From Alphaproteobacteria bacterium (lineage in GTDB: Bacteria > Pseudomonadota > Alphaproteobacteria > UBA828), in NCBI GenBank assembly GCA_963422645.2, contig CAXXVO010000011.1:96001-160000 (forward strand): a stretch of DNA of 64,000 bases, read 5' to 3'. The number at the start of each line of letters is the position of its first letter. Position 1 is the first letter of the stretch. The notes beneath the pieces are model-generated. The model saw nothing but the letters and a program-made list of their open reading frames with translations. It ran no database searches and was not told where the DNA came from. The position numbers and the translations under genes were made by a program. This document shows positions 1 through 64,000 of this stretch, piece by piece.

Positions 1-156
1 GCCCCGTTCGGCCACCGCGGCGAGCGCTTGAGCGAAGCCGCGCGGTGGCTCGACCGCCTGCGCGCGTTCCGCCAGCGCCGCCTGGGAGACGGCCCGCTTT
101 CGCGACGCCACGTGATGGCGCTTGTCGTCGCAGATCTTGGCGAGGACGTCGCTCAT
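1..156 (-). CDS. trpC: indole-3-glycerol phosphate synthase, N-terminal part (runs off the window)
   Basis: ATG at 156 overlaps the trpD stop (ATGA); reads [20 protein letters not shown]...PPRGFAQAL, a typical TrpC N-terminus; trpD-trpC order. Confidence 0.85.
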
Positions 157-1211
157 CGGCCGGCGGCTCCCTGGGCCTCGGCGCGCGCGCCCCGGCCGCT
201 GATCTCCACGAGCCGGTTGAGCGTGGACTGTGCGTTGCCGCTGTCGATCGCTTCTGCGGCCGTGCGCACGCCCTCCCGCAGATCGCCGGCACGTCCGGCG
301 ACGACGAGCGCCGCGGCGGCATTGAGCAGCACGATATCGCGCGCCGGGCCGGGTTCGCTGGCGAGCACGGCGCGAACGATGCCGGCGTTGTGGGCCGCAT
401 CGCCGCCCTTCAGGTCCTCCGGCGCAGCCCGCGGCAGGCCGGCGCCCTCCGGCGCGACCTCGAAGCGGCGGATCGTGCCGCCGTCCAGTTCCACCACGGC
501 AGTGGGCCCCGTGGTGGTGAGCTCGTCCGTGCCGTCGCTGCCGTGGACGACCCAGACCCGCTCGGAGCCCAGATTGCGCAGCACTTCGGCCATGGGCGCC
601 GTCCACTTGGGGTCGAACACGCCGATCACCTGGCGCTTGGCGCCGGCCGGGTTGGAGAGCGGGCCCAGCAGGTTGAAGACGGTGCGCGTGCCGAGCTCGA
701 CGCGCGTCGGCCCCACGTGGCGCATGGCGCCGTGGTGCCGGGGCGCCATGAGGAAGCCGATGTTGGCCTCCCACAAGGCTTCGCGGACGAGCGCCATGTC
801 CGCGTCGATGGTGACGCCGAGTGCGGCGAGCAGGTCGGCCGAGCCCGAGCGCGAGGAGAGCGCGCGGTTGCCGTGCTTGGCGACCGGCACACCGCAGCCT
901 GCGGCGACGAGCGCTGCGGCGGTCGAAATGTTGAAGGTGCCCTTGGCGTCGCCGCCGGTGCCGCAGGTGTCGATGGCGCCCTCCGGTGCGTCGATGCTGA
1001 GGGCACGGGCGCGCATCGCCTGCGCGCCGCCGGTGATCTCGTCGACCGTCTCGCCCCGCACGCGGAGCGCCATGAGAAAGCCGCCCATCTGCGACGGCGT
1101 CGCTTCGCCTTCCATCATCGCGTCGAAGGCGGTGCGCGACTCTCCGACGGTGAGCGCCGCGCCGCTCGCGACGCGCCCGATGAGCGCCTTGAAGTCGGTC
1201 GAGTCCGTCAT
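153..1211 (-). CDS. trpD: anthranilate phosphoribosyltransferase
   Basis: [28 protein letters not shown] motifs. Confidence 0.97.
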
Positions 1212-1371
1212 GGAGGTCAGAAGCCCGCTCGCTCGCCCACCGCCAACAGGCGACACCGCCCGGCAAATGCGCCCCGTGTTATAGCCGGTTCTCGGTCAAA
1301 CGCCATGCGGTGCACGATGACGTTCAACGATTGCTCCCGGTCTTCCCTAATGAATCCAGATTTCCGCTAAA

Positions 1372-3890
1372 TTCAGACTTCCTGACCTCGTGATGCTGGC
1401 TGTTCTGGGCAGCGTGCCGGGAACTCCTTGAATTCTGATACATTTCGGTTGTTTCAGGCGGTTTTTCGCTGGGTGTCGCGCCCGAGGTCTGATATTATAA
1501 TTTGATACCAATTGCACGGGGTCTCAACCATGCCCAGTACCCTCCCAATGTGCCCTCCAGAGGCGGTCTCGATCGGCAACAGCTGCTTCGCCGTCCTGAT
1601 CTCGGACGACACCTTCACCTACTTTTCCAACCTCATTCCCTTTGACAGCCACGCCGCCGATGACCGCACGGCCATGCTCTTGCGGATCGGCCGCCTCGCG
1701 GCGATCAGCGCGGTCTCGCCGCAGGAACTGGCTGACGCTTTCGCTGTCTCGCGCGCGACGGTGCAGCGCGCACGACGGCGCTACCTGGCCGAGGGCGAAG
1801 CGGGGTTCATGAAGCCCCGGCGCGGTCGCGGGCCGTCGGTGTTCACTCCGGAGTTGGCGGAGAAGGCGACGGCGTTGCTGGCATCGGGCCTGAGCGGCTC
1901 TGCGGCGGCCCGGGTTCTCGGCGTGTCAGCGCCATCGGTCAACAAGTGGCGCCGTCAGGGACTGATCGGCAACACGGAGGCGGATGGGGAGCCCGGACGC
2001 TCAGCGCTGGCTGCGCCGCCTGACGCGGGTGCGGCTCCTGAAGGCCGTGTCGATGAAGAGAGTACCGGTGCCCCGGGGCCGGAGACGGCGCCGGGGCTGG
2101 AAGCGCAGCCGCAAACGGATCGCAGCGCGCGCGATCGGCGGGACCGGCAGGCGCCGATGGGGCGTGCGACTTGCGATGTTCCGGCTCGGGTTCTGGCCAG
2201 TTGTGGACAGGCGGGGCCGGTCGAACCGCAGTTCGCCGCCGCCGCCCGCGGTGTCCGCTTCGGCGGCGTGCTCGCCGCCCTGCCGGCCCTGCTGAAGGAA
2301 GGTCTTCTCTCCGAGACCGGTCTCCTGCCATTGCTGCCGAAGGGCTATTACGGCTTGCCTACGATCCTGCTCTTCCTGGCCTTCATGACCTTGGCGCGGG
2401 TGCGCAACCCCGAGAGCCTGCGCTACCAGGCGCCGGGCGAATGGGGCGCCATTCTCGGCCTCGATCGCTGCCCCGAGGTCAAGACGCTGCGCCGCAAGAT
2501 CGCTCTCATCGCCGACGACGAGGCCGGCGTGCGGGCGTGGCAGCTCGCCCTTGCCAGGCGCTGGCAGGCGCCGACGAGCCGGAGCTCTGGGCGACGCTGG
2601 CCATCGACGGGCACGTCAAGGTCTACTCCGGCCGCAAGGGGCGCTTGCCCAAGCACTTCGTCTCGCGCGAGAAGCTGTGCCTGCCGGCGAGCGCCAGCTA
2701 CTGGATCAACGCTCTGGGCGGCAAGCCGCTGCTCTGTCTGCACAAGCCGCTGGACCCGAAGATGGTCGCGGCCATCGAAGCCGACGTGGTGCCGGCGCTG
2801 CAGGAGCTTGGGATCGTTGGCGCCGGGGCGCCGGACCTGACCGCCGAGCATCCCGGCCAGCCGGCGCTCACCCTGGTCTTCGACCGCGAGGGCTGGAGCC
2901 CGGATCTGTTCCGCCGGCTGGCGAGGCGCGGCGTCGCCTGCCTGACCTGGCACAAGAACTTCAGGGGCGAGGACTGGCCGGCCGAGGACTTCGGCGCGAT
3001 GACCGTTCCCATTCACGGACCGGCGGCGGACGGCAGCGCCACCATGCGGCTGGCTGAGAAGCCGGTGACGTTGCCGAACGGCTTCAGGGTGCGCCAGATC
3101 CGCCGCCTGCTCGACAACGGCCGTCAGGTGCCGCTGATCACCACCGATCCGCACAAGCCGATGGCTGAGGTTGCGGGCGCCATGTTCTCGCGCTGGTCGC
3201 AGGAGAACTTCTTCAAGTACATGCGTGACGAGTTCAATCTCGACGCCCTGCCGACCCACGAGCTCGAGCCTCTCGATCCCGCCGCCATGGTCGTCAACCC
3301 GCTGCGGCGGGCCTATGACAAGGCAATCCATCGCCTCGACCGCCAGCTTGGCCGCCTGCGCAACCGCATCGCCGACACGGCCCGGAAGAAGCAGCCGACG
3401 GCGGAACTCAGGAGGGAAGTCAGGGACCTCCAGGATGTCCGCGACATCGTCAGGGCCAGCCGCAGGGAGACGCCCAAGCACTGCCGGGCCGGCGACCTCG
3501 ACGAAGCCGAGCAGCTCGATGCCTTGCCCGCGCGCGAGCGCCTCCTCCTCGACGTCATCCGGATGATCGCCTACCGCGCCGAAACCCGCATGATGCTTCC
3601 CGTCATGCAGGCGCAGGGCCACAAGCCCCATCCCCGGAAACTGCTTCAAGCGCTGCTCACCGCCGATGCCGACATCCTGCCGGATCCTGGCAATGGCCTC
3701 CTGCGGGTCCACATTCTTGGCCTCGCAAACGACGCCTGCGACCGTTGGATCGATGCGGTTCTGAGCGACCTGAACGCCACCGAAACGGTCTTCCCCGGCA
3801 CCCGTCTGCGCATAGTCTACGACATCGACGGGGCCTCGGAATCCGCGCGGCTCGTGTCACCTAAAATCAGCAGAGGTCAGGAAGTCTGAA
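1372..3890 (+). mobile_element. insertion sequence, unclassified DDE-type, 18-bp terminal inverted repeats
   Basis: TTCAGACTTCCTGACCTC at 1372 and GAGGTCAGGAAGTCTGAA ending 3890; encloses a transposase; no target duplication visible. Confidence 0.85.
1530..3889 (+). pseudogene. transposase (N-terminal HTH + DDE-like), frameshifted near 2570
   Basis: ORFs 1512-2840 and 2171-3889 join at CAGGCGCCGAC (extra GC); IDGHVKVY, VFDREG, RWSQENFFK motifs; stop lies inside the right IR. Confidence 0.8.
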
Positions 3891-4575
3891 CCTTGGGCGG
3901 AGAAATCGTATCTTCACCCCAATAGTCCAAGTAGCGCTCGACATCGACGTTGCCTATCTTGAACATCATTGTCGGGTTCTGGATGACGCCGTTGTTGCCC
4001 TTGGTCGTGTGCAGACCCATCTTGAAGACGGCATCGGCATCGCCGCTGGCGTCGACGACCCGCTCGGCGCTCACTCTGGTGTAGCCGGACTTGGTGTGGA
4101 GAACGAGACCGGCAAGGGCGTCGTCCGCCATGATCACGTCGATCATCTGGGTATGGTAAAGGGCATCGACACCCGCACTCCGCACCAAATCAGTGGCGAC
4201 TCGCTTGTATGTGGCGCAGTCGTGCGTGACGACCCAGGTCTTGCCGTAGATCTGCGGCCGGGTGACGCCTCCCTCCGCGTCGAGCGCCGCGCGAAAGCGC
4301 TCGGCAAACCCGAAGATGACCTGCTGCGGCTGCGCCATGCGCGGCTCCTCGACCGTCATGTAGAGGCCGCAAACGGTGCCCGACATGCCGGAGACCGCAG
4401 CGCCGCCGCAATAGCCCAGACGCTCGATCAGGAGCGTCTTGTGTCCCAGCTCGGCGGCGGTTGTGGATGCGGCGATCCCGGCAGGGCCGCCACCGACGAC
4501 CACCACGTCGTAGTGGCCGAAGTGGGGCACGTCCTCGAAGGCGGCGGCGCCCAGACGGCCGAGAAACCGCTCCAT
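3891..4575 (-). pseudogene. FAD-dependent oxidoreductase, 3'-truncated by the IS
   Basis: YDVVVVGGGPAG, VVDASGDAD motifs; frame runs into the IS end and no continuation is found on the other side. Confidence 0.8.
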
Positions 4576-4737
4576 GCCGGCAACTCCAGAGAGAAGGCGG
4601 CGCATTTGGCGCACGGTTGTCGCACGCGCGCAACCGAATTCCAGACCCTTCCTCCTGTCGCCGATTGCGGTCCGCGCCGTTATCCTTCACCAGCGTGTAT
4701 TCGACGGGCCGCGCGCCCCTCGGCGATGGGTGGTCAC

Positions 4738-6783
4738 ATGTCTCAGACGGCGCCGCTTCCCGATGACACCACGAGCGATCCGCTGCTGCGGCCCTTCAGG
4801 CTGAAGCACCTCACGCTCAAGAACCGCATCATGAGTACCAGCCACGCCTGCGGGCTCGTCGAAGACGGCATGCCGAGCGAGCGCTACCAGCGCTATCACG
4901 AGGCGAAGGCGAGGGGCGGGCTGGCGCTCACCATGTTCGGCGGCTCGTCCAACGTCTCGCCCGAATCCGCGTGGCAGCTACCGCAAATCAACCTCTACGA
5001 TGAGCGCGTCGTCGAGCATTTCCAACGGTTCTCGGGGCGCATCCACGCCCACGGCGCCGCCCTGATGTGCCAGGTGAGCCACGTTGGCGGGCGGGGCGAG
5101 CCTTATGCAGGAGCGGCGTTGGCGCCCATCGGCCCGTCGCCCGTGCGCGAGACCCTGCACCGAGCCTTCGCCAGTGAGATGGACGAGCGCGACATCGCGC
5201 GCGTTGTGGCCGACTTCGCCGAGGCTGCGTCGCGGTGCAAGGAGGGCGGTCTCGACGGCATCGAGACCTTCGCCGGCGCCCATCTCATCGGCCAGTTTCT
5301 CTCGCCCGCAACCAATCGGCGCAGCGACAAGTTCGGCGGCTCGGTCGAGAACCGCTGCCGCTTCGGGCTGATGGTGCACGAAGCGATCCGCAAGCGCGTG
5401 GGCGACGACTTCATCGTCGGCATCCGCTTCGTCATCGACGAGGCGGGCCCCCACCACATCGCGTTCGAGGAGGGCCTGAAGATCGCCGCCATCTTCGAGG
5501 CGTCGGGCACCATCGATTTCTTCAACGCGATCTACGGCCGCATCGACACGGAACTCAAGCTCGCGGTGGACTGCATGCCGGGCATGGCTTCGCCCGAGGC
5601 GCCCTTCCTGGCCCGCGCCGGGGCCTTCAAGCAGGCGGTGGGGCTCCCGGTCTTCCACGCCACCCGAATCACCTCGCTGGAGACGGCGCGGCGCGCGATC
5701 CGCGACGGGCTGCTCGATATGGTGGCAATGACCCGTGCGCACATCGCCGACCCCGAGCTGGTCGCCAAGCTCGCCCGCGGCGAGGAGGCGCGCGTGCGCC
5801 CCTGTGTCGGCGCGACCCATTGCATGAGCCCGCTGCGCCCGACCTGCATTCACAATCCGTCCACCGGCCACGAAGGGGCGTTGCCGCACGCGATCGAGCC
5901 GGCGGAGAAGCGACTCTCCGTGCTCGTTGCGGGCGGCGGGCCGGCCGGGCTGGAGGCCGCGCGGGTCTGCGCCGAGCGCGGCCACGATGTGCGGTTGTGC
6001 GAGGCCTCGGAGAGGCTCGGCGGGCAAGTGCTGCTGGCCGCGCAGGCAAGCTGGCGCAGCGAACTTGCGGGGATCGTCGAGTGGCGAGTCCGCGAGCTGG
6101 AGCGGCTCGGAGTCGATCAACGTCTCAACTGCTCCGTCGAACCCGCTTCGGTCGAGAACGATGCCGATATCGTCATTGTCGCGACCGGCGGCGTTCCCGA
6201 TCTCGACTGGATCGAGGGTGCGCAGCACTGCACCAGCGTCTGGGATGTCCTCACGGGCGCGGCGAGCGCAGCCGAGGATTCGATCGTCTACGACGGGACC
6301 GGCCGTCACGCAGCGCTCACGGCGGCCGAGGCGATCCGGCAAGCTGGCGGAGAGGTCGCGTTCTTTGGCCTCGATGGGCACCTCGCGATGGAGATGTCCT
6401 ACGCGGAACAGGTCATCTGGCGCCGGCGCACCTACGAGATCGGCATCCAGCCAAAGTTCGACCGGCGCCTGGAGCGCGTCGAACGCGAGGGCAACCGGCT
6501 GCGCGCGACCTTTCGCAACGAGCTCACCGACGAAGTGGAGGAACACGAGACTGGCCGGATCGTGGTCGAGCACGGGACGCGCCCGGCCGACGCGCTCTTT
6601 CAGGGCCTCGTGGATCGCTCCTCGAACCGTGGCGTGGTCCATCAACGGGCTCTGCTCGCGGGCGTGCCGCAGCCCGAGAGCGGAAGCGACGGGTTTGCGC
6701 TCTTCCGCATCGGCGACGCTGTCTCCAGCCGCAATATCTACGCCGCGGTGCTCGACGCGTTCCGTCTCTGCCGCACCTTGTAG
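4738..6783 (+). CDS. NADH:flavin oxidoreductase (old yellow enzyme/TMADH-like; N-methylproline demethylase/DgcA-type)
   Basis: LKNRIMSTSH, HLIGQFLSPATNRRSDKFGGS, CVGATHC, VAGGGPAGLEAAR motifs. Confidence 0.88.
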   Translation: MSQTAPLPDDTTSDPLLRPFRLKHLTLKNRIMSTSHACGLVEDGMPSERYQRYHEAKARGGLALTMFGGSSNVSPESAWQLPQINLYDERVVEHFQRFSGRIHAHGAALMCQVSHVGGRGEPYAGAALAPIGPSPVRETLHRAFASEMDERDIARVVADFAEAASRCKEGGLDGIETFAGAHLIGQFLSPATNRRSDKFGGSVENRCRFGLMVHEAIRKRVGDDFIVGIRFVIDEAGPHHIAFEEGLKIAAIFEASGTIDFFNAIYGRIDTELKLAVDCMPGMASPEAPFLARAGAFKQAVGLPVFHATRITSLETARRAIRDGLLDMVAMTRAHIADPELVAKLARGEEARVRPCVGATHCMSPLRPTCIHNPSTGHEGALPHAIEPAEKRLSVLVAGGGPAGLEAARVCAERGHDVRLCEASERLGGQVLLAAQASWRSELAGIVEWRVRELERLGVDQRLNCSVEPASVENDADIVIVATGGVPDLDWIEGAQHCTSVWDVLTGAASAAEDSIVYDGTGRHAALTAAEAIRQAGGEVAFFGLDGHLAMEMSYAEQVIWRRRTYEIGIQPKFDRRLERVEREGNRLRATFRNELTDEVEEHETGRIVVEHGTRPADALFQGLVDRSSNRGVVHQRALLAGVPQPESGSDGFALFRIGDAVSSRNIYAAVLDAFRLCRTL

Positions 6784-6784
6784 G

Positions 6785-6812
6785 CGGCGGGGGAGGGTTC
6801 AACCCCACCGCC
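6785..6812. terminator. GC-rich hairpin between convergent genes
   Basis: CGGCGG-GGAGGGTTCAACCCCA-CCGCCG between stops at 6783 and 6821. Confidence 0.45.
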
Positions 6813-6820
6813 GATGCCCG

Positions 6821-9199
6821 TTACGGAGACGCGCGGGCGGCGCGCCGGCCACGCACGAGTTGCGACAGGAAGACCAGGCCCAGCAGCGCCAGACCGGCGG
6901 GATAGATCAGCTCCTTGGGCGGCAGGTCCGTCTGCTCCACGTCCACGCCCGTGACGTAGTCGCCCCAGTCGATGCCCGCCTGCTCCGCCATGCCGTTGAA
7001 GGCGAGGTCGACCACGGCGTAGCGGCCATCCTCCTCCCGCTCCAGCCCGACCCCGAAGGTCTCCGCCGGCGTCGCTGCCTGGTCCGCCGGAGTTTCCATG
7101 ACGAACAGCTTGTAGCGCTCGCCGTAGTCGGTCTCCCGCGTGACGTGGAGGCGGACCTGGCGGCCGGGATCGGGCGTGAACTCGCCGGAGGCGAAGGCCT
7201 GGTACGCGACCGGCTCGAAGGGCGGCACGATGTGGTCCATGAAGAAGCCGGGGCGGAACAACATGAAGCACGCTGCGGCGAGCAGAAGCGCCTCGTACCA
7301 GCGCACCTTGACGAACATCCATCCCTGGGTGAGCGAGCTGAAGGCGAGGATCGCGAGCAGCGACATGACTGCCACCAGGGCACCGTGCCAGATGCTCTCG
7401 ACACCGATCAGCAGCAGCTCCGTGTTGAACAGGAAGACCAGCGGCAGGATGGCAGTGCGGATGTCGTACATGAAAGACTGTACGCCGGTCTTCAGCGGAT
7501 CCGCCCTGGATATGGCCGAAGCCGCGAAGGCGGCAAGGCAGACGGGTGGCGTCGAGTCCGCCAGCAAGCCGTAATAGAAGACGTAGAGGTGGACGGCGAT
7601 CAGCGGCAGGACAAGACCCGATGCATTGCCCAACTCCACGAGCACGCCGGCCAGCAGGGAGGCGACCACGAGGTAGTTGGCGGTCGTCGGCAGGCCCATG
7701 CCGAGGATGATGCAGAGGATGGCAGTCAGCCCGAGCAGGATGTAAACGTTGCCGCCGGCGATCGATTCGACGACGCCCACCATCGCGTTGTTGAGGCCGG
7801 TGGACGAGACCGCGCCGACGATGATGCCGGCGGCGGCGACGGCAACGGCGATACCCACCATGTTGCGCGCGCCTGCGACCATGCCGATGTAGATCTCGGT
7901 AAAGCCGTCGCGTAGCGCCTCGACCATCGGCTGGCCGCCGCCGCGGATCGACGCGATGATTCGCCTGACGACGATGATCACCATCACCGAGAGGATCGAA
8001 TAGAAGACTGCGCTGTGCGCGCTCCAGCGCTCGACCATCAGCAGATAGACCAGAATGAAGATGGGTATCAGGTGATGGGCGCCGCTGAGGAAGGTCGTGC
8101 GAAACGGCGGGATTTCGGCCCGGGGCAGGCCGGAGAGGCCGAGCTTCTTGGCTTCCAGGTGGGAGATGTAGAGCAGCGCGATATAGCTGAGCACGGCGGG
8201 AATCGCCGCGGCCTTGACCACCTCGAAATAGGAAATGCCGATGAACTCGGCGATGATGAAGGCGGCCGCACCCATGATCGGCGGCATGAGCTGGCCGTTG
8301 GTGGACGCCGCGACCTCGATGGCGCCGGCCTTCACCGCAGGCATGCCGATCCGCCGCATGACGGGGATGGTGAAGGTGCCGGTGGTGACGACATTGGCGA
8401 TGGACGAGCCGGAGACCATGCCGGTCATGCCGGACGCCAGGATCGCCGCCTTGGCCGGCCCCCCGGTGTAGCGCCCCACCATGGCGAAGGAGAGCGCAAG
8501 GAAATATTGCCCCGCTCCGGCCTTGTCGAGCAGGGAGCCGAAGAGCACGAACAGGAACACGAAACTGACCGAGACGCTGAGCGGAATGCCGAAGATCGCC
8601 TCGCCCGTGAGCCACTGATAGCCGATCAGCCGGTTCAGACTCAGCCCCTTGTGAGAGACGATGTCCGGCATCGACTGGCCGAAGATCGAGTAGACGAGGA
8701 AGACCGCGCAGACGATGACGAGCGGTATCCCGATTGCCCGCCGCGTCGCGTCGAGCAGCAGCAGGATGCCGACACCGCCGAGGATGGCTTCGACTGGGAT
8801 GCCGTTCCAGACGTAGAGAAGCCCGTGACGGGAGACGAGACCGTCCCAGCCGAAGAAGAGGTAGAGGGCGGCGATGCAGCCGACGAGCGCGCAGGCGATG
8901 TCCCACGGCGGCAAGCCGCGCTCGCTCCAGCGGCGTGTCATCGGGTACATCAGGAAGCAGAGCAGCATCGCGATCGACAGATGAATGCCGCGTGCCGGCA
9001 CGTCGCCAATAATGGCGAAATCGAACATGAAGGGCAGAGGCGAGGCGATCCAGAGCTGGTAGACCGACCACAGGAAGCAAAGCAGGCTTATGAGCAATGC
9101 CAGGCGCGGCCCCTGCCGGCGCCCCTGGTACTCGACCTTCTCCAGAGTCTCTTGAACTTCAGCGGGCGTGGCCGCCGCGCTTGGCTCACTATTCGTCAC
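6821..9199 (-). CDS. TRAP transporter fused 4TM/12TM permease (TAXI-type)
   Basis: GGPAKAA, SGSSIANVVTTG, ASTNGQLMPPIMGAAAF, GMGLPTTANY. Confidence 0.95.
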   Translation of the reverse strand: MTNSEPSAAATPAEVQETLEKVEYQGRRQGPRLALLISLLCFLWSVYQLWIASPLPFMFDFAIIGDVPARGIHLSIAMLLCFLMYPMTRRWSERGLPPWDIACALVGCIAALYLFFGWDGLVSRHGLLYVWNGIPVEAILGGVGILLLLDATRRAIGIPLVIVCAVFLVYSIFGQSMPDIVSHKGLSLNRLIGYQWLTGEAIFGIPLSVSVSFVFLFVLFGSLLDKAGAGQYFLALSFAMVGRYTGGPAKAAILASGMTGMVSGSSIANVVTTGTFTIPVMRRIGMPAVKAGAIEVAASTNGQLMPPIMGAAAFIIAEFIGISYFEVVKAAAIPAVLSYIALLYISHLEAKKLGLSGLPRAEIPPFRTTFLSGAHHLIPIFILVYLLMVERWSAHSAVFYSILSVMVIIVVRRIIASIRGGGQPMVEALRDGFTEIYIGMVAGARNMVGIAVAVAAAGIIVGAVSSTGLNNAMVGVVESIAGGNVYILLGLTAILCIILGMGLPTTANYLVVASLLAGVLVELGNASGLVLPLIAVHLYVFYYGLLADSTPPVCLAAFAASAISRADPLKTGVQSFMYDIRTAILPLVFLFNTELLLIGVESIWHGALVAVMSLLAILAFSSLTQGWMFVKVRWYEALLLAAACFMLFRPGFFMDHIVPPFEPVAYQAFASGEFTPDPGRQVRLHVTRETDYGERYKLFVMETPADQAATPAETFGVGLEREEDGRYAVVDLAFNGMAEQAGIDWGDYVTGVDVEQTDLPPKELIYPAGLALLGLVFLSQLVRGRRAARASP

Positions 9200-9262
9200 G
9201 GGCGCCCCTGTCCGGCGCGTGCGTCCCTTTGCGTTGTCCGCCTCGGGACAATCTGAAAGCGA

Positions 9263-9294
9263 ACGGCCGGCACCTGTTCAGGGGTGCCGGCCGT
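9263..9294 (-). terminator. intergenic 12-bp stem-loop after the binding-protein gene
   Basis: ACGGCCGGCACC...GGTGCCGGCCGT. Confidence 0.55.
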
Positions 9295-9308
9295 CATGAT
9301 CGCGAGGG

Positions 9309-10310
9309 CTACATCCAGCCCTGTTCCGCGTAGTACTTCGCCGCGCCCGGATGAATCGGCGCGGACAGACCGTTCTTGATCATGTTGGCGGGATCGAGGT
9401 TGGCGAAGGCGGGATGCAGCGACCTGAAGTCGTCCAGGTTCTCCATCACCGCGCGGGTGACCTCGTAGACCACATCTTCGGGAACGTTCTCGTGGCTGAC
9501 GAAGGTCGCCATCACGCCGAAGGTCGTCACGTCGCTGGTTGTGGTCTTGTAGGTGCCGGCCGGGATCGTGGTGAAGGCATAGTAGGGATTCTCGGCCACC
9601 AGCTTCTGCTCGACCTCACCGTTCAGGTTGACGATGTAGGCATCGCAGCCGTCGGTCGCCACGGACACGCCGGCATTGGGCACGCCAACCGTGTAGCCGT
9701 AGGCGTCGATCTTGCCGTCGCAGAGTGCCTGGGACTGCTCAGTCGAGGTCAGCTCCGTCGCCGCCGCGAAGTCGTCGGCGGTGATGCCGTAGCCTTCCAT
9801 CAGCACCTCGGTCGTGCCGCGCTGGCCGGAGCCGGGATTGCCGATGTTCACCCGCATCCCCTTCGTCTCGGTGAAGGAGCCGATCTCTGTGCCCGCGCCG
9901 GCAATCAGGTGGAAGGGTTCGCCGTGCGCGGAGAAGACTGCGCGCAGGCCGGGGCAGTTCGTGACCTTTTCGGAACTGCCGTTGACGGCATGGAACTGCC
10001 AGTCCGACTGGGCGACGCCGAAGTCGAGCTCGCCCTGGCAGATCTGGCCGATGTTGTAGGTCGAACCGCCGGTAGACGGAGCGGCGCAGCGGATGCCGTG
10101 CTTGCGGCCCGACTTGCGGCCCTCGGCGGCCTCCTTGTGGACCATGCGGCAGACCGAGTTGCCGACCACGAAATAAACGCCGGTCGGGCCGCCGGTCCCG
10201 ATGGAGATGAACCTCTTCTCCTGCGCGCTCGCCTCGTTGGCGGCGCTGAAGGTCGCGCCCATAAGGGCGACGGCGGCCAGCGCGCATGTGGTGAGTCTGA
10301 GTAGCGTCAT
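9309..10310 (-). CDS. TAXI family TRAP solute-binding protein
   Basis: signal peptide; IGTGGPTGVY, AQSDWQ, NIGNPGSGQR, PIHPGA motifs. Confidence 0.95.
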   Translation of the reverse strand: MTLLRLTTCALAAVALMGATFSAANEASAQEKRFISIGTGGPTGVYFVVGNSVCRMVHKEAAEGRKSGRKHGIRCAAPSTGGSTYNIGQICQGELDFGVAQSDWQFHAVNGSSEKVTNCPGLRAVFSAHGEPFHLIAGAGTEIGSFTETKGMRVNIGNPGSGQRGTTEVLMEGYGITADDFAAATELTSTEQSQALCDGKIDAYGYTVGVPNAGVSVATDGCDAYIVNLNGEVEQKLVAENPYYAFTTIPAGTYKTTTSDVTTFGVMATFVSHENVPEDVVYEVTRAVMENLDDFRSLHPAFANLDPANMIKNGLSAPIHPGAAKYYAEQGWM

Positions 10311-10493
10311 AGTCTGTCCTCCCTGAGAGTGCGGAGTTGGAATATTACACGTCAATGCGGGCCAGATACATGCTAACGATTAATGGTAACTACCCAGGTA
10401 CCCCGCCGCCAGTTCTGAGTGCGTGCTGATGTTGCTTGCCGTCGGTGCCGTTTCGCCGTCGGCGCGTCGTTGATCCCCGCTTGACTGTATAGG

Positions 10494-10573
10494 TTCAGAC
10501 TTCCTGACCTCTGCTGATTTTAGGTGACACGAGCCGCGCGGATTCCGAGGCCCCGTCGATGTCGTAGACTATG
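10494..10573 (-). mobile_element. 80-bp right-end remnant of the 1372-3890 element
   Basis: exact reverse complement of 3811-3890. Confidence 0.92.
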
Positions 10574-10775
10574 TGTCAATCGGCTTTCAATACTGACCCC
10601 CGATCGGCGTGCAAAATTGCCCCCCCTGAGTGGCACGGCGGAGGTTGTCCCGGTAGCCAATAGGGGGGACCCGCGCGGCTTCGTGTGGCGCCCTGCGCTA
10701 CGCGGAGCGAAGCCGCGTGGGGGGTCCCTGTTGGCCCACCGGGGCAACCGGGCCGCAAGGGAGGCCGGCGGCGGG

Positions 10776-11504
10776 TCAGGAGCGGTTCTTGAAGCGCCAG
10801 CTCTCGTTGCCGGTCTCGATGATCTCGCAATGATGGGTGAGGCGATCGAGCAGCGCTGTGGTCATCTTGGGGTCGCCGAAGACGGATGGCCATTCGCCGA
10901 AGGCGAGGTTTGTGGTGATGACGATCGAGGTGCGCTCGTAGAGCCGGCTCATCAGATGGAAGAGCAGCTGCCCACCGGCCTGGGCGAAGGGCAGGTAGCC
11001 GAGCTCGTCGAGGATGACGAAGTCGCGGCGGACGAGCTGGTCTGCAGTGCGGCCCTGGCGTCCGGCGCGAAGCTCGGCCTCGAGGAGGTTGACCAGGTCG
11101 ACGACGTTGTAGCACCGGCCGCGCGCGCCCTTGCGGATGCAGGACCGCGCGATGGCGACGGCGAGATGGGTCTTGCCGGTACCGGTGCCGCCGACCAGCA
11201 CGATGTTGCGTTTGCCCTCGAGGAAGCCGCCGCCGGCGAGCTCCTGGATCAGGGGCTCGTTGACCGGCGAGGCGGCGAAGTCGAAGTCGGCCAGCTCCTT
11301 GACCGTCGGCAGCTTGGCGGAGGCCATCTGGTACTTGATCGAGCGGGCCCTCTTGTCGGCGATCTCGACCTGCAGCAGCGTACCGATGATCTGTTGCACC
11401 GGATGGCGGCGCTTGAGCCCGTCGGCAAGGATGTCGTCGTAAGCGGCGCGCATACCTGCGAGCTTCAGCTGGGTCATCATCTCCAGCACATCATGACGCT
11501 CCAT
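10776..11504 (-). CDS. istB: IS21 helper ATPase IstB
   Basis: GGTGTGKTH Walker [25 protein letters not shown]. Confidence 0.96.
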
Positions 11505-13007
11505 GACCGGCCTCCCTCAGGCTGTCGTAGCGCTGACAGTCGGCTACCGGCTTGTGGCGAAGCTGCAGGCCCTCGGGCGTCGGGATGATTGCCGGCGGTG
11601 CCGGCTGGCGCTGCCGGGCGAGGATGTTGAGCACCACGTCGGCGCTGCAGGCACCGCAGTCGAGCGTCTCGGCACAGGCCGCCTCAACCGCCTCCAGTCC
11701 GTCCTCCAGCACCGCCGCGAGCACCTTGACGAACTGCCGGTCGCCGTCGTCGTGGCCCGCGAGCCGGGTTCGCAGGCGGCCGAGCGCGTTGGGCAACTGC
11801 CAGTCCTTGAAGGGCGCGCCATTGCGTAGCGCGCCGGGCTTCCGCGTCAGGATCGGCACGTAATGCCACGGATCGTAGACGAACCGGCCGCGCCCGAAGC
11901 TGCGGGGGTGCTCGGCAACGGTCTCGCCGTCCTGGCGGATGACGATCCGATCGGCATAGGCCCGCACGTCCACCGGCCGGCCGACGGCGCGGGCCGCGAC
12001 GCTGTACTGGTTGTTGTCGAAGCGCACCAGACAGGTCTTCGAGACCGACACCTCGCTGGCATGGAAGCCGTCGAAGGGGCCGCGATACGCCATCAGGAAG
12101 GGGGCTGCTCCTCCTCGAACACCTGCCACACCGTCTTGCCCGGGATTGTCGGATGCGGATGCTTCTTGGCGTCCTCGATGCACCGATCCATCAGCCACTC
12201 GTTGATCTCGGCGTAGGAGCGGCCCCGCGGGATGGGCACGAACAGGCGGCCGCGAAGGTCACCCACCTGCTTCTCGACCTGCCCCTTCTCCCAGCCAGCC
12301 CCTGGCGTGCACGCCACAGGCTCCACCAGATGGTGCGAGCACAGCTCCTGGAAGCGGCGGTTGTAGTCCCGCTTCTTGCCCACGAAGATCGTGCTCACCG
12401 CCGTCTTCATGTTGTCGTAGATGCCCCGCCGGCAGACCCCGCCGAAGAAGCGGAAGGCACGCTCGTGCGCCTCGAAGACCATCTCCTGGCTCTCGCGGGG
12501 AAAGATCTGGACCAGATACATCCGGCTGTGGCACAGCCGCATGTGCGCCGCCTTCACCCTGGTCGTCGCGCCCGACAGACGCGCGTACTCGTGGCTCCAG
12601 TCGAACTGGTAGGCCTCGCCGGGATCGAAGATCAGCGGCACATAGGCCTGCGCCGGCGACAACAGCCGCCACCGGCGCCGCCAGGCCCTGGCATAGCGGC
12701 GAACCGCGTCATAGCCGCCCTTGTAGCCCAGCGACACAAGGTCTTCATGAATCCGCAGAAGAGACAGCCGATCCTTGCGTGCCTTCTTCTCGTTGGCCTT
12801 CAGCTGGCGCTCAAGCTCCTCCACCCACAGCCCAAGCTTCGGCATCGGCTGGATCTTGCGCTCGTAGCTGTGCGAGGTCGCATCGCCCCGCACCACCTTG
12901 CGTATCGTGTTCTTGGAAACCCTCAAATCCCGGGCGAGCTTCTTGATCGGAACGCCCTTCACCAGATGATCCCGACGGATCTTCGCGATCGTTTCCACAA
13001 CCAGCAT
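11491..13007 (-). pseudogene. istA: IS21 transposase IstA, frameshifted near 12100
   Basis: PGEAYQFDW, IYDNMKTAV, EKGQVE in the 5' ORF; VRFDNNQYSV in the 3' ORF; shift at G5 run 12100-12104. Confidence 0.9.
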
Positions 13008-13151
13008 CTCCCCCACCACCCCGTCCGTCCAAACGACGAGGTGTGTTCATGGACACAAATCCAAGGGGGTCAATTTTGGACGCCGATCACCCCCAATAGG
13101 GGGTCACTTTTCCACGCTTAACAACACCTTTTCACCCCACAATCCTTCGCA

Positions 13152-14603
13152 ATGACCGCCGTCAAAGCCATTCGGGAATGGGGCCAGGGGTTGCTGCGCC
13201 TGAGCGCGGCCCTGGTCAAGGAGAACGACGCGCTGGAGCGGGAGAACGCCCGCTTGCGCGAGCGGATCGCCGAACTCGAGCGCAGCGCCGCGCTCGACAG
13301 CACCACCAGCTCCAAGCCGCCGGCCAGCGACGGTCTGAAGAAGAAGAGCGGTGACCGGGAGAAGCGCACCCGGAGCCAGCGCGGCAAGTCCGACAGGCCC
13401 AGTGGCGGCCAGCCGGGCCACAAGGGAACTACCCTGGAGCGGACCGCGACGCCCGACCATGTCGTCGATCATGATCCGTCCGCCTGTGAGGGCTGCGGCG
13501 CGCCGCTGTCGGACGCTGACCGTCACGGAGCCCCCGTCTGCCGGCAGGTCTTCGATGTGCCCGAGCCGCAGCCCCTCGAGGTCACCGAACATCGCGGCCA
13601 TCGTTGCCTCTGCGCTGCCTGCGGCACCGTGACGACAGCCGTCTTCCCGAACGGCGTGAGCGCACCGGTCCAATACGGGCCGCGCATCACCGCGTGGGTG
13701 ACCTACCTGCTGCACGCTCAGTTCATTCCCGAGAAGCGGGTCGCCGAGGTCATGAGCGACCTCTTCGCGGTCAAGCTCTCAACAGCCACCATCGTCGCCA
13801 TGGGAAGGCGCACCGCCCGGCGCTTCGAGGGCTTCCTCGATCGCCTCGCGGAGATCATCCGCACCGCAGCCCCAGTCAAACACCTCGACGAGACCGGCAT
13901 CCGCATCGCCGCCCGGACCCATTGGCTCCATGTGCTGTGCACCCCGTTGCTCACCATCCTGCGCGTCGCCACCGGGCGCAGCCACATCGACGAGAAGCTC
14001 AACGGCATCGTCATCCATGACGACTACGCCACCTACTTCGCTCTCGAGGGCGTGCGCCACGGGGCCTGCAACGCCCATCACCTGCGCGAGCTCCAAGCCC
14101 TCATCGAGATCGAGAAGGAAGACTGGGCAACGAGCACGCACCGGCTCCTCATCCGTGCCAACAGAGCCGCCCGCTTCGCCCACAAGAACGACTGCGACGT
14201 GCCCGCCTCACTGGTGGCCCGCATCTCGCGAGCCTGGGACCGCATCCTCGAACGTGCCATCGCCTCTCACGAAGAAATGCCACCGCTCCAGACCGGAAAG
14301 CGCGGACGACAAAAGCGCTGCATCGGTCACAACCTCGCCCTCCGACTCCAGAAGTACAAGGAGGGGTGCCTGCGCTTCCTCACCGATCCGCGAACCCCCT
14401 TCTCCAACAACGAGGCCGAGCGCGACCTCCGAATGGGCAAGCTGCGCCAGAAAATCTCAGGCGGCTTCCGCTCGATACAAGGCGCCCGCGACTTCGCAAA
14501 CCTGCGATCCGTCATCGCCACCGCTCGAAAACAGCGCTGGAATGTCCTCGAAACCCTGGCGCACCCCGATCCAATCCAGCTGATCCCCGTATTGCGCTTC
14601 TGA
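13152..14603 (+). CDS. IS66 transposase (single-ORF type)
   Basis: coiled coil + SSKPPASD, Zn-finger CxxC pairs, HLDETG, HDDY, NNEAERDLR. Confidence 0.95.
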   Translation: MTAVKAIREWGQGLLRLSAALVKENDALERENARLRERIAELERSAALDSTTSSKPPASDGLKKKSGDREKRTRSQRGKSDRPSGGQPGHKGTTLERTATPDHVVDHDPSACEGCGAPLSDADRHGAPVCRQVFDVPEPQPLEVTEHRGHRCLCAACGTVTTAVFPNGVSAPVQYGPRITAWVTYLLHAQFIPEKRVAEVMSDLFAVKLSTATIVAMGRRTARRFEGFLDRLAEIIRTAAPVKHLDETGIRIAARTHWLHVLCTPLLTILRVATGRSHIDEKLNGIVIHDDYATYFALEGVRHGACNAHHLRELQALIEIEKEDWATSTHRLLIRANRAARFAHKNDCDVPASLVARISRAWDRILERAIASHEEMPPLQTGKRGRQKRCIGHNLALRLQKYKEGCLRFLTDPRTPFSNNEAERDLRMGKLRQKISGGFRSIQGARDFANLRSVIATARKQRWNVLETLAHPDPIQLIPVLRF

Positions 14604-14715
14604 AATCCTGCGCTGCTCCGGGAAAGCGCCGCCTGACCCCTGGCTGGTCAGAACCATCAATCCATCACGTCCGAGTGCTCGGCAGAATCAGACCTGGGCA
14701 GTTACGATTAATGAT

Positions 14716-15743
14716 GGCTCAATTCGTGAATCGTATGCATTGTGATAGAATCCTTCCCGGTTCGCCTTGGAGGTCAGGCAGATGGATCACGAGCGGTTTC
14801 GGGACTGGTTCTCGCGTGTCGATGAGTTGACGGCGGCGCAGCGCAAGGAGGTCGGGGCGGTGCTGTCGGAGCCTCCGGAGGGCGCGGCCTCGCTGGCGGC
14901 GATCGAGCTGGGCGTGGATGACGAGCGGCGCTGTCCGCATTGCGGCGCAGGCGGGGCGGTGTCGCGGGGCACAAGGCGCGAGGTCTTCGCCGCTTCCGGT
15001 GCAAGGACTGCGGGAAGACCTTCGGTGCACTCACGGGCACGGCGCTGTCAGGGCTGCACCACAAGGAGCGCTGGCTGGCCTTCGGCGCCTCGCTTGCCGA
15101 GGGCGAGACGATCAAGGAGTCCGCCGAGCGCTGCGGGATTGCGCCGAGCACGGCGCATCGCTGGCGCCACCGCTTCCTGGCGGCGGTTCGGCAAGCGCCG
15201 GACCGGCTTGCCGGGATTGTCGAGGCCGACGAGACCTTCGTTCTCGAGAGCCGCAAGGGGGAGCGGAAGCTGGATCGCAAGCCGCGCCGTCGCGGCGGCA
15301 AGGCCCGCAAACGCGGCCTCTCGCGCGAGCAGGTGCCGATCCTGGTCGCCGCCGACCGTGCGGGCGAGACCCTCAGCCATAGCCTGCCCGCCCTCAACGC
15401 AAAGAGCGTGAAGGAGGTGCTGGAGCCGGTCGCAGCGGATGCGCTGCTCGTCTCCGACGCCAAGCGCTGCTATCCGCCCGTCGCGGCGGCGCTCGACATA
15501 CCTCACGAGAGCATCAACGCTTCTGCTGGCGAGCGGGTCCGGGGCGCGCTGCACATCCAGACGGTCAATAGCCGCCACAGCCAGATCAAGGGCTTCCTGC
15601 GCGGCTTCCGCGGCATCGCCACCAAGTACCTGGACAGCTATCTGAGGTGGTTCCATCTCATCGAACTCGGCGATCAGCCATCGCCCAGAGCGTGCCTCGA
15701 GGCGGCGATGGCCAGACCGCGCCTACGCTTTGCGAATTGAGCC
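14716..15743 (+). mobile_element. IS1595-family element
   Basis: IRs GGCTCAATTCG / CGAATTGAGCC; 8-bp TSD TTAATGAT. Confidence 0.93.
14782..15740 (+). pseudogene. IS1595 transposase, frameshifted near 14971
   Basis: CPHC...CKDC Zn ribbon split across frames; VEADETF, LVSDA, HIQTVN, GIATKYL. Confidence 0.88.
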
Positions 15744-15781
15744 TTAATGATTGGGCGCTGCACCGGCGAGTCCGACGAGCA

Positions 15782-16921
15782 TCATGCCATTATGAAGGAG
15801 CGGAAGCGGCGTGCCACGTCGCGGGGCGATACCGAGGGGCGCCCCAGCTCGGCGACAGAGCCGGGCGCGATCAGCGCATGGATCAGTACTGGCCTCGGGC
15901 TGCCGGTGAATGACGCCTCCAGGGCTTGGACAAAGCTCGATTCACTATCGCACCGGTAGGCCATGGGGTAGCCGCAGGCTTGGGCGACGGCGGCAAAGTC
16001 GACGTTGGGAGAGACGGTTGCCTGCCCGCCGGTCGAATCATGCACGCCGTTGTCGAGCAAGACGTGAATCAGATTGCCCGGAGCGTGGGCGCCGATTGTG
16101 GCCAGCGTACCGAGCTTCATCAGAGCCGCACCGTCCCCGTCCAACACCAGTACGGGGCGGGCCGTGTTGAGCGCGATGCCGAGGCCCATCCCTGACGCGC
16201 AGCCCATGGAGCCCACCTGGTAGAGCTGCTGAGGGCGGTCTTCGAGCGTGAACAGCTCCCGCCCGGTCTTGCCGGTGGTCGCGACCACCGCGGCCTCGGC
16301 GGGCACGAGCGCCTGAACGCAGCGCAGGAGGTCGATTCGCGCCGGCCGTTCGCCACCCTGACGGATGTCTTTGACTTGACCGCGCGCGTGGACCGGCTGG
16401 TCCGGCTGATCGAGGCCGTCGTCGCGCACGCTGCCCTTCTCCATGACGAGGGCAAAGGGTAGCTCGTCCGCCGCCATGGCCTGCTCGGCCCGGTCGAGCG
16501 CCGCCGGCACGGCCGCGGTCTCCTTGGGAAAGCCGGTATGGCCGATGGCGATCGTATCGAGGAGCGATCCCATCACCTCGCCCATGAGCTCGTGCTGGGG
16601 TTCATCCCTGAGCCCCGGCTGCCCACGCCAGGTGACAATCAAGAGCGTCGGAATGCGGAAGGGATGGTTGAGCGAGGTGAGCGGGTTGACGGTGTTGCCG
16701 AGGCCGGAGTTCTGACACATCACGACCGTGCGCCTGCCTGCGAGCCAGGCGCCCGCCGCCACCGCCACGGCCTCGCCTTCGCTCGCCGCACCCACGTAGC
16801 TGAGAGCCGGATCGGAGATCACCCGGTTGATCAGCGGCGTGAGGAACGAGCAGGGGACGCCGGTATAGAACGAGAACCCGCGATCCCGCGCGGGCTCCAG
16901 GAAGGCGTCGGCCTCAATCAT
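15782..16921 (-). CDS. aepY: phosphonopyruvate decarboxylase
   Basis: FYTGVPCSFL, QNSGLGN, DEPQHELMG, TTGKTGRELF, GSMGC, DGDGAALM, HDSTGGQ. Confidence 0.9.
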   Translation of the reverse strand: MIEADAFLEPARDRGFSFYTGVPCSFLTPLINRVISDPALSYVGAASEGEAVAVAAGAWLAGRRTVVMCQNSGLGNTVNPLTSLNHPFRIPTLLIVTWRGQPGLRDEPQHELMGEVMGSLLDTIAIGHTGFPKETAAVPAALDRAEQAMAADELPFALVMEKGSVRDDGLDQPDQPVHARGQVKDIRQGGERPARIDLLRCVQALVPAEAAVVATTGKTGRELFTLEDRPQQLYQVGSMGCASGMGLGIALNTARPVLVLDGDGAALMKLGTLATIGAHAPGNLIHVLLDNGVHDSTGGQATVSPNVDFAAVAQACGYPMAYRCDSESSFVQALEASFTGSPRPVLIHALIAPGSVAELGRPSVSPRDVARRFRSFIMA

Positions 16922-17055
16922 TCGGGTGTCTCCGGAGATGGACAATTGAAGGATGATAGACTCCTGCGATGCCTGGAGGCACAGGCGGGCGGCAAACATG
17001 GAAATTTGGCTGTGTGTCGCTTGTCAACTGTCAGGCGCCATTCTACCGTGTAGTA

Positions 17056-17334
17056 ATGATTGCGTCGTTCAGGCATCGGGGCCTGAAGGCACTCTACGAT
17101 GGCAGGACGGCCCGATGGGTAGCACCAAACCACGTCCAAAGATTGAGAGACATTCTGGCGGCTCTCGACAGCAGTCATGGACCGGACGCTATGAACCTGC
17201 CCGGGTTCCGTTTGCATGAGTTGAAGGGAAGGCTGAACGGCCACTATGCGGTTTCGGTCTCCAGCAACTGGCGTGTGACCTTTCGTTTCGAAGACGGATC
17301 GGCGGTCGATGTAGATTACGTCGACTATCACTGA
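17056..17334 (+). CDS. higB: HigB/RelE-family toxin
   Basis: MIASFRHRGL...PGFRLHELKG...NWRVTFRF...DYVDYH. Confidence 0.92.
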   Translation: MIASFRHRGLKALYDGRTARWVAPNHVQRLRDILAALDSSHGPDAMNLPGFRLHELKGRLNGHYAVSVSSNWRVTFRFEDGSAVDVDYVDYH

Positions 17335-17345
17335 GGAGACGGGAC

Positions 17346-17633
17346 ATGGCGATGCACAATCCGCCGCATCCGGGTGGGATCGTGAAGCGGCAATGCCTGG
17401 AGCCCCTGGGACTTACCGTGACACGGGCTGCTCGGGGACTTGGGGTCACGCGCCAAGCACTCTCCGAACTCATTAACGAGCGCACGGGCGTTTCGATCGA
17501 CATGGCAATAAGGCTGTCAAAAGCCTTCGGTTCGACGCCTGAGACCTGGCTTGGAATGCAGATGGCCTATGATCTTTGGCAGGCCCGCGACCGCGCTCAG
17601 CGGATTAAGGTGGAGCGCTTTGCTGCGGCCTGA
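17346..17633 (+). CDS. higA: HigA-family antitoxin (HTH)
   Basis: HNPPHPG, AIRLSKAFGSTPETWLGMQMAYDL. Confidence 0.94.
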   Translation: MAMHNPPHPGGIVKRQCLEPLGLTVTRAARGLGVTRQALSELINERTGVSIDMAIRLSKAFGSTPETWLGMQMAYDLWQARDRAQRIKVERFAAA

Positions 17634-17718
17634 CAGCCGGGCACACCTTTATTCGTCGTCTGTCGGACGAGGACATCACCATTGACAGGCGCCGACGTTC
17701 GATAGACGGTCGGGGACA

Positions 17719-18371
17719 GTGGTCCGGGTGCATTGCGCCCGCGCGTGCCGCCGCCACGACCCGGGAGGCGACCGGTTGCGCCGCTATCTGCTCCTCTACC
17801 GGTTCCTGATCGTCAATATCGTGGGCGCGGCCCTGCTCGGGCTCGCCGGCGCGCAGGGCTGGATCGCGCGGATTGCCGAGGCGGACCCCACCGGCCTCGT
17901 CTTCGTCATTTTCGGCGTCTTCGCGGTGGGCCTGGCGCTATGCGGCTACCGCCTGTTCAAGACCAGCGCGGCTCTCAACCGGCTGGAAGAGAGCGGGACG
18001 GTGGACCTTCCCGACAAGTGGACCCGCGCGCCCGTCCGCCCTGAGTTCATGGCCGAGGCCCTCAAGGCGCGGCTCTTCAGTCGCATTGCCGTGGTAAGGC
18101 AGATCGCCGCTGCGCTGGTCGTGCTCGGACTGATCGGCACGGTGGCGGGATTCATCATCGCGCTCTCCGGCGTCTCGGCGGAAGACGCCGGCACGCTTGC
18201 CGCCGTGCAGCCGATGATCTCCACCCTCATCAGCGGCATGTCGGTCGCTCTCTACACCACCCTGGAAGGGGCTGTGCTGGGCCTGTGGCTTACCGTTATA
18301 ACTACCGTATGCTGGCGACGGGCACCTCCACACTCTACAGCGAGCTTCTCGCGGCCGATGGACGAGTTTGA
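17719..18371 (+). pseudogene. MotA/TolQ/ExbB-like membrane protein, frameshifted near 18298
   Basis: LGLIGTVAGFI...GMSVALYTTLEG; removing the TA duplication restores TVNYRMLATG...GRV-stop; start uncertain. Confidence 0.7.
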
Positions 18372-18396
18372 CGACGACAGCGGCACGATCTTCCGC

Positions 18397-18984
18397 TACC
18401 GCATCGGCAGCACGGTCTTCATCCTCGCCACCACCCTCCTCGACCCCAAGGCCTGGAGCGTCGCGGAACTGGCCGAGCTCTATCACGCGCGCTGGGGAAT
18501 CGAGGAACTCTACAAGACCTCGAAACAGGCCATGGCCGTCGAGGCCTTCCACAGCCAGACCGAGCGCGGCGTCCGCCAGGAGCTCTTCGCCCACTTCAAC
18601 CTCATCGCCATGACCCGGCTCTTCACCAACCGCAGCAACGCAAGCCTCGACGCCGAGCGCCCTGCCGACGGCAAGCCGGCGATGAAAGCCAACTTCAGCA
18701 ACGGCCTCGCCACCGTCGCGCGCAACCTCGAAGCGCTGCTGCTGCGCCATACGGCGATGGTCGCCGAAACCCTCAGCCATGTCCTCTCCTGCATCAACCA
18801 GGCGCGTCAGCGCCCGCGCCCCGGCCGGTCCTGCGAACGCAGGTCGCGCAAACCCCGCGGCAAGTGGGCACGCGCAAAGCGGGCCGTCGCCTGAACACCT
18901 GAACGACAGAAACGCACGCAACCGACAGCGCAAGAACACGACTCCTTAAGTGAACAGTCGAAAACCGCTAAGTGAATGCCATTG
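18397..18984 (+). mobile_element. IS4-family 3' remnant (transposase C-terminus plus right end)
   Basis: LATTLLDP...LYHARWGIEELYK (YREK-type motif); ends AAGTGAATGCCATTG. Confidence 0.8.
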
Positions 18985-19158
18985 CCCGGCGGCGAGGGTG
19001 AGTTCACTCGGGTCACGCTCAGGCCGCGCGTGACGATCACGCCGGAGAGCGATGCCGAGGCCGCGGCACGCCTGCACGAGCAGGCCAACGCCAACTGCTT
19101 CGTCGCTCGCTCGGTCAACTTCCCCGTACATCACGAGCCCGAGATTCTCAGCGCTTGA
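18985..19158 (+). pseudogene. OsmC-family protein, C-terminal fragment
   Basis: GEFTRVTLRPRVTI...LHEQANANCFVARSVNFPV; 5' part replaced by the IS4 remnant. Confidence 0.8.
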
Positions 19159-19215
19159 GCAGTGCGGCGCGCTATGGTGCGCCATCGAGTCGACGGGAGC
19201 AGAGGAGGACGAACG

Positions 19216-20656
19216 ATGGGCGGGTTCGCGGAGTACGAGTCTTACGATGCGCTCGGTCTCGCGGCGCTGGTGAAGGCCGGCGAGGTCAGTGAGACCGAGG
19301 TGCTGGAAGCGGCGATCGCGCGCGTGGAATCGCGCAACCCGACAATCAACGCGGTCGTGATGGAGCTCTACGACCACGCCACGCAGGCGATCGAGGCAGG
19401 CCTGCCGGAAGGCCCGCTCAAGGGCGTGCCCTTCCTGCTCAAGGATCTCGGCTCGGCGCTCGCAGGCGCCAGGACCGCGCGCGGCAGCCGCTTCTTCGCC
19501 GACCTGCCGCCTGCGACAGAGGACAGCGTCCACGTCACCCGCCTCAAGCGGGCCGGCATGGTGATCTACGGCAAGACCAGCACCTGCGAGCTTGGCGCCA
19601 GCCTCACCTGCGAGCCGCAGCTCTACGGCCCCTCGCGCAACCCCTGGGACCTGGAGCGGACTCCGGCGGGCTCCAGCGGCGGCGCTTCGGCAGCGGTCTC
19701 AGCCCGCTTGCTGCCCATCGCCCACGCCTCCGACGGCTTCGGCTCGATCCGCGCGCCGGCGGCTTCCTGCGGCCTGGTGGGCCTGCGCCCGACCCGGGCG
19801 CGCAACACCATGGCGCCCTACTTCGGCGAATCGCTCGGCGGGCTCGCAATCGAGCACGCGGTATCGCTCACGGTCCGAGACAGCGCGGCGCTCCTCGATG
19901 CCACGTCAGGCCCCGCGCCCGGCGATCCCTACATCGCGCCGCCGCCTGCCCGCCCCTTCCTCGAAGAGGTGGGCGCCGGTCCCGGCACGCTTCGCATCGC
20001 CTTCACCAGCAGGGCGCCCAACGGCGCGCCGGTGGTGGCCGACTCGTTCAGGGTCCTGCAAGAGACCGCGTCGCTCTGCGAAGACCTCGGCCACCGGGTC
20101 GCGGAAGCCGATCCCGCAATCGACAGGGCCGACGTGATACCGACCTTCCACACCATCAGCGCGATCCAGATCCTCTACCTGCTGCGCGCACATCCCTCGG
20201 GCCGCACGCCTGCGCCGGGCGAGCTGGAGACCGTGGTCGCCGACAGACACGGCCAGGCTCGCCGAGACCATCGACGGCACGACTTACATGGCTGCGGTCC
20301 ACACGGCGCACCGCATCGGCCGCCAGATGGCGGCGTTCCACGCGGACTGGGACGTGCTACTCACCCCCGGGCTCGGCACGCTGCCGCCCAGGCTCGGCTG
20401 GATGGACATGATGATGGAGGACCTGGAGGAATACTGGCGCCGGGTATTCGAGTTCAGCCCCTTCACGGTCTGGTTCAATCTCACCGGCCAGCCGGCCATG
20501 ATGATCCCGTTAGGCACGACCGAGAGCGGCTTCCCGGTCGCCGTGCAGGCCATTGCCCGCCACGGCGACGAGGCGACGCTCTTCCGCCTCGCCGCTCAGC
20601 TGGAAGAAGCGCGTCCCTGGATCGACCGCCGCCCGGCGTGGACTACGGCGGGCTAA
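19216..20656 (+). pseudogene. amidase-signature family enzyme, frameshifted near 20245
   Basis: GVPFLLKD, GSSGG, SDGFGSIRAPA; C-terminus (FNLTGQPA...LAAQLE) in another frame after a GACA duplication. Confidence 0.88.
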
Positions 20657-22983
20657 GCCCTGACCCGCGACTTCTCGGGATCGTAGAAGGGAAACTGCAC
20701 GACCACCGCCTCGAGGCGTTTCTGCACGCCGTCGAGCTGGCCGACCTCGACGGCGGTCCCGAGCGCGGCGTGTTCCACCGCCATGCGGCAGAGCGCGATG
20801 GACTTGCCCGAGATCGGCGAGCGGGCGCCCGACGTGACCACGCCGACCCGGTGGCGGCCGACGATCACGCCATCGCCGTGGCCCGCCACCTCGTCGCCCG
20901 TGAGCTCCAGGCCCACCAGCACGCGCTGCGGGTTTGTCTTGCGTTTGACCAGCGCCGCCTTGCCGCAAAAGTCGTCATCCTTGGACTTGAGCGGCACCGT
21001 GAAGCCGATCCCCGCCTCGAAGGGGTCGGTCTGATCGTCGAATTCGTAGCCTGAGAAGATCAGCCCCGCCTCGATCCGCAGGATATCGAGGGCCTCCAGG
21101 CCGAGCGGGCTGAGTCCGTGCGGCTCACCCGCCGCCCAAACCGCATCCCACACCGCTTCGCAGTCCGAGGGGTGACAGAAAATCTCGTAGCCGAGCTCGC
21201 CGGTGTAGCCCGTCCTCGAGACCACGAGCGCTGGCCCGTCCGGATCGCCCAGCCGGCCGATGGAGAAGCGGAACCACCCAAGCTCGCCGATGCTCGGCTG
21301 GGCCGGCGGGGTCCACACGACCTCGCTCACCAGCTGCCTGCTCAGCGGCCCCTGAACAGAGAGGTTGTGGAGCTGGTCGGTGGACGAGCGGACCCAGACG
21401 TCGAGGCCGAGCTTTTCGGCCTGCTCACGCAGCCAGACGCCACCCTGATCGCAGCCGCCGATCCAGCGGAAGTTGTCCTGGCCCAGCCGGAACAGGGTCC
21501 CGTCGTCGAGCATGGTGCCGGTGTCGTAGCACATGGCGGTGTAGACCACCTGGCCCACGGCGAGCTTGCGCACGTTGCGGGTGAGGCAGTGCTGCAGCAG
21601 CGCCTCCGCCCCCGGCCCCAGCACCTCGAACTTGCGGAGCGGCGAGAGATCGATGGCGGCGACGCGCTCGCGGCAGGCCCAGTACTCGGCGATGGGCCCG
21701 ACACCGGTGTAGCTGTTGGGCAGCCAGTAGCCGTTGTACTCGACGAGATCGCGCGTGCGTCCGCTGGTGCGGGAGTGGAAGCCGGTTTCCTTGGTCATGG
21801 TCACGTCCGCATCCGGTTGTTTGTAGTGGCCGACGGCGCGCGTGAAGGACTGCGTCTCCGGATAGACGCGCACGTGGATGTCGGTGGGGTTCCAGCCGTT
21901 CGCCGCGTCGATGTCGTCCGGGCAGGCGGAAGAGACGCAGACCAAGTCGGTCAGCGCCCGCAGCAGAACGTAGTCGCCGGGGCGCGACCAGGGCTCGTCG
22001 AGGGTAAAAAGGTTCTCGCCGTCGACGACCGTGTTGTAGAAGAAGTTCATCGCCATCCAGCCGCGCCGGGGCTGAATCGCATAGGTCTCCAGGGCCGCAT
22101 TGAAGTTGTCGGAGCAGTTGGCGTGGCCGGGGTAACCCTGGTCTTCGTAGTACTTGGCCATGCAGGCCAGCCCGAAGGCGTCGTGGCGCATGCAGGTGTC
22201 CTGCACCACCTCGAGCAACGCCGCGAAATCCTGGTCAAGATACTTCGCCCGCTGCCCCGGATGGGGATAGCCGAGCCCCATCAGCGAGCGGGTCGTGGTC
22301 ACGTCGAGGCAGCGCTCGACACCCTCGTCCAGCCGTGCCCGGTGGAACGCCTGGAAGTCCGTGCACTGGCGCCCCTCGACATCGATGACCTGGATCCACT
22401 CGCCGGCGCGCACCTCGTAGCTTCCAGCCGTGCGGCGGTCGATCCGCTGGTCGAGGCGCGGGTCCGCCAGCGGCTCGGGCAGGACCGCTTCGCCGGCCGG
22501 CGCGGCGCCGGCGGCACGCTCGACGAACACCACGATCGGCGTCGGCGGGTCCTGCCCGTCGGCCGCCATCGGTGCGCCGGGCGTCGCCACGATCACCGCG
22601 CCGGCGCCGCTCGCGGTGAATGACGCCTCTTCGCCGGCGCGGCTCTCCGGCCCGAACAGATCGAGAGACGAGGCACCGGCGAGGTCCCGGTCGATGCTGG
22701 CGACACCCTCGGCAACCAGCCGGCGCAGGCCGGCGGCGCTTCCCCCTGCCCTCGCCCCCAGCAGGTCTTCGGCAAGCCGGCCGTCGTCCGCCAGGCAGAC
22801 AAGCTCGCAGGCCTGCCCGCCTTCGGCGTTGATGAGACGGATGACGTCGCCGCCCTCAATCCCTATGGCCCGCGCGCTTCGGCCCGGAACGACATGGCGT
22901 TCCACCCCGGGCGGGAGAGCGAGCAGGCCGGGCCGCCGCACGCCGCGGGACAAGCGAACTTCGCTGGCCGAAACGAGTTCCAT
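20653..22983 (-). CDS. tdm: DUF1989 + GcvT-like aminomethyltransferase; probable TMAO demethylase
   Basis: GRQCTDFQ, HDAFGLAC, SACPDDID, DLSPLRKFEV, SRTGYTGELGYE; 776 aa; downstream of a tmoX-like transporter. Confidence 0.8.
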   Translation of the reverse strand: MELVSASEVRLSRGVRRPGLLALPPGVERHVVPGRSARAIGIEGGDVIRLINAEGGQACELVCLADDGRLAEDLLGARAGGSAAGLRRLVAEGVASIDRDLAGASSLDLFGPESRAGEEASFTASGAGAVIVATPGAPMAADGQDPPTPIVVFVERAAGAAPAGEAVLPEPLADPRLDQRIDRRTAGSYEVRAGEWIQVIDVEGRQCTDFQAFHRARLDEGVERCLDVTTTRSLMGLGYPHPGQRAKYLDQDFAALLEVVQDTCMRHDAFGLACMAKYYEDQGYPGHANCSDNFNAALETYAIQPRRGWMAMNFFYNTVVDGENLFTLDEPWSRPGDYVLLRALTDLVCVSSACPDDIDAANGWNPTDIHVRVYPETQSFTRAVGHYKQPDADVTMTKETGFHSRTSGRTRDLVEYNGYWLPNSYTGVGPIAEYWACRERVAAIDLSPLRKFEVLGPGAEALLQHCLTRNVRKLAVGQVVYTAMCYDTGTMLDDGTLFRLGQDNFRWIGGCDQGGVWLREQAEKLGLDVWVRSSTDQLHNLSVQGPLSRQLVSEVVWTPPAQPSIGELGWFRFSIGRLGDPDGPALVVSRTGYTGELGYEIFCHPSDCEAVWDAVWAAGEPHGLSPLGLEALDILRIEAGLIFSGYEFDDQTDPFEAGIGFTVPLKSKDDDFCGKAALVKRKTNPQRVLVGLELTGDEVAGHGDGVIVGRHRVGVVTSGARSPISGKSIALCRMAVEHAALGTAVEVGQLDGVQKRLEAVVVQFPFYDPEKSRVRA

Positions 22984-23008
22984 GACGTGCGCCTTTCCGC
23001 AAATCCGC

Positions 23009-25009
23009 TCAGGCCAGGCCCAGCTGGCGCCGGCGCTGCTCGGACCACTCCACGACCAGGCGATCGACCGTGAGACCGATGAACGCCACGCAGAGGCCGA
23101 TCACGAGGCCCTTGCCCGCGTCGGCGAAGGTGAGCGCCCGGAAGATCTCCTGCCCGAGGTCCTTGGTCCCGATGAAGGCGGCGATGATCACCATGAAGAG
23201 CCCGAACATGATGGTCTGGTTGACCCCCAGCATGATCTCGGGGAAGGCCAGCGGCATCCGCACCTTCCAGAGGATCTGCCGGGGCGTGCAGCCGGCGGTG
23301 ATCGCCGCCTCGATGGTCTCGTTGGGCACGCCGCGCAGGCCGAAGATCGTGTAGCGGACGATGGGGATCGCCGCGTAGATCACGATGGCGGTAATCGCCG
23401 CCACGTCGCCCACCTGGAAGAGCATGATCACCGGGATCAGGTAAATGAACGACGGGAAGGTCTGAAAGGTATCGCAGAGCAGCTGCACGAAGCGGGTGCG
23501 TCGCGCCGTCTTCGATGCCCAGATGCCGAGCGGCAGCCCGAAGATCAGGCAGAGGATCAGCGCGAAGAAGACCATATAGGCGGTGATCGTCGCTCGCTCC
23601 CAGAAGCCCGTGAGCGCGATGAAGGTGACGAAGCCCGCCGTCGTCGCCGCCAGCCGCGGGCCCGCGAGGCGCCAACCGATGGCGCCGGCCAGCGATGCCA
23701 CCGCAATCCACGGCATCCACTGGAAGCCCGTGCGCAGCGGGATCAGCACGTGAACGAGCAGGCCGTCGCGAATGACGGAAAGCGGGTCGTAGAGCGCGAA
23801 CGTGACGGCATCGACGACCATGTCCCAGAAGGGCGCGGTGGTGATCGTTGCGGACCTGGGCAGCGTCTGGGCGTAGGGCGTCAGCAACGACGCGACGATC
23901 GACACGACAATGACGACCGCGGCAACCGTCAGATAGGGATGCACGCGCCAGAAGGGGCCGTCGGGGCGACGCTCGGGCTGCTTCTCGGAGAGCGCCCGGC
24001 TCAGCCGGTCGAGCATCACCGCCATCAGCACCACGGCGACGCCGTTCTCCAACGCCTGCCCGAGACGCAGGCTCTGAAGGCGGAAGAGCAGGTCCTGCCC
24101 CAGCCCCTTGGCGCCAACGAAGGAGGCTATCACGACCATCGCCAGGCACTGCATGATGACCTGGTTGACGCCGAGCATGAGCGAATCGCGCGCGGCCGGA
24201 ATCTCGACCCTCAAGAGCATTTGCCAGCGCGTGCAGCCGGCCATCACGCCGGCCTCGCGCACTTCCTCGGAAACGCCTTTGAGTCCGAGGACAGTGAGCC
24301 GCGTCATCGGCGGTATGGCGAAGAGGATGGTGGCGATGGCGCCGGCCCGGTGAGAGACGCCGATGAAGAGCGCCACCGGGATCAGGTAGGAGAAGTGAGG
24401 CAGCGACTGCATGACGTTGAGGATCGGCCACAGCACCCGCTCGAAGGGCGGCGACTTGGCCCCCATCACGCCGAGTACAAGGCCGACGGCGGCTGCGATC
24501 GGCGCCGCGACCAGGACGACGGAGAGAGTCGTCATCGAGAGCGACCATTTGCCGAAGAGGGCGAAGTAGACGATGCAGCCGCCGGCCAGCAGCGCGAGAC
24601 GCCAGCCCTTCAGCCACCAGCCGAAGACCGCGGCGAGGCCGGCGATCATCACCCATGGGATGGCGGGGATACCGATCGACTTGAAGCCGTCCGCAAGCAG
24701 GCCGTGCACGATGTCGAGCGGCCACTCGATTCCATAGGCGATCGCCCGCGTCACGTCCTTGACCGTGAAAACGCCGAAGAGCTCGTGCTTGTGGAAGACG
24801 TTGACGACGACGTTGATCCAGTCGATGAAGGGCACCGCGATATCCCTGGGCCAGACGATCCCGGCCTCAGGCAGAATGGGCTTGAGCGCGAGCAGAAGGA
24901 CGAAGGGCACCAGAACCAGCAGCGGCCCCGCCCCCGGCATGCGCCAGAGACGACGGGTCGCCGCCAATGAACCTGCGATCGATACCCCGGCGGTTCGCTC
25001 TGCGGCCAT
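23009..25009 (-). CDS. ProW-type ABC permease, duplicated domain (TmoW/V-like)
   Basis: two EAA-type modules, MLGVNQ motif twice. Confidence 0.9.
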   Translation of the reverse strand: MAAERTAGVSIAGSLAATRRLWRMPGAGPLLVLVPFVLLLALKPILPEAGIVWPRDIAVPFIDWINVVVNVFHKHELFGVFTVKDVTRAIAYGIEWPLDIVHGLLADGFKSIGIPAIPWVMIAGLAAVFGWWLKGWRLALLAGGCIVYFALFGKWSLSMTTLSVVLVAAPIAAAVGLVLGVMGAKSPPFERVLWPILNVMQSLPHFSYLIPVALFIGVSHRAGAIATILFAIPPMTRLTVLGLKGVSEEVREAGVMAGCTRWQMLLRVEIPAARDSLMLGVNQVIMQCLAMVVIASFVGAKGLGQDLLFRLQSLRLGQALENGVAVVLMAVMLDRLSRALSEKQPERRPDGPFWRVHPYLTVAAVVIVVSIVASLLTPYAQTLPRSATITTAPFWDMVVDAVTFALYDPLSVIRDGLLVHVLIPLRTGFQWMPWIAVASLAGAIGWRLAGPRLAATTAGFVTFIALTGFWERATITAYMVFFALILCLIFGLPLGIWASKTARRTRFVQLLCDTFQTFPSFIYLIPVIMLFQVGDVAAITAIVIYAAIPIVRYTIFGLRGVPNETIEAAITAGCTPRQILWKVRMPLAFPEIMLGVNQTIMFGLFMVIIAAFIGTKDLGQEIFRALTFADAGKGLVIGLCVAFIGLTVDRLVVEWSEQRRRQLGLA

Positions 25010-25013
25010 GGCC

Positions 25014-26036
25014 TTATGAGCGGTCGGTGTACATCGCGTGGACGAGACGGAAGCGGTCGACCACGCCGATCGTCTCGCCCTTCTCGTCGACGACCGCCAC
25101 CGGGCGCTCGGCCTCGATCACTTGCGGCGCGGCGTCCGCCAGCGTGGAGTCCGCCCTGACCTCGCCTTGCGTCGTCTCGCCCGCGGCAGCGGGACGCACC
25201 GCCGTCGCCACGGTGAGCAGGCGATCCCGCGCCACGTCCTTGGTGAACTCGCGCACGTAGTCGGTCTCCGGGTTCTCGATCAGCTCGGTGGCGGTGCCGG
25301 CCTGCTCGATGATGCCGTCCTTCATGATGATGATGCGGTCGGCGAGCCTGATTGCCTCATCGAAGTCGTGGGTGATGAACAGGATCGTCTTCTGCAGCAT
25401 GTTCTGCAGGCGCAGGAACTCGTTCTGCATCTCGCGGCGGATGAGCGGATCGAGGGCGGAGAAGGGCTCGTCGAGGAACCAGAGCTCGGGCCCCACCGCG
25501 AGCGAGCGGGCGATGCCGACGCGCTGCTGCTGCCCGCCGGAAAGCTCGCGCGGGTAATAGCGCTCGCGTCCTTCGAGGCCGACCAGCTCGATCATCTCGT
25601 GGGCACGAGTCTCCCGCGTACGGCGGTTGATGCCCTGGACCTCGAGCGGGAAGGCTACGTTCTGCAGCACCGTGCGGTGGGGAAGCAGCGCGAAGTGCTG
25701 AAACACCATGCCCATCTTGTGGCGGCGCAGCTGCGTGAGTTCCCGATTGGTCGCCTTGAGCAGGTCCTGGCCCTCGAACACGATCGCACCGGCGGTGGGC
25801 TCGATCAGGCGCGCGAGGCAACGGAGCAGCGTGGACTTGCCGGAGCCCGAGAGCCCCATGATCACCAGGATTTCGCCGGCGTTAACCTCCAGCGAGGCGT
25901 CGCGCACGGCGGGGATGTAGCCTTCTTCCAGAATGACGGCGAGGCCGGGCGTGCCCCCGTGCCTGTCCATGAACGACCAGGGCTTGGGGCCGAACAGCTT
26001 CCAAACGCTGCTGCATGTCAGAATCGGCTCGGCCAA
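25014..26036 (-). CDS. ProV-type ABC ATPase
   Basis: GLSGSGKST, LSGGQQQR, LDEPFSALDPLIRREMQ. Confidence 0.93.
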   Translation of the reverse strand: MAEPILTCSSVWKLFGPKPWSFMDRHGGTPGLAVILEEGYIPAVRDASLEVNAGEILVIMGLSGSGKSTLLRCLARLIEPTAGAIVFEGQDLLKATNRELTQLRRHKMGMVFQHFALLPHRTVLQNVAFPLEVQGINRRTRETRAHEMIELVGLEGRERYYPRELSGGQQQRVGIARSLAVGPELWFLDEPFSALDPLIRREMQNEFLRLQNMLQKTILFITHDFDEAIRLADRIIIMKDGIIEQAGTATELIENPETDYVREFTKDVARDRLLTVATAVRPAAAGETTQGEVRADSTLADAAPQVIEAERPVAVVDEKGETIGVVDRFRLVHAMYTDRS

Positions 26037-26167
26037 ATTGTGTCTCCACCGTTGCGGCGGAGCATAGGCCGCTGCCCCGCCCTGTCGGCGCTGCGCCTCG
26101 TCGCCCGCGGCGCGGGGCGAGACGACCGTACGCCGGTACTATGTGCCGGCAGGAGCGTGAAATAAAG

Positions 26168-26205
26168 CGAGGGCGCCGCCACAGGGAGAAAAGGCGGCGC
26201 CCTCG
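26168..26205 (-). terminator. intrinsic terminator-like hairpin after the binding-protein gene
   Basis: 13-bp stem CGAGGGCGCCGCC/GGCGGCGCCCTCG followed by a T-rich tract on the minus strand. Confidence 0.65.
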
Positions 26206-26222
26206 TTGCCAGCGGCGCTAGG

Positions 26223-27191
26223 CTAGTTCACCCAGGACATCCACTTGGCTTCATTGTCGGCCATCCACTGGTCGGCCGCCTCTTCGACCTCCATGCCGTC
26301 GATGTCGACGAGCTTGGACATCACCGCGATATCAAGATTGGACAGGTTCATCTTCGAGACGATGCCATAGGCCGTCGGCCACTTGTCGGGCATGCCGTTC
26401 CAGACGCCGATCTTGAGATAGCCGTCCTTCGGGTTGCCGCAGTCATAGGTCATGTCGGGGTTGGGACCCCAGGCCGGGTCGTCCTTGCAGCCCTCGCCAT
26501 ACTCCGGGAACTCGACGAACTTGCCGTCGTAGATCGCCTCGATGAAGTTGGGCGTCCAGTTGAAGTGCACGATGGGCGCCTTGCGCTCGAACGCCGATGC
26601 GAGCTCCGCCCAGATGGCCGCTGCCGAGCCAGCGTTCACCACCTCGAAGTCCATGCCGAGGCCTTCGACACGCTCGGCGTCGTGCTTCAACCAGTCCACC
26701 GGCCCACCGAGGAAGCGACCCTTCGGGGCCGTCTCGGCAGTCGAGAACATCTCGGCGCAGGCATTCAGCGCCTCCCAGTCGGGCAGGCCCGGGCACTGCT
26801 CCTCGACATAGCTGGGATACCACCACTCTTCGCGGGTCTTGGCGTCGTGAGTCGCGGTGTCGATCACGCAACCTTCGCCAACGACCTTCTCGAACGCCAC
26901 GCCGAACGCGCCCTGCCAGACCTCGTGGACCACGTCGATGTCGCCCTCGCACATAGAGGTGTAAACCACCTGGCTGTCGGCGGGGATGAACTCCGTGGCG
27001 AAGCCCTGGCCGTTCAGAATCTTGCCCAGGACATGGGCACCCACGATCTGGCTCGACCAGTTGTGGATCGGGATCTTGATCGGGTCGTCGGAATCCGCTG
27101 CCTGAGCCACGCCGGACACGGCGCCCGACAGGCCGATCGCGGCCCCTGCGACGAGCGCAATTGCCCACCGTCTCATATTCGTACCCACCAT
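26223..27191 (-). CDS. tmoX: quaternary-amine ABC binding protein, TmoX-like (TMAO)
   Basis: DPIKIPIHNWSSQ, TREEWWYP, CPGLPDW, GPVDWLKH match my recollection of TmoX. Confidence 0.75.
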   Translation of the reverse strand: MVGTNMRRWAIALVAGAAIGLSGAVSGVAQAADSDDPIKIPIHNWSSQIVGAHVLGKILNGQGFATEFIPADSQVVYTSMCEGDIDVVHEVWQGAFGVAFEKVVGEGCVIDTATHDAKTREEWWYPSYVEEQCPGLPDWEALNACAEMFSTAETAPKGRFLGGPVDWLKHDAERVEGLGMDFEVVNAGSAAAIWAELASAFERKAPIVHFNWTPNFIEAIYDGKFVEFPEYGEGCKDDPAWGPNPDMTYDCGNPKDGYLKIGVWNGMPDKWPTAYGIVSKMNLSNLDIAVMSKLVDIDGMEVEEAADQWMADNEAKWMSWVN

Positions 27192-27364
27192 TGTCGCCTC
27201 CTCATTAGTTACACGCATGCCCATGCTATCGTGCGGGGGATCCCGCTCCGAGCTTGCAAGCCTAGAGGGGCGTTGTGAACAAGACACACCCTTGCGATAA
27301 ACAGCCTGTAAAAGTTCATGAAAGATGTGAAAATGCAGAGGAGATCGAGGCGCGGGGCCCGGAG

Positions 27365-27699
27365 ATGACCGACCCCTTTCATATCGTCGTGGTCGAGGAC
27401 GACGCCGTGACCCGCACCAAGCTCGCCGGCTATGCCCAAGCGGCAGGCCATCGGGTGAGCGAGGCGGAGGACGGCCAGGGCATGTGGCGCATCCTCGAGA
27501 AGGATGCCGCCGATCTCATCCTGCTCGACATCAACCTGCCGCGCGAAGACGGCCTCGATCTGACCCGCAAGCTGAGAGCACAGAGCAACGTCGGGATTAT
27601 CCTGGTCACGGTGCGCGACGACGAAGTGGACCGGATCCTCGGCCTGGAGATCGGTGCCGACGACTACATCACCAAGCCCTTCAACCCGCGGGAGCTGCT
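27365..27699 (+). pseudogene. TorR/ArcA-like response regulator, receiver domain only (truncated by IS1634)
   Basis: IVVVEDD, LLDINLPREDGL, GADDYITKPFNPRELL then the IS end. Confidence 0.85.
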
Positions 27700-29622
27700 C
27701 CTGACTTCGACGGTTGGGCCGGATTTTGGCTGATCTCCCGTCTGGAGTTTTCTGCAAAGACAATGACTTAGAAGTTGCGGTGCGGTCAAGCCGCTTTGTA
27801 GTGCCTAGTAGGTATATGTGGTTGTCGATACCCCCGCCGCGCGCTACACTTTCCCCGTGTTCGTTCGCATCAAGACCACGCCCAACAGCCCGCGACGCTC
27901 GGTCCAGCTCGTCGAGGCCGTGCGCGACGGCGGCAAGGTCCGACAGCGCATCGTTCGCCACATCGGCGTGGCCATGGACGAGGACGAGCTCGAGCGCCTG
28001 AGGCAGCTCGGCGAGTACGTCAAGGCGAAGCTGGAGGACCAGCGCCAGCCTTTGCTGTTTGCGCCCGAGAAGATCGCAGACCAGGTGATCCGCGTCGGAC
28101 GCCAGGGCGACGGCAAGCAGGAACTCCCGGTCGATCTCAAGCAACTCGAAGAGGAGCAGCGCCTGATCACTGGCGTCCACGAGGTCTACGGCGAGATGTA
28201 CCGCCTGCTGGGCCTCGATGCGCTGCTGCCGCGATCGCGCTACCGGGCCTCGCACGACGCGCTGTTCCACGTGGTGATGGCACGCATCGCCAACCCCGAC
28301 AGCAAGCGGGGCAGCGTGCGCCGGCTCGAGGAGGACTTCGGCGTGAGCCTTCCCCTTGAGAAGGTCTACCGCATGATGGACCAACTCGGCGCGACCGTGA
28401 TCGAGCGTCTGCGCACGCAGGTGGGCGAGGCGAGCCGATCGCTGCTGCCGGAGCCGGTCGCGCTCCTCTTCTTCGATTGCACCACGCTCTACTTCGAGAC
28501 CGCGGTTGAGGACGAGCTTCGCCAGCACGGCTTCAGCAAGGACGGCAAGCACAAGGACTCGCAGGTCCTGCTGGCATTGATGGTGACGCGCGAAGGGCTG
28601 CCGATCGGCTACGAGGTCTTTCCCGGCGCCACCTACGAGGGGCACAGCCTGGTCCCGGTCTTGCAGGACATGCAGCGCCGCCACCAGGTGGAGCGCACGG
28701 TGTGCGTGGCCGACCGGGGCATGCTGAGCGCCGACAACCTCGACGCCATGGACACGATCGGCGGCGAGTACGTCGTCGGCGCGCGGCTGCGCAAGCTGCC
28801 GCTCGCGCTGCGGAAGCAGATTCTCGACCCGGGCACCTATGCCCCGCTGGAGGGCCCGGAGAAGCGCCGGGTCGGCGAATGGGAGCACAAGGGCCGGCGC
28901 CTGATCGTCGTCTTCTGCCCCGTGCGCGCGCGCACGGACGCACACGAGCGCCGCAAGCAGGTGGAGCGCCTGCTCGACAGGCTGGCCCGCAGCGACAATC
29001 CGAAGGAGCTGCTCTCCAATCACGGGGCGAAGCGCTTCATCGCCGTCGAGGGCGAAGCCCGGCTCACGGTGAACCCGGAGAAGATCGCCGAGGCCGAGCG
29101 ATGGGACGGGCTCGCCGGCGTCATCACCAATCTGCGCGACGCCAGCGTCACCGAAGTGATGTCTCACTACCACGGGCTCTGGCAGGTCGAGGAGAGCTTC
29201 CGGATCACCAAGCACGACCTGCGGGTGCGCCCCATCTGGCACTGGAACCCGGACCGGATCCGCGCCCACATCGCCATCGCCTTCATGGCCTTCGCCTGCG
29301 TCCGCCACCTCGCCTACCGCGTCGCCATCCAGAAGCGGCGGATGTCCCCGGAAGTCATCCGCTCCGCCCTCGTCCACCGCCAATGCTCGGTCCTGCGCTG
29401 CCGCCAATCAGGCAACCGCTACGTCATCCCCTCCAAGCCGACACCGGCGGCGGAACAGATCTATGCGACCATGGGGCTGCCCCTGACGATCACCCCGTAC
29501 CAGCTCGACTGACCGCCGACGAAACCCGGCCCGGTCTCGCAGCGCCGCCGGATGTAGTGCCTGGCCGGAAATGAGAACCGGCCAATTTCAAATACTTACG
29601 CGAATCAACCGTCGAAGTCAGG
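27700..29622 (+). mobile_element. IS1634-family element
   Basis: IRs CCTGACTTCGACGGTTG / CAACCGTCGAAGTCAGG; no TSD. Confidence 0.9.
27858..29512 (+). CDS. IS1634 transposase
   Basis: FFDCTTLYFE, GFSKDGK, VADRGM, YHGLWQVEESFR, LRVRPIWH. Confidence 0.93.
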
Positions 29623-29726
29623 AGTCATTTCCCGAAATTCCCGTCAAGCCCTTTCCACCAACTCCGAACGAGAAACGCCTCAATCCACTGGCCCAAAATG
29701 ACAAATCAGACGACCTGGGCAGTTAC
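29623..29726 (+). mobile_element. IS66-type right-end remnant
   Basis: ends ACCTGGGCAGTTAC, identical to the IS66 right IR. Confidence 0.7.
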
Positions 29727-29795
29727 CATATTCGATGGCATCTAGATGTGGCACTTGACAACCGACGCTCTGTTGATCTCGCGCTCTTGGCCAGA

Positions 29796-29917
29796 ATGGC
29801 CGGAAGTTCCCTTCCGGCCATGGAAAGCCCCTTGCTCCTGGGGTTGCGGCGCGTCACCCGAAGGGCCGAAGCGCAGCGGAGGAGCCGCGAAGCGGCTTGA
29901 CGCGCCGCAACCCCAGG
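29796..29917. repeat. cluster of perfect inverted repeats (11-bp and 20-bp stems with nested cGAAg hairpins)
   Basis: ATGGCCGGAAG/CTTCCGGCCAT; CCTGGGGTTGCGGCGCGTCA/TGACGCGCCGCAACCCCAGG. Confidence 0.85.
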
Positions 29918-30246
29918 TGCCCGATGCTACATGTAGTGGGTGATGATCCCTTCCAAATGATCAAATACCCGCGCTTTTGCGAGATCGACAACAATGTCGG
30001 ATTTACAGTTGCCGCTAACAAGAGAATCTGCGAACCACTTGTCGGTTTGCCAACTAAAGTATGGCTTTCCAGCTCAATGGGATCCCCTGACACACGCAAG
30101 CACTATGCCGGTGCGACCGTTTGGCGATGAGGTCGAGACGGTTCCGAGGTGACCAGCAGTTCTGCATTATACTTGAGCAGTGTCGGCCCGCCCCAGTGGT
30201 TCCAACATCGTCTGAACCAGACTATCCATTTCACCCTTGGACGGTT

Positions 30247-30786
30247 TCAGATCTCAAGCAGCATGTCCAATGTCTGCTCTTCGATGTTCTCCAGCGCACC
30301 CAAGTCCGCGACGACGGAATAGTCTGCTCGCATGACTACTGCTCGGATTACGAGTGCGTTCGGCAAATTTCCCCGATAGCCTGCTTCCACCCCCGGGATG
30401 ATGGTCCCCTGCCATGGTTCGCCCGATCCTATTCCTACACGCCGATCCACTTCCTGATTCCACACCCCCCTCAGCGTCTCTGCGTCAACAATGTCCTTTT
30501 CGCCGGCCTCACGATCAATCTCCAGCCATACGGAAAGGTCCGCATCGTGGGTCGCACCAAACCACTGCGCCCAGTTATGCCACTGGTTCCATTCGTCCCT
30601 CGCAGATGGTCCGAAGTCAAACAGACTTACCCAACCACGCGCGCTGACGAACGAACCCTTGAATCGGTTTCCCGGAGTGATAAAACCACCCCGCCGAATT
30701 CCCCGGAACCCGTCCACACTTGTCGCATGCCACAGCCCTCGGTCCAGTACGGCCCAAGCTTCGGGTCCACATCCTCGATCTTCCAC
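30247..30786 (-). CDS. hypothetical protein, possible ADP-ribosyltransferase fold
   Basis: GTG start with upstream GAGG; LWHAT...GIRRGGFITP...VSLFD...VEAGYRGNLP. Confidence 0.6.
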   Translation of the reverse strand: MEDRGCGPEAWAVLDRGLWHATSVDGFRGIRRGGFITPGNRFKGSFVSARGWVSLFDFGPSARDEWNQWHNWAQWFGATHDADLSVWLEIDREAGEKDIVDAETLRGVWNQEVDRRVGIGSGEPWQGTIIPGVEAGYRGNLPNALVIRAVVMRADYSVVADLGALENIEEQTLDMLLEI

Positions 30787-30913
30787 AGATTTCGTTCCTC
30801 TACGTCTTCACGAGTAACACCGGAAAAGTTCCAAGGTCATGCAAATCGACGCCATCCTGATCCGCGCCAATGGCAGCTGGGCGCGCTCAGTCGGTTCTGT
30901 GACCAGTCAATAG

Positions 30914-33646
30914 CTACCAGTCAGTCCTCATCAATTGGGCGAAATCACGTCGAGACAGGACTTCCGTGCAGTCACGCCAATCCTTAGCGGAAGGCTCTGT
31001 AGTTGCCTTGTAACGAAGATCGAAGCCGGTGGCCTCCCGCTGCGCGCTAATGTACTCGTCCATCTTCTCTCCCAGTGTTTCAATGTTTTCTATCCACTCA
31101 TCTTTGATCGTGTCCGGCAGGGAACCGAACAAGTTGAAGCGGTCGCGCATGCGTTCTGATAACCGGTCATAAACTTTTTCGTCAACGGTCTTCTCGTTTA
31201 CAAGATTTAGCATATCGACCTTTTCTCGAGCTTGGCCGAACCGCTTGATCCGGCCGATGCGCTGCTCTAAGCGCGTAGGATTCCAGGGCAAATCAATGTT
31301 GATAAGCGTGCTCAATGTTTGGAGGTTGAGACCTTCGCTAGCGGCGTCGGTCGCAACCATGATTTTGATCTCATGTTCGGCGACCATTTTCTTTAGTGTC
31401 TCGCGTTCTATGCTAACACTGTCTCCCTTCTGATAGAGACGAGTGCGGGACGCGCCAGCATACAGACCAATGGCGAGGTTTGGATACCGAAGTGCTAGCG
31501 AGTCCGCCATCCATATCGCTGTGTCAAAGTACTGACTGAAGATGATCACTCCATGGTCTAGCCATTTCTCGCGATTCAAGAAATGAATTGTAGCCTGAAG
31601 CTTTGGATCGCTCTGAATTCGCTCTAAGCGTTCGATGAGACGCTCCAAAGCCATTCTCTCATCCGAGCTCTCAACCGCAAGCTCGATGACTTGTTCTTCC
31701 GTTTCTTCCTCGACGGTGCGACCTGACAGAAGCGTCTTAGCGGTGCTCAGCCCTGCAGCTATGCTGGAGCACATACGTTGCTCCACGAGGTTCTTCATGA
31801 ATCCGCTGCCCTTGCCTCTCCGGGAGAGAGCTTTCCCAAAAGCCCGGGCCTCTTGGTACGCTTCCCTGAAATCGTCATTTGTGCGAAGAGCCCTGCCTTC
31901 GAACAAGGCGTCAAAGAGCTGGACATCGCGGATGTACTGCCGGTCAGGGTGCAGATCTACGCCAATCCGTGGCAGTAGACCGGCGTCTTCGAGGTCAGAT
32001 CGCTTGCGCAAAACGATGTGCCGTATGAAGGGATTCTCACGCTGGAAAAAAGCGGCGCCCGACATGTCGCGCTCCAGCTCCTCCTCTAAGATCTCCCGCG
32101 TGTCACCCGACAAATCAAGCAGGGTTGCGCCGCACTCAGTCTGCCTATCCGCAAGACCAAGATCCTGCCGGATGGCACCAAAAAGTCTTCTTGCCTTTGG
32201 TTCATCCGTTGAGTTGACAACTGGCAATGGCGAGCGGAGAAGGTTCCAACCCAAATCGGGTTCCACGACTTGAGTATGCCCAGCAATTAGGGGGAGAACC
32301 GCATCGGGCTGATGCCACCAAGCGTAGTCGTTTCCAAGAACAAAGTTCCCTTTCCCTTGATGGAGAAGGCGCATAAGATCCCACAAATCTTCCGAGCGCG
32401 TCTGGATTGGGGTGGCAGTTCCTAGAAGCACATGATCGCTTCTCTCTGCGATAGCTCTGGCAAATGCGAGGAGTTCGTTAGGTGTGCCTGCGTCTCGCCC
32501 GAAACCTTGGCGACTTCGCGCCTTGTGCGCTTCATCAAGTATGATAAGACCAAAGCGGAGCCCCAATAAGTGCTGCTTTTCCAAGCTATCGCGCATCATC
32601 AGGCCAGTTGACACAATACCAATTCGAAGTGGACAGCGTACGATTTGCTCTCGCCCTACCGGAGCAATGGCGCGATCGTCGTGGTCGAGCCAAACCTTCT
32701 TCTGAGTATCCCAGCGCGCGCAAGGAATACCCAACTTGTCGATCATTTCCGTCTGCCACTGTTCGCAGAGTGTTGCAGGTGCAAAAATGACGACAGGTTT
32801 TTGTCCAATGTTTGATTTATCTTGAAGGAGGCATAGGGTGAGAGCTGCGGTGCCCAGCGAAAGGGTTTTTCCAAGGCCAACTTCATCAGCCAACAACAGT
32901 CGAACTATGCCATGATTGGAGTAGTGGCGCAGGCACTCGGTCAGAAAGCCCTGCTGCCAGGGTTGAAGTGAGAAGCCTTCTCGATAAAGCGGAGCCTCGA
33001 TGAGCGCCGCAGGTGCAATGTCTGCGGAATCTTCGATCTCGTCGAATAGGACCTCGCGACGATAGCCACGCCGGTGAACCTCTCGGATGACAGCGCGCGG
33101 CAGCTCCTTGGAAGCATTCCAGAGGAACTCGAACTCTTCCTCGATCCAGACAACGCCTTCTGGCGACGAGTCCTCCCAGAGAATTTCGTAGTGGCGCTGC
33201 CAGCCACTGCTGGTCTCGTTCATCGAACCGATGAATCCGAGCTTTCTCCCATCCTCACACTCAATCACCCCGGCCTTGCCATGGAGGAAGCCGCACACAT
33301 TGTCGGGGGCAACCCGGACCGCCTGGCCGTGCTTCTGAAGAAACGTGTCCAGTCGGCGATACCGCTCTCGGTTCAAGAGCGCTTCCGCCTCAAGCCCGCG
33401 TTCATTCCACCGCCCGATCAACTTGGCTTCTCGGAGCTTCGCGATCCTCAGATCATCAGGGTGAATATCGACATTGCAGACGATCCTTACTTCCGGAATG
33501 TGGTCCAGCAGTTCGCCGGCCACTTCGAAAAGCGAGCTAGTGAAGTAGCCGGCGATCCGCTTGTAACTGCGAGCACCCTTGAGGTGCTCGAACAGCACCG
33601 TTTGATCCAGACGATGTGTCCGTGAAGAGAACCGACGAATGGCCAT
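30914..33646 (-). CDS. PLD-like nuclease + SNF2 helicase, anti-phage restriction-like system
   Basis: AGYFTSS, HGK...GSMNET; LADEVGLGKT, DEAH, TATP, SEGLNLQ, LEQRIGR. Confidence 0.92.
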   Translation of the reverse strand: MAIRRFSSRTHRLDQTVLFEHLKGARSYKRIAGYFTSSLFEVAGELLDHIPEVRIVCNVDIHPDDLRIAKLREAKLIGRWNERGLEAEALLNRERYRRLDTFLQKHGQAVRVAPDNVCGFLHGKAGVIECEDGRKLGFIGSMNETSSGWQRHYEILWEDSSPEGVVWIEEEFEFLWNASKELPRAVIREVHRRGYRREVLFDEIEDSADIAPAALIEAPLYREGFSLQPWQQGFLTECLRHYSNHGIVRLLLADEVGLGKTLSLGTAALTLCLLQDKSNIGQKPVVIFAPATLCEQWQTEMIDKLGIPCARWDTQKKVWLDHDDRAIAPVGREQIVRCPLRIGIVSTGLMMRDSLEKQHLLGLRFGLIILDEAHKARSRQGFGRDAGTPNELLAFARAIAERSDHVLLGTATPIQTRSEDLWDLMRLLHQGKGNFVLGNDYAWWHQPDAVLPLIAGHTQVVEPDLGWNLLRSPLPVVNSTDEPKARRLFGAIRQDLGLADRQTECGATLLDLSGDTREILEEELERDMSGAAFFQRENPFIRHIVLRKRSDLEDAGLLPRIGVDLHPDRQYIRDVQLFDALFEGRALRTNDDFREAYQEARAFGKALSRRGKGSGFMKNLVEQRMCSSIAAGLSTAKTLLSGRTVEEETEEQVIELAVESSDERMALERLIERLERIQSDPKLQATIHFLNREKWLDHGVIIFSQYFDTAIWMADSLALRYPNLAIGLYAGASRTRLYQKGDSVSIERETLKKMVAEHEIKIMVATDAASEGLNLQTLSTLINIDLPWNPTRLEQRIGRIKRFGQAREKVDMLNLVNEKTVDEKVYDRLSERMRDRFNLFGSLPDTIKDEWIENIETLGEKMDEYISAQREATGFDLRYKATTEPSAKDWRDCTEVLSRRDFAQLMRTDW

Positions 33647-33670
33647 GTCGCGGGCCTCTCCCTGAGCGCG

Positions 33671-36600
33671 CTACTGGTTGAACGCGCGGAGGTTCTTGAT
33701 CCGTCCGCCGAGAATCTCGGCTGCGTCCCGCACTTCTTGCTCAGGCGCCCTCCGCTCGATGAACGAGAGCATGTCGATCAGCAGCGGACGCACCTCGAGG
33801 AAATCCGGGAGGTCTTCCTGGATCTGGCTGACGACCACGGACGGTTCCACTTCCGCTAGAAGCTGCTGTAGGCCGATTATCAGCCGTCCGAGCCAAGTCG
33901 GCCCGATCTCCGTGCTGTCCGTCAGGTCGCGGGATGTGAACTCGGTCACGCGCTTCAGGCGAGCGCTGTTCGCCGCCATGTTCCCCATGACATTTCCGTA
34001 GTCAGCAACCCGAAACGCCTTTGCGAAGTTCTGATAGTTGTCGAGCTTGCTGGCGCCCGTCGTTTCCATGTCTATCATGCGGAACAAGAACCGCTGGATG
34101 CCTGACAGACGGGACCAAGTCTCAGCTTTCAGCCCCTCTGGCACGAGAAGGCTATTGGCCGCCTCAGCCGCCTGCTGGACGATCTCATCGACGACCGTCT
34201 CCTCACCCCGCTGACGCGGACGCAGGGCGAAACTCGTCACGTCCTCTCCACCGATCTGCGTGTAGGACGTCAAGACCTTCAGGGCTGCGGCGAATCCCGC
34301 CATCTGAAGATCGGCGTCGTTGAAAACCGACTCACCGAGCTTGTCCTTCACCTCCTCATTGAGGTGCATCATGCTCTCAATTTGCCGCTCCACTTCGGTA
34401 CGGACGGCTGGGAGGATGCGTTGCTTGAAGCCAGGGCGTTCGCCCGCTGGCCGCTTGCGCAGCATCAGGATGACTGTGCCCTGGACGTAGCCCCCCTTCT
34501 TGAGCTCGGAAGTCGTTTCAGTGGCGATGTACCAGGCCGCTATCACCTGCAGGCCCGCAGCCCAAAAAATGCCGACCATGTCGGACCAGACGCTGGTGTC
34601 CTGATGGGTGAACATCACGCACTGCATGCCGTTGTCCGGCATGTGCTCCGCCATCGCCCGGTAGGCGTCGACCATACCGCGCCTGAAATCGTCGCCAGAA
34701 CCCTTGATCGCAAATGCCCGGCGCGAATCCCAAGTCCAGTCACGGAACTCCTTCGGCGGGTTCCGTCGCAGCCAGGCGATGAAGAATTCCGTGATCTCGT
34801 GGTAGTTCACGGCGTCGGCGTACGGCGGATCGGTCACCCAATATTCGCAGCTGCGCGAAAGCTGATTGGCGGGAGCGGAGACGACCTCCCGTTCGACATC
34901 GGGCAGTGCCTCCTCCGCCATTCTGAACGACCCCGTGCCGTAGCCTGCCCAAGACCGGGTGGCATAGTTGTAGAAGGTGTTGAGCGCTTGGTTTGAGAAC
35001 ACGCCTTTGGGACCTCCGAGCCCGCCCCCTTGTGATGTTGCCCACCGGCACAGTCGTGAGTTGAAGTCGGCCATTTTTGCGACGTTCAGCCATCCAAGCG
35101 GTGCGCCTGGTGACTCCCGCCACGCTTTCAGCGCCAAGGCCTGCAGAAGCAGTTGTCGTGGGTTGAAGAGATGGTGCCAGTAAGTCCAGCCGCGGGTCCG
35201 GATGGGCTCGTCTGTCTTGGCGCCAGGTTCGATCTGCATGTCTGGCGTCAGGCCATCGGCTTGCCAGGCTGCAAGGTTGTCCGCCACGATCTGTTCGACC
35301 TTGCGTTCCCGCTCCAAGTCGGCCTCGGTCACACTGCGGAAGTAAGTGATCTGCCGCGGCTCGTAGATCGAGTTCTTCGTAATCCATTGGATGGCGTAGA
35401 GCCGCTCCTGGAAGATGTCGTCTTCGCGCGGATCAAAATCAAGCTTCTCCCAACGGCGCAGCCTGTTGGAGGTTGCCCCATCCGGGCCGCGATAATCCCC
35501 GCGAAGGGTCTTCACGGGAGCCCGATAGGTCTTTCCGTCCAGTCCGTAGACGAGGGCGCCGCCGTGGATCGTACCCCTTTCGGCAGCCTTCAGGTCTTTT
35601 GCGGAGACGTTGCTGACCACCTCGATCTCGAAGCGCTTTTTCGAGTGATTGGGTGTCAATTTCGCGATGGCGCCGAGTTTCGGCGAAACGATCCTGCTAG
35701 GCAGCATTGGCACCATCCAGCCGGTCTCCGGGCACCTGGTTTCGAGGCAGTACAGGTACGCTTTGCCGCGGTTCCCCTTATCGTCATGCTCGACTCCGAG
35801 ACGGATCAGTTCTTTATCAACCTTTTCAATGACCGTGTTCTGGGCCTCTTCGAACATTGCGCGGCGCTTCTTCGGTGCGCCAATGATGTTTATCGCACCC
35901 CAAGTGAGCATGCAGGCGATCGGGTTTAAATCGGCAGCGTAGGCATCGCAGCCCATTCGCGCGGCTTCAAACGGAATGGAGCCACCACCGGAGAAGGTGT
36001 CGCCAACGCGCGGTCTATGCCCGAAACGCAAGAAGCCAAGCTGTTCGACAAGCTCAGGTAAGGAGCTGGCCTCGATTCCCCATTGCTCATAATGCTCATT
36101 CACAGCGGGCCAAATCGGAGCGTATAGCCAGTTCTGATCTACCTCTTCCGGACGCTTGCAGAAGCTGGCTTTCTCTTCATAGGTCGCAAATGTCGCAAGC
36201 GCCTGTTCGATTAGCCGGAGTTTCGCATCGTCCAGTAAGTCGCGTGCCCAGCGGAGCGAGATACCTTCTTCATCTGCGTCGAACGGACACTCTAGGTTCA
36301 GCAGCCGGTCATCCTCGAGCAGCTCGTCACGGTCTTTGAAGGTGAAGTAGTCCCAAGGGTTCGACAGCGTGATGCGGGCCGCGATGTGCTTTGGCTTGAG
36401 GACGTTCTGGATGAACGCGCGCCGCGCAAGCCCATGGTCGTCGAACGCCATGAGCTTCTCGAAGATCCCGAGGTCTTTCTCGCTGTCGCCTGTCTGCGGC
36501 AGCAGCGATCCCAGCACCACGGCACGCACCAGGATAAGTGGTTTGCGGCCCTTCCAGTAGGAGCCGAGGCTCGTCAGCGTCTGAGCGGCGACCGCTTTCC

Positions 36601-36697
36601 GCTCCGACTGAGCTTCGAAAGACACCTTCTGCGCGGGGAAGACCGCCTGGATCAGGGCGGGTACATCTTTCAGGGAAACTGAAGTGACTTCGTTCAT
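33671..36697 (-). CDS. DUF1156 adenine DNA methyltransferase, anti-phage restriction-like system
   Basis: YWKGRKPL, DTFSGGGSIPFEA (SAM-binding), TDPPY. Confidence 0.92.
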   Translation of the reverse strand: MNEVTSVSLKDVPALIQAVFPAQKVSFEAQSERKAVAAQTLTSLGSYWKGRKPLILVRAVVLGSLLPQTGDSEKDLGIFEKLMAFDDHGLARRAFIQNVLKPKHIAARITLSNPWDYFTFKDRDELLEDDRLLNLECPFDADEEGISLRWARDLLDDAKLRLIEQALATFATYEEKASFCKRPEEVDQNWLYAPIWPAVNEHYEQWGIEASSLPELVEQLGFLRFGHRPRVGDTFSGGGSIPFEAARMGCDAYAADLNPIACMLTWGAINIIGAPKKRRAMFEEAQNTVIEKVDKELIRLGVEHDDKGNRGKAYLYCLETRCPETGWMVPMLPSRIVSPKLGAIAKLTPNHSKKRFEIEVVSNVSAKDLKAAERGTIHGGALVYGLDGKTYRAPVKTLRGDYRGPDGATSNRLRRWEKLDFDPREDDIFQERLYAIQWITKNSIYEPRQITYFRSVTEADLERERKVEQIVADNLAAWQADGLTPDMQIEPGAKTDEPIRTRGWTYWHHLFNPRQLLLQALALKAWRESPGAPLGWLNVAKMADFNSRLCRWATSQGGGLGGPKGVFSNQALNTFYNYATRSWAGYGTGSFRMAEEALPDVEREVVSAPANQLSRSCEYWVTDPPYADAVNYHEITEFFIAWLRRNPPKEFRDWTWDSRRAFAIKGSGDDFRRGMVDAYRAMAEHMPDNGMQCVMFTHQDTSVWSDMVGIFWAAGLQVIAAWYIATETTSELKKGGYVQGTVILMLRKRPAGERPGFKQRILPAVRTEVERQIESMMHLNEEVKDKLGESVFNDADLQMAGFAAALKVLTSYTQIGGEDVTSFALRPRQRGEETVVDEIVQQAAEAANSLLVPEGLKAETWSRLSGIQRFLFRMIDMETTGASKLDNYQNFAKAFRVADYGNVMGNMAANSARLKRVTEFTSRDLTDSTEIGPTWLGRLIIGLQQLLAEVEPSVVVSQIQEDLPDFLEVRPLLIDMLSFIERRAPEQEVRDAAEILGGRIKNLRAFNQ

Positions 36698-37330
36698 TCA
36701 GGTCTCATCATCAAAAAGGTCGAGCGTCGGTCGATCGCTGGCCTTCCCGATTTGTCGTCTGGCGCAGGGCTGCATAGCGTCACTCTGCGCGACATCTCCC
36801 AACGCATGCTTCAGGGCGAGTCGCCAGCCGCGGCCGCCATCTTTCACCGTTCCGGTGGCCATGGCAGTCATGCCGAAGAGCCACCACCGTTCCTCCGGCC
36901 GAAGCGCCAGCCAGTTGCGGACGGCGACAGGGATCTTTTCTATCTCTAGGTCCTCGACCGCCCACGCCAGAACGCAGATCTCCTTGCCGAGCAAACGGTC
37001 GACAGGGTTTTCACCTACTTTCCAGGCAGATGTCCTCAACCCGTGCGCCTTCAGCCGTGCATTGAACGCGCGCTGGACTTCGCTGCGGATGGCAGTCCAA
37101 CGCGGGCGTTCGAGCACGATGCGATCCATGACGGCGAACTCATCGCTGCTGGCTTGCATCCCGAGGTATTCGCTGATCTGGACTTTGCCAGAGTTCGCCG
37201 AAGGAATCCGGACCTTGAAGTGGTGAGGGTCCGAGGTCGCAGGCACGCCAAACCCGAGCGTCGGATTCGCCTCACGGCCGTCCCTGGCGTCCAGGTTCGT
37301 CCTCCTGCCTGCTGTCTGCCCTCTGGACAT
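36698..37330 (-). CDS. DUF3780 protein, anti-phage restriction-like system
   Basis: VDRLLGKEICVLAWAVE...NWLALRPEERWWLF...GRGWRLAL. Confidence 0.88.
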   Translation of the reverse strand: MSRGQTAGRRTNLDARDGREANPTLGFGVPATSDPHHFKVRIPSANSGKVQISEYLGMQASSDEFAVMDRIVLERPRWTAIRSEVQRAFNARLKAHGLRTSAWKVGENPVDRLLGKEICVLAWAVEDLEIEKIPVAVRNWLALRPEERWWLFGMTAMATGTVKDGGRGWRLALKHALGDVAQSDAMQPCARRQIGKASDRPTLDLFDDET

Positions 37331-37333
37331 GCC

Positions 37334-40300
37334 CTATGCCTCCTGCACCACGTCCCCGGGTCTTAGATCGAGACCCGCGATCTTGGCGAACTCCTTCGCG
37401 GCGAAACCGTTCTCGAACTGGACGCCGTCGCTAATCGTAATGGCGACCGGCGCCTGAACTTCCTGCAGGACCTCGCGAAGGCTGTTGACCACGCCTTCGA
37501 TCATTGCAGCCGTCACTGAACGCTCTTGGAAGCGGACAGTGACAGTATTCTCACCTTCACCGATCTCAATTCGAACGCCCTTGAAGAGCGTGCTCGCGTT
37601 TTCCTTGAACGTGTTGATGACGCCGTAGACCCGGTCGGTTGTATCGAGAGACACTCGCTTGCCCTGAAGCCGGGCCGGCTTCGTATCGTCAATCTGAATC
37701 CGTTTGTCCCCGCTCGCGGGGATCTGGAAATCAGCCGAATTGTTAGCCTCGCCAGCGCGGGCGTAAACGAGCAGGCGGACAGCCTCAGGCCCGATTTCGA
37801 ATGGCTCGCTGTACTCGATGCCGTCCTTGGGATTGGACCCGTCGAGCGAATACGTAATGAACGCTCGAGGGGTCGATTGCAGCGTCACGCGGCGTTTATC
37901 GGCTGCGGGATCAACCTGGTGCCGGATCTTCAGCTCCGCTACCCAACGAATCGGCGGACCGCTTTCAAATTTCCCTGTCGGCTCGTTGACCCAAAAATAG
38001 AGCGAGCCTTCTCCAGTGGAAAAATTGTCCATGTCCTCGACCTTCGGATCAGTTTCACTGACCTCCGGCTTCGTCGAGTAGTGGATGATAGGGCTGTCGC
38101 CCGCGTTTCGCGGTGTCAGGCTGAGCAGGGACTCCCCGGTTTCCGGATTGTTGCCCTGAACTGATACGTTCACCGTCGCTTTTTCTTTCGGGAACGGCCC
38201 TTTCTCGATGTAGCCGTTCTCCCCAAAGCGCCATCGCCCTTGCTTAAGCGCCTCCGTCTTCAGAGTATCCATGCCCCCGGAACCCGGCATCCAAGGCCAC
38301 ACCGGAAGGCTCTTCCCGCGACTAAGGACGTCTTTCCACGGGGTGCGACGATTGTCTTTGCCCGAGGGCCACAGATACTCCTCAGCCATCGCAAAGTACG
38401 GACTAAAGTCTTCTGTCATATCGAGCGCTAGCTTGTAGTTGGCGCGTGGGCTGGCGAGCAGCTTCTCGATCTGAACTTCAGCCGACTGGTCCCCGTCGCC
38501 GACTTTCAGGCCGTTGTCGATGGTCACGGCGACGAGCCGCTCGCTTCCGTCCGTTTCCTCAAGAGCGGGGAAGTAAAGACGGTTGTAGCCAGCTGATAGG
38601 GCCTTGTGAAAGCGGTCCACCGCTTCCTCGAAACGATCTCGCGCCTCTTCATAGAGGGTATCGCCTGACTTCAGTCTCTTGGAGATTTGCTCGATCGCAT
38701 AGAGCTCCCGCAGACGGTCTTCCACAGCGTCAGCAAGATGACTGTCCTGACCAGTCAAGACTAGCAGGTTGTTCTTTTCCTGTTGATAATTGAAGAAGTT
38801 TTCGAGCTCACTCGGAGGCATACGGCCATCTGAACGGATCACGATCAGCACTCGTGGACCGGAAAGACGCAATTCTTCCAGTTTCGGAAGGACCTGCAGT
38901 TCTTGGTATGCGTGTTTGCTAGCAGGCTGAAGAATGCCCACAAGCCGATTCACCAGGGCTTGATCGATCTTTGGCTGCGGTACCTCCTTCGCGGTACGTT
39001 CGATTTGGCGTGAGAGGTTCTCAGTCTCCTTGATCAAGAAGCGCTGTTCCTCGCGATGCAGATACCACGCATGTTCGCGCAAGCGCTCAAGCGCGGCTAA
39101 GAACTCATCGGGCTTTCGGTTCGGGGCTGCGAGAAATTCAATGATCTCGCTGTCAGACAGACCAATTCTTCCCCCAACCGCGCGCGAGAGCGAAGCTGCA
39201 AGCAGCAAGGTCATAACTTGTTGAGCGGCGTCTGTGCCCAGCTCGGCATCGACAGTTTCTGAGATTGCGTTGCCGCTGTCTGCAATGTCACGGGTGACGG
39301 CAGGCAACAACTTGGGGGCGATCCGCTCGACCTCATCCCGGGCTTGGTCGTCATTAAGATCAATGTGTTGGGTACCAATGAGGAAGACATCATCCAACGT
39401 CCGCTGCTCAACGCTCTTTAGAAGACGAGCAGTGAACTGCATAAGGCCGCGCGTCTGGCGGAACCCCTCGTTTTCCTTGAAGAGCGCTACAAGGTGCTTG
39501 AAGGAGGGGTGGAACGGGTAGGTCTCACGGACTTGCTCTGCGATTTGCTCGATGCTCGACGCCACGATGTACCCGCCGTCCTCCGCTTTCTTGACCTGTT
39601 GCGCGTATTCCTCGGCGATATCCGAAATCGTTCTCTCGTCGGGCAGTTTATCGATTAGTCGCTTGTTAAGAATTTCGTAGATTTCGTTTCCAGCTAGTTG
39701 CACGGGAGTAATCGTCATTGCCTGACGCCGCGCCTCTTGCTGAAGGTTTGTAATAGCCTCAGATAACGCCTTACTTTGTGACTTATAGCTTCCAGAGAGA
39801 TTCGCGATGACAATCGCACAATTAGGAAGTTCCAAAGCCGCGCTCATCAACGAGCTGAGGCTATAAACGACCATGTCGGCCAATGTGCCCGTACCTACAG
39901 CTTGTGTTGCGGCGTTCTGGAGGTAGGGTGGAAGCTCGTCAAGAAGTATCAGCGTTGGGATGTCGCCGATAATTTCCTTCCATTTCCGTTGATCGACGGC
40001 CTTGGGACCATTCGCCCAGTGCGGACGAATCGCCTCGTCCGCGCTGAGTTGAGTAGCGATCTCACCCCAAATATAGTTATCCGGATTATTTCTTCCGTTG
40101 AACGCTGCAATCCGAGCCTCGTCAAATTCGACCCGGTCATTGAGCTCGGAGCGAAGAACTTCTGCTCGTAGATAAGGATGGCGTGCCAGAAGGCCGAGCG
40201 CAATCATCATGTGGGTCTTACCACCGCCCATGGCTTGAGTTAGCTCAAAGACCGCTTGATCTGACTTTCCGGATAGACGCAGCATTCCCTCTTTGAAGAG

Positions 40301-40456
40301 CTGCTCCATTCCGTGTGTTACGTAATTCCGAGCGAAGAACTCTCGTCCATCGCCATGGTCAGCAATCAAATCAGCAAGGTGCTCAATTCCTTCAGCCATC
40401 CGGTAATCTCGGATTGCCGGATTAAATGTGCATGCTTGCTTTACTGTCTTGATCAT
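37334..40456 (-). CDS. DUF499 AAA+ ATPase with C-terminal Fn3-like domain, anti-phage restriction-like system
   Basis: QAMGGGKTH, LILLDE, YPFHP, FRQTRG, YSLDGSNP. Confidence 0.92.
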   Translation of the reverse strand: MIKTVKQACTFNPAIRDYRMAEGIEHLADLIADHGDGREFFARNYVTHGMEQLFKEGMLRLSGKSDQAVFELTQAMGGGKTHMMIALGLLARHPYLRAEVLRSELNDRVEFDEARIAAFNGRNNPDNYIWGEIATQLSADEAIRPHWANGPKAVDQRKWKEIIGDIPTLILLDELPPYLQNAATQAVGTGTLADMVVYSLSSLMSAALELPNCAIVIANLSGSYKSQSKALSEAITNLQQEARRQAMTITPVQLAGNEIYEILNKRLIDKLPDERTISDIAEEYAQQVKKAEDGGYIVASSIEQIAEQVRETYPFHPSFKHLVALFKENEGFRQTRGLMQFTARLLKSVEQRTLDDVFLIGTQHIDLNDDQARDEVERIAPKLLPAVTRDIADSGNAISETVDAELGTDAAQQVMTLLLAASLSRAVGGRIGLSDSEIIEFLAAPNRKPDEFLAALERLREHAWYLHREEQRFLIKETENLSRQIERTAKEVPQPKIDQALVNRLVGILQPASKHAYQELQVLPKLEELRLSGPRVLIVIRSDGRMPPSELENFFNYQQEKNNLLVLTGQDSHLADAVEDRLRELYAIEQISKRLKSGDTLYEEARDRFEEAVDRFHKALSAGYNRLYFPALEETDGSERLVAVTIDNGLKVGDGDQSAEVQIEKLLASPRANYKLALDMTEDFSPYFAMAEEYLWPSGKDNRRTPWKDVLSRGKSLPVWPWMPGSGGMDTLKTEALKQGRWRFGENGYIEKGPFPKEKATVNVSVQGNNPETGESLLSLTPRNAGDSPIIHYSTKPEVSETDPKVEDMDNFSTGEGSLYFWVNEPTGKFESGPPIRWVAELKIRHQVDPAADKRRVTLQSTPRAFITYSLDGSNPKDGIEYSEPFEIGPEAVRLLVYARAGEANNSADFQIPASGDKRIQIDDTKPARLQGKRVSLDTTDRVYGVINTFKENASTLFKGVRIEIGEGENTVTVRFQERSVTAAMIEGVVNSLREVLQEVQAPVAITISDGVQFENGFAAKEFAKIAGLDLRPGDVVQEA

Positions 40457-40653
40457 TCTGATTGTCCCACCTGACTTTCGGACTTAACTGAGTCCTTCAC
40501 AAGAACACCGTTTCGCTGGTAGTAAGCGAAGATATTGACCTCGACCAATTTGTCGATAGAGCGATGCTCCTCCCGCGCGGCGGCGCGAAGCATGTCGTTC
40601 ACACTCGGCTCTATACGGAGCGTAAGCGTTGCGGTCTTGTTCTCCACCGTCAC
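40453..40653 (-). CDS. small ribbon-helix-helix (Arc/CopG-like) regulator
   Basis: KTATLTLRIEP...LRAAAREEHRSI; stop overlaps the DUF499 ATG (ATGA). Confidence 0.65.
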   Translation of the reverse strand: MTVENKTATLTLRIEPSVNDMLRAAAREEHRSIDKLVEVNIFAYYQRNGVLVKDSVKSESQVGQSE

Positions 40654-40759
40654 GGCTTCTCGGGAAAGCTGCGAATGTACCGCATTTCGCAGTATCACAT
40701 TGCAGTCTGGATTGCCTAATCAAAAGCGAATCAAGGGACAGCACAGGAAGTTCCGGTTG

Positions 40760-42171
40760 GGTCAAGTGCGAGAAGTGCTGGATATTTTGGTTTGGCGTGC
40801 TGGAGCTGAGGCCTTTGTGCCGAGGCCGTTGGCGGCCTCGTATTCTCGGTCGATCTCCTCTCTGACGGCGCGCATCTGACGACGCTCGAGCTCGCTGACT
40901 CTGATGGCGCGCCAACGCTCGGCGGCGCGGATCATGGCGCCGAACATGAGCTTGAGCACGGCCTTCTCGCCGAAGGCGTTGGGGATGATCTTGAGCCGCC
41001 GGCGCTCCTCGACGAACAAACGCTCGAGGAGGTTCGTGGTGCGGATCGCGCGGCGGTGCGCGATCGGCATGCGCAGATGCGCGATGCAGGCCTCGAAGTC
41101 ATCCATGAAGCAGGCGCCCGCACTCGGCAGTTCGGCCTGGTAATCGGCGACCACACCGCCGGCGAGATCGCGGGCGATGGCGCGGGAGGGGGCCTGGTAG
41201 GCAGCGATGACGCGAGCCTTGAACTCCGGCCAGAGGTCGTCCGGCACCTTGGCAGCCAAGTTCCGCATACGATGGGCGAGGCAGCGCTGGCGCTCCGAGC
41301 GCGGGAAGCAGGTCTCGATCGCCTTGACGATGCCCGGTGCGCCGTCCGAGACTACCAGCAGAGGATCGCCGAGGCCGCGCCTGCGCATGTCCTGGAAGAA
41401 CGCGCTCACCGTCTCGGCGTCCTCCTTGGAGCCCGCCATCAAATGCAGCAGAACCTTGCCGCCAACCCACGTGAAGCCCCAGGCCGCCAATACTGGCTCG
41501 CGCTTCTGTCCGGGCCGGATGCGCTCGGCGATGCCGTCGACGAACAGATAGGCGATGTCGTACTCCGACAGATCGCGGTCGGCGAACTCCTGGTAGTCCG
41601 CCCACAGCCGCTCGCCGATCTCCGAGACCGCACTCCGCGACAGCAACAACCGTCCGCTCTCGTCCCGGAACGCGTCCTCGATGTCGCGCACGCTCAAGCC
41701 GCGAGCCAGAAGTTCCACCGCCAGGTCCTCAAGCGCCTGGGTGCGGCCCTTCAGGCTCTCGCGGATATCCGAACGGAAGGGCTCCTCACGACCAGCGATC
41801 TGCGGTGCCGCGTAGTCCACCAGCCCCTCCGCCGTCTTCAGGCGACCCATGCGCACGCCGTTGCGCCAGCCTTGGCCGGGGGACGCGCCGTGCTCGTAGT
41901 AGTCGCGGCCGAGTACGTCCCGGCTCTCGGCCTCCAGCGCCTCCTCGACAATCAAACGGGTCGCCAGCTTCACCAGCTCGGCACGCCCGTCCGCCGACGA
42001 CAAACGGCCTTCGATCAGATCCGAAAGGGATTCGCGCGTGCGCATCGACGCGGGTACTCTCTTCGACATGGGGTGCCTCCTTGCTGGCGCCGGCGGCAAC
42101 CGGCACCGGTTGGTGAATCCTCAGCGAGGATGCACCCCAACCTAAATTTCCAGCAAGTCTAGGACTTCACC
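40760..42171 (-). mobile_element. IS256-family element
   Basis: imperfect IRs GGTCAAGTGCGAGAAGTGCTGGA / TCCAGCAAGTCTAGGACTTCACC; 9-bp TSD TTCCGGTTG. Confidence 0.92.
40762..42069 (-). CDS. IS256 transposase
   Basis: YLFVDG, VSDGAPG, QRCLAH, RTTNLLERL. Confidence 0.95.
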   Translation of the reverse strand: MSKRVPASMRTRESLSDLIEGRLSSADGRAELVKLATRLIVEEALEAESRDVLGRDYYEHGASPGQGWRNGVRMGRLKTAEGLVDYAAPQIAGREEPFRSDIRESLKGRTQALEDLAVELLARGLSVRDIEDAFRDESGRLLLSRSAVSEIGERLWADYQEFADRDLSEYDIAYLFVDGIAERIRPGQKREPVLAAWGFTWVGGKVLLHLMAGSKEDAETVSAFFQDMRRRGLGDPLLVVSDGAPGIVKAIETCFPRSERQRCLAHRMRNLAAKVPDDLWPEFKARVIAAYQAPSRAIARDLAGGVVADYQAELPSAGACFMDDFEACIAHLRMPIAHRRAIRTTNLLERLFVEERRRLKIIPNAFGEKAVLKLMFGAMIRAAERWRAIRVSELERRQMRAVREEIDREYEAANGLGTKASAPARQTKISSTSRT

Positions 42172-42978
42172 TTCCGGTTGGCCGCCCGAACCCAGAGGTC
42201 CCCTGAACATGGTGGAGAACGATGGCCCTGACTACCATGAAACCCGCGCCCCGGCGATCTCGGTCCGGATGAATCTGGTGACGGGTGTGTGATCCGCCGC
42301 TGCCCAAATACGGCGGCCCCGGAGGCGGGAAGCAACAAATTGTGACGGAGGTGCAGGAGCCTTGCCTCTCGGTGCCGATGCTGGCACAGCGCTACGCCGA
42401 CGAGACACGCTGCATCCGGGACACCGCGTCCCGCAGGCGCTCCCGTCCGTCTCCGATGCGGTCGAGATGCGCGCCGTAGGTCGCGGAATCGTCGAGGATC
42501 GCGCGGCACGCCGGCAGCAGGCGTTCGTTGCGTTCCAGCCAGATCGGCCAGGAGCGCAGCTCCTGTGGCCGGATGTCGAGGTCGCGGGCACGCCAGGAAA
42601 TGGTCCTGTAGCGCAGCCAGTGGCGTCCCGCCGCGCCTGCTCGCTCTCACCCACGGCGTCCTGCCGCGTGCGGTGCGTGGTCCTGGCAGTGACGGAGCGC
42701 AGGTAGCTCCCGGCGCGGGCATGCACCTCGCGCAGCTCCCGCAGCTCGCCTTCGCCGATGCCGTCGTGCTCCGAGAGAAGCCGTTCGAAGGTCCGGGGCC
42801 TGGTCCTGAAGGATGCGGCCTACCTCATCAGCGCGCCGCTCCGGTCGAGGGTCTCGCGGAAGACGCGCACCTCGTCGGGGGCGGCGAGCTTGAAGCTGAC
42901 GTCGGTGCGATAGCGTCCCATTGGATGGTTCCCCTTCGGCGGTTGCGGCGGGTTCTCTCTCTCCATCCCCCGCCTGGC

Positions 42979-43250
42979 TCACGCCAAGTCGCGCCGCCCT
43001 CGCTCTCCTGCGAAGCGGAGGACCGGCGCGAGGCGGGCGGCGAGCGCGGCGGAGCCGAGAGCGACCAGATCGTCGTTGAAGTCACCGCCCTCGGGGGCGA
43101 TGATCTGGGCGACCACGCCCGTCCGTCCGCAGCGCCGGGCGAGGCGTTCCCCCGCCCGCTCCCCTTCGATGTCGTTGTCTCGCGCGATGACGAGGCGGGC
43201 TGTGGCGGGCGGAGGCGCGAACACGCCGAGGCTCCCGGCCGAGAGCCGGG
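42979..43250 (-). pseudogene. Toprim (primase-like) domain fragment
   Basis: LSAGSL...RLVIARDNDIEGERA...PEGGDFNDDL. Confidence 0.7.
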
Positions 43251-44047
43251 TCGTCGTCCCCGCCGACATGCTGGCGGCGATGTTTCAGCAGGGAGCAAGC
43301 TACGAGGGCGATCCGCAGCTCTATACCCACTGCGTGATTTTCAATGTCGTCAGAACCTGCCGCGACGGCCGGTACCGCTCGCTTCACCAGAAGCCGGCCT
43401 ACTTCCGGAAGATGGCGGCGGGTGCCGCTTACCGCAATGCGCTGGCCTGGAACCTGCGGACGCGTCTCGGCATCCGCATGGAACAGTACGGGCCGGACGG
43501 CGCCTTCACGCGGATCGCCGGCATCCCGGAGGCGCTGGTGGCTCACTGGTCGAAGCGGCGAAAGACCATCGCAAAGTCCGGCGGTGCGGGATCGTGCTAC
43601 AAGTTGGACTATCGAGTCAGGGCGCTGGGAGGGGCCAAACGGCATGAGCGCTGGAGTAGCGAGTGCGCCGACTTCGTGGATCCTGGGGAGCTGATCGGCT
43701 CCTTGATCGGGCAGGAGGTTGGACAGCCGCCCGATACCCCTTTTGAACGGGCGTCGTGCACGGATGCCGTGCTCGCGAGGCTGGCCGCCCGCACCGAGGG
43801 CGTCCGGCTGTGCCAAGTCGTCCAGGCAGTGGAGAATGCGGCCGCCGGCCTGTTCGATCGGGCCGCGACCGCGGATATCCTCGCGCGTGTTCTCCAGGCG
43901 GGCATGGTGGTGCGCCGGCAGTGTCGAGATGGGCAACGAACGGCGGGTATGGCGGCAGCCATGATTGCCGGCCCGTTGCGGTGGACGAGACAATGGGAGT
44001 TGAGATCGGCTGGTCGCAGACGGGTCGCATCCGCGTTCGGGGATTGA
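43251..44047 (+). pseudogene. MobF/TrwC relaxase remnant
   Basis: FQQGASYEGDPQLYTHCVIFN (degenerate HxxSRxxDPQLHTH), AGAAYRNALA, IAGIPE...WSKRR; N-terminal catalytic Tyr region missing. Confidence 0.75.
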
Positions 44048-44107
44048 GACGTATGACACTCGGTGCTATATCACGCGGCATGACGGGAAAGGCGCGCGGG
44101 GCTCGGA

Positions 44108-44491
44108 TTGCGCACGTTCAAGACCAAGCCGTTCGGGCGCTTTGCCACTCGCGAGGAGATCGAGGACGGCGCACTGTGCGAGGCCGTGGAGCGCGCGGCG
44201 AAGGGCTTGATCGGCACCGACCTGGGCGGCGGCGTCATCAAGCAGCGCATCGCCCGTCGGGGACAGGGGCGGTCCGGCGGGTTCCGCGTCATCGTGGCGT
44301 TTCGTCGTGGAGAGCGCGCTTTCTTCGTCCACGGGTTCGCGAAGAGCGATCGGGAGAATTTGCGCCCTAGGGAACTCACGGCGTTGCGGTCCCTGGCGAA
44401 CGAGATGTTGGGATTGGACGCCGCCGGCCTGGAAGCGATGCTGACGAACGGGACGATCAGCGAGGTGGACTGCGATGACCAAGCGGTATGA
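44108..44491 (+). CDS. RelE/HigB-2-family toxin
   Basis: DLGGGVIKQRIARRGQGRSGGFR...FVHGFAKS. Confidence 0.9.
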   Translation: MRTFKTKPFGRFATREEIEDGALCEAVERAAKGLIGTDLGGGVIKQRIARRGQGRSGGFRVIVAFRRGERAFFVHGFAKSDRENLRPRELTALRSLANEMLGLDAAGLEAMLTNGTISEVDCDDQAV

Positions 44492-44792
44492 GAGCGAGGT
44501 GCTGGCGTCGGTGCACGAGACGGCTCTGGGCATGACGGAAGCGGGCGTCATGTCGAAGCGGACGATGAAGGCGTTCGACGAGCTGTGCCTCACGCCGGTG
44601 GAGGACATGCCGCCGGAGCGGATTCGTGAAATCCGGCTTCGCGAGAACGCGAGCCAGGCGGTGTTCGCCCGCTATCTTAACGTGACCACGGGTCTGGTGA
44701 GCCAGTGGGAGCGCGGCGAGAAGCGCCCGCGCGGCGCGTCGCTGAAGCTGTTGACGCTGGTGGCGAAGAACGGCCTCGGGGCGGTCGCGTGA
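44475..44792 (+). CDS. HTH (HigA-2-type) antitoxin
   Basis: SQAVFARYLNV...VSQWERGEKRP; overlaps the toxin gene. Confidence 0.9.
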   Translation: MTKRYESEVLASVHETALGMTEAGVMSKRTMKAFDELCLTPVEDMPPERIREIRLRENASQAVFARYLNVTTGLVSQWERGEKRPRGASLKLLTLVAKNGLGAVA

Positions 44793-44899
44793 TGCCAAAT
44801 GCGGCATGCAACGACTGGAGTACGATCGACTCCGGTGACTATCCGATTACGGAATTTGTATCAGAAAAATACTATCAATGATTGCAGTGGGTTAGATGG

Positions 44900-45875
44900 C
44901 TACGCCGCACAAGTATGGCGCAGGTCATGAAGCCGCACGTCGCGCAAGTCGGCTTCCCCGCGGATCCGTCGCCACGTCTCGTCGAGGCCGTTATGGCTGA
45001 GGGGGCCGTTCGTCATCGGCGAAGGGAAGATCCAGCTTGCCGTCTGCGGCACGCGGTCCAGGACCGCGCGGGCGGCAGACGACAGCCAGACCGTTCGCGG
45101 CCCGGTTTTGCTGTCCGGCAGGAACAGCTTGCCCTCCCGCCGGTAGCGCCACTTCAGCGTGCGAACCTCGCTCGCGCGACAGCCGGTCAGCAACAGCAGC
45201 CTGACGATGGCGACCTGCTGCGGACGGTGGGCCTCGAAGCGGTCGAGCACCGCCGCCAGGCTGCGCATCTCCGCCGCCGACAGGAACCGTTCGCGTCCCT
45301 CGCGCCGGTATCGCTTGATGCCCCTGCACGGGTTGCTGCCTTCCGGGCGATAGCCGTAGATCTCGGCCTGGCGCATGATGACGGACAGGATCGGAGCGGC
45401 CCGGTCCGCCGCCGCGGGCTTCGCGTGGAGCGAGGCGAACCACTGCCGCACGTCGCGGCTGTCGATGCCGGCGATCGGGCGGCCCCTGAAGCACGGCAGG
45501 ATATGGTTGCGGTAGTAGTTCCGGTTGACCTTGAGCGTTCCGGGCTTCCAGTTTCGCGCGTAGCGCCTGAAGACCTCGTCGGCAACGGCCTCGAACAGGG
45601 CTTCTTCGGGCGATGCGGGCGCGTCGCCGCCTCGCCGGATCGCGGCGAGCATCGTCGCGGCCCGCGCGGGCTTCATCGGCGCTCGCGCTCCCGGCGCCGG
45701 CGACGGTCTTCCAGATGCGCCGGCCCTCGTATTGGCTGTGGATGAAGTGGCGTTTCTTTCCCGACGGCCAGACCCGCAGGCCGAAGCCCTTCAGCTCCCT
45801 GTCGCGCACATCGCAGGCGGAGTTGCGGGGTTTCAGCGCATCGACCCGGCGCTGGTCGAGCTTCACGGCAGGCAT
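44900..45875 (-). pseudogene. tyrosine integrase with arm-binding domain, frameshifted and C-terminally truncated
   Basis: RDRELKGFGLRV N-terminus; LLLLTGCRASE, LHDLRHT then stop (no LGH/catalytic Tyr); shift near 45665. Confidence 0.85.
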
Positions 45876-45961
45876 GGGCTTTTCCTCCCCCGAACGGTTG
45901 CAGGCGGGGCGGAAACACCTCTGGAATCCGCCCCGATCCACATCTGCGGGAGGAAAAAGAA

Positions 45962-46019
45962 GGCTCAATTCGTGAATCGTAGGCGTCGTGGTAGAATCTT
46001 TCCGGATTCGCCCTGGAGG
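45962..46019 (+). mobile_element. IS1595 left-end remnant
   Basis: diverged copy of 14716-14773. Confidence 0.85.
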
Positions 46020-46132
46020 TGTCAACGCCGGATGAAGATTCGGCCAGAGGGCGGCGCAAGAGACTGCCACTCTGGGTGATGCGTGGTTGTGACGGTTTTT
46101 CGGCGGGCGCGGTCCGTGGAGCCATCCAGAGC
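46020..46132 (+). mobile_element. probable IS21-type end remnant
   Basis: begins TGTCAACGCCGGATGAAGATTCGGCCA, resembling IS21 termini. Confidence 0.45.
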
Positions 46133-47618
46133 TCAAGCTGTCGTAGCGCTTGAGGCGGCCCTTGACCGGCAGGCCGCTATGGAGCCTTTCCAGCGCCGCC
46201 TCGAAGCGGTTCCGCCTGAGGCCGATGATCGCGTTCTCGGCCTTCTTCTTGCCCTCGCTGACGACGTAGAGCCGCGCCTCGCCGTCCTCGCTGGCAAGCC
46301 GCCAGGCGCGCACCTCGTGCCGCGCGCTGGTGATCAGCAGAGCCTCGGGCCCGCCCTCGGGCAGCGGCGGCCTGGCGCCGCGGCTGACCGCGATCCAGTC
46401 GTAGCCCTGCTCGCCCAGCCACGCGACGTTCTCCTCGGTGGCGATGCCCGCGTCCATGACCACCGTGGGCTTCGGCGCCGTGCCGCCGCACACCGCCTCG
46501 AGCCTGACCAGCGCGTCCTCCAGCGTGCCCGGCTCGCTCACGTTGCCCGGCAGGATCTCGCAACTGCGCGGGAAGCCTGCGCCGTCGAGCGCCAGCGCCA
46601 GCGTGATCAGCGGACAGTCGTCGCGCTTCTGCTTGGAGCGCCCGAACCTGGGAAGCTGGCCGTGGGTGTGGCCGTGGTAGTGGACATTGGTGAGATCGTA
46701 AAAGGCGATCGTTTCGGGCAGGTCGAGCAGCGCGCGCTCGCGGTTGAACAGCTCCCGCTGAATGGCGGCCCGGTGGCGCCAGAGCAGGTCGCCGATGCGG
46801 TAGAGCGTCTTGCGCCGCAGCGCCTTGCGGTCGCCCTCCAGCCCCAGGAGCTCGGCGGTCGCGCTGTCGCGGCGCAGCCAGCGGCTGGTGTCACGCTCGC
46901 TGGCGGGATGGACCATCCTGGCGACGATCAGCGCGCTGGCGATGCGCCCGTCGCGGCCCTTGATATCGAGGCCGTGGAGGATGTCGGCGAAGCCGAGGTC
47001 GTCGAGGGCCTTGAGGCACAGGCGCTCGCAGCCGACCGTGCGCGGGTTCTCGTGCTCCAGGGTATCGAGGTCGACGGTGGCGATGTCGGGCTTGCGCGCC
47101 TCTTCCTGTATCGCCTCGGGGCGGAACCCCCTGGCCCTGAGCTTGGCGACGATGTCCTCGGCTGCGGCCTGCACGTCCGGCGCGGCTTCGAGCAGCGGCG
47201 GGCGGCCGTTGAGCAGCGCCTCGGCGAGTCCGGCAACTTCGCGCCATTTCTCCTTCGGCACCGGATAGTCGGTGCCGAGGTTGAGAAGCGTGCGCTGCCT
47301 GACCTTGTCGCCGATGCGCTGCGAGAGCACGAGGCGATGGCTGCGGACCGGCTTGCCTTCGGTAGTGTGGGTCTTGGTTGCCCTGATGAACATGTCGCCC
47401 GGCACGTTTTGGTCGTGGCGGGTTCAGATATGTCGGCTTTGGTGGTGGGGTCAAGGGAAATCCTGCAAACCCACCATTCCCTGGCACTACAAAGGGAGTT
47501 CGAGACGGCAATCGCAAATGTAGGGGCGTGCCCTTCTCGTCAACGCTATATCTGGTGTGTCAGCCGGAAAAACCTGGCCAATTCGGCCCCGAACAAACGG
47601 AAAAAGTGCCAACTTGGG
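46133..47618 (-). mobile_element. second IS1634-family element, 3'-truncated (transposase start 47393)
   Basis: MFIRATKT...QRTLLNLG, FYDLTN, FGRSKQKR, VMDAGIA; end CCCAAGTTGGCAC. Confidence 0.85.
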
Positions 47619-47941
47619 ATGAGAAGATCTCAGGCGGCTTCCGCTCCCTGCAAGGCGCCTGCAACTTCGCCGGAATGCGCAGCGTCATCGTCACCGCTCG
47701 AAAGCAAGGCTGGAACATCCTGCAAATCCTGGCGCACCCGGAACCGATGCAGCTGATCCCTATACTGCGCTCCTGAACTTCTCCGGCTCATCCTGAGTAT
47801 CGCTGTCCTCTCATCTTGTTCGCGACGCGGCGTTCATCATCCTCTCGCGCTCAAGAGAGTAGGCACCCCCGCGGCGTGGGGGCGTTGACGCAAAAGGAAC
47901 TGGCTTGTTCCATAAGAGAGAGGGGGTACCTGGGCAGTTAC
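47619..47941 (+). mobile_element. diverged IS66 3' remnant
   Basis: KISGGFRSLQGA...TARKQGWN to 47776; right IR ACCTGGGCAGTTAC. Confidence 0.88.
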
Positions 47942-48408
47942 GGGAAACCTTTGATCGCGAGGGGACGATTAGTATGAATGTACCAGGAACAAGAGTAACG
48001 CCAAAACTCGCCGTATACGTAGCTAGCGAGTTTTTGAAAGAAGTTCCCGGATTAGTGCCCTCGGCGGATATCAAGTCAGCGAAATGTATTGATGCGAGGA
48101 ACGGCGATGTAGTTTTTGATATTAGGATTCACGTTTAGCCTGACACCTGAGCGGACTATTCGGGCAAGGTCTGCCTTATGGGCCGTCGACGAGCTTCGCC
48201 GAAGGCGGTTCCTCTAGCCTTGATGGACGCGATGATGAGCGTGGAGTGCGCGGCGCAGGGCTATGCCGTCTGTCGCTGAGCGAATGGTGAGGCGTACGGC
48301 AATCCGCCGTCAAATGGTCCGTAGAGGGTAGCCTGCTCGACCTCGGCCGAAGCAAGCTCATTGCCCCCCTTTTGCCAGCCAAGATCGCATTTGAGTTTCT
48401 CGCGCTGT

Positions 48409-49062
48409 GCGGCCGAAGAGCTGGCGCTTGGCCTCCGCCACGAAGGCGTTGCCGGGGCCCACCAGCATGTCCACCGGTGCGATGCTGCCGGTGCCGAGCG
48501 CCATGGCGCCCACTGCCTGGATGCCGCCCAGCACATAGATCTCGTTGGCGCCCGCAAGGTGCTGGGCTGCGACGATCGCAGGCGCCGGCCTGCCCTCGAA
48601 GGGCGGCGCGCAGGTTGCAATGCGCTCGACGCCCGCCACCTTCGCCGTCACCACCGACATGTGGGCGGACGCCACCATCGGGTACTTGCCCCCCGGCACG
48701 TAGCAGCCGACCGCGTTAACCGGGATGTTCTTGTGACCCAGCACCACGCCGGGCAAAGTCTCGACCTCGACATCCTGCAACGCGTCGCGCTGAGCCTGCG
48801 CAAAATTGCGAATTTGCTCCTGGGCAAAGAGGATGTCCTCGCGGTCCTGACCTGGCAGCCGATCCAGACAGGCTTCGATCTCCGCCTCGCTCAGCTGAAA
48901 GTCACCGCGCTCCCAGCGGTCGAACTTGATCGACATCTCGCGCACGGCTGCATCGCCCCGCTTCGCGATGTCGTTCAATGCGTCTTCCACGACGCGGCGG
49001 ACCTTCTCGTCCGCTTCCGCGGCTTCCGCATCGCTGATTCCGGTCTTCAGGTATCGAGGCAT
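48409..49062 (-). pseudogene. histidinol dehydrogenase-family protein (HisD/HpsN-like), 3'-truncated
   Basis: [32 protein letters not shown] then unrelated sequence; about half length. Confidence 0.85.
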
Positions 49063-49132
49063 CGGCGATCCTGCTTTCTGTTGCGCGCCTTACGGCGCAA
49101 GCACGCACGTGCAGCCGAATGGCGGTCGGGGC

Positions 49133-49417
49133 TCAAGTCTCGACGGTGACACCCCGCCAGAAGGCGACATGGTCCCGGATATTCTCGGCCGCAGACTTGG
49201 GGTCGGGGTAATGCCACGCGGCATCGGCGTTGCGCGCGCCGTCGACCTCGACCGAGTAGTAGTGGGCCGTGCCCTTCCAACCGCAGATGGTCGTGGTGTC
49301 ACTCGGCGTGAGGAACGCGCGGTTCACGGTCTCCGGCGGGAAATAGACGTTGCCCTCCACGCTCTCTCACGTCTCGGACTCCGCGATGACCTGCCCCTGC
49401 CAGAGTGCGCGCGCCAT
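49133..49417 (-). CDS. DUF427 protein with in-frame TGA at codon 17 (pseudogene or recoded)
   Basis: MARALWQGQVIAESET*ESVEGNVYFP...CGWKGTAHYY...AAWHYPDP. Confidence 0.75.
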
Positions 49418-49446
49418 GCCGCGGTCCCCCTCGTTTCTCTCGTCGC

Positions 49447-49884
49447 CTACGTCTGCGGCACCCACTTGATGATGTGCTGGGCGACGGCGACGGTCTCGCC
49501 GCGCTGGTTGACCACCTCGATGTCGGAGAGCGCGCGGCGGCGCTCCTCGTCGATCTCGGCGACCGTGTAGGTCACGCTCACCGTGTCGTTGATAAAGACC
49601 GGCGCGGTAAAGCGAATGCGGTCGTAGCCGAGCGAGACCGGGGTCTCGTCGCTCCCCTTCTCGTCGCATCGGGCGATCATCATGGTCGACGTGGTCGACA
49701 TGAAACCGACCAGGAGAGCCCCGTGGGCGATTCGGTGCCCGTAGGACGTCTCGGACATGTAATGCTCGTTCACGTGAAGACCGTTCAGATCGCCGGTGAT
49801 GCCCGCGAACAGGTAGACATCGCTTTCGCCGACGGTCTTGGAAAACGTCACCTGCTCGCCGACGCTCACGTGGAAGTCGGACAT
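49447..49884 (-). CDS. MaoC-family dehydratase
   Basis: FAGITGDLNGLH, RIAHG, RFTAPVFINDT. Confidence 0.92.
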   Translation of the reverse strand: MSDFHVSVGEQVTFSKTVGESDVYLFAGITGDLNGLHVNEHYMSETSYGHRIAHGALLVGFMSTTSTMMIARCDEKGSDETPVSLGYDRIRFTAPVFINDTVSVTYTVAEIDEERRRALSDIEVVNQRGETVAVAQHIIKWVPQT

Positions 49885-49950
49885 CCCTCGCTCCGAGAAT
49901 CGATTGGCTGACTTCGCTCAGGCGCCGCGGGAACCCCCGGTCGCAGACGG

Positions 49951-50547
49951 TCAAAGGCCGGCGGGCTTGCCCCAAGCGTCGGCGAAGACGAATTCGTCGA
50001 AAGGCCGCCGCGTGCGCGCTGAGATCTCCATTTCGCGGAGATCGTCGGGAAGAGAATCCGGATCCCCGGGATAGCCGATGGCGATCCCCGTCACGGGGTC
50101 GTAGCCCTCCGGCACACCGTACACCTCCCGGATCTTGTCCGCCTCGATGCCGGCCATCTGATGGGTCGCGTACCCGAGCTCCGTGGCTTGCAGCACGAGC
50201 TGACAGGCGGTGAGCCCGATATCGTGAACGCAGCAACTGTTGGGCGAATTGTTGTGGTCGAATGTGCGCTTGGTCACGGTGAGGATGAGCAACGAGGCAT
50301 TCCGCGCCCACACCTGGTTGCCCGGCACCAGGCAATCGAGCAGCTGCGCGAAGCGCTCTTCGTCGTCCCTGGTCGCGACCAGGAAGTGCCAGGGCTGCTG
50401 GTTGAAGCTCGACGCCGCCCAACGCGCGGCCTCCAGGAGCGTGAGGATATCCGCACGAGGCATCGCGCGCGGCTCGAAGGCGCGGGGACTCCAGCGCCGT
50501 CGCATCACGTCGTTGATCGGGTGTTCGGCTGCCGCCGGCTTCTCCAT
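49951..50547 (-). CDS. nitroreductase family protein
   Basis: RWSPRAF, AASSFNQQPW, HQMAG. Confidence 0.93.
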   Translation of the reverse strand: MEKPAAAEHPINDVMRRRWSPRAFEPRAMPRADILTLLEAARWAASSFNQQPWHFLVATRDDEERFAQLLDCLVPGNQVWARNASLLILTVTKRTFDHNNSPNSCCVHDIGLTACQLVLQATELGYATHQMAGIEADKIREVYGVPEGYDPVTGIAIGYPGDPDSLPDDLREMEISARTRRPFDEFVFADAWGKPAGL

Positions 50548-50577
50548 GTCCTCACTCCTCCACCATCGGGGCGGTCA

Positions 50578-51975
50578 CTACTCCGACCACAGCCACTCGC
50601 CCGGCTCCTCCCGCACGCTGCGGTAGTACGCCTCCGGGTCGTACAAGTCGACCGGGAGGCCGAGCTGTTGCGCGGTCAACGCGCCGATCGCCGCCTTCAA
50701 CTGATAAGCGGCGACGATCTCCTCCCGCTGCGCCCGGACCAGGTTGATTTGCGCCTTGAAATGCTCCTGTTCCGCGTCCAGCACATCGAGCGTGGTGCGC
50801 AGGCCGACCCGCGTCTCCTGCTCGACGCCGTCCAGCGCGACAGCCGCCGCGGCCACCTGCGACTCGAACGCGGCGATCTGCGCCCGTGCCGAGGTGAGCG
50901 CCCGCCAGGCCTGGGCGACCATCTCCTGCACCGTGCGCCGGGACTCGTCCAACTCGAGGAGCCGCTGCGACGCAATCTGCTTGGATTGCCGAATGCGCGC
51001 ATTCGCGGCACCGCCCTGATAGAGAGGCACGCGCACGCTGGCCCTGATCGAGGCATCGGTGGTCTGATCGATGAGGTTCGAGTTGTCGAAGCGCTGCCGC
51101 AAATCGCCAACGATGGAGATCTGCGGCCTGAGCGCCGCAGATGCCGCCCCGATATCCGCCTGTGCCGCCTGGGCGATGAACGACGCCGCTGTGATCGAGG
51201 GGTTGGCGTCGTTGGCAGCGGCCAGCGCGTCCTCTTCGGATTCGGGCAGGCCCATGGGAACCGGCGGCCAGGAAAGCGTGCTCGGCACCTGACCTGTCAC
51301 CTGCTGATACATGGCGCGGGCGGACATCATGCCGCCCTCGGCCGCCACCCGTTCCGCACCCGCCTGTGCCAGCCGGGCCTCGGCCTGTGCCACATCGGTC
51401 CGCGTCACCTCGCCGACCTCGAGCCGGTCCATCGCGGCCTGAAGCCGGCGGCGCACCACTCTCTCGCTGCTGCGGCTGAGCTCGATCTCGGACAGAAAGC
51501 GGAGCACGTCCATGTAGGCGGTCACCGTGTCGAGCAGGATCGACTGCTCGACCGCCTGGAGCTGCGCCCGGCCAGCGTTGACCCGGTTCTCGGCCGAATC
51601 GATCTGCGCGGAGACCCGTCCGCCCTGGTAGAGGGGCGCGGTGGCCGTGAGCCCGACGCCGTGAGGGGCGGTGGTATGGCTCCCGGCGTTGGGAACCATG
51701 CCGTCGGTCCTGCTGTAGGAGGCGCCGATGTCGCCCGCGATCTCCACCGTGGGGCGCCAGCCAGCCAGTGCCGCCGGCACCTCCTCGTCCACCGCGCGAA
51801 GCCGGGCGCGCTGGGCCTGCAAGGCCGGGTTGTTCTGGTACGCGTACACGAGCGCGTCTTCCAGAGTCTGCGCGGCGGCGCCCTGAGTGAACGCCAACGC
51901 GCCAGCGAAGAGCGCGCCGGACAGGACGCCAAGCGCGATTGTTCCGATCGAGGAGTGCCGTCGTCTGCGAGTCAT
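50578..51975 (-). CDS. tolC: TolC-family outer membrane protein
   Basis: signal peptide; PLYQGG twice, GEVTRTDVAQA, GLRTTLDVLDAEQ. Confidence 0.93.
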   Translation of the reverse strand: MTRRRRHSSIGTIALGVLSGALFAGALAFTQGAAAQTLEDALVYAYQNNPALQAQRARLRAVDEEVPAALAGWRPTVEIAGDIGASYSRTDGMVPNAGSHTTAPHGVGLTATAPLYQGGRVSAQIDSAENRVNAGRAQLQAVEQSILLDTVTAYMDVLRFLSEIELSRSSERVVRRRLQAAMDRLEVGEVTRTDVAQAEARLAQAGAERVAAEGGMMSARAMYQQVTGQVPSTLSWPPVPMGLPESEEDALAAANDANPSITAASFIAQAAQADIGAASAALRPQISIVGDLRQRFDNSNLIDQTTDASIRASVRVPLYQGGAANARIRQSKQIASQRLLELDESRRTVQEMVAQAWRALTSARAQIAAFESQVAAAAVALDGVEQETRVGLRTTLDVLDAEQEHFKAQINLVRAQREEIVAAYQLKAAIGALTAQQLGLPVDLYDPEAYYRSVREEPGEWLWSE

Positions 51976-51987
51976 GGGCCGCTCCTT

Positions 51988-52317
51988 TCAGTAGGTCGGC
52001 ATGGCGGGATCGACCGTGCGAGCCCAGGCATCGATGCCGCCTTCCAGGTTGACCGCATTGTCGTAGCCGAGCCGCTGGAGCCATGCGGTGACCTGACCGC
52101 TCCGCTGGCCGTGGTGGCAAAGCACCACCAGCGGCCGATCCGCCGGCAGGGATTCGACCCGATCAGGCAGCTCGTTCATGGGGATTGTCATGGCCTCGGG
52201 CAGCGCACCGAGCGCCACCTCCCAGGGCTCGCGCACATCGAGCAGCGCGTAGGCCTCCGGCCCGGCGCGCAGCGCCGCGAAGTCCCCGACCGAGAGCGCC
52301 GGCACCTCTCCCTGCAT
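51988..52317 (-). CDS. rhodanese-like sulfurtransferase
   Basis: LDVREPWE, CHHGQRS, LEGGIDAW. Confidence 0.92.
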   Translation of the reverse strand: MQGEVPALSVGDFAALRAGPEAYALLDVREPWEVALGALPEAMTIPMNELPDRVESLPADRPLVVLCHHGQRSGQVTAWLQRLGYDNAVNLEGGIDAWARTVDPAMPTY

Positions 52318-52321
52318 GGAC

Positions 52322-52978
52322 CTAGAACTCGAATTGCGCCGGCCGGACGATGCCCGGAAGCGGCGGCAGCGACGCTTCGAACAGGGAGCGGCTGGAGAGC
52401 GCCCCCCGGTGCCGCGCCCAGAGGGTCGCCTGCCCCACCCTACCGGGCTCACGCACGACACCCACGATCCTGCCCGCCTCGGCAAGCTGGTCCGCCAGCG
52501 CCTGCGGCAGGTGATCGACCGCACCGCCAACCAGGATCACGTCGTAGGGCGCCTGCTCGTCAAAGCCGTCGGCGAGCGGGCCGGTCACGACGATCGCATT
52601 GTCGGCGCCGACGGCGCTCAACGCCTGTTCAGCCTCGGCCGCCAGCGATTTGTCGGTGTCCAGCGCGATCACGGTGCCCGCGAGGCGGGCCATGACCGCC
52701 GAGGCGTAGCCCGTGCCGCAACCGACATCGAGAACCATGTCACTCGCCCTGATCTCGGCCTCTTGCACCAGCCGCGCGAGCACCATCGGCTCCATCAGGT
52801 AGCGGCCGGAGGCGATCTCCACGTCCTCGTCCACATAAGCGACGCCTCGCTTGGCGCGCGGGACGAAGAGCTCGCGGGGTATCTCCTCCATCGCCTCGAT
52901 CAGCCGCTCATCGGTAACGCGGTTGGTCCTGATCTGGCCGGAGACCATGTTTTGGCGCGCGACGGCGTGGTCGATCAT
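52322..52978 (-). CDS. pcm: protein-L-isoaspartate O-methyltransferase
   Basis: ARQNMV..QIR, VLDVGCGTGY, APYDVI; pcm-rhodanese-tolC order. Confidence 0.92.
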   Translation of the reverse strand: MIDHAVARQNMVSGQIRTNRVTDERLIEAMEEIPRELFVPRAKRGVAYVDEDVEIASGRYLMEPMVLARLVQEAEIRASDMVLDVGCGTGYASAVMARLAGTVIALDTDKSLAAEAEQALSAVGADNAIVVTGPLADGFDEQAPYDVILVGGAVDHLPQALADQLAEAGRIVGVVREPGRVGQATLWARHRGALSSRSLFEASLPPLPGIVRPAQFEF

Positions 52979-53257
52979 CTGGTGGAAAATCCGTTGGAGA
53001 CAGGGGTTGCTATTTCATTCTAGTGCGTATTGCCGGCGAATGGCAACGCAACTGCAAAGGCGGCACAATGATCGAGACGCCGCAACATGACTCGACCGTG
53101 ACCAATACTTACAATATGTCGTAGCTATACCCGGCGTACCATCGCTATATATTGGTATTTCTGTCTAATGGTGCGCGCTGTTGGCCGAGAAATACTGTGG
53201 CACGACAGGGAGCCTTCGCCGCACTACGAAGGCGGCCATCGACCGCCGAGGCGTCGC

Positions 53258-54241
53258 TCAGCCCCGGCGGGCGCTACCCTTCGACTTTCGCTTCGGCGGC
53301 GGCCCCGAGGGACCCGCCACCAGGTTGCCCTTCTCGCTGAACAGGAAGCAGTGCTCGGGCGGGTAGCCCACCGTCTCACCCTCGCGCTCGATGTGCTCCG
53401 GCCAGATGGCCAGGGTGGCGCGCTCGCCGGCAGCCGCCTCGCCCCCCTCCCACGGAATTGTGAGGATGTCACCGTCCTTGAGACGCACGGTGATCGCGTC
53501 CGGCTCCGTGCCCATCACGCGCGCGGCGCGGAGTCTTGCACCCAGGAGCTTGGCGACCCGGCGGGAGGCGGGCCATTGGTGGATTCGCTTCGGACTGCCC
53601 ATTTGCAGCCTGCTACCTTCGTCGAGGACGACGACCCAGTCGGCGAGGTCGTCAAGGTCATCGACTGCGCCGGTGGCATAGACCACGGTGCGCCCGAACT
53701 CGTCCCTGAGCCGCTTCATCTCGCTGATTGCGAGCCTGCGCAGGACCGGGTCTTCCTCCGTCGGCAGCTCGAAGAGGTAGACCCCGGGGTCGCGCACCAG
53801 CGCGCGTGCAAGGCCGATCTTGTAGCACTGAACGTCGGTGAGCTTCTTGGGGCGCAGCGTGAGAAGGTCGGTGAGTTCGAAGTGCTCGCTCACGGCAAGC
53901 ACCCGCGCCTCGATGGTCTCCCGGTCGAAGCGGGCGATCCTGAGCGGATAGGCGATATTCTCCAAGGCCGTCTTGTGCGGCATCAGCGCGGCGGTGCGGA
54001 AGACCGTCGCCGCCTCCCGAATCCCGGCACTGTGCCCGAGCACGTCCTCGCCGTCGATCAGGATGGAGCCGCCTTGCGGTTTCTCGATCCCCGCGATGAC
54101 CTTGAGCGCCGTGAGGCGGCCCGACTCGTCATCGCCCAAGAGCGCGGTGATACGGCCCGACGGTGCTTTCAGACTCAACTCGTCGAGGATGATACGCCGG
54201 TGGTGCCAGCGATCGACTTTATTCAGCTCAAGCTCGGCCAT
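53258..54241 (-). CDS. MalK-like ABC ATPase homologue with degenerate catalytic motifs
   Basis: overall MalK layout (ALMPHKTALENIAYPL, ARALVRDP) but GDDESGRLT, LTDVQ, LFELP. Confidence 0.75.
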   Translation of the reverse strand: MAELELNKVDRWHHRRIILDELSLKAPSGRITALLGDDESGRLTALKVIAGIEKPQGGSILIDGEDVLGHSAGIREAATVFRTAALMPHKTALENIAYPLRIARFDRETIEARVLAVSEHFELTDLLTLRPKKLTDVQCYKIGLARALVRDPGVYLFELPTEEDPVLRRLAISEMKRLRDEFGRTVVYATGAVDDLDDLADWVVVLDEGSRLQMGSPKRIHQWPASRRVAKLLGARLRAARVMGTEPDAITVRLKDGDILTIPWEGGEAAAGERATLAIWPEHIEREGETVGYPPEHCFLFSEKGNLVAGPSGPPPKRKSKGSARRG

Positions 54242-54252
54242 TGCTCGCCCCG

Positions 54253-55299
54253 CTATACTTCGAGCACGATTTTGCCGAAGACTGCGCGCGCGGCAAGTCG
54301 TTCGTGGGCGGTGCGCATCTCGGCCAGAGGCAAAATCTCGCCGATCACCGGCCTGAGCTTGCCCTGCTCCATCAGGCGCAGGACCTCGTGGTTGGTCGAC
54401 TTCGGCGCGAAGTGGCAGCTCGTCATGGTAATCTGCTTGCGGAAAAACTCGATCATATCGATCTCGACCTTCTCGCCCGCATGCGCGCCGCAGGTGGCGA
54501 GCCGCCCGTTGAGCGCAAGTGCGTCAAGGCTCTGCTGTAGCACCGAACCGCCCACCATTTCGATACAAACATCGACGCCGCGGCCTTCGGTGAGATCGCG
54601 CACGGCGTCGCCGATCGCCGGCGTCTCATTGTAGTTGATGACCTCGTCTGCACCGAGCTGACGGGCACGCGCGAGCTTCTCGTCGGAGCCGGCGGTGGCG
54701 ATGATCCGCGCGCCCGCGACGCGCGCGCACTGGATCGCTGCCGAACCGACGCCGCTGCCGGCGGCGTTGATGAGCACGTCCTCGCCCTGGCGCACTTGCG
54801 CCTTCTTCACCACCAGCTCCCAGGCCGTGGCGAAGGCGACCTGCCCCGCTGCTGCGTCGAGCGCCGAGACGCCGTCGGGAATTCGGAGCACGTTGTGGTG
54901 GGAGACCGTCACGTATTCGGCGTAGGTGCCCCAGCAGGTCACGCCCAGCTTCTCGAAATCTAGGCAGATGTTGTCCATGCCGAGGGCGCAGTTGCACACC
55001 CTGTGCCGGCAGAGGCCGGACGTGATCGTGAGGAAGGGCATGACGCGGTCGCCGGGGCGAAAGGCGCTTACCGCGCTGCCGGTCTCTGCGACCGTGCCGG
55101 CGCCCTCCACGCCCAAAATGTGCGGCATGTCGAGGCTGAGATAGCCGGAGATGCCGTCGCAGACGTCGAGGTCGAAATGGTTGAGGCCCACCGTCTCGAG
55201 GTTGATGAGGACGTCATCGGGGCCGACCGCCGGCGTCTCGATGTCCTCGCAGACGAGCTCCTCCGGCCCGCCGTGGCGGTGGATGACGACCGCCTTCAT
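54253..55299 (-). CDS. zinc-binding alcohol dehydrogenase/quinone reductase (MDR family)
   Basis: HGGPE, PHILGVEGAG, AAGSGVG, FGKIVL. Confidence 0.92.
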   Translation of the reverse strand: MKAVVIHRHGGPEELVCEDIETPAVGPDDVLINLETVGLNHFDLDVCDGISGYLSLDMPHILGVEGAGTVAETGSAVSAFRPGDRVMPFLTITSGLCRHRVCNCALGMDNICLDFEKLGVTCWGTYAEYVTVSHHNVLRIPDGVSALDAAAGQVAFATAWELVVKKAQVRQGEDVLINAAGSGVGSAAIQCARVAGARIIATAGSDEKLARARQLGADEVINYNETPAIGDAVRDLTEGRGVDVCIEMVGGSVLQQSLDALALNGRLATCGAHAGEKVEIDMIEFFRKQITMTSCHFAPKSTNHEVLRLMEQGKLRPVIGEILPLAEMRTAHERLAARAVFGKIVLEV

Positions 55300-55805
55300 G
55301 CCTGTGCGCTCCCTTTGGCTGCGGGTCGCCGCCTTGCCCCGGGATACTCGGCGTCGGCCACCCTCTCGCTCTGGTCCGCGTCGGGCGGACCCTTGAGCTC
55401 CACCGTATTGCCGTCCGGGTCGGTGAGGTAGAGCGAGGGCCCGTGGCCGTCGGCGCCGTAGCGCCGCGCGATCTCGCCCGCCTCGACGCCGCGTCGCTTG
55501 AAATAGCGGCGGAGCTTCTGCTCGTCGAAGGCGGCGAGCTTGAGAGCGAAGTGCTCCATGTTGCGCCGCGTCTTGCCCGGCGCGCCCCCGCCGGGTTTGC
55601 CGGCCTTGCTCGCAACGGGAACCAGGTCGATCAGGTTTGTACCCGCGCGCAGCTGGTAGAGCCCGAAGTTCTCGATCCGGCGCTCGACCGTACAGCCGAG
55701 CACCCGCCGGTACCACGCCAGCGAGGCCTCGATGTCCGCAACCCGGAGCACGACGTGGTCGAGGCCCAATACGTCGACGGGGCTCGGGCGCGCGGCGGAA
55801 GGCAC
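55296..55805 (-). CDS. VOC/glyoxalase family protein
   Basis: LDHVVLRV, RYGADG.GPSLYLTDPDGNTVELK. Confidence 0.9.
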   Translation of the reverse strand: MPSAARPSPVDVLGLDHVVLRVADIEASLAWYRRVLGCTVERRIENFGLYQLRAGTNLIDLVPVASKAGKPGGGAPGKTRRNMEHFALKLAAFDEQKLRRYFKRRGVEAGEIARRYGADGHGPSLYLTDPDGNTVELKGPPDADQSERVADAEYPGARRRPAAKGSAQA

Positions 55806-55842
55806 GGTCTCTCCTTGGTCTCGGATGGGTACGGTGCGGCGC

Positions 55843-56673
55843 TCAGGCTGCGATCAGCCGGGCGCTCTGGCGCTCGCGCGGGGTCTCCCGCATCACCGCG
55901 GCCATGTCGGGCTGGTCGTCGGCGCCGAAGGGCGTGAGATGGCGGCCGGTGAACGAGACTTCCAGGCCATCGTCACGGAAGGGATAGGGGTCGAGGCTGT
56001 ATACGCCGTCGCCGAGCGCCCGAACCTCGATATCGACATCGTCGGCGACGCCGCGCGGCACGTTGGCGAAGGTGCTCTCCCCGCGCCCTTCAGCGTGGAC
56101 GCAGTTGAAGTAGAGGGCGAAGGTGTCGAAGAACTGCAGCGCCTTGTAGTTGGCGAAGAGCTGCTCGTGCTCGACCCAGGGCGCGGTCTCGGGATCGTCC
56201 TGCAGCACGGCGGTGAGGCGCTCCTGCCGCTGGCTCTCGGTGCTCAGCATGGTCTCGGCGGCGAGCCGATGCTCTTGCGGCACGATGTCGATCAGCACCT
56301 TGTCCGAGAGGCCGTAGCGCCCGTTGTAGAGGCCCCAGATGTGCATGCTGTCCAGCAGCCCGCAATAGGCGTGGTGCGCCTCGTTGTACTCGGGCGAGCG
56401 GCAGCCGGTCAGCGTGATAATGGGGATCGGCGTCTCCACCAGGTTGTAAGGCAGCCCGGTCTTGGGATCGAGAGGCGGGTTGTCGTCGAGATCCTTCCAG
56501 CCCTTGTCGTGCCAGCGGCAGGCATAGAGGAAGTAGTCGCGCGGCTCGGGCTGAGCGAAGCTGTCGTTCCCGAAATTCTCGGCGAATTGGCTCGCGAGCT
56601 GGAGATGCTCGTCGAGAGTGATGGCGAAGCGAGCGCTGTCCTGCCGTGCTTCTGCCTGGGTCTGGATGATCAT
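55843..56673 (-). CDS. DUF3891-like protein
   Basis: H..LA..FA..FGN, HDKGW, GLPYN, LLDSMH, LDPYPF. Confidence 0.7.
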   Translation of the reverse strand: MIIQTQAEARQDSARFAITLDEHLQLASQFAENFGNDSFAQPEPRDYFLYACRWHDKGWKDLDDNPPLDPKTGLPYNLVETPIPIITLTGCRSPEYNEAHHAYCGLLDSMHIWGLYNGRYGLSDKVLIDIVPQEHRLAAETMLSTESQRQERLTAVLQDDPETAPWVEHEQLFANYKALQFFDTFALYFNCVHAEGRGESTFANVPRGVADDVDIEVRALGDGVYSLDPYPFRDDGLEVSFTGRHLTPFGADDQPDMAAVMRETPRERQSARLIAA

Positions 56674-56775
56674 GGCGTCCCCCCTGCGTTCCCATCGATC
56701 GCAATGGCGGCAAGGCTTGCGCGACCCTATCAAAGGCACGGGAGCGAGTCACGGCGGGCAGAAGCGATGGACGCG

Positions 56776-58995
56776 TCACATGAAGCTGTGGGGGTCGATG
56801 TCCACCTGGAGGCGCGCGCGGGCACGCCGGTCGAGCGCGGTGAGCCATCTCCTGAGATGCGGTTGGAGCAGCACGCCGCGCGGCGCCTTGAAGAGGAGGC
56901 GAAAGCGATGGCGGCCGCGCAAGAGCTTGAGCGGTGCCGGCGCAGGGCCGAGCACCTGGATGCCGAGCGTCTTCTCTTCGGCGCGCGCGGTGCGTGCGAG
57001 GGCCGACGCGGCGCGTAGGGTCTCGGACTCGCTGGGGCCGGCGGCGATGACCGCCACGAGCCGGCCGAAGGGCGGCAGGCCGTGGGCTTCGCGGGCGGCT
57101 GCCTCCTGCGCCATGAAGGAATCGCGGTCGCCGGCGGCGAGCGCCTCGATCACCGGGTGCTCGGCGGCGTAGGTCTGAAGCACCACCCGGCCGGGGCGCC
57201 CGCCGCGCCCGGCGCGCCCGCCCACCTGGTGAAGCAACTGGTAGGTGCGCTCGGCGGCGCGCATGTCGCCCCCCGCGAGGCCCAAGTCAGCGTCCACCAC
57301 ACCCACAAGGGTGAGCTGGGGGAAATGGTGTCCCTTGGCCACCATTTGAGTGCCGATCAGCACGTCGATCTCGTGGTTCACGACGGCATCGACCAGATCC
57401 TGGACCTGACTGGGACCGCGCACCGTATCGCTGGTCAACACCACCCAGCGGGCGCCGGGGAAGGCCTCGTCCACCTCCTCGGCGAGCCGCTCTACCCCCG
57501 GCCCGCAGGCCGCGAAGCTCCCCTCCGCCTCGCAGGCAGGGCAAGCCTCGGGCTGCGCGCGCTGGAGCCCGCAATGGTGGCAGTCGAGGGTGCCGGCGAA
57601 GCGGTGCTCGACCAGCCAGGCGCTGCAATTCGGGCAGTGGAAGCGGTGGCCGCAGGCGCGGCAGAGCGTGAGCGGCGCGTATCCCCGCCGGTTGAGGAAG
57701 AGCAACGCCTGCTCGCCGGCGTCCAGGGTCTCGGCGAGAGCCACGCGCAGAGCCGGTGCCAGCCAGGTGCCGCGCGCCGGCGGCGTCTCACGCAGGTCGA
57801 CGGTCTCGATCGCCGGCAACTGTGCGCCACCGTGCCGGTCCGGCAGGCGCTCGCATCGGTAGCGGCCATTCTCGACGTTGACCACCGTCTCCAGCGAGGG
57901 CGTGGCCGTCGCCAGCACGATCGGGCAGCCCTCGAAGCGGGCGCGCACCACCGCCATGTCGCGGGCGTGGTAGACGACGCCGTCCTCCTGCTTGAAGGCG
58001 GTGTCGTGCTCCTCGTCGACCACGATGAGACCGAGACTGCGGAAGGGCAGCCAGAGCGACGAGCGCGCACCGACCACCACCGGCGCCCTGCCCTCGGCGA
58101 CGGCGCGCCAGGTCTCGCGCCGCTGGCGCGTGCCAAGCTCGGAGTGCCAGACCGCAGGGTCGGCGCCGAAGCGTTCGCGAAAGCGCGCGAGCCATTGGGC
58201 GCTGAGCGCGATCTCGGGCAGCATCACCAGCACCTGATGACCTCGATCGAGCGCGGCCGCGATGGCCTCGAAATAGACCTCGGTCTTGCCGGAGCCAGTC
58301 ACACCGTCGAGGACGGTGACCGAGAACGCCTGGGCGGCGACCGCCTGCCGCAACGCCTCGGCGGCGGCTCCCTGCGCCTGGGACAAGACGGGACCCGCCC
58401 GGGACGTGTCGGGACGGCCGAATGCCGCGACCTCCCGCATCGTGACCGCCTCGATCGCGCCGAGGGTGGCCAGGCCGCGCACCACGCCTGCGCTCACGCC
58501 GGCCTCGCGCGCGATCTCGGTGGCGATGCGCGGGGGCCCCTTCTGCAGCAGCGCGATGACGCGCTCCCGCGCCGCCGTCATGCGCGGCGCCTCGCCCTGC
58601 CCCAGCCGATAGGCGGTGCGCACCGGCGGCGACTCCACGGCGCCGGGGACGCTCATCGCCATGCGAAGAACGGACCCCCGGTTGGTCAATGTGTATTCGG
58701 CCGTCCAGTCGACCAGTTGCCGGAGCGGCTCGGTCATCGGCGGTGTTTCCAGCACTGCGGTCACCGGCTTGAGGCGGGCTGGATCGACGTCGCCTTCCCC
58801 CTTGCCCCAGACCACGCCGACACGCTCCAAACGGCCAAGGGGCACGCGCACGAAAGCGCCGGGAGCCACGGCGGGCGCGAGATCGGCAGGCACTGCGTAG
58901 TCGTAGGCGCGCTCCAGCGGCAGCGGCATGAGGACGGCGACGGTCTTGTGCGCGCCCTCCTGGCCCCCGCCTCCGCCCTCGGCCGACCCGCTCAC
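56776..58995 (-). CDS. priA: primosomal protein N'
   Basis: GVTGSGKTEVY, DEEHD, LNRRGY, four CxxC, QVGGRAGR; start uncertain. Confidence 0.96.
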   Translation of the reverse strand: MSGSAEGGGGGQEGAHKTVAVLMPLPLERAYDYAVPADLAPAVAPGAFVRVPLGRLERVGVVWGKGEGDVDPARLKPVTAVLETPPMTEPLRQLVDWTAEYTLTNRGSVLRMAMSVPGAVESPPVRTAYRLGQGEAPRMTAARERVIALLQKGPPRIATEIAREAGVSAGVVRGLATLGAIEAVTMREVAAFGRPDTSRAGPVLSQAQGAAAEALRQAVAAQAFSVTVLDGVTGSGKTEVYFEAIAAALDRGHQVLVMLPEIALSAQWLARFRERFGADPAVWHSELGTRQRRETWRAVAEGRAPVVVGARSSLWLPFRSLGLIVVDEEHDTAFKQEDGVVYHARDMAVVRARFEGCPIVLATATPSLETVVNVENGRYRCERLPDRHGGAQLPAIETVDLRETPPARGTWLAPALRVALAETLDAGEQALLFLNRRGYAPLTLCRACGHRFHCPNCSAWLVEHRFAGTLDCHHCGLQRAQPEACPACEAEGSFAACGPGVERLAEEVDEAFPGARWVVLTSDTVRGPSQVQDLVDAVVNHEIDVLIGTQMVAKGHHFPQLTLVGVVDADLGLAGGDMRAAERTYQLLHQVGGRAGRGGRPGRVVLQTYAAEHPVIEALAAGDRDSFMAQEAAAREAHGLPPFGRLVAVIAAGPSESETLRAASALARTARAEEKTLGIQVLGPAPAPLKLLRGRHRFRLLFKAPRGVLLQPHLRRWLTALDRRARARLQVDIDPHSFM

Positions 58996-59195
58996 GGCGC
59001 CCTGCCGGCGGCGGCGCGATGGAAAGGGCGCATCGGACGTGCTAAGAGGCCGACCCAATTCGCCGCTGGCCCGAAGCCGATTCGAGTCGTGGATGCTGCG
59101 CTCATGCTTTCGTCCTGCATCACTCGCGCGACGGCGTCCAGCCCGATGACTCAAGAGGCCGGCGTCGGCTGGCAACTCTCGCACGGAGCGGTGGC

Positions 59196-59858
59196 ATGAA
59201 GTTTTTCGTGGATACGGCGGACATCGCCGAGATCGAGGATCTCTCCGCGACCGGCTTGCTCGACGGAGTGACCACCAATCCCTCGCTCATCGCCAAGAGC
59301 GGCGGCGACTTTTTCGAGGTGATCCGGAACATTTGCGACATCGTGCCGGGGCCGGTGAGTGCCGAGGTCACTGCGACCGACGCTGAGACCATGCTCTCGG
59401 AAGGTCGCACCCTAGCCGCCATCGCGCCCAACGTCGCGGTCAAGGTGCCGCTCACCTGGGACGGGCTCAAGGCCTGCCGCGCGCTCAGCCAGGGCGGCAC
59501 CAAGGTCAACGTCACCCTCTGCTTCTCGCCCTCCCAGGCGTTGCTGGCGGCGAAGGCCGGCGCCGCCTTCATCTCGCCCTTTGTCGGCCGTCTCGACGAT
59601 ATCAGCCAGGACGGCATGGGCCTGATCCGCGAGATCGCGACGATCTATCGCGCCTATCCCGACACCATCGGCACCGAGATCCTGGTGGCTTCGATCCGCC
59701 ACCCGCTCCACGTCGTGGAGGCCGCGAAACTCGGCGCCGACGTGGCGACGCTACCGCCGGCAGTGCTGCGCAAGCTCGCGAGCCACCCGCTCACCGACAA
59801 GGGCCTCGACGCCTTCCTCGCCGACTGGCAGAAAACGGGGCAGTCGATCCTGCCATGA
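59196..59858 (+). CDS. tal: transaldolase / fructose-6-phosphate aldolase
   Basis: [32 protein letters not shown]. Confidence 0.95.
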
Positions 59859-60802
59859 CCAGCCCTCTACCGGCCGCAGCCGACCTGGCGACGGCGGTGG
59901 AGACCTGGCTCGGCCGCCTCGCCGACGAGCGGCGACGCTCCGACAACACCGTCGCTGCCTACCGGCGCGACCTCAACGACTTCCTGGGCTTTCTGGCTGA
60001 GCATCGGGGCGAGGCACCCAACCTCGCTGTGCTCGGCGCGCTCGGCGTGCGCGACGTGCGCGCCTGGCTCGCGCGCCGGGCGGCGGAAGGCTACGCGAAG
60101 ACCTCCACCGCACGGGCGCTATCGGCGGTCCGAGTCTTTTTCCGTTTTCTGGAACGCGAGGGCGTTCCCGTGTCCTCGGCGCTCTCTCTGGTGCGCGCGC
60201 CGAAGACGCCGCGCGGCGTGCCGCGCCCGCTCACCGAGAGCCAGGCCAAGGCCGTCGTCGAGCTGAAGGGGGGGAGCGGCGGGCCGCCCGACTGGACCGC
60301 CCGCCGGGATACCGCGGTGCTGCTACTGCTCTACGGCTGCGGGCTCCGCATCGGCGAGGCGTTGGGGCTGGACCGCGCCGATATGCCGGCAGAGGGCGCT
60401 GCTCCGCGCAGCCTGATGATTACCGGAAAGGGCGGCAAGGAGCGGGTGGTGCCGGTGCTGCCCGTCGTTGCCGAGGCAATCGCAGACTACCTCGCGGCCT
60501 GCCCGCACCGGCTGGAGCCGGAGGATCCGCTCTTCGTCGGCGTGCGGGGCAAGCGGCTTCAGCCCCGCCTGGTGCAGCACACGATGGCGCGGCTGCGCGG
60601 TGCGCTCGGCCTGCCGGCATCGGCGACACCGCACGCGCTCCGCCACAGCTTCGCCACCCACCTGCTCGCAGGCGGTGGCGACCTGCGCACGATCCAGGAG
60701 TTGCTCGGCCACGCGAGCCTCTCCACCACACAGCGCTACACCGAAGTCGACGAAGCCGGGCTCCTCGCGGCCTACACGGCAGCGCACCCGAGGGCGGGCT
60801 GA
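59855..60802 (+). CDS. xerC: tyrosine recombinase XerC
   Basis: [35 protein letters not shown]; priA-tal-xerC synteny. Confidence 0.93.
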
Positions 60803-61029
60803 AGGCCTGCCCCGGCGCCGGGCGGCGCCGGGCTCAGACGATCGCGCTCAGGCGGCCCGCGCCGGCTTTAGCGATTCGTAACTACCCAGGTACCCCGCCG
60901 CCAGTTCTGAGTGCGTGCTGATGTTGCTTGCCGTCGGTGCCGTTTCGCCGTCGGCGCGTCGTTGATCCCCGCTTGACTGTATAGGTTCTCTCGCCTATGG
61001 GTTGCACTCTCGCATGAGAGGAGCAGCCG

Positions 61030-61698
61030 GTGGGGTATTTCGGGTCGAAGGCGACGACCGGTCTGAGCCAGGCGCTGATTGCGCTGATGCCGCGGCACTC
61101 TGTCTATATCGAGAGCCATCTTGGGGGCGGGGCGCTGATGAAGCGCAAGCCTGCGGCCATGCGCTCGATCGGGATCGACCGCGACGAGCGGGCGCTTGAG
61201 GCCTTTGGCTGCGACTACCCGGTGGAGTTGGTGCACGGCTGCGCCCATTCCTTCCTGGCCTCGTTCCCGTTTCTGGGCCCGGAGCTGGTCTACAGCGATC
61301 CGCCCTATCTGCACGCGACCCGGCGTTCGTCGCAGCGCTACCGCTTCGAGTACGAGGAGGCCGACCACGTCGCGCTCCTCGAACTGCTCAAGGGTCTGCC
61401 CTGCCAGGTGATGGTCTCGGGCCACCCGTCTGCGCTCTATGACGAGCTGCTGGCGGGCTGGCGCCGGCTGGCGCTGCAGGTGACGACCCAGGCCCAGGTG
61501 CGGACCGAGGTCGTGTGGTTCAACTTCGCGCCTGACCGGGTGCACTGGGCGAGCTTCGCCGGCCGGAACTTCACCGAGCGCCAGTGCATCAAGCGCAAGG
61601 CGGCCAACTGGGGCCGGCGCTACGAGGCCATGCCGGCGGGCGAACGCCTGGCGGTGCTGGCCGCGATCATGGCCGTCGAGGCCGACGAGGGTTCGTGA
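61030..61698 (+). CDS. Dam-like (D12 class) DNA adenine methyltransferase
   Basis: GYFGSK, YIESHLGGG, IGID, VYSDPPY; GGAG RBS before GTG. Confidence 0.88.
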   Translation: MGYFGSKATTGLSQALIALMPRHSVYIESHLGGGALMKRKPAAMRSIGIDRDERALEAFGCDYPVELVHGCAHSFLASFPFLGPELVYSDPPYLHATRRSSQRYRFEYEEADHVALLELLKGLPCQVMVSGHPSALYDELLAGWRRLALQVTTQAQVRTEVVWFNFAPDRVHWASFAGRNFTERQCIKRKAANWGRRYEAMPAGERLAVLAAIMAVEADEGS

Positions 61699-63236
61699 CA
61701 GTGTCGCGCTGGCACGAGGACCTCGCTGCCCACGACGAGGCCTTCGCGTGCCTGCAGGACCTTTTCACCCCACAATCCTTCGCAATGACCGCCGTCAAAG
61801 CCATTCGGGAATGGGGCCAGAGGTTGCTGCGCCTGAGCGCGGCCCTGGTCAAGGAGAACGACGCGCTGGAGCGGGAGAACGCCCGCTTGCGCGAGCGGAT
61901 CGCCGAACTCGAGCGCAGCGCCGCGCTCGACAGCACCACCAGCTCCAAGCCGCCGGCCAGCGACGGTCTGAAGAAGAAGAGCGGTGACCGGGAGAAGCGC
62001 ACCCGGAGCCAGCGCGGCAAGTCCGACAGGCCCAGTGGCGGCCAGCCGGGCCACAAGGGAACTACCCTGGAGCGGACCGCGACGCCCGACCATGTCGTCG
62101 ATCATGATCCGTCCGCCTGTGAGGGCTGCGGCGCGCCGCTGTCGGACGCTGACCGTCACGGAGCCCCCGTCTGCCGGCAGGTCTTCGATGTGCCCGAGCC
62201 GCAGCCCCTCGAGGTCACCGAACATCGCGGCCATCGTTGCCTCTGCGCTGCCTGCGGCACCGTGACGACAGCCGTCTTCCCGAACGGCGTGAGCGCACCG
62301 GTCCAATACGGGCCGCGCATCACCGCGTGGGTGACCTACCTGCTGCACGCTCAGTTCATTCCCGAGAAGCGGGTCGCCGAGGTCATGAGCGACCTCTTCG
62401 CGGTCAAGCTCTCAACAGCCACCATCGTCGCCATGGGAAGGCGCACCGCCCGGCGCTTCGAGGGCTTCCTCGATCGCCTCGCGGAGATCATCCGCACCGC
62501 AGCCCCAGTCAAACACCTCGACGAGACCGGCATCCGCATCGCCGCCCGGACCCATTGGCTCCATGTGCTGTGCACCCCGTTGCTCACCATCCTGCGCGTC
62601 GCCACCGGGCGCAGCCACATCGACGAGAAGCTCAACGGCATCGTCATCCATGACGACTACGCCACCTACTTCGCTCTCGAGGGCGTGCGCCACGGGGCCT
62701 GCAACGCCCATCACCTGCGCGAGCTCCAAGCCCTCATCGAGATCGAGAAGGAAGACTGGGCAACGAGCACGCACCGGCTCCTCATCCGTGCCAACAGAGC
62801 CGCCCGCTTCGCCCACAAGAACGACCGCGACGTGCCCGCCTCACTGGTGGCCCGCATCTCGCGAGCCTGGGACCGCATCCTCGAACGTGCCATCGCCTCT
62901 CACGAAGAAATGCCACCGCTCCAGACCGGAAAGCGCGGACGACAAAAGCGCCGCATCGGTCACAACCTCGCCCTCCGACTCCAGAAGTACAAGGAGGGGT
63001 GCCTGCGCTTCCTCACCGATCCGCGAACCCCCTTCTCCAACAACGAGGCCGAGCGCGACCTCCGAATGGGCAAGCTGCGCCAGAAAATCTCAGGCGGCTT
63101 CCGCTCGATACAAGGCGCCCGCGACTTCGCAAACCTGCGATCCGTCATCGCCACCGCTCGAAAACAGCGCTGGAATGTCCTCGAAACCCTGGCGCACCCC
63201 GATCCAATCCAGCTGATCCCCGTATTGCGCTTCTGA
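61695..63236 (+). CDS. IS66 transposase (start GTG 61695 or ATG 61785)
   Basis: nearly identical to 13152-14603. Confidence 0.94.
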   Translation: MTVSRWHEDLAAHDEAFACLQDLFTPQSFAMTAVKAIREWGQRLLRLSAALVKENDALERENARLRERIAELERSAALDSTTSSKPPASDGLKKKSGDREKRTRSQRGKSDRPSGGQPGHKGTTLERTATPDHVVDHDPSACEGCGAPLSDADRHGAPVCRQVFDVPEPQPLEVTEHRGHRCLCAACGTVTTAVFPNGVSAPVQYGPRITAWVTYLLHAQFIPEKRVAEVMSDLFAVKLSTATIVAMGRRTARRFEGFLDRLAEIIRTAAPVKHLDETGIRIAARTHWLHVLCTPLLTILRVATGRSHIDEKLNGIVIHDDYATYFALEGVRHGACNAHHLRELQALIEIEKEDWATSTHRLLIRANRAARFAHKNDRDVPASLVARISRAWDRILERAIASHEEMPPLQTGKRGRQKRRIGHNLALRLQKYKEGCLRFLTDPRTPFSNNEAERDLRMGKLRQKISGGFRSIQGARDFANLRSVIATARKQRWNVLETLAHPDPIQLIPVLRF

Positions 63237-63334
63237 AATCCTGCGCTGCTCCGGGAAAGCGCCGCCTGACCCCTGGCTGGTCAGAACCATCAATCCATCA
63301 CGTCCGAGTGCTCGGCAGAATCAGACCTGGGCAG

Positions 63335-63853
63335 TTACAGCGATTCAATGTGGGCAAGCATGGTGTCTGCGTCGGAGACCTCGAAGGGATCTCCCGCCGC
63401 GTTGTCGCAAAGTCCCGGCTCCACGAACATCTTCGTGATCTCGCCGTCCTCGACCAGCATGGAATAGCGCCAGCTGCGCAGGCCGAATCCGAGATTGTCC
63501 TTGTCCACGAGCATGCCCATGCGCCGCGTGAAGGTGCCGCAGCCGTCCGGCAACAGGGTGACGTGCTCGGCCCCTTGATGCTTGCCCCACTGGTGCATGA
63601 CGAAGGCGTCGTTCACCGAGAGGCAAATGACCTCGTCGATGCCGGCGTCCCTGAAGCAATCGTGCAGGGCTTCGTAGCCGGGCAAGTGGGTGCTGCTGCA
63701 GGTCGGCGTGAAGGCGCCCGGCAGCGCGAACACCACCACACGCCGGCCGGCGAAAATCTCGGCGCTGGTCCGGTCCTGCCAACGGAAGGGGTTCGGCCCC
63801 TCGACGCTCTCGTCACGAACGCGGGTCTTGAATGTCACCTCTGGTACACGCAT
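63335..63853 (-). CDS. peroxiredoxin (Prx5/AhpC-TSA type), last codons clipped by IS66
   Basis: [28 protein letters not shown]. Confidence 0.94.
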
Positions 63854-63892
63854 GTCACTGGCTCCTGCTCCGGAATGGGTCGTGTTCTGCAA

Positions 63893-63909
63893 ATAAGAAC
63901 TATTCCAAT
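63893..63909 (-). promoter_or_regulatory. Irr (ICE)/Fur-family-like operator
   Basis: ATTGGAATAGTTCTTAT vs consensus TTTRGAAYNRTTCYAAA (14/17), 40 bp upstream of the peroxiredoxin start. Confidence 0.55.
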
Positions 63910-64000
63910 ATACGTCAAGGGAGAAGACAGGTTTTTGTTCGCGATTTGTCGCAGAGGCGCCGGAGCGCGAAACGAGACCAACGAAGGAGCCCGGCGCTCG

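Follow-up and report, generated by a model that had tools for sequence, protein, structure and literature searches.

The window analysed here, a stretch of 64,000 nt, contains at positions 60878–63338 an intact insertion sequence (IS) of the IS66 family, 2,461 bp in length. Its left terminal inverted repeat (60878–60893, plus strand) starts with GTAACTACCCAGGT, and every one of the 14 full-length genome copies begins at its first base; the right one (63323–63338, minus strand) reads GTAACTGCCCAGGT as its reverse complement and matches the left at 13 of 14 bases. The target-site duplication AGCGATTC is present on both sides (60870–60877 and, as the identical 8 bases past the right end, 63339–63346). 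The 513-aa transposase (61695–63236, plus strand) comprises the DUF6444, zf-IS66-like and DDE_Tnp_IS66 domains (NF033517: 284.5 bits, cut-off 180, 1.4e-84; PF03050: 2.8e-38), and the element thus exhibits the IS66-type DDE transposase, the terminal inverted repeats and the 8-bp duplication by which the family is recognised. In three-gene IS66 elements, the transposase is preceded by tnpA and tnpB. Here the sole open reading frame between the left inverted repeat and the transposase is ORF1 (61030–61698, plus strand), which encodes a 222-aa Dam-fold, Upf31-like protein and matches methylase families, not the IS66 accessory families. Because tnpA and tnpB are absent and ORF1 is the only extra gene, the element belongs to the single-transposase subgroup of IS66, which we take to be the ISBst12 type and with which it shares the IS66 DDE transposase with DUF6444 and a zinc finger, the 8-bp duplication, the inverted repeats and the lack of tnpA/tnpB. 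The nearest plasmid-borne relatives of the transposase (45–47% identical) come from single-gene IS66 elements, which lack ORF1 as well as tnpA/tnpB; in comparison with this subgroup, our element has an additional upstream ORF1 with its own promoter, the GTGA overlap described below and about 800 bp of added sequence.

The TGA stop codon of ORF1 shares the tetranucleotide GTGA (61695–61698, plus strand) with a GTG codon in frame with the transposase. The similarity of the transposase to its relatives begins at residue 1, and this type of junction is kept across the high-GC lineages; the arrangement suggests that ORF1 and the transposase are translationally coupled at this point. A contig from an RNA library spans the ORF1/transposase junction and provides weak support, since it may be due to DNA carry-over; the RNA-library runs contain 7–13% of the sampled words, and the parts left uncovered carry no meaning. 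The inverted repeats with their 8-bp duplication, the 222-aa ORF with SAM-binding and DPPY motifs and the in-frame GTGA overlap had all been noticed in the original prediction, and all were found as described.

The ORF1 protein exhibits a SAM-binding motif I (ESHLGGGA), a DPPY motif (residues 90–93, in the context SDPPY) and a C-terminal two-helix hairpin (residues 181–221). Among 62 relatives (37–87% identity) D90, P91 and P92 are invariant, while conservation reaches at least 90% at Y93, E28, G32, G34 and K7; all 16 aligned IS-linked sequences possess the catalytic and SAM-binding motifs and also keep the C-terminal helices throughout. The best PDB matches of the AlphaFold2 model (mean pLDDT 93.3) are DpnM, E. 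coli Dam, Mcbe1 and T4 Dam (TM 0.48–0.56), and ORF1 shares with E. coli Dam, DpnM and T4 Dam the Rossmann methylase fold, the N-terminal G-x-K, motif I and DPPY. Unlike these enzymes, it has a C-terminal helical hairpin instead of the ~100-residue recognition domain located between motif III and DPPY. The absence of this domain follows from the profile alignment, in which ORF1 matches DpnM residues 16–78 and 184–267 and nothing between; in the model only 40 residues lie between the IGIDRD segment (motif II, according to our reading) and DPPY. The alignment and the model therefore agree with the proposal that a full target-recognition domain is missing. The protein can be called "Dam-like" with respect to its fold but not at the family level, as ORF1 scores below the cut-offs of both PF02086 (15.6 bits, cut-off 22) and TIGR00571 (27.1 bits, cut-off 114.85), with only the DPPY half aligned. 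Matches to phage DNA-methyltransferase families were obtained as well (phrog_56: 4.6e-20, phrog_1996: 3.1e-14), and the homodimer prediction gave a score of 0.31 against a mark of 0.42, a value that we count neither for nor against dimerisation. A protein search retrieved 2,873 relatives of similar length (E ≤ 0.001), the best 120 of which, listed without gene context, are at least 69% identical to ORF1; one metagenome scan revealed at least 559 related stretches.

ORF1 is preceded by a promoter-like block (60973–61001, plus strand) composed of the −35 hexamer TTGACT (60973–60978), a 17-nt spacer and the −10 hexamer TATGGG (60996–61001). The position of the block is conserved in relatives, those with low GC content reading TTGACA-17-TATGCT. 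A promoter scan called the block in one low-GC relative (L122), with no further promoter-like site inside that element. In the window copy, with its −10 of TATGGG, the scan called no promoter, an observation that speaks against reading the block as one. The promoter encloses the palindrome TATAG-N10-CTATG (60980–60999), a candidate operator and/or methylation site, whose general form, (C/T)ATAG-N10-CTATG, extends over 20 bp of the spacer and the −10 hexamer. Its half-sites hardly vary; within the N10 spacer, no column exceeds 0.5 bit. Of 156 related loci, 154 contain the motif TTKAC-N3-NTAG. The search left the right half-site unconstrained, and the right half of the 93 distinct 27-mers reads C in 89, T in 91, A in 93, T in 79 and G in 75. 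Part of this conservation reflects promoter constraint, since the right half-site overlaps the −10 hexamer; the C preceding the −10 and the fourth base of this hexamer, a G, both absent from the sigma-70 consensus, mirror the left half-site. Both half-sites have changed together (GTAG...CTAC) in no more than 4 distinct sequences, which belong to the tree clades L128/L192 and L189/L190 and would account for about two events at most. A distance of 15 bp separates the half-site centres, which is not usual for a simple dimeric repressor. Of the 80 sites of the general form in the host genome, 77 belong to ORF1 promoters and 2 to remnants of such promoters; about 3 sites per orientation are expected from base composition.

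The leader that follows contains an inverted repeat (61004–61024, plus strand; CTCTC at 61007–61011 and GAGAG at 61016–61020), which overlaps the Shine-Dalgarno sequence GGAG (61020–61023, plus strand). For 89 distinct untrimmed leaders the fold energy had a median z of −1.99, with z < −2 in 42 of them; after trimming to the assumed transcript start the median z was 0.35 and 1 of 89 was below −2, which is not significant, and RNAalifold predicted no pairs for 22 leaders.

The element is multi-copy, active and recently mobile. Its 14 full-length copies in the host genome are 97.3–100% identical, 11 of them are flanked by distinct perfect 8-bp duplications, and ORF1 lies within the inverted repeats in all 14. 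These data bear out the earlier suggestions that the unit moved recently and that the methylase-like ORF belongs to the IS; ORF1 thus moves with the element inside the inverted repeats, be it as a passenger gene or as a regulator of transposition. The host genome contains altogether 75 full-length copies of ORF1, 73 of them without a stop, which fall into two IS lineages with a DNA identity of only 82%. The dN/dS ratio, which the original prediction had proposed to determine, is 0.08–0.33 in 19 of 19 pairs, indicating purifying selection. The presence of about 75 copies in one genome argues against a tight control of copy number.

A second copy in the window (10378–14713, plus strand, including the duplication GATTAATG at 10378–10385 and 14706–14713) is disrupted. 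Element positions 1–111 (10386–10496) and 882–2461 (13126–14705) are separated by 2,629 nt of filler (10497–13125), which begins with ~76 nt from a 2.5-kb element and continues with an IS21-family element (IstB at 10776–11504, IstA split); element positions 112–881, including all of ORF1 and the −10 of its promoter, are gone. The original prediction had presented this copy (10386–14705) as having the same left leader and three differences in the transposase, and both details are correct (the shared leader is 111 nt long, and the two transposases differ at three residues: R>G, R>C and R>C). The copy lacks ORF1, however, and is not another methylase-bearing unit, because two nested insertion sequences have replaced positions 112–881. 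The idea that the 2.5-kb element, inserted into the promoter spacer, is a cassette-specific parasite was rejected, as it has 67 full-length copies genome-wide, the insertion sites of which often read TAG...CTA.

The combination of ORF1 and its promoter, hereafter the cassette, has been re-used by other transposase families. It occurs inside IS701-family elements at 6 loci of 3 assemblies and at three other loci (L120, L163 and L135). These hosts keep their own inverted repeats (CTCGACTTTGTACATTT), unrelated to those of IS66, and their own 5-bp CTNAG duplications, and their ORF1 proteins are 80–85% identical to ours. ORF1 and the promoter are found also ahead of an ISKra4 transposase (L178). 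In the phylogeny, for which a quick tree was calculated, the IS701-linked ORF1s appear in at least 3 places among the IS66-linked ones. Two candidate associations were rejected: the coupling with an IS630 transposase (L097), because L097 and L098 share only 826 bp (the IS66 left end and ORF1) and no IS630 gene, and the location of a Sphingobium plasmid relative beside an IS1380 transposase, a coincidence given that two sister plasmids have different neighbours there. A literature search, with ISfinder and REBASE outside its scope, revealed no description of an IS66, IS701 or ISKra4 element with ORF1; new are the conserved palindrome promoter that accompanies ORF1 and the occurrence of the cassette in IS66, in IS701 and beside ISKra4.

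The closest studied relative of ORF1 is Upf31 from the plasmid pBP136 (43% identity over residues 1–220, E = 4e-62), which has the same size and motifs, including DPPY, and is similar over the full length, including the C-terminal domain. Upf31 of this IncP-1beta plasmid represses its own promoter, from 4.76 to 0.09 units of xylE (Elg et al., Mol Biol Evol 2025, PMC11997246; bioRxiv 10.1101/2024.02.05.579024). The repression requires the C-terminal domain and the proposed operator is an inverted CAGCATCG, while restriction digest revealed no GATC methylation and SMRT sequencing, in a test strain that carried only an expression vector, no detectable methylation (PMC11997246). As in the ORF1 promoter, an inverted repeat is placed beside a TTGAC −35, though the sequence of the Upf31 operator is unlike the ORF1 palindrome. 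In contrast to the IS-linked ORF1, Upf31 is a stand-alone gene of the plasmid backbone without a transposase partner, and its description contains 0 occurrences of transposase or insertion sequence terms (PMC11997246). The plasmid relatives of ORF1 are stand-alone genes without a transposase partner, and 134 of the 198 plasmids that bear one are conjugative; the IS-linked proteins form a clade of their own on a long branch (0.88, SH-aLRT 99) in the quick tree.

We consider it reasonably probable that ORF1 and its promoter constitute a portable autoregulatory cassette that sets the expression of the transposase. Such a cassette would consist of a sigma-70-type promoter with the palindrome, a leader repeat over the ribosome-binding site, the Dam-fold protein and the transposase behind it, with one promoter driving both genes. 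The ORF1 protein, probably as a dimer, would bind the palindrome and repress the operon; an increase in copy number would raise the cellular dose of the protein, and the output of the transposase would therefore fall. This scheme follows the behaviour of Upf31 at its own promoter, and the parallel would rest on 43% identity between proteins whose operators differ in sequence. Among the roles offered in the original prediction, regulation of the element's own promoter appears to fit best, given the conserved palindrome in the promoter of ORF1. As in the case of InsA of IS1, a small upstream product would bind its own promoter region and limit the transposase in trans. Repressors of the InsA type bind within the inverted repeats by means of a helix-turn-helix or a zinc finger, whereas ORF1 has a methylase fold, its putative binding site is outside the inverted repeat and the cassette is common to unrelated IS families. 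The invariance of D90, P91 and P92 and the strong conservation of Y93, E28, G32, G34 and K7 are not explained by a pure repressor.

Or perhaps ORF1 could be an active N6-adenine methylase, the only relevant substrate of which is the palindrome in its own promoter? According to this scenario, which we regard as rather unlikely, a Dam-fold enzyme devoid of the recognition domain would recognise the palindrome and methylate adenines in and beside the −10 hexamer, the signal being the methylation state (full, hemi or none) and not the occupancy by a repressor, and replication and copy number would gate the transposase. It would resemble the action of Dam at the promoters of IS10 and IS50, except that the element would bring its own enzyme. 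Host Dam controls IS10/Tn10 and IS50/Tn5 via GATC in the transposase promoter; here too, a methylatable promoter site could link transposase expression to replication, but the Dam-fold protein is element-borne, the site is a 20-bp palindrome and methylation is hypothetical. The (near-)invariant catalytic and SAM-binding motifs, the confidently predicted Dam fold, the adenines in both half-sites of a palindrome that overlaps the −10, and the near-confinement of this palindrome to IS promoters in the host genome are all in favour of such a switch. On the other hand, methylation has been reported for no member of the family, the Dam recognition domain is absent, the target adenine cannot be named, and Upf31 retains DPPY and yet exhibited no methylation under the conditions tested. 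The negative SMRT result can be reconciled with a switch, because the strain carried only an expression vector, and a genome-wide motif caller would miss the methylation of a site that is near-exclusive to IS promoters.

Somewhat less likely still is an orphan adenine methylase of the ordinary kind, whose recognition site would be short or relaxed and which would methylate DNA throughout the host and thereby act as a restriction shield or change the methylome. The conserved motifs, the matches to phrog_56 and phrog_1996, the label "DNA adenine methylase" given to the relatives by their sources, the conjugative nature of most plasmids that bear them and the lack of a recognisable target-recognition domain could all be understood in this way. 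However, Upf31 showed neither GATC methylation nor SMRT-detectable modification, and a restriction shield would bring no obvious gain to an IS, because an IS does not enter cells alone. An orphan methylase also leaves unexplained the constant palindrome promoter and the fixed position directly upstream of the transposase on the same strand. The active enzyme of low specificity envisaged in the original prediction, with its effects on restriction or on the host methylome, is thus doubtful, its 43% identical relative being an autorepressor for which no methylation was observed.

Two other explanations are highly improbable. Insertion sequences with passenger genes exist (transporter IS), and the plasmid relatives of ORF1 do without a transposase partner, so ORF1 might be imagined as selfish cargo that spreads on the IS with no role in transposition; this is contradicted by its fixed position and orientation, overlapping or abutting the transposase start, by the absence of any other promoter-like site from the L122 element, by the repeated uptake by unrelated transposase families, by the integrity of 73 of 75 copies and by purifying selection. 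Similarly, ORF1 occupies the tnpA/tnpB slot of three-gene IS66 elements and would be co-expressed with the transposase, as expected of a cofactor that replaces TnpA/TnpB by binding or marking the terminal repeats, but the palindrome half-sites are absent from the inverted repeats, a protein with 80–85% identity serves IS701-type elements with unrelated ends (both of which speak against the suggested regulation of the element's own ends), and the nearest IS66 relatives, judging from their single-gene layout, apparently transpose with the transposase alone.

To our knowledge, self-limitation of insertion sequences is known only for a few model elements, where it requires Dam or other host factors. 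In the present case, transposase families that are unrelated to each other appear to exchange a ready-made cassette for their control, which is very abundant (75 copies in the host genome alone). If the palindrome does serve as a methylation switch, a cassette captured repeatedly by the IS66, IS701 and ISKra4 families would provide the first insertion sequences with Dam-type control of their own rather than of the host, and the inactivity of Upf31 would be explained by a test genome without its site. The system lends itself to a simple test of two alternatives, a methylase fold converted into a DNA-binding regulator or a methylase with a very long private target. Thousands of genes annotated as "DNA adenine methylase" may be regulators of transposition, and the counts of orphan methylases in metagenomes may be distorted as a consequence.

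The IS66 element occupies positions 60878–63338 of the window (2,461 bp) and is enclosed by two copies of an 8-bp target duplication recognized by sequence inspection (AGCGATTC, 60870–60877 and 63339–63346), with terminal ends (left GTAACTACCCAGGT; right, reverse-complemented, GTAACTGCCCAGGT) identical at 13 of 14 positions. It is flanked by a gene for a XerC-like recombinase on one side and by a 185-aa ORF on the opposite strand on the other. The ORF call placed a 222-aa frame, ORF1, at 61030–61698; its stop overlaps the GTG of the downstream transposase gene in the sequence GTGA (61695–61698), and the conserved part of the transposase begins at this GTG. The transposase belongs to the IS66 family (NF033517, 284.5 bits, cut-off 180; also PF03050 and DUF6444). 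The duplication, the inverted repeats, the 222-aa ORF and the GTGA overlap described in the original prediction are all present in the sequence. The host genome (5.9 Mb, 23 contigs, 67% G+C) contains 14 full-length copies of the element (97.3–100% identity), 11 of which are bounded by their own perfect 8-bp duplication, different in each case, and 12 of which have both ORFs open; a sister lineage with DNA identity of only about 82% exhibits the identical layout in dozens of copies. The window element is therefore live and multi-copy, and ORF1 is an integral part of it. Decay or absence of ORF1, considered beforehand as evidence to the contrary, was not seen: among 75 full-length ORF1 copies in the genome (24 at 95–100% identity, 51 at 86–89%) 73 are free of stop codons, and only copies truncated by other insertions lack ORF1.

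Matching duplications are missing from three of the 14 full-length copies. One flank of the copy at 4379–6839 of contig C15 is the duplication of the copy at 32097–34557 of contig C11, which suggests recombination between copies. The host genome is extremely IS-rich overall, and a third, more distant lineage of IS66-type transposases is very abundant in it (about 100 places, including window positions 47622–47785), its similarity being confined to the C-terminal 160 nt (79%).

The copy at 10386–14705, which has its own target duplication (GATTAATG), had been taken for a second methylase-bearing unit. The shared left end, then called a leader, and the three amino-acid changes in its transposase are indeed there, but ORF1 is not: the first 111 nt and positions 882–2461 of the element are retained, while positions 112–881, comprising the -10 box, the leader and the whole of ORF1, have given way to 2,629 nt of other sequence (10497–13125), so that this copy is a wreck. 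The filler consists of about 76 nt of a 2.5-kb element, in the remnant of which is nested an IS21-family element (10573–13125) with IstB (10776–11504) and an IstA split into two ORFs (11491–12198 and 12093–13019), itself present in about 67 near-full-length host-genome copies of 99.5–100% identity. Another copy of the 2.5-kb element (G000:C10:125349–127860) is 2,512 bp long, with 16-bp inverted repeats (CAGACTTCCTGACCTC) and a frameshifted large ORF, for which no NCBIfam transposase family match was found beyond an N-terminal HTH. At least 6 copies of this element, both orientations being represented, are inserted exactly at IS positions 106–111, within the N10 spacer of the palindrome in the promoter (see below). 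We considered and rejected its being a specialist for the ORF1 cassette, since its 67 full-length copies genome-wide, often at TAG...CTA sites, indicate a target preference. A further copy of its end lies 6.6 kb away in the opposite orientation, and forms an 83-nt perfect inverted repeat (3811–3893 and 10491–10573). Directly to the right of the disrupted copy lies an IS1595-family transposase (14940–15740), the region of which is connected with a second window site by a 65-nt repeat (85% identical; 14710–14774 and 45956–46020).

ORF1 scores below the curated cut-offs of the Dam families (PF02086: 15.6 bits vs. 22; TIGR00571: 27.1 vs. 114.85), and it matches phage DNA-methyltransferase families (phrog_56, 4.6e-20). 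An AlphaFold2 model based on the alignment of 62 relatives is confident (pLDDT 93.3), and the solved structures closest to it are DpnM, E. coli Dam, Mcbe1 and T4 Dam (TM 0.48–0.56). In the profile search, DpnM residues 16–78 and 184–267 are matched by the N-terminal motifs and by the half containing DPPY, hence the Dam recognition domain is absent from ORF1; the lack of a counterpart for the region in between bears out the earlier remark that the enzyme is short. Instead of that domain, the protein has a two-helix hairpin at its C-terminus (aa 181–221), kept throughout 16 aligned IS-linked sequences. D90, P91 and P92 are invariant in the 62 sequences, conservation reaches 90% or more at Y93, E28, G32, G34 and K7, and dN/dS between lineages is 0.08–0.33 (all 19 pairs computed).

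Proteins of the ORF1 family are numerous (2,873 of similar length at E ≤ 0.001; 5,949 among 50%-identity representatives). Relatives on plasmids (198 plasmids, 134 of them conjugative) are stand-alone backbone genes less than 60% identical to ORF1. Close relatives (68–98% identical) were found at 80 loci in 24 species-representative assemblies, labelled as seven phyla, although short IS contigs may be mis-binned. An IS66 transposase follows directly downstream in 71 loci; the remaining nine comprise six with an IS701-family transposase (NF049999, 309 bits), one with an IS66 stub cut by another element, and two remnants. The six IS701 cases, from three assemblies, represent genuine elements about 2,784 bp long with their own inverted repeats (CTCGACTTTGTACATTT) and, in all six, matching 5-bp CTNAG duplications. 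In 80 metagenome loci a profile panel placed an IS66 transposase after ORF1 in 64 and an IS701 transposase in one; among the other 15, six have less than 300 nt downstream, five have no assigned partner, two have an IS701-like partner (one scoring under the curated cut-off, the other partial), one has an ISKra4 partner (274 bits vs. 205; element ends putative) and one an N-glycosylase-like ORF. In this last locus (L180:3501–5027) the palindrome-bearing cassette precedes an N-glycosylase/DNA-lyase-like ORF in the place of the transposase (NF002305, 2.8e-20, below cut-off). In several lineages an ORF1 69–75% identical to that of the window is followed by an IS66 transposase only 27–31% identical. 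A quick-search tree of 112 distinct sequences (identical rows dropped; four plasmid proteins as outgroup) unites all IS-linked proteins as a single clade (SH-aLRT 99), with the IS701-linked ones at no fewer than three positions and the ISKra4-linked one adjoining an IS66-linked one. At loci L038–L047, from one Alphaproteobacteria assembly, the transposase is encoded in the same frame as ORF1, separated from it by a single TGA, and is matched in three segments; either decay of the copies or an arrangement relying on read-through may account for this. Searches of the full-text literature yielded no description of insertion sequences carrying the ORF1 cassette, ISfinder and REBASE being outside the scope of the search.

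In every lineage, including the IS701 and ISKra4 cases, the sequence TTGAC-N3-(C/T)ATAG-N10-CTAT(G) lies at a constant distance from the ORF1 start codon. A loose anchor, TTKAC-N3-NTAG, was found in 154 of the 156 loci in which the ORF1 N-terminus is present together with 90 nt or more of upstream sequence. In 93 distinct 27-mers the right half, unconstrained by the anchor, is conserved (C 89, T 91, A 93, T 79, G 75), and none of the ten intervening positions carries more than 0.5 bit. A promoter with a 17-nt spacer is predicted here, its -35 and -10 boxes being TTGAC and TAT(G)nn; in low-GC relatives it reads TTGACA-17-TATGCT (10 of 12) and is the sole promoter called in the element by the promoter tool, which calls none in the window copy with its -10 of TATGGG. 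The ATAG of the spacer, the C preceding the -10 and the G within it, which lie outside the promoter consensus, jointly form a 20-bp palindrome. Both halves are altered together (GTAG...CTAC) in four distinct sequences and one half only in five; this apparent covariation is weak, because the four fall in two clades. The host genome contains 80 copies of this palindrome (77 in ORF1 promoters, two in promoter remnants, one elsewhere) vs. about 3 per orientation expected from base composition. Downstream of the -10 and ahead of the start codon, an inverted repeat with arms varying between lineages overlaps the Shine-Dalgarno sequence; fold energy is significant for the whole leader region (median z -1.99, with z under -2 in 42 of 89 against mononucleotide shuffles) and not significant for the leader trimmed to the assumed transcript start.

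The plasmid search matched ORF1 over its full length to Upf31 of the IncP-1beta plasmid pBP136 (43% identity), with DPPY and motif I kept. Upf31, the only studied relative, is reported to show no Dam-type GATC methylation, to produce no SMRT-detectable modification in methylation-free E. coli, to repress its own promoter ~50-fold, with inverted repeats there as candidate operators, and to need its C-terminal domain (PMC11997246; bioRxiv 10.1101/2024.02.05.579024); homologues are placed there mostly on IncP-1beta plasmids, with transposases unmentioned (PMC11997246). Upf31 is a stand-alone plasmid backbone protein, unlike ORF1, which it resembles in length, DPPY, motif I and an inverted repeat at the promoter. 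Together with the palindrome, the fixed placement of ORF1 upstream of the transposase, the overlap at GTGA and the absence of any other promoter, this makes an autoregulated ORF1-transposase operon the best-supported reading. In that case repression would become stronger as the amount of ORF1 protein in the cell increases, making control dependent on copy number. The ORF1/transposase junction is spanned by an RNA-library contig (61595–61827), which is consistent with, though not proof of, a single transcript. The view of ORF1 as a general orphan methylase is weakened by the negative Upf31 result, and it leaves the promoter palindrome and the fixed linkage unexplained. A mere passenger gene is unlikely because of the repeated capture, the fixed architecture and the purifying selection. 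A role as cofactor at the element ends is unlikely, since the cassette serves elements with unrelated inverted repeats. For the autoregulated operon with ORF1 as a pure repressor, strict conservation of the catalytic residues is the sole point left unexplained. It would fit a bolder reading, in which the ORF1 protein methylates its own palindrome; such a private target, if true, would evade genome-wide motif calling.
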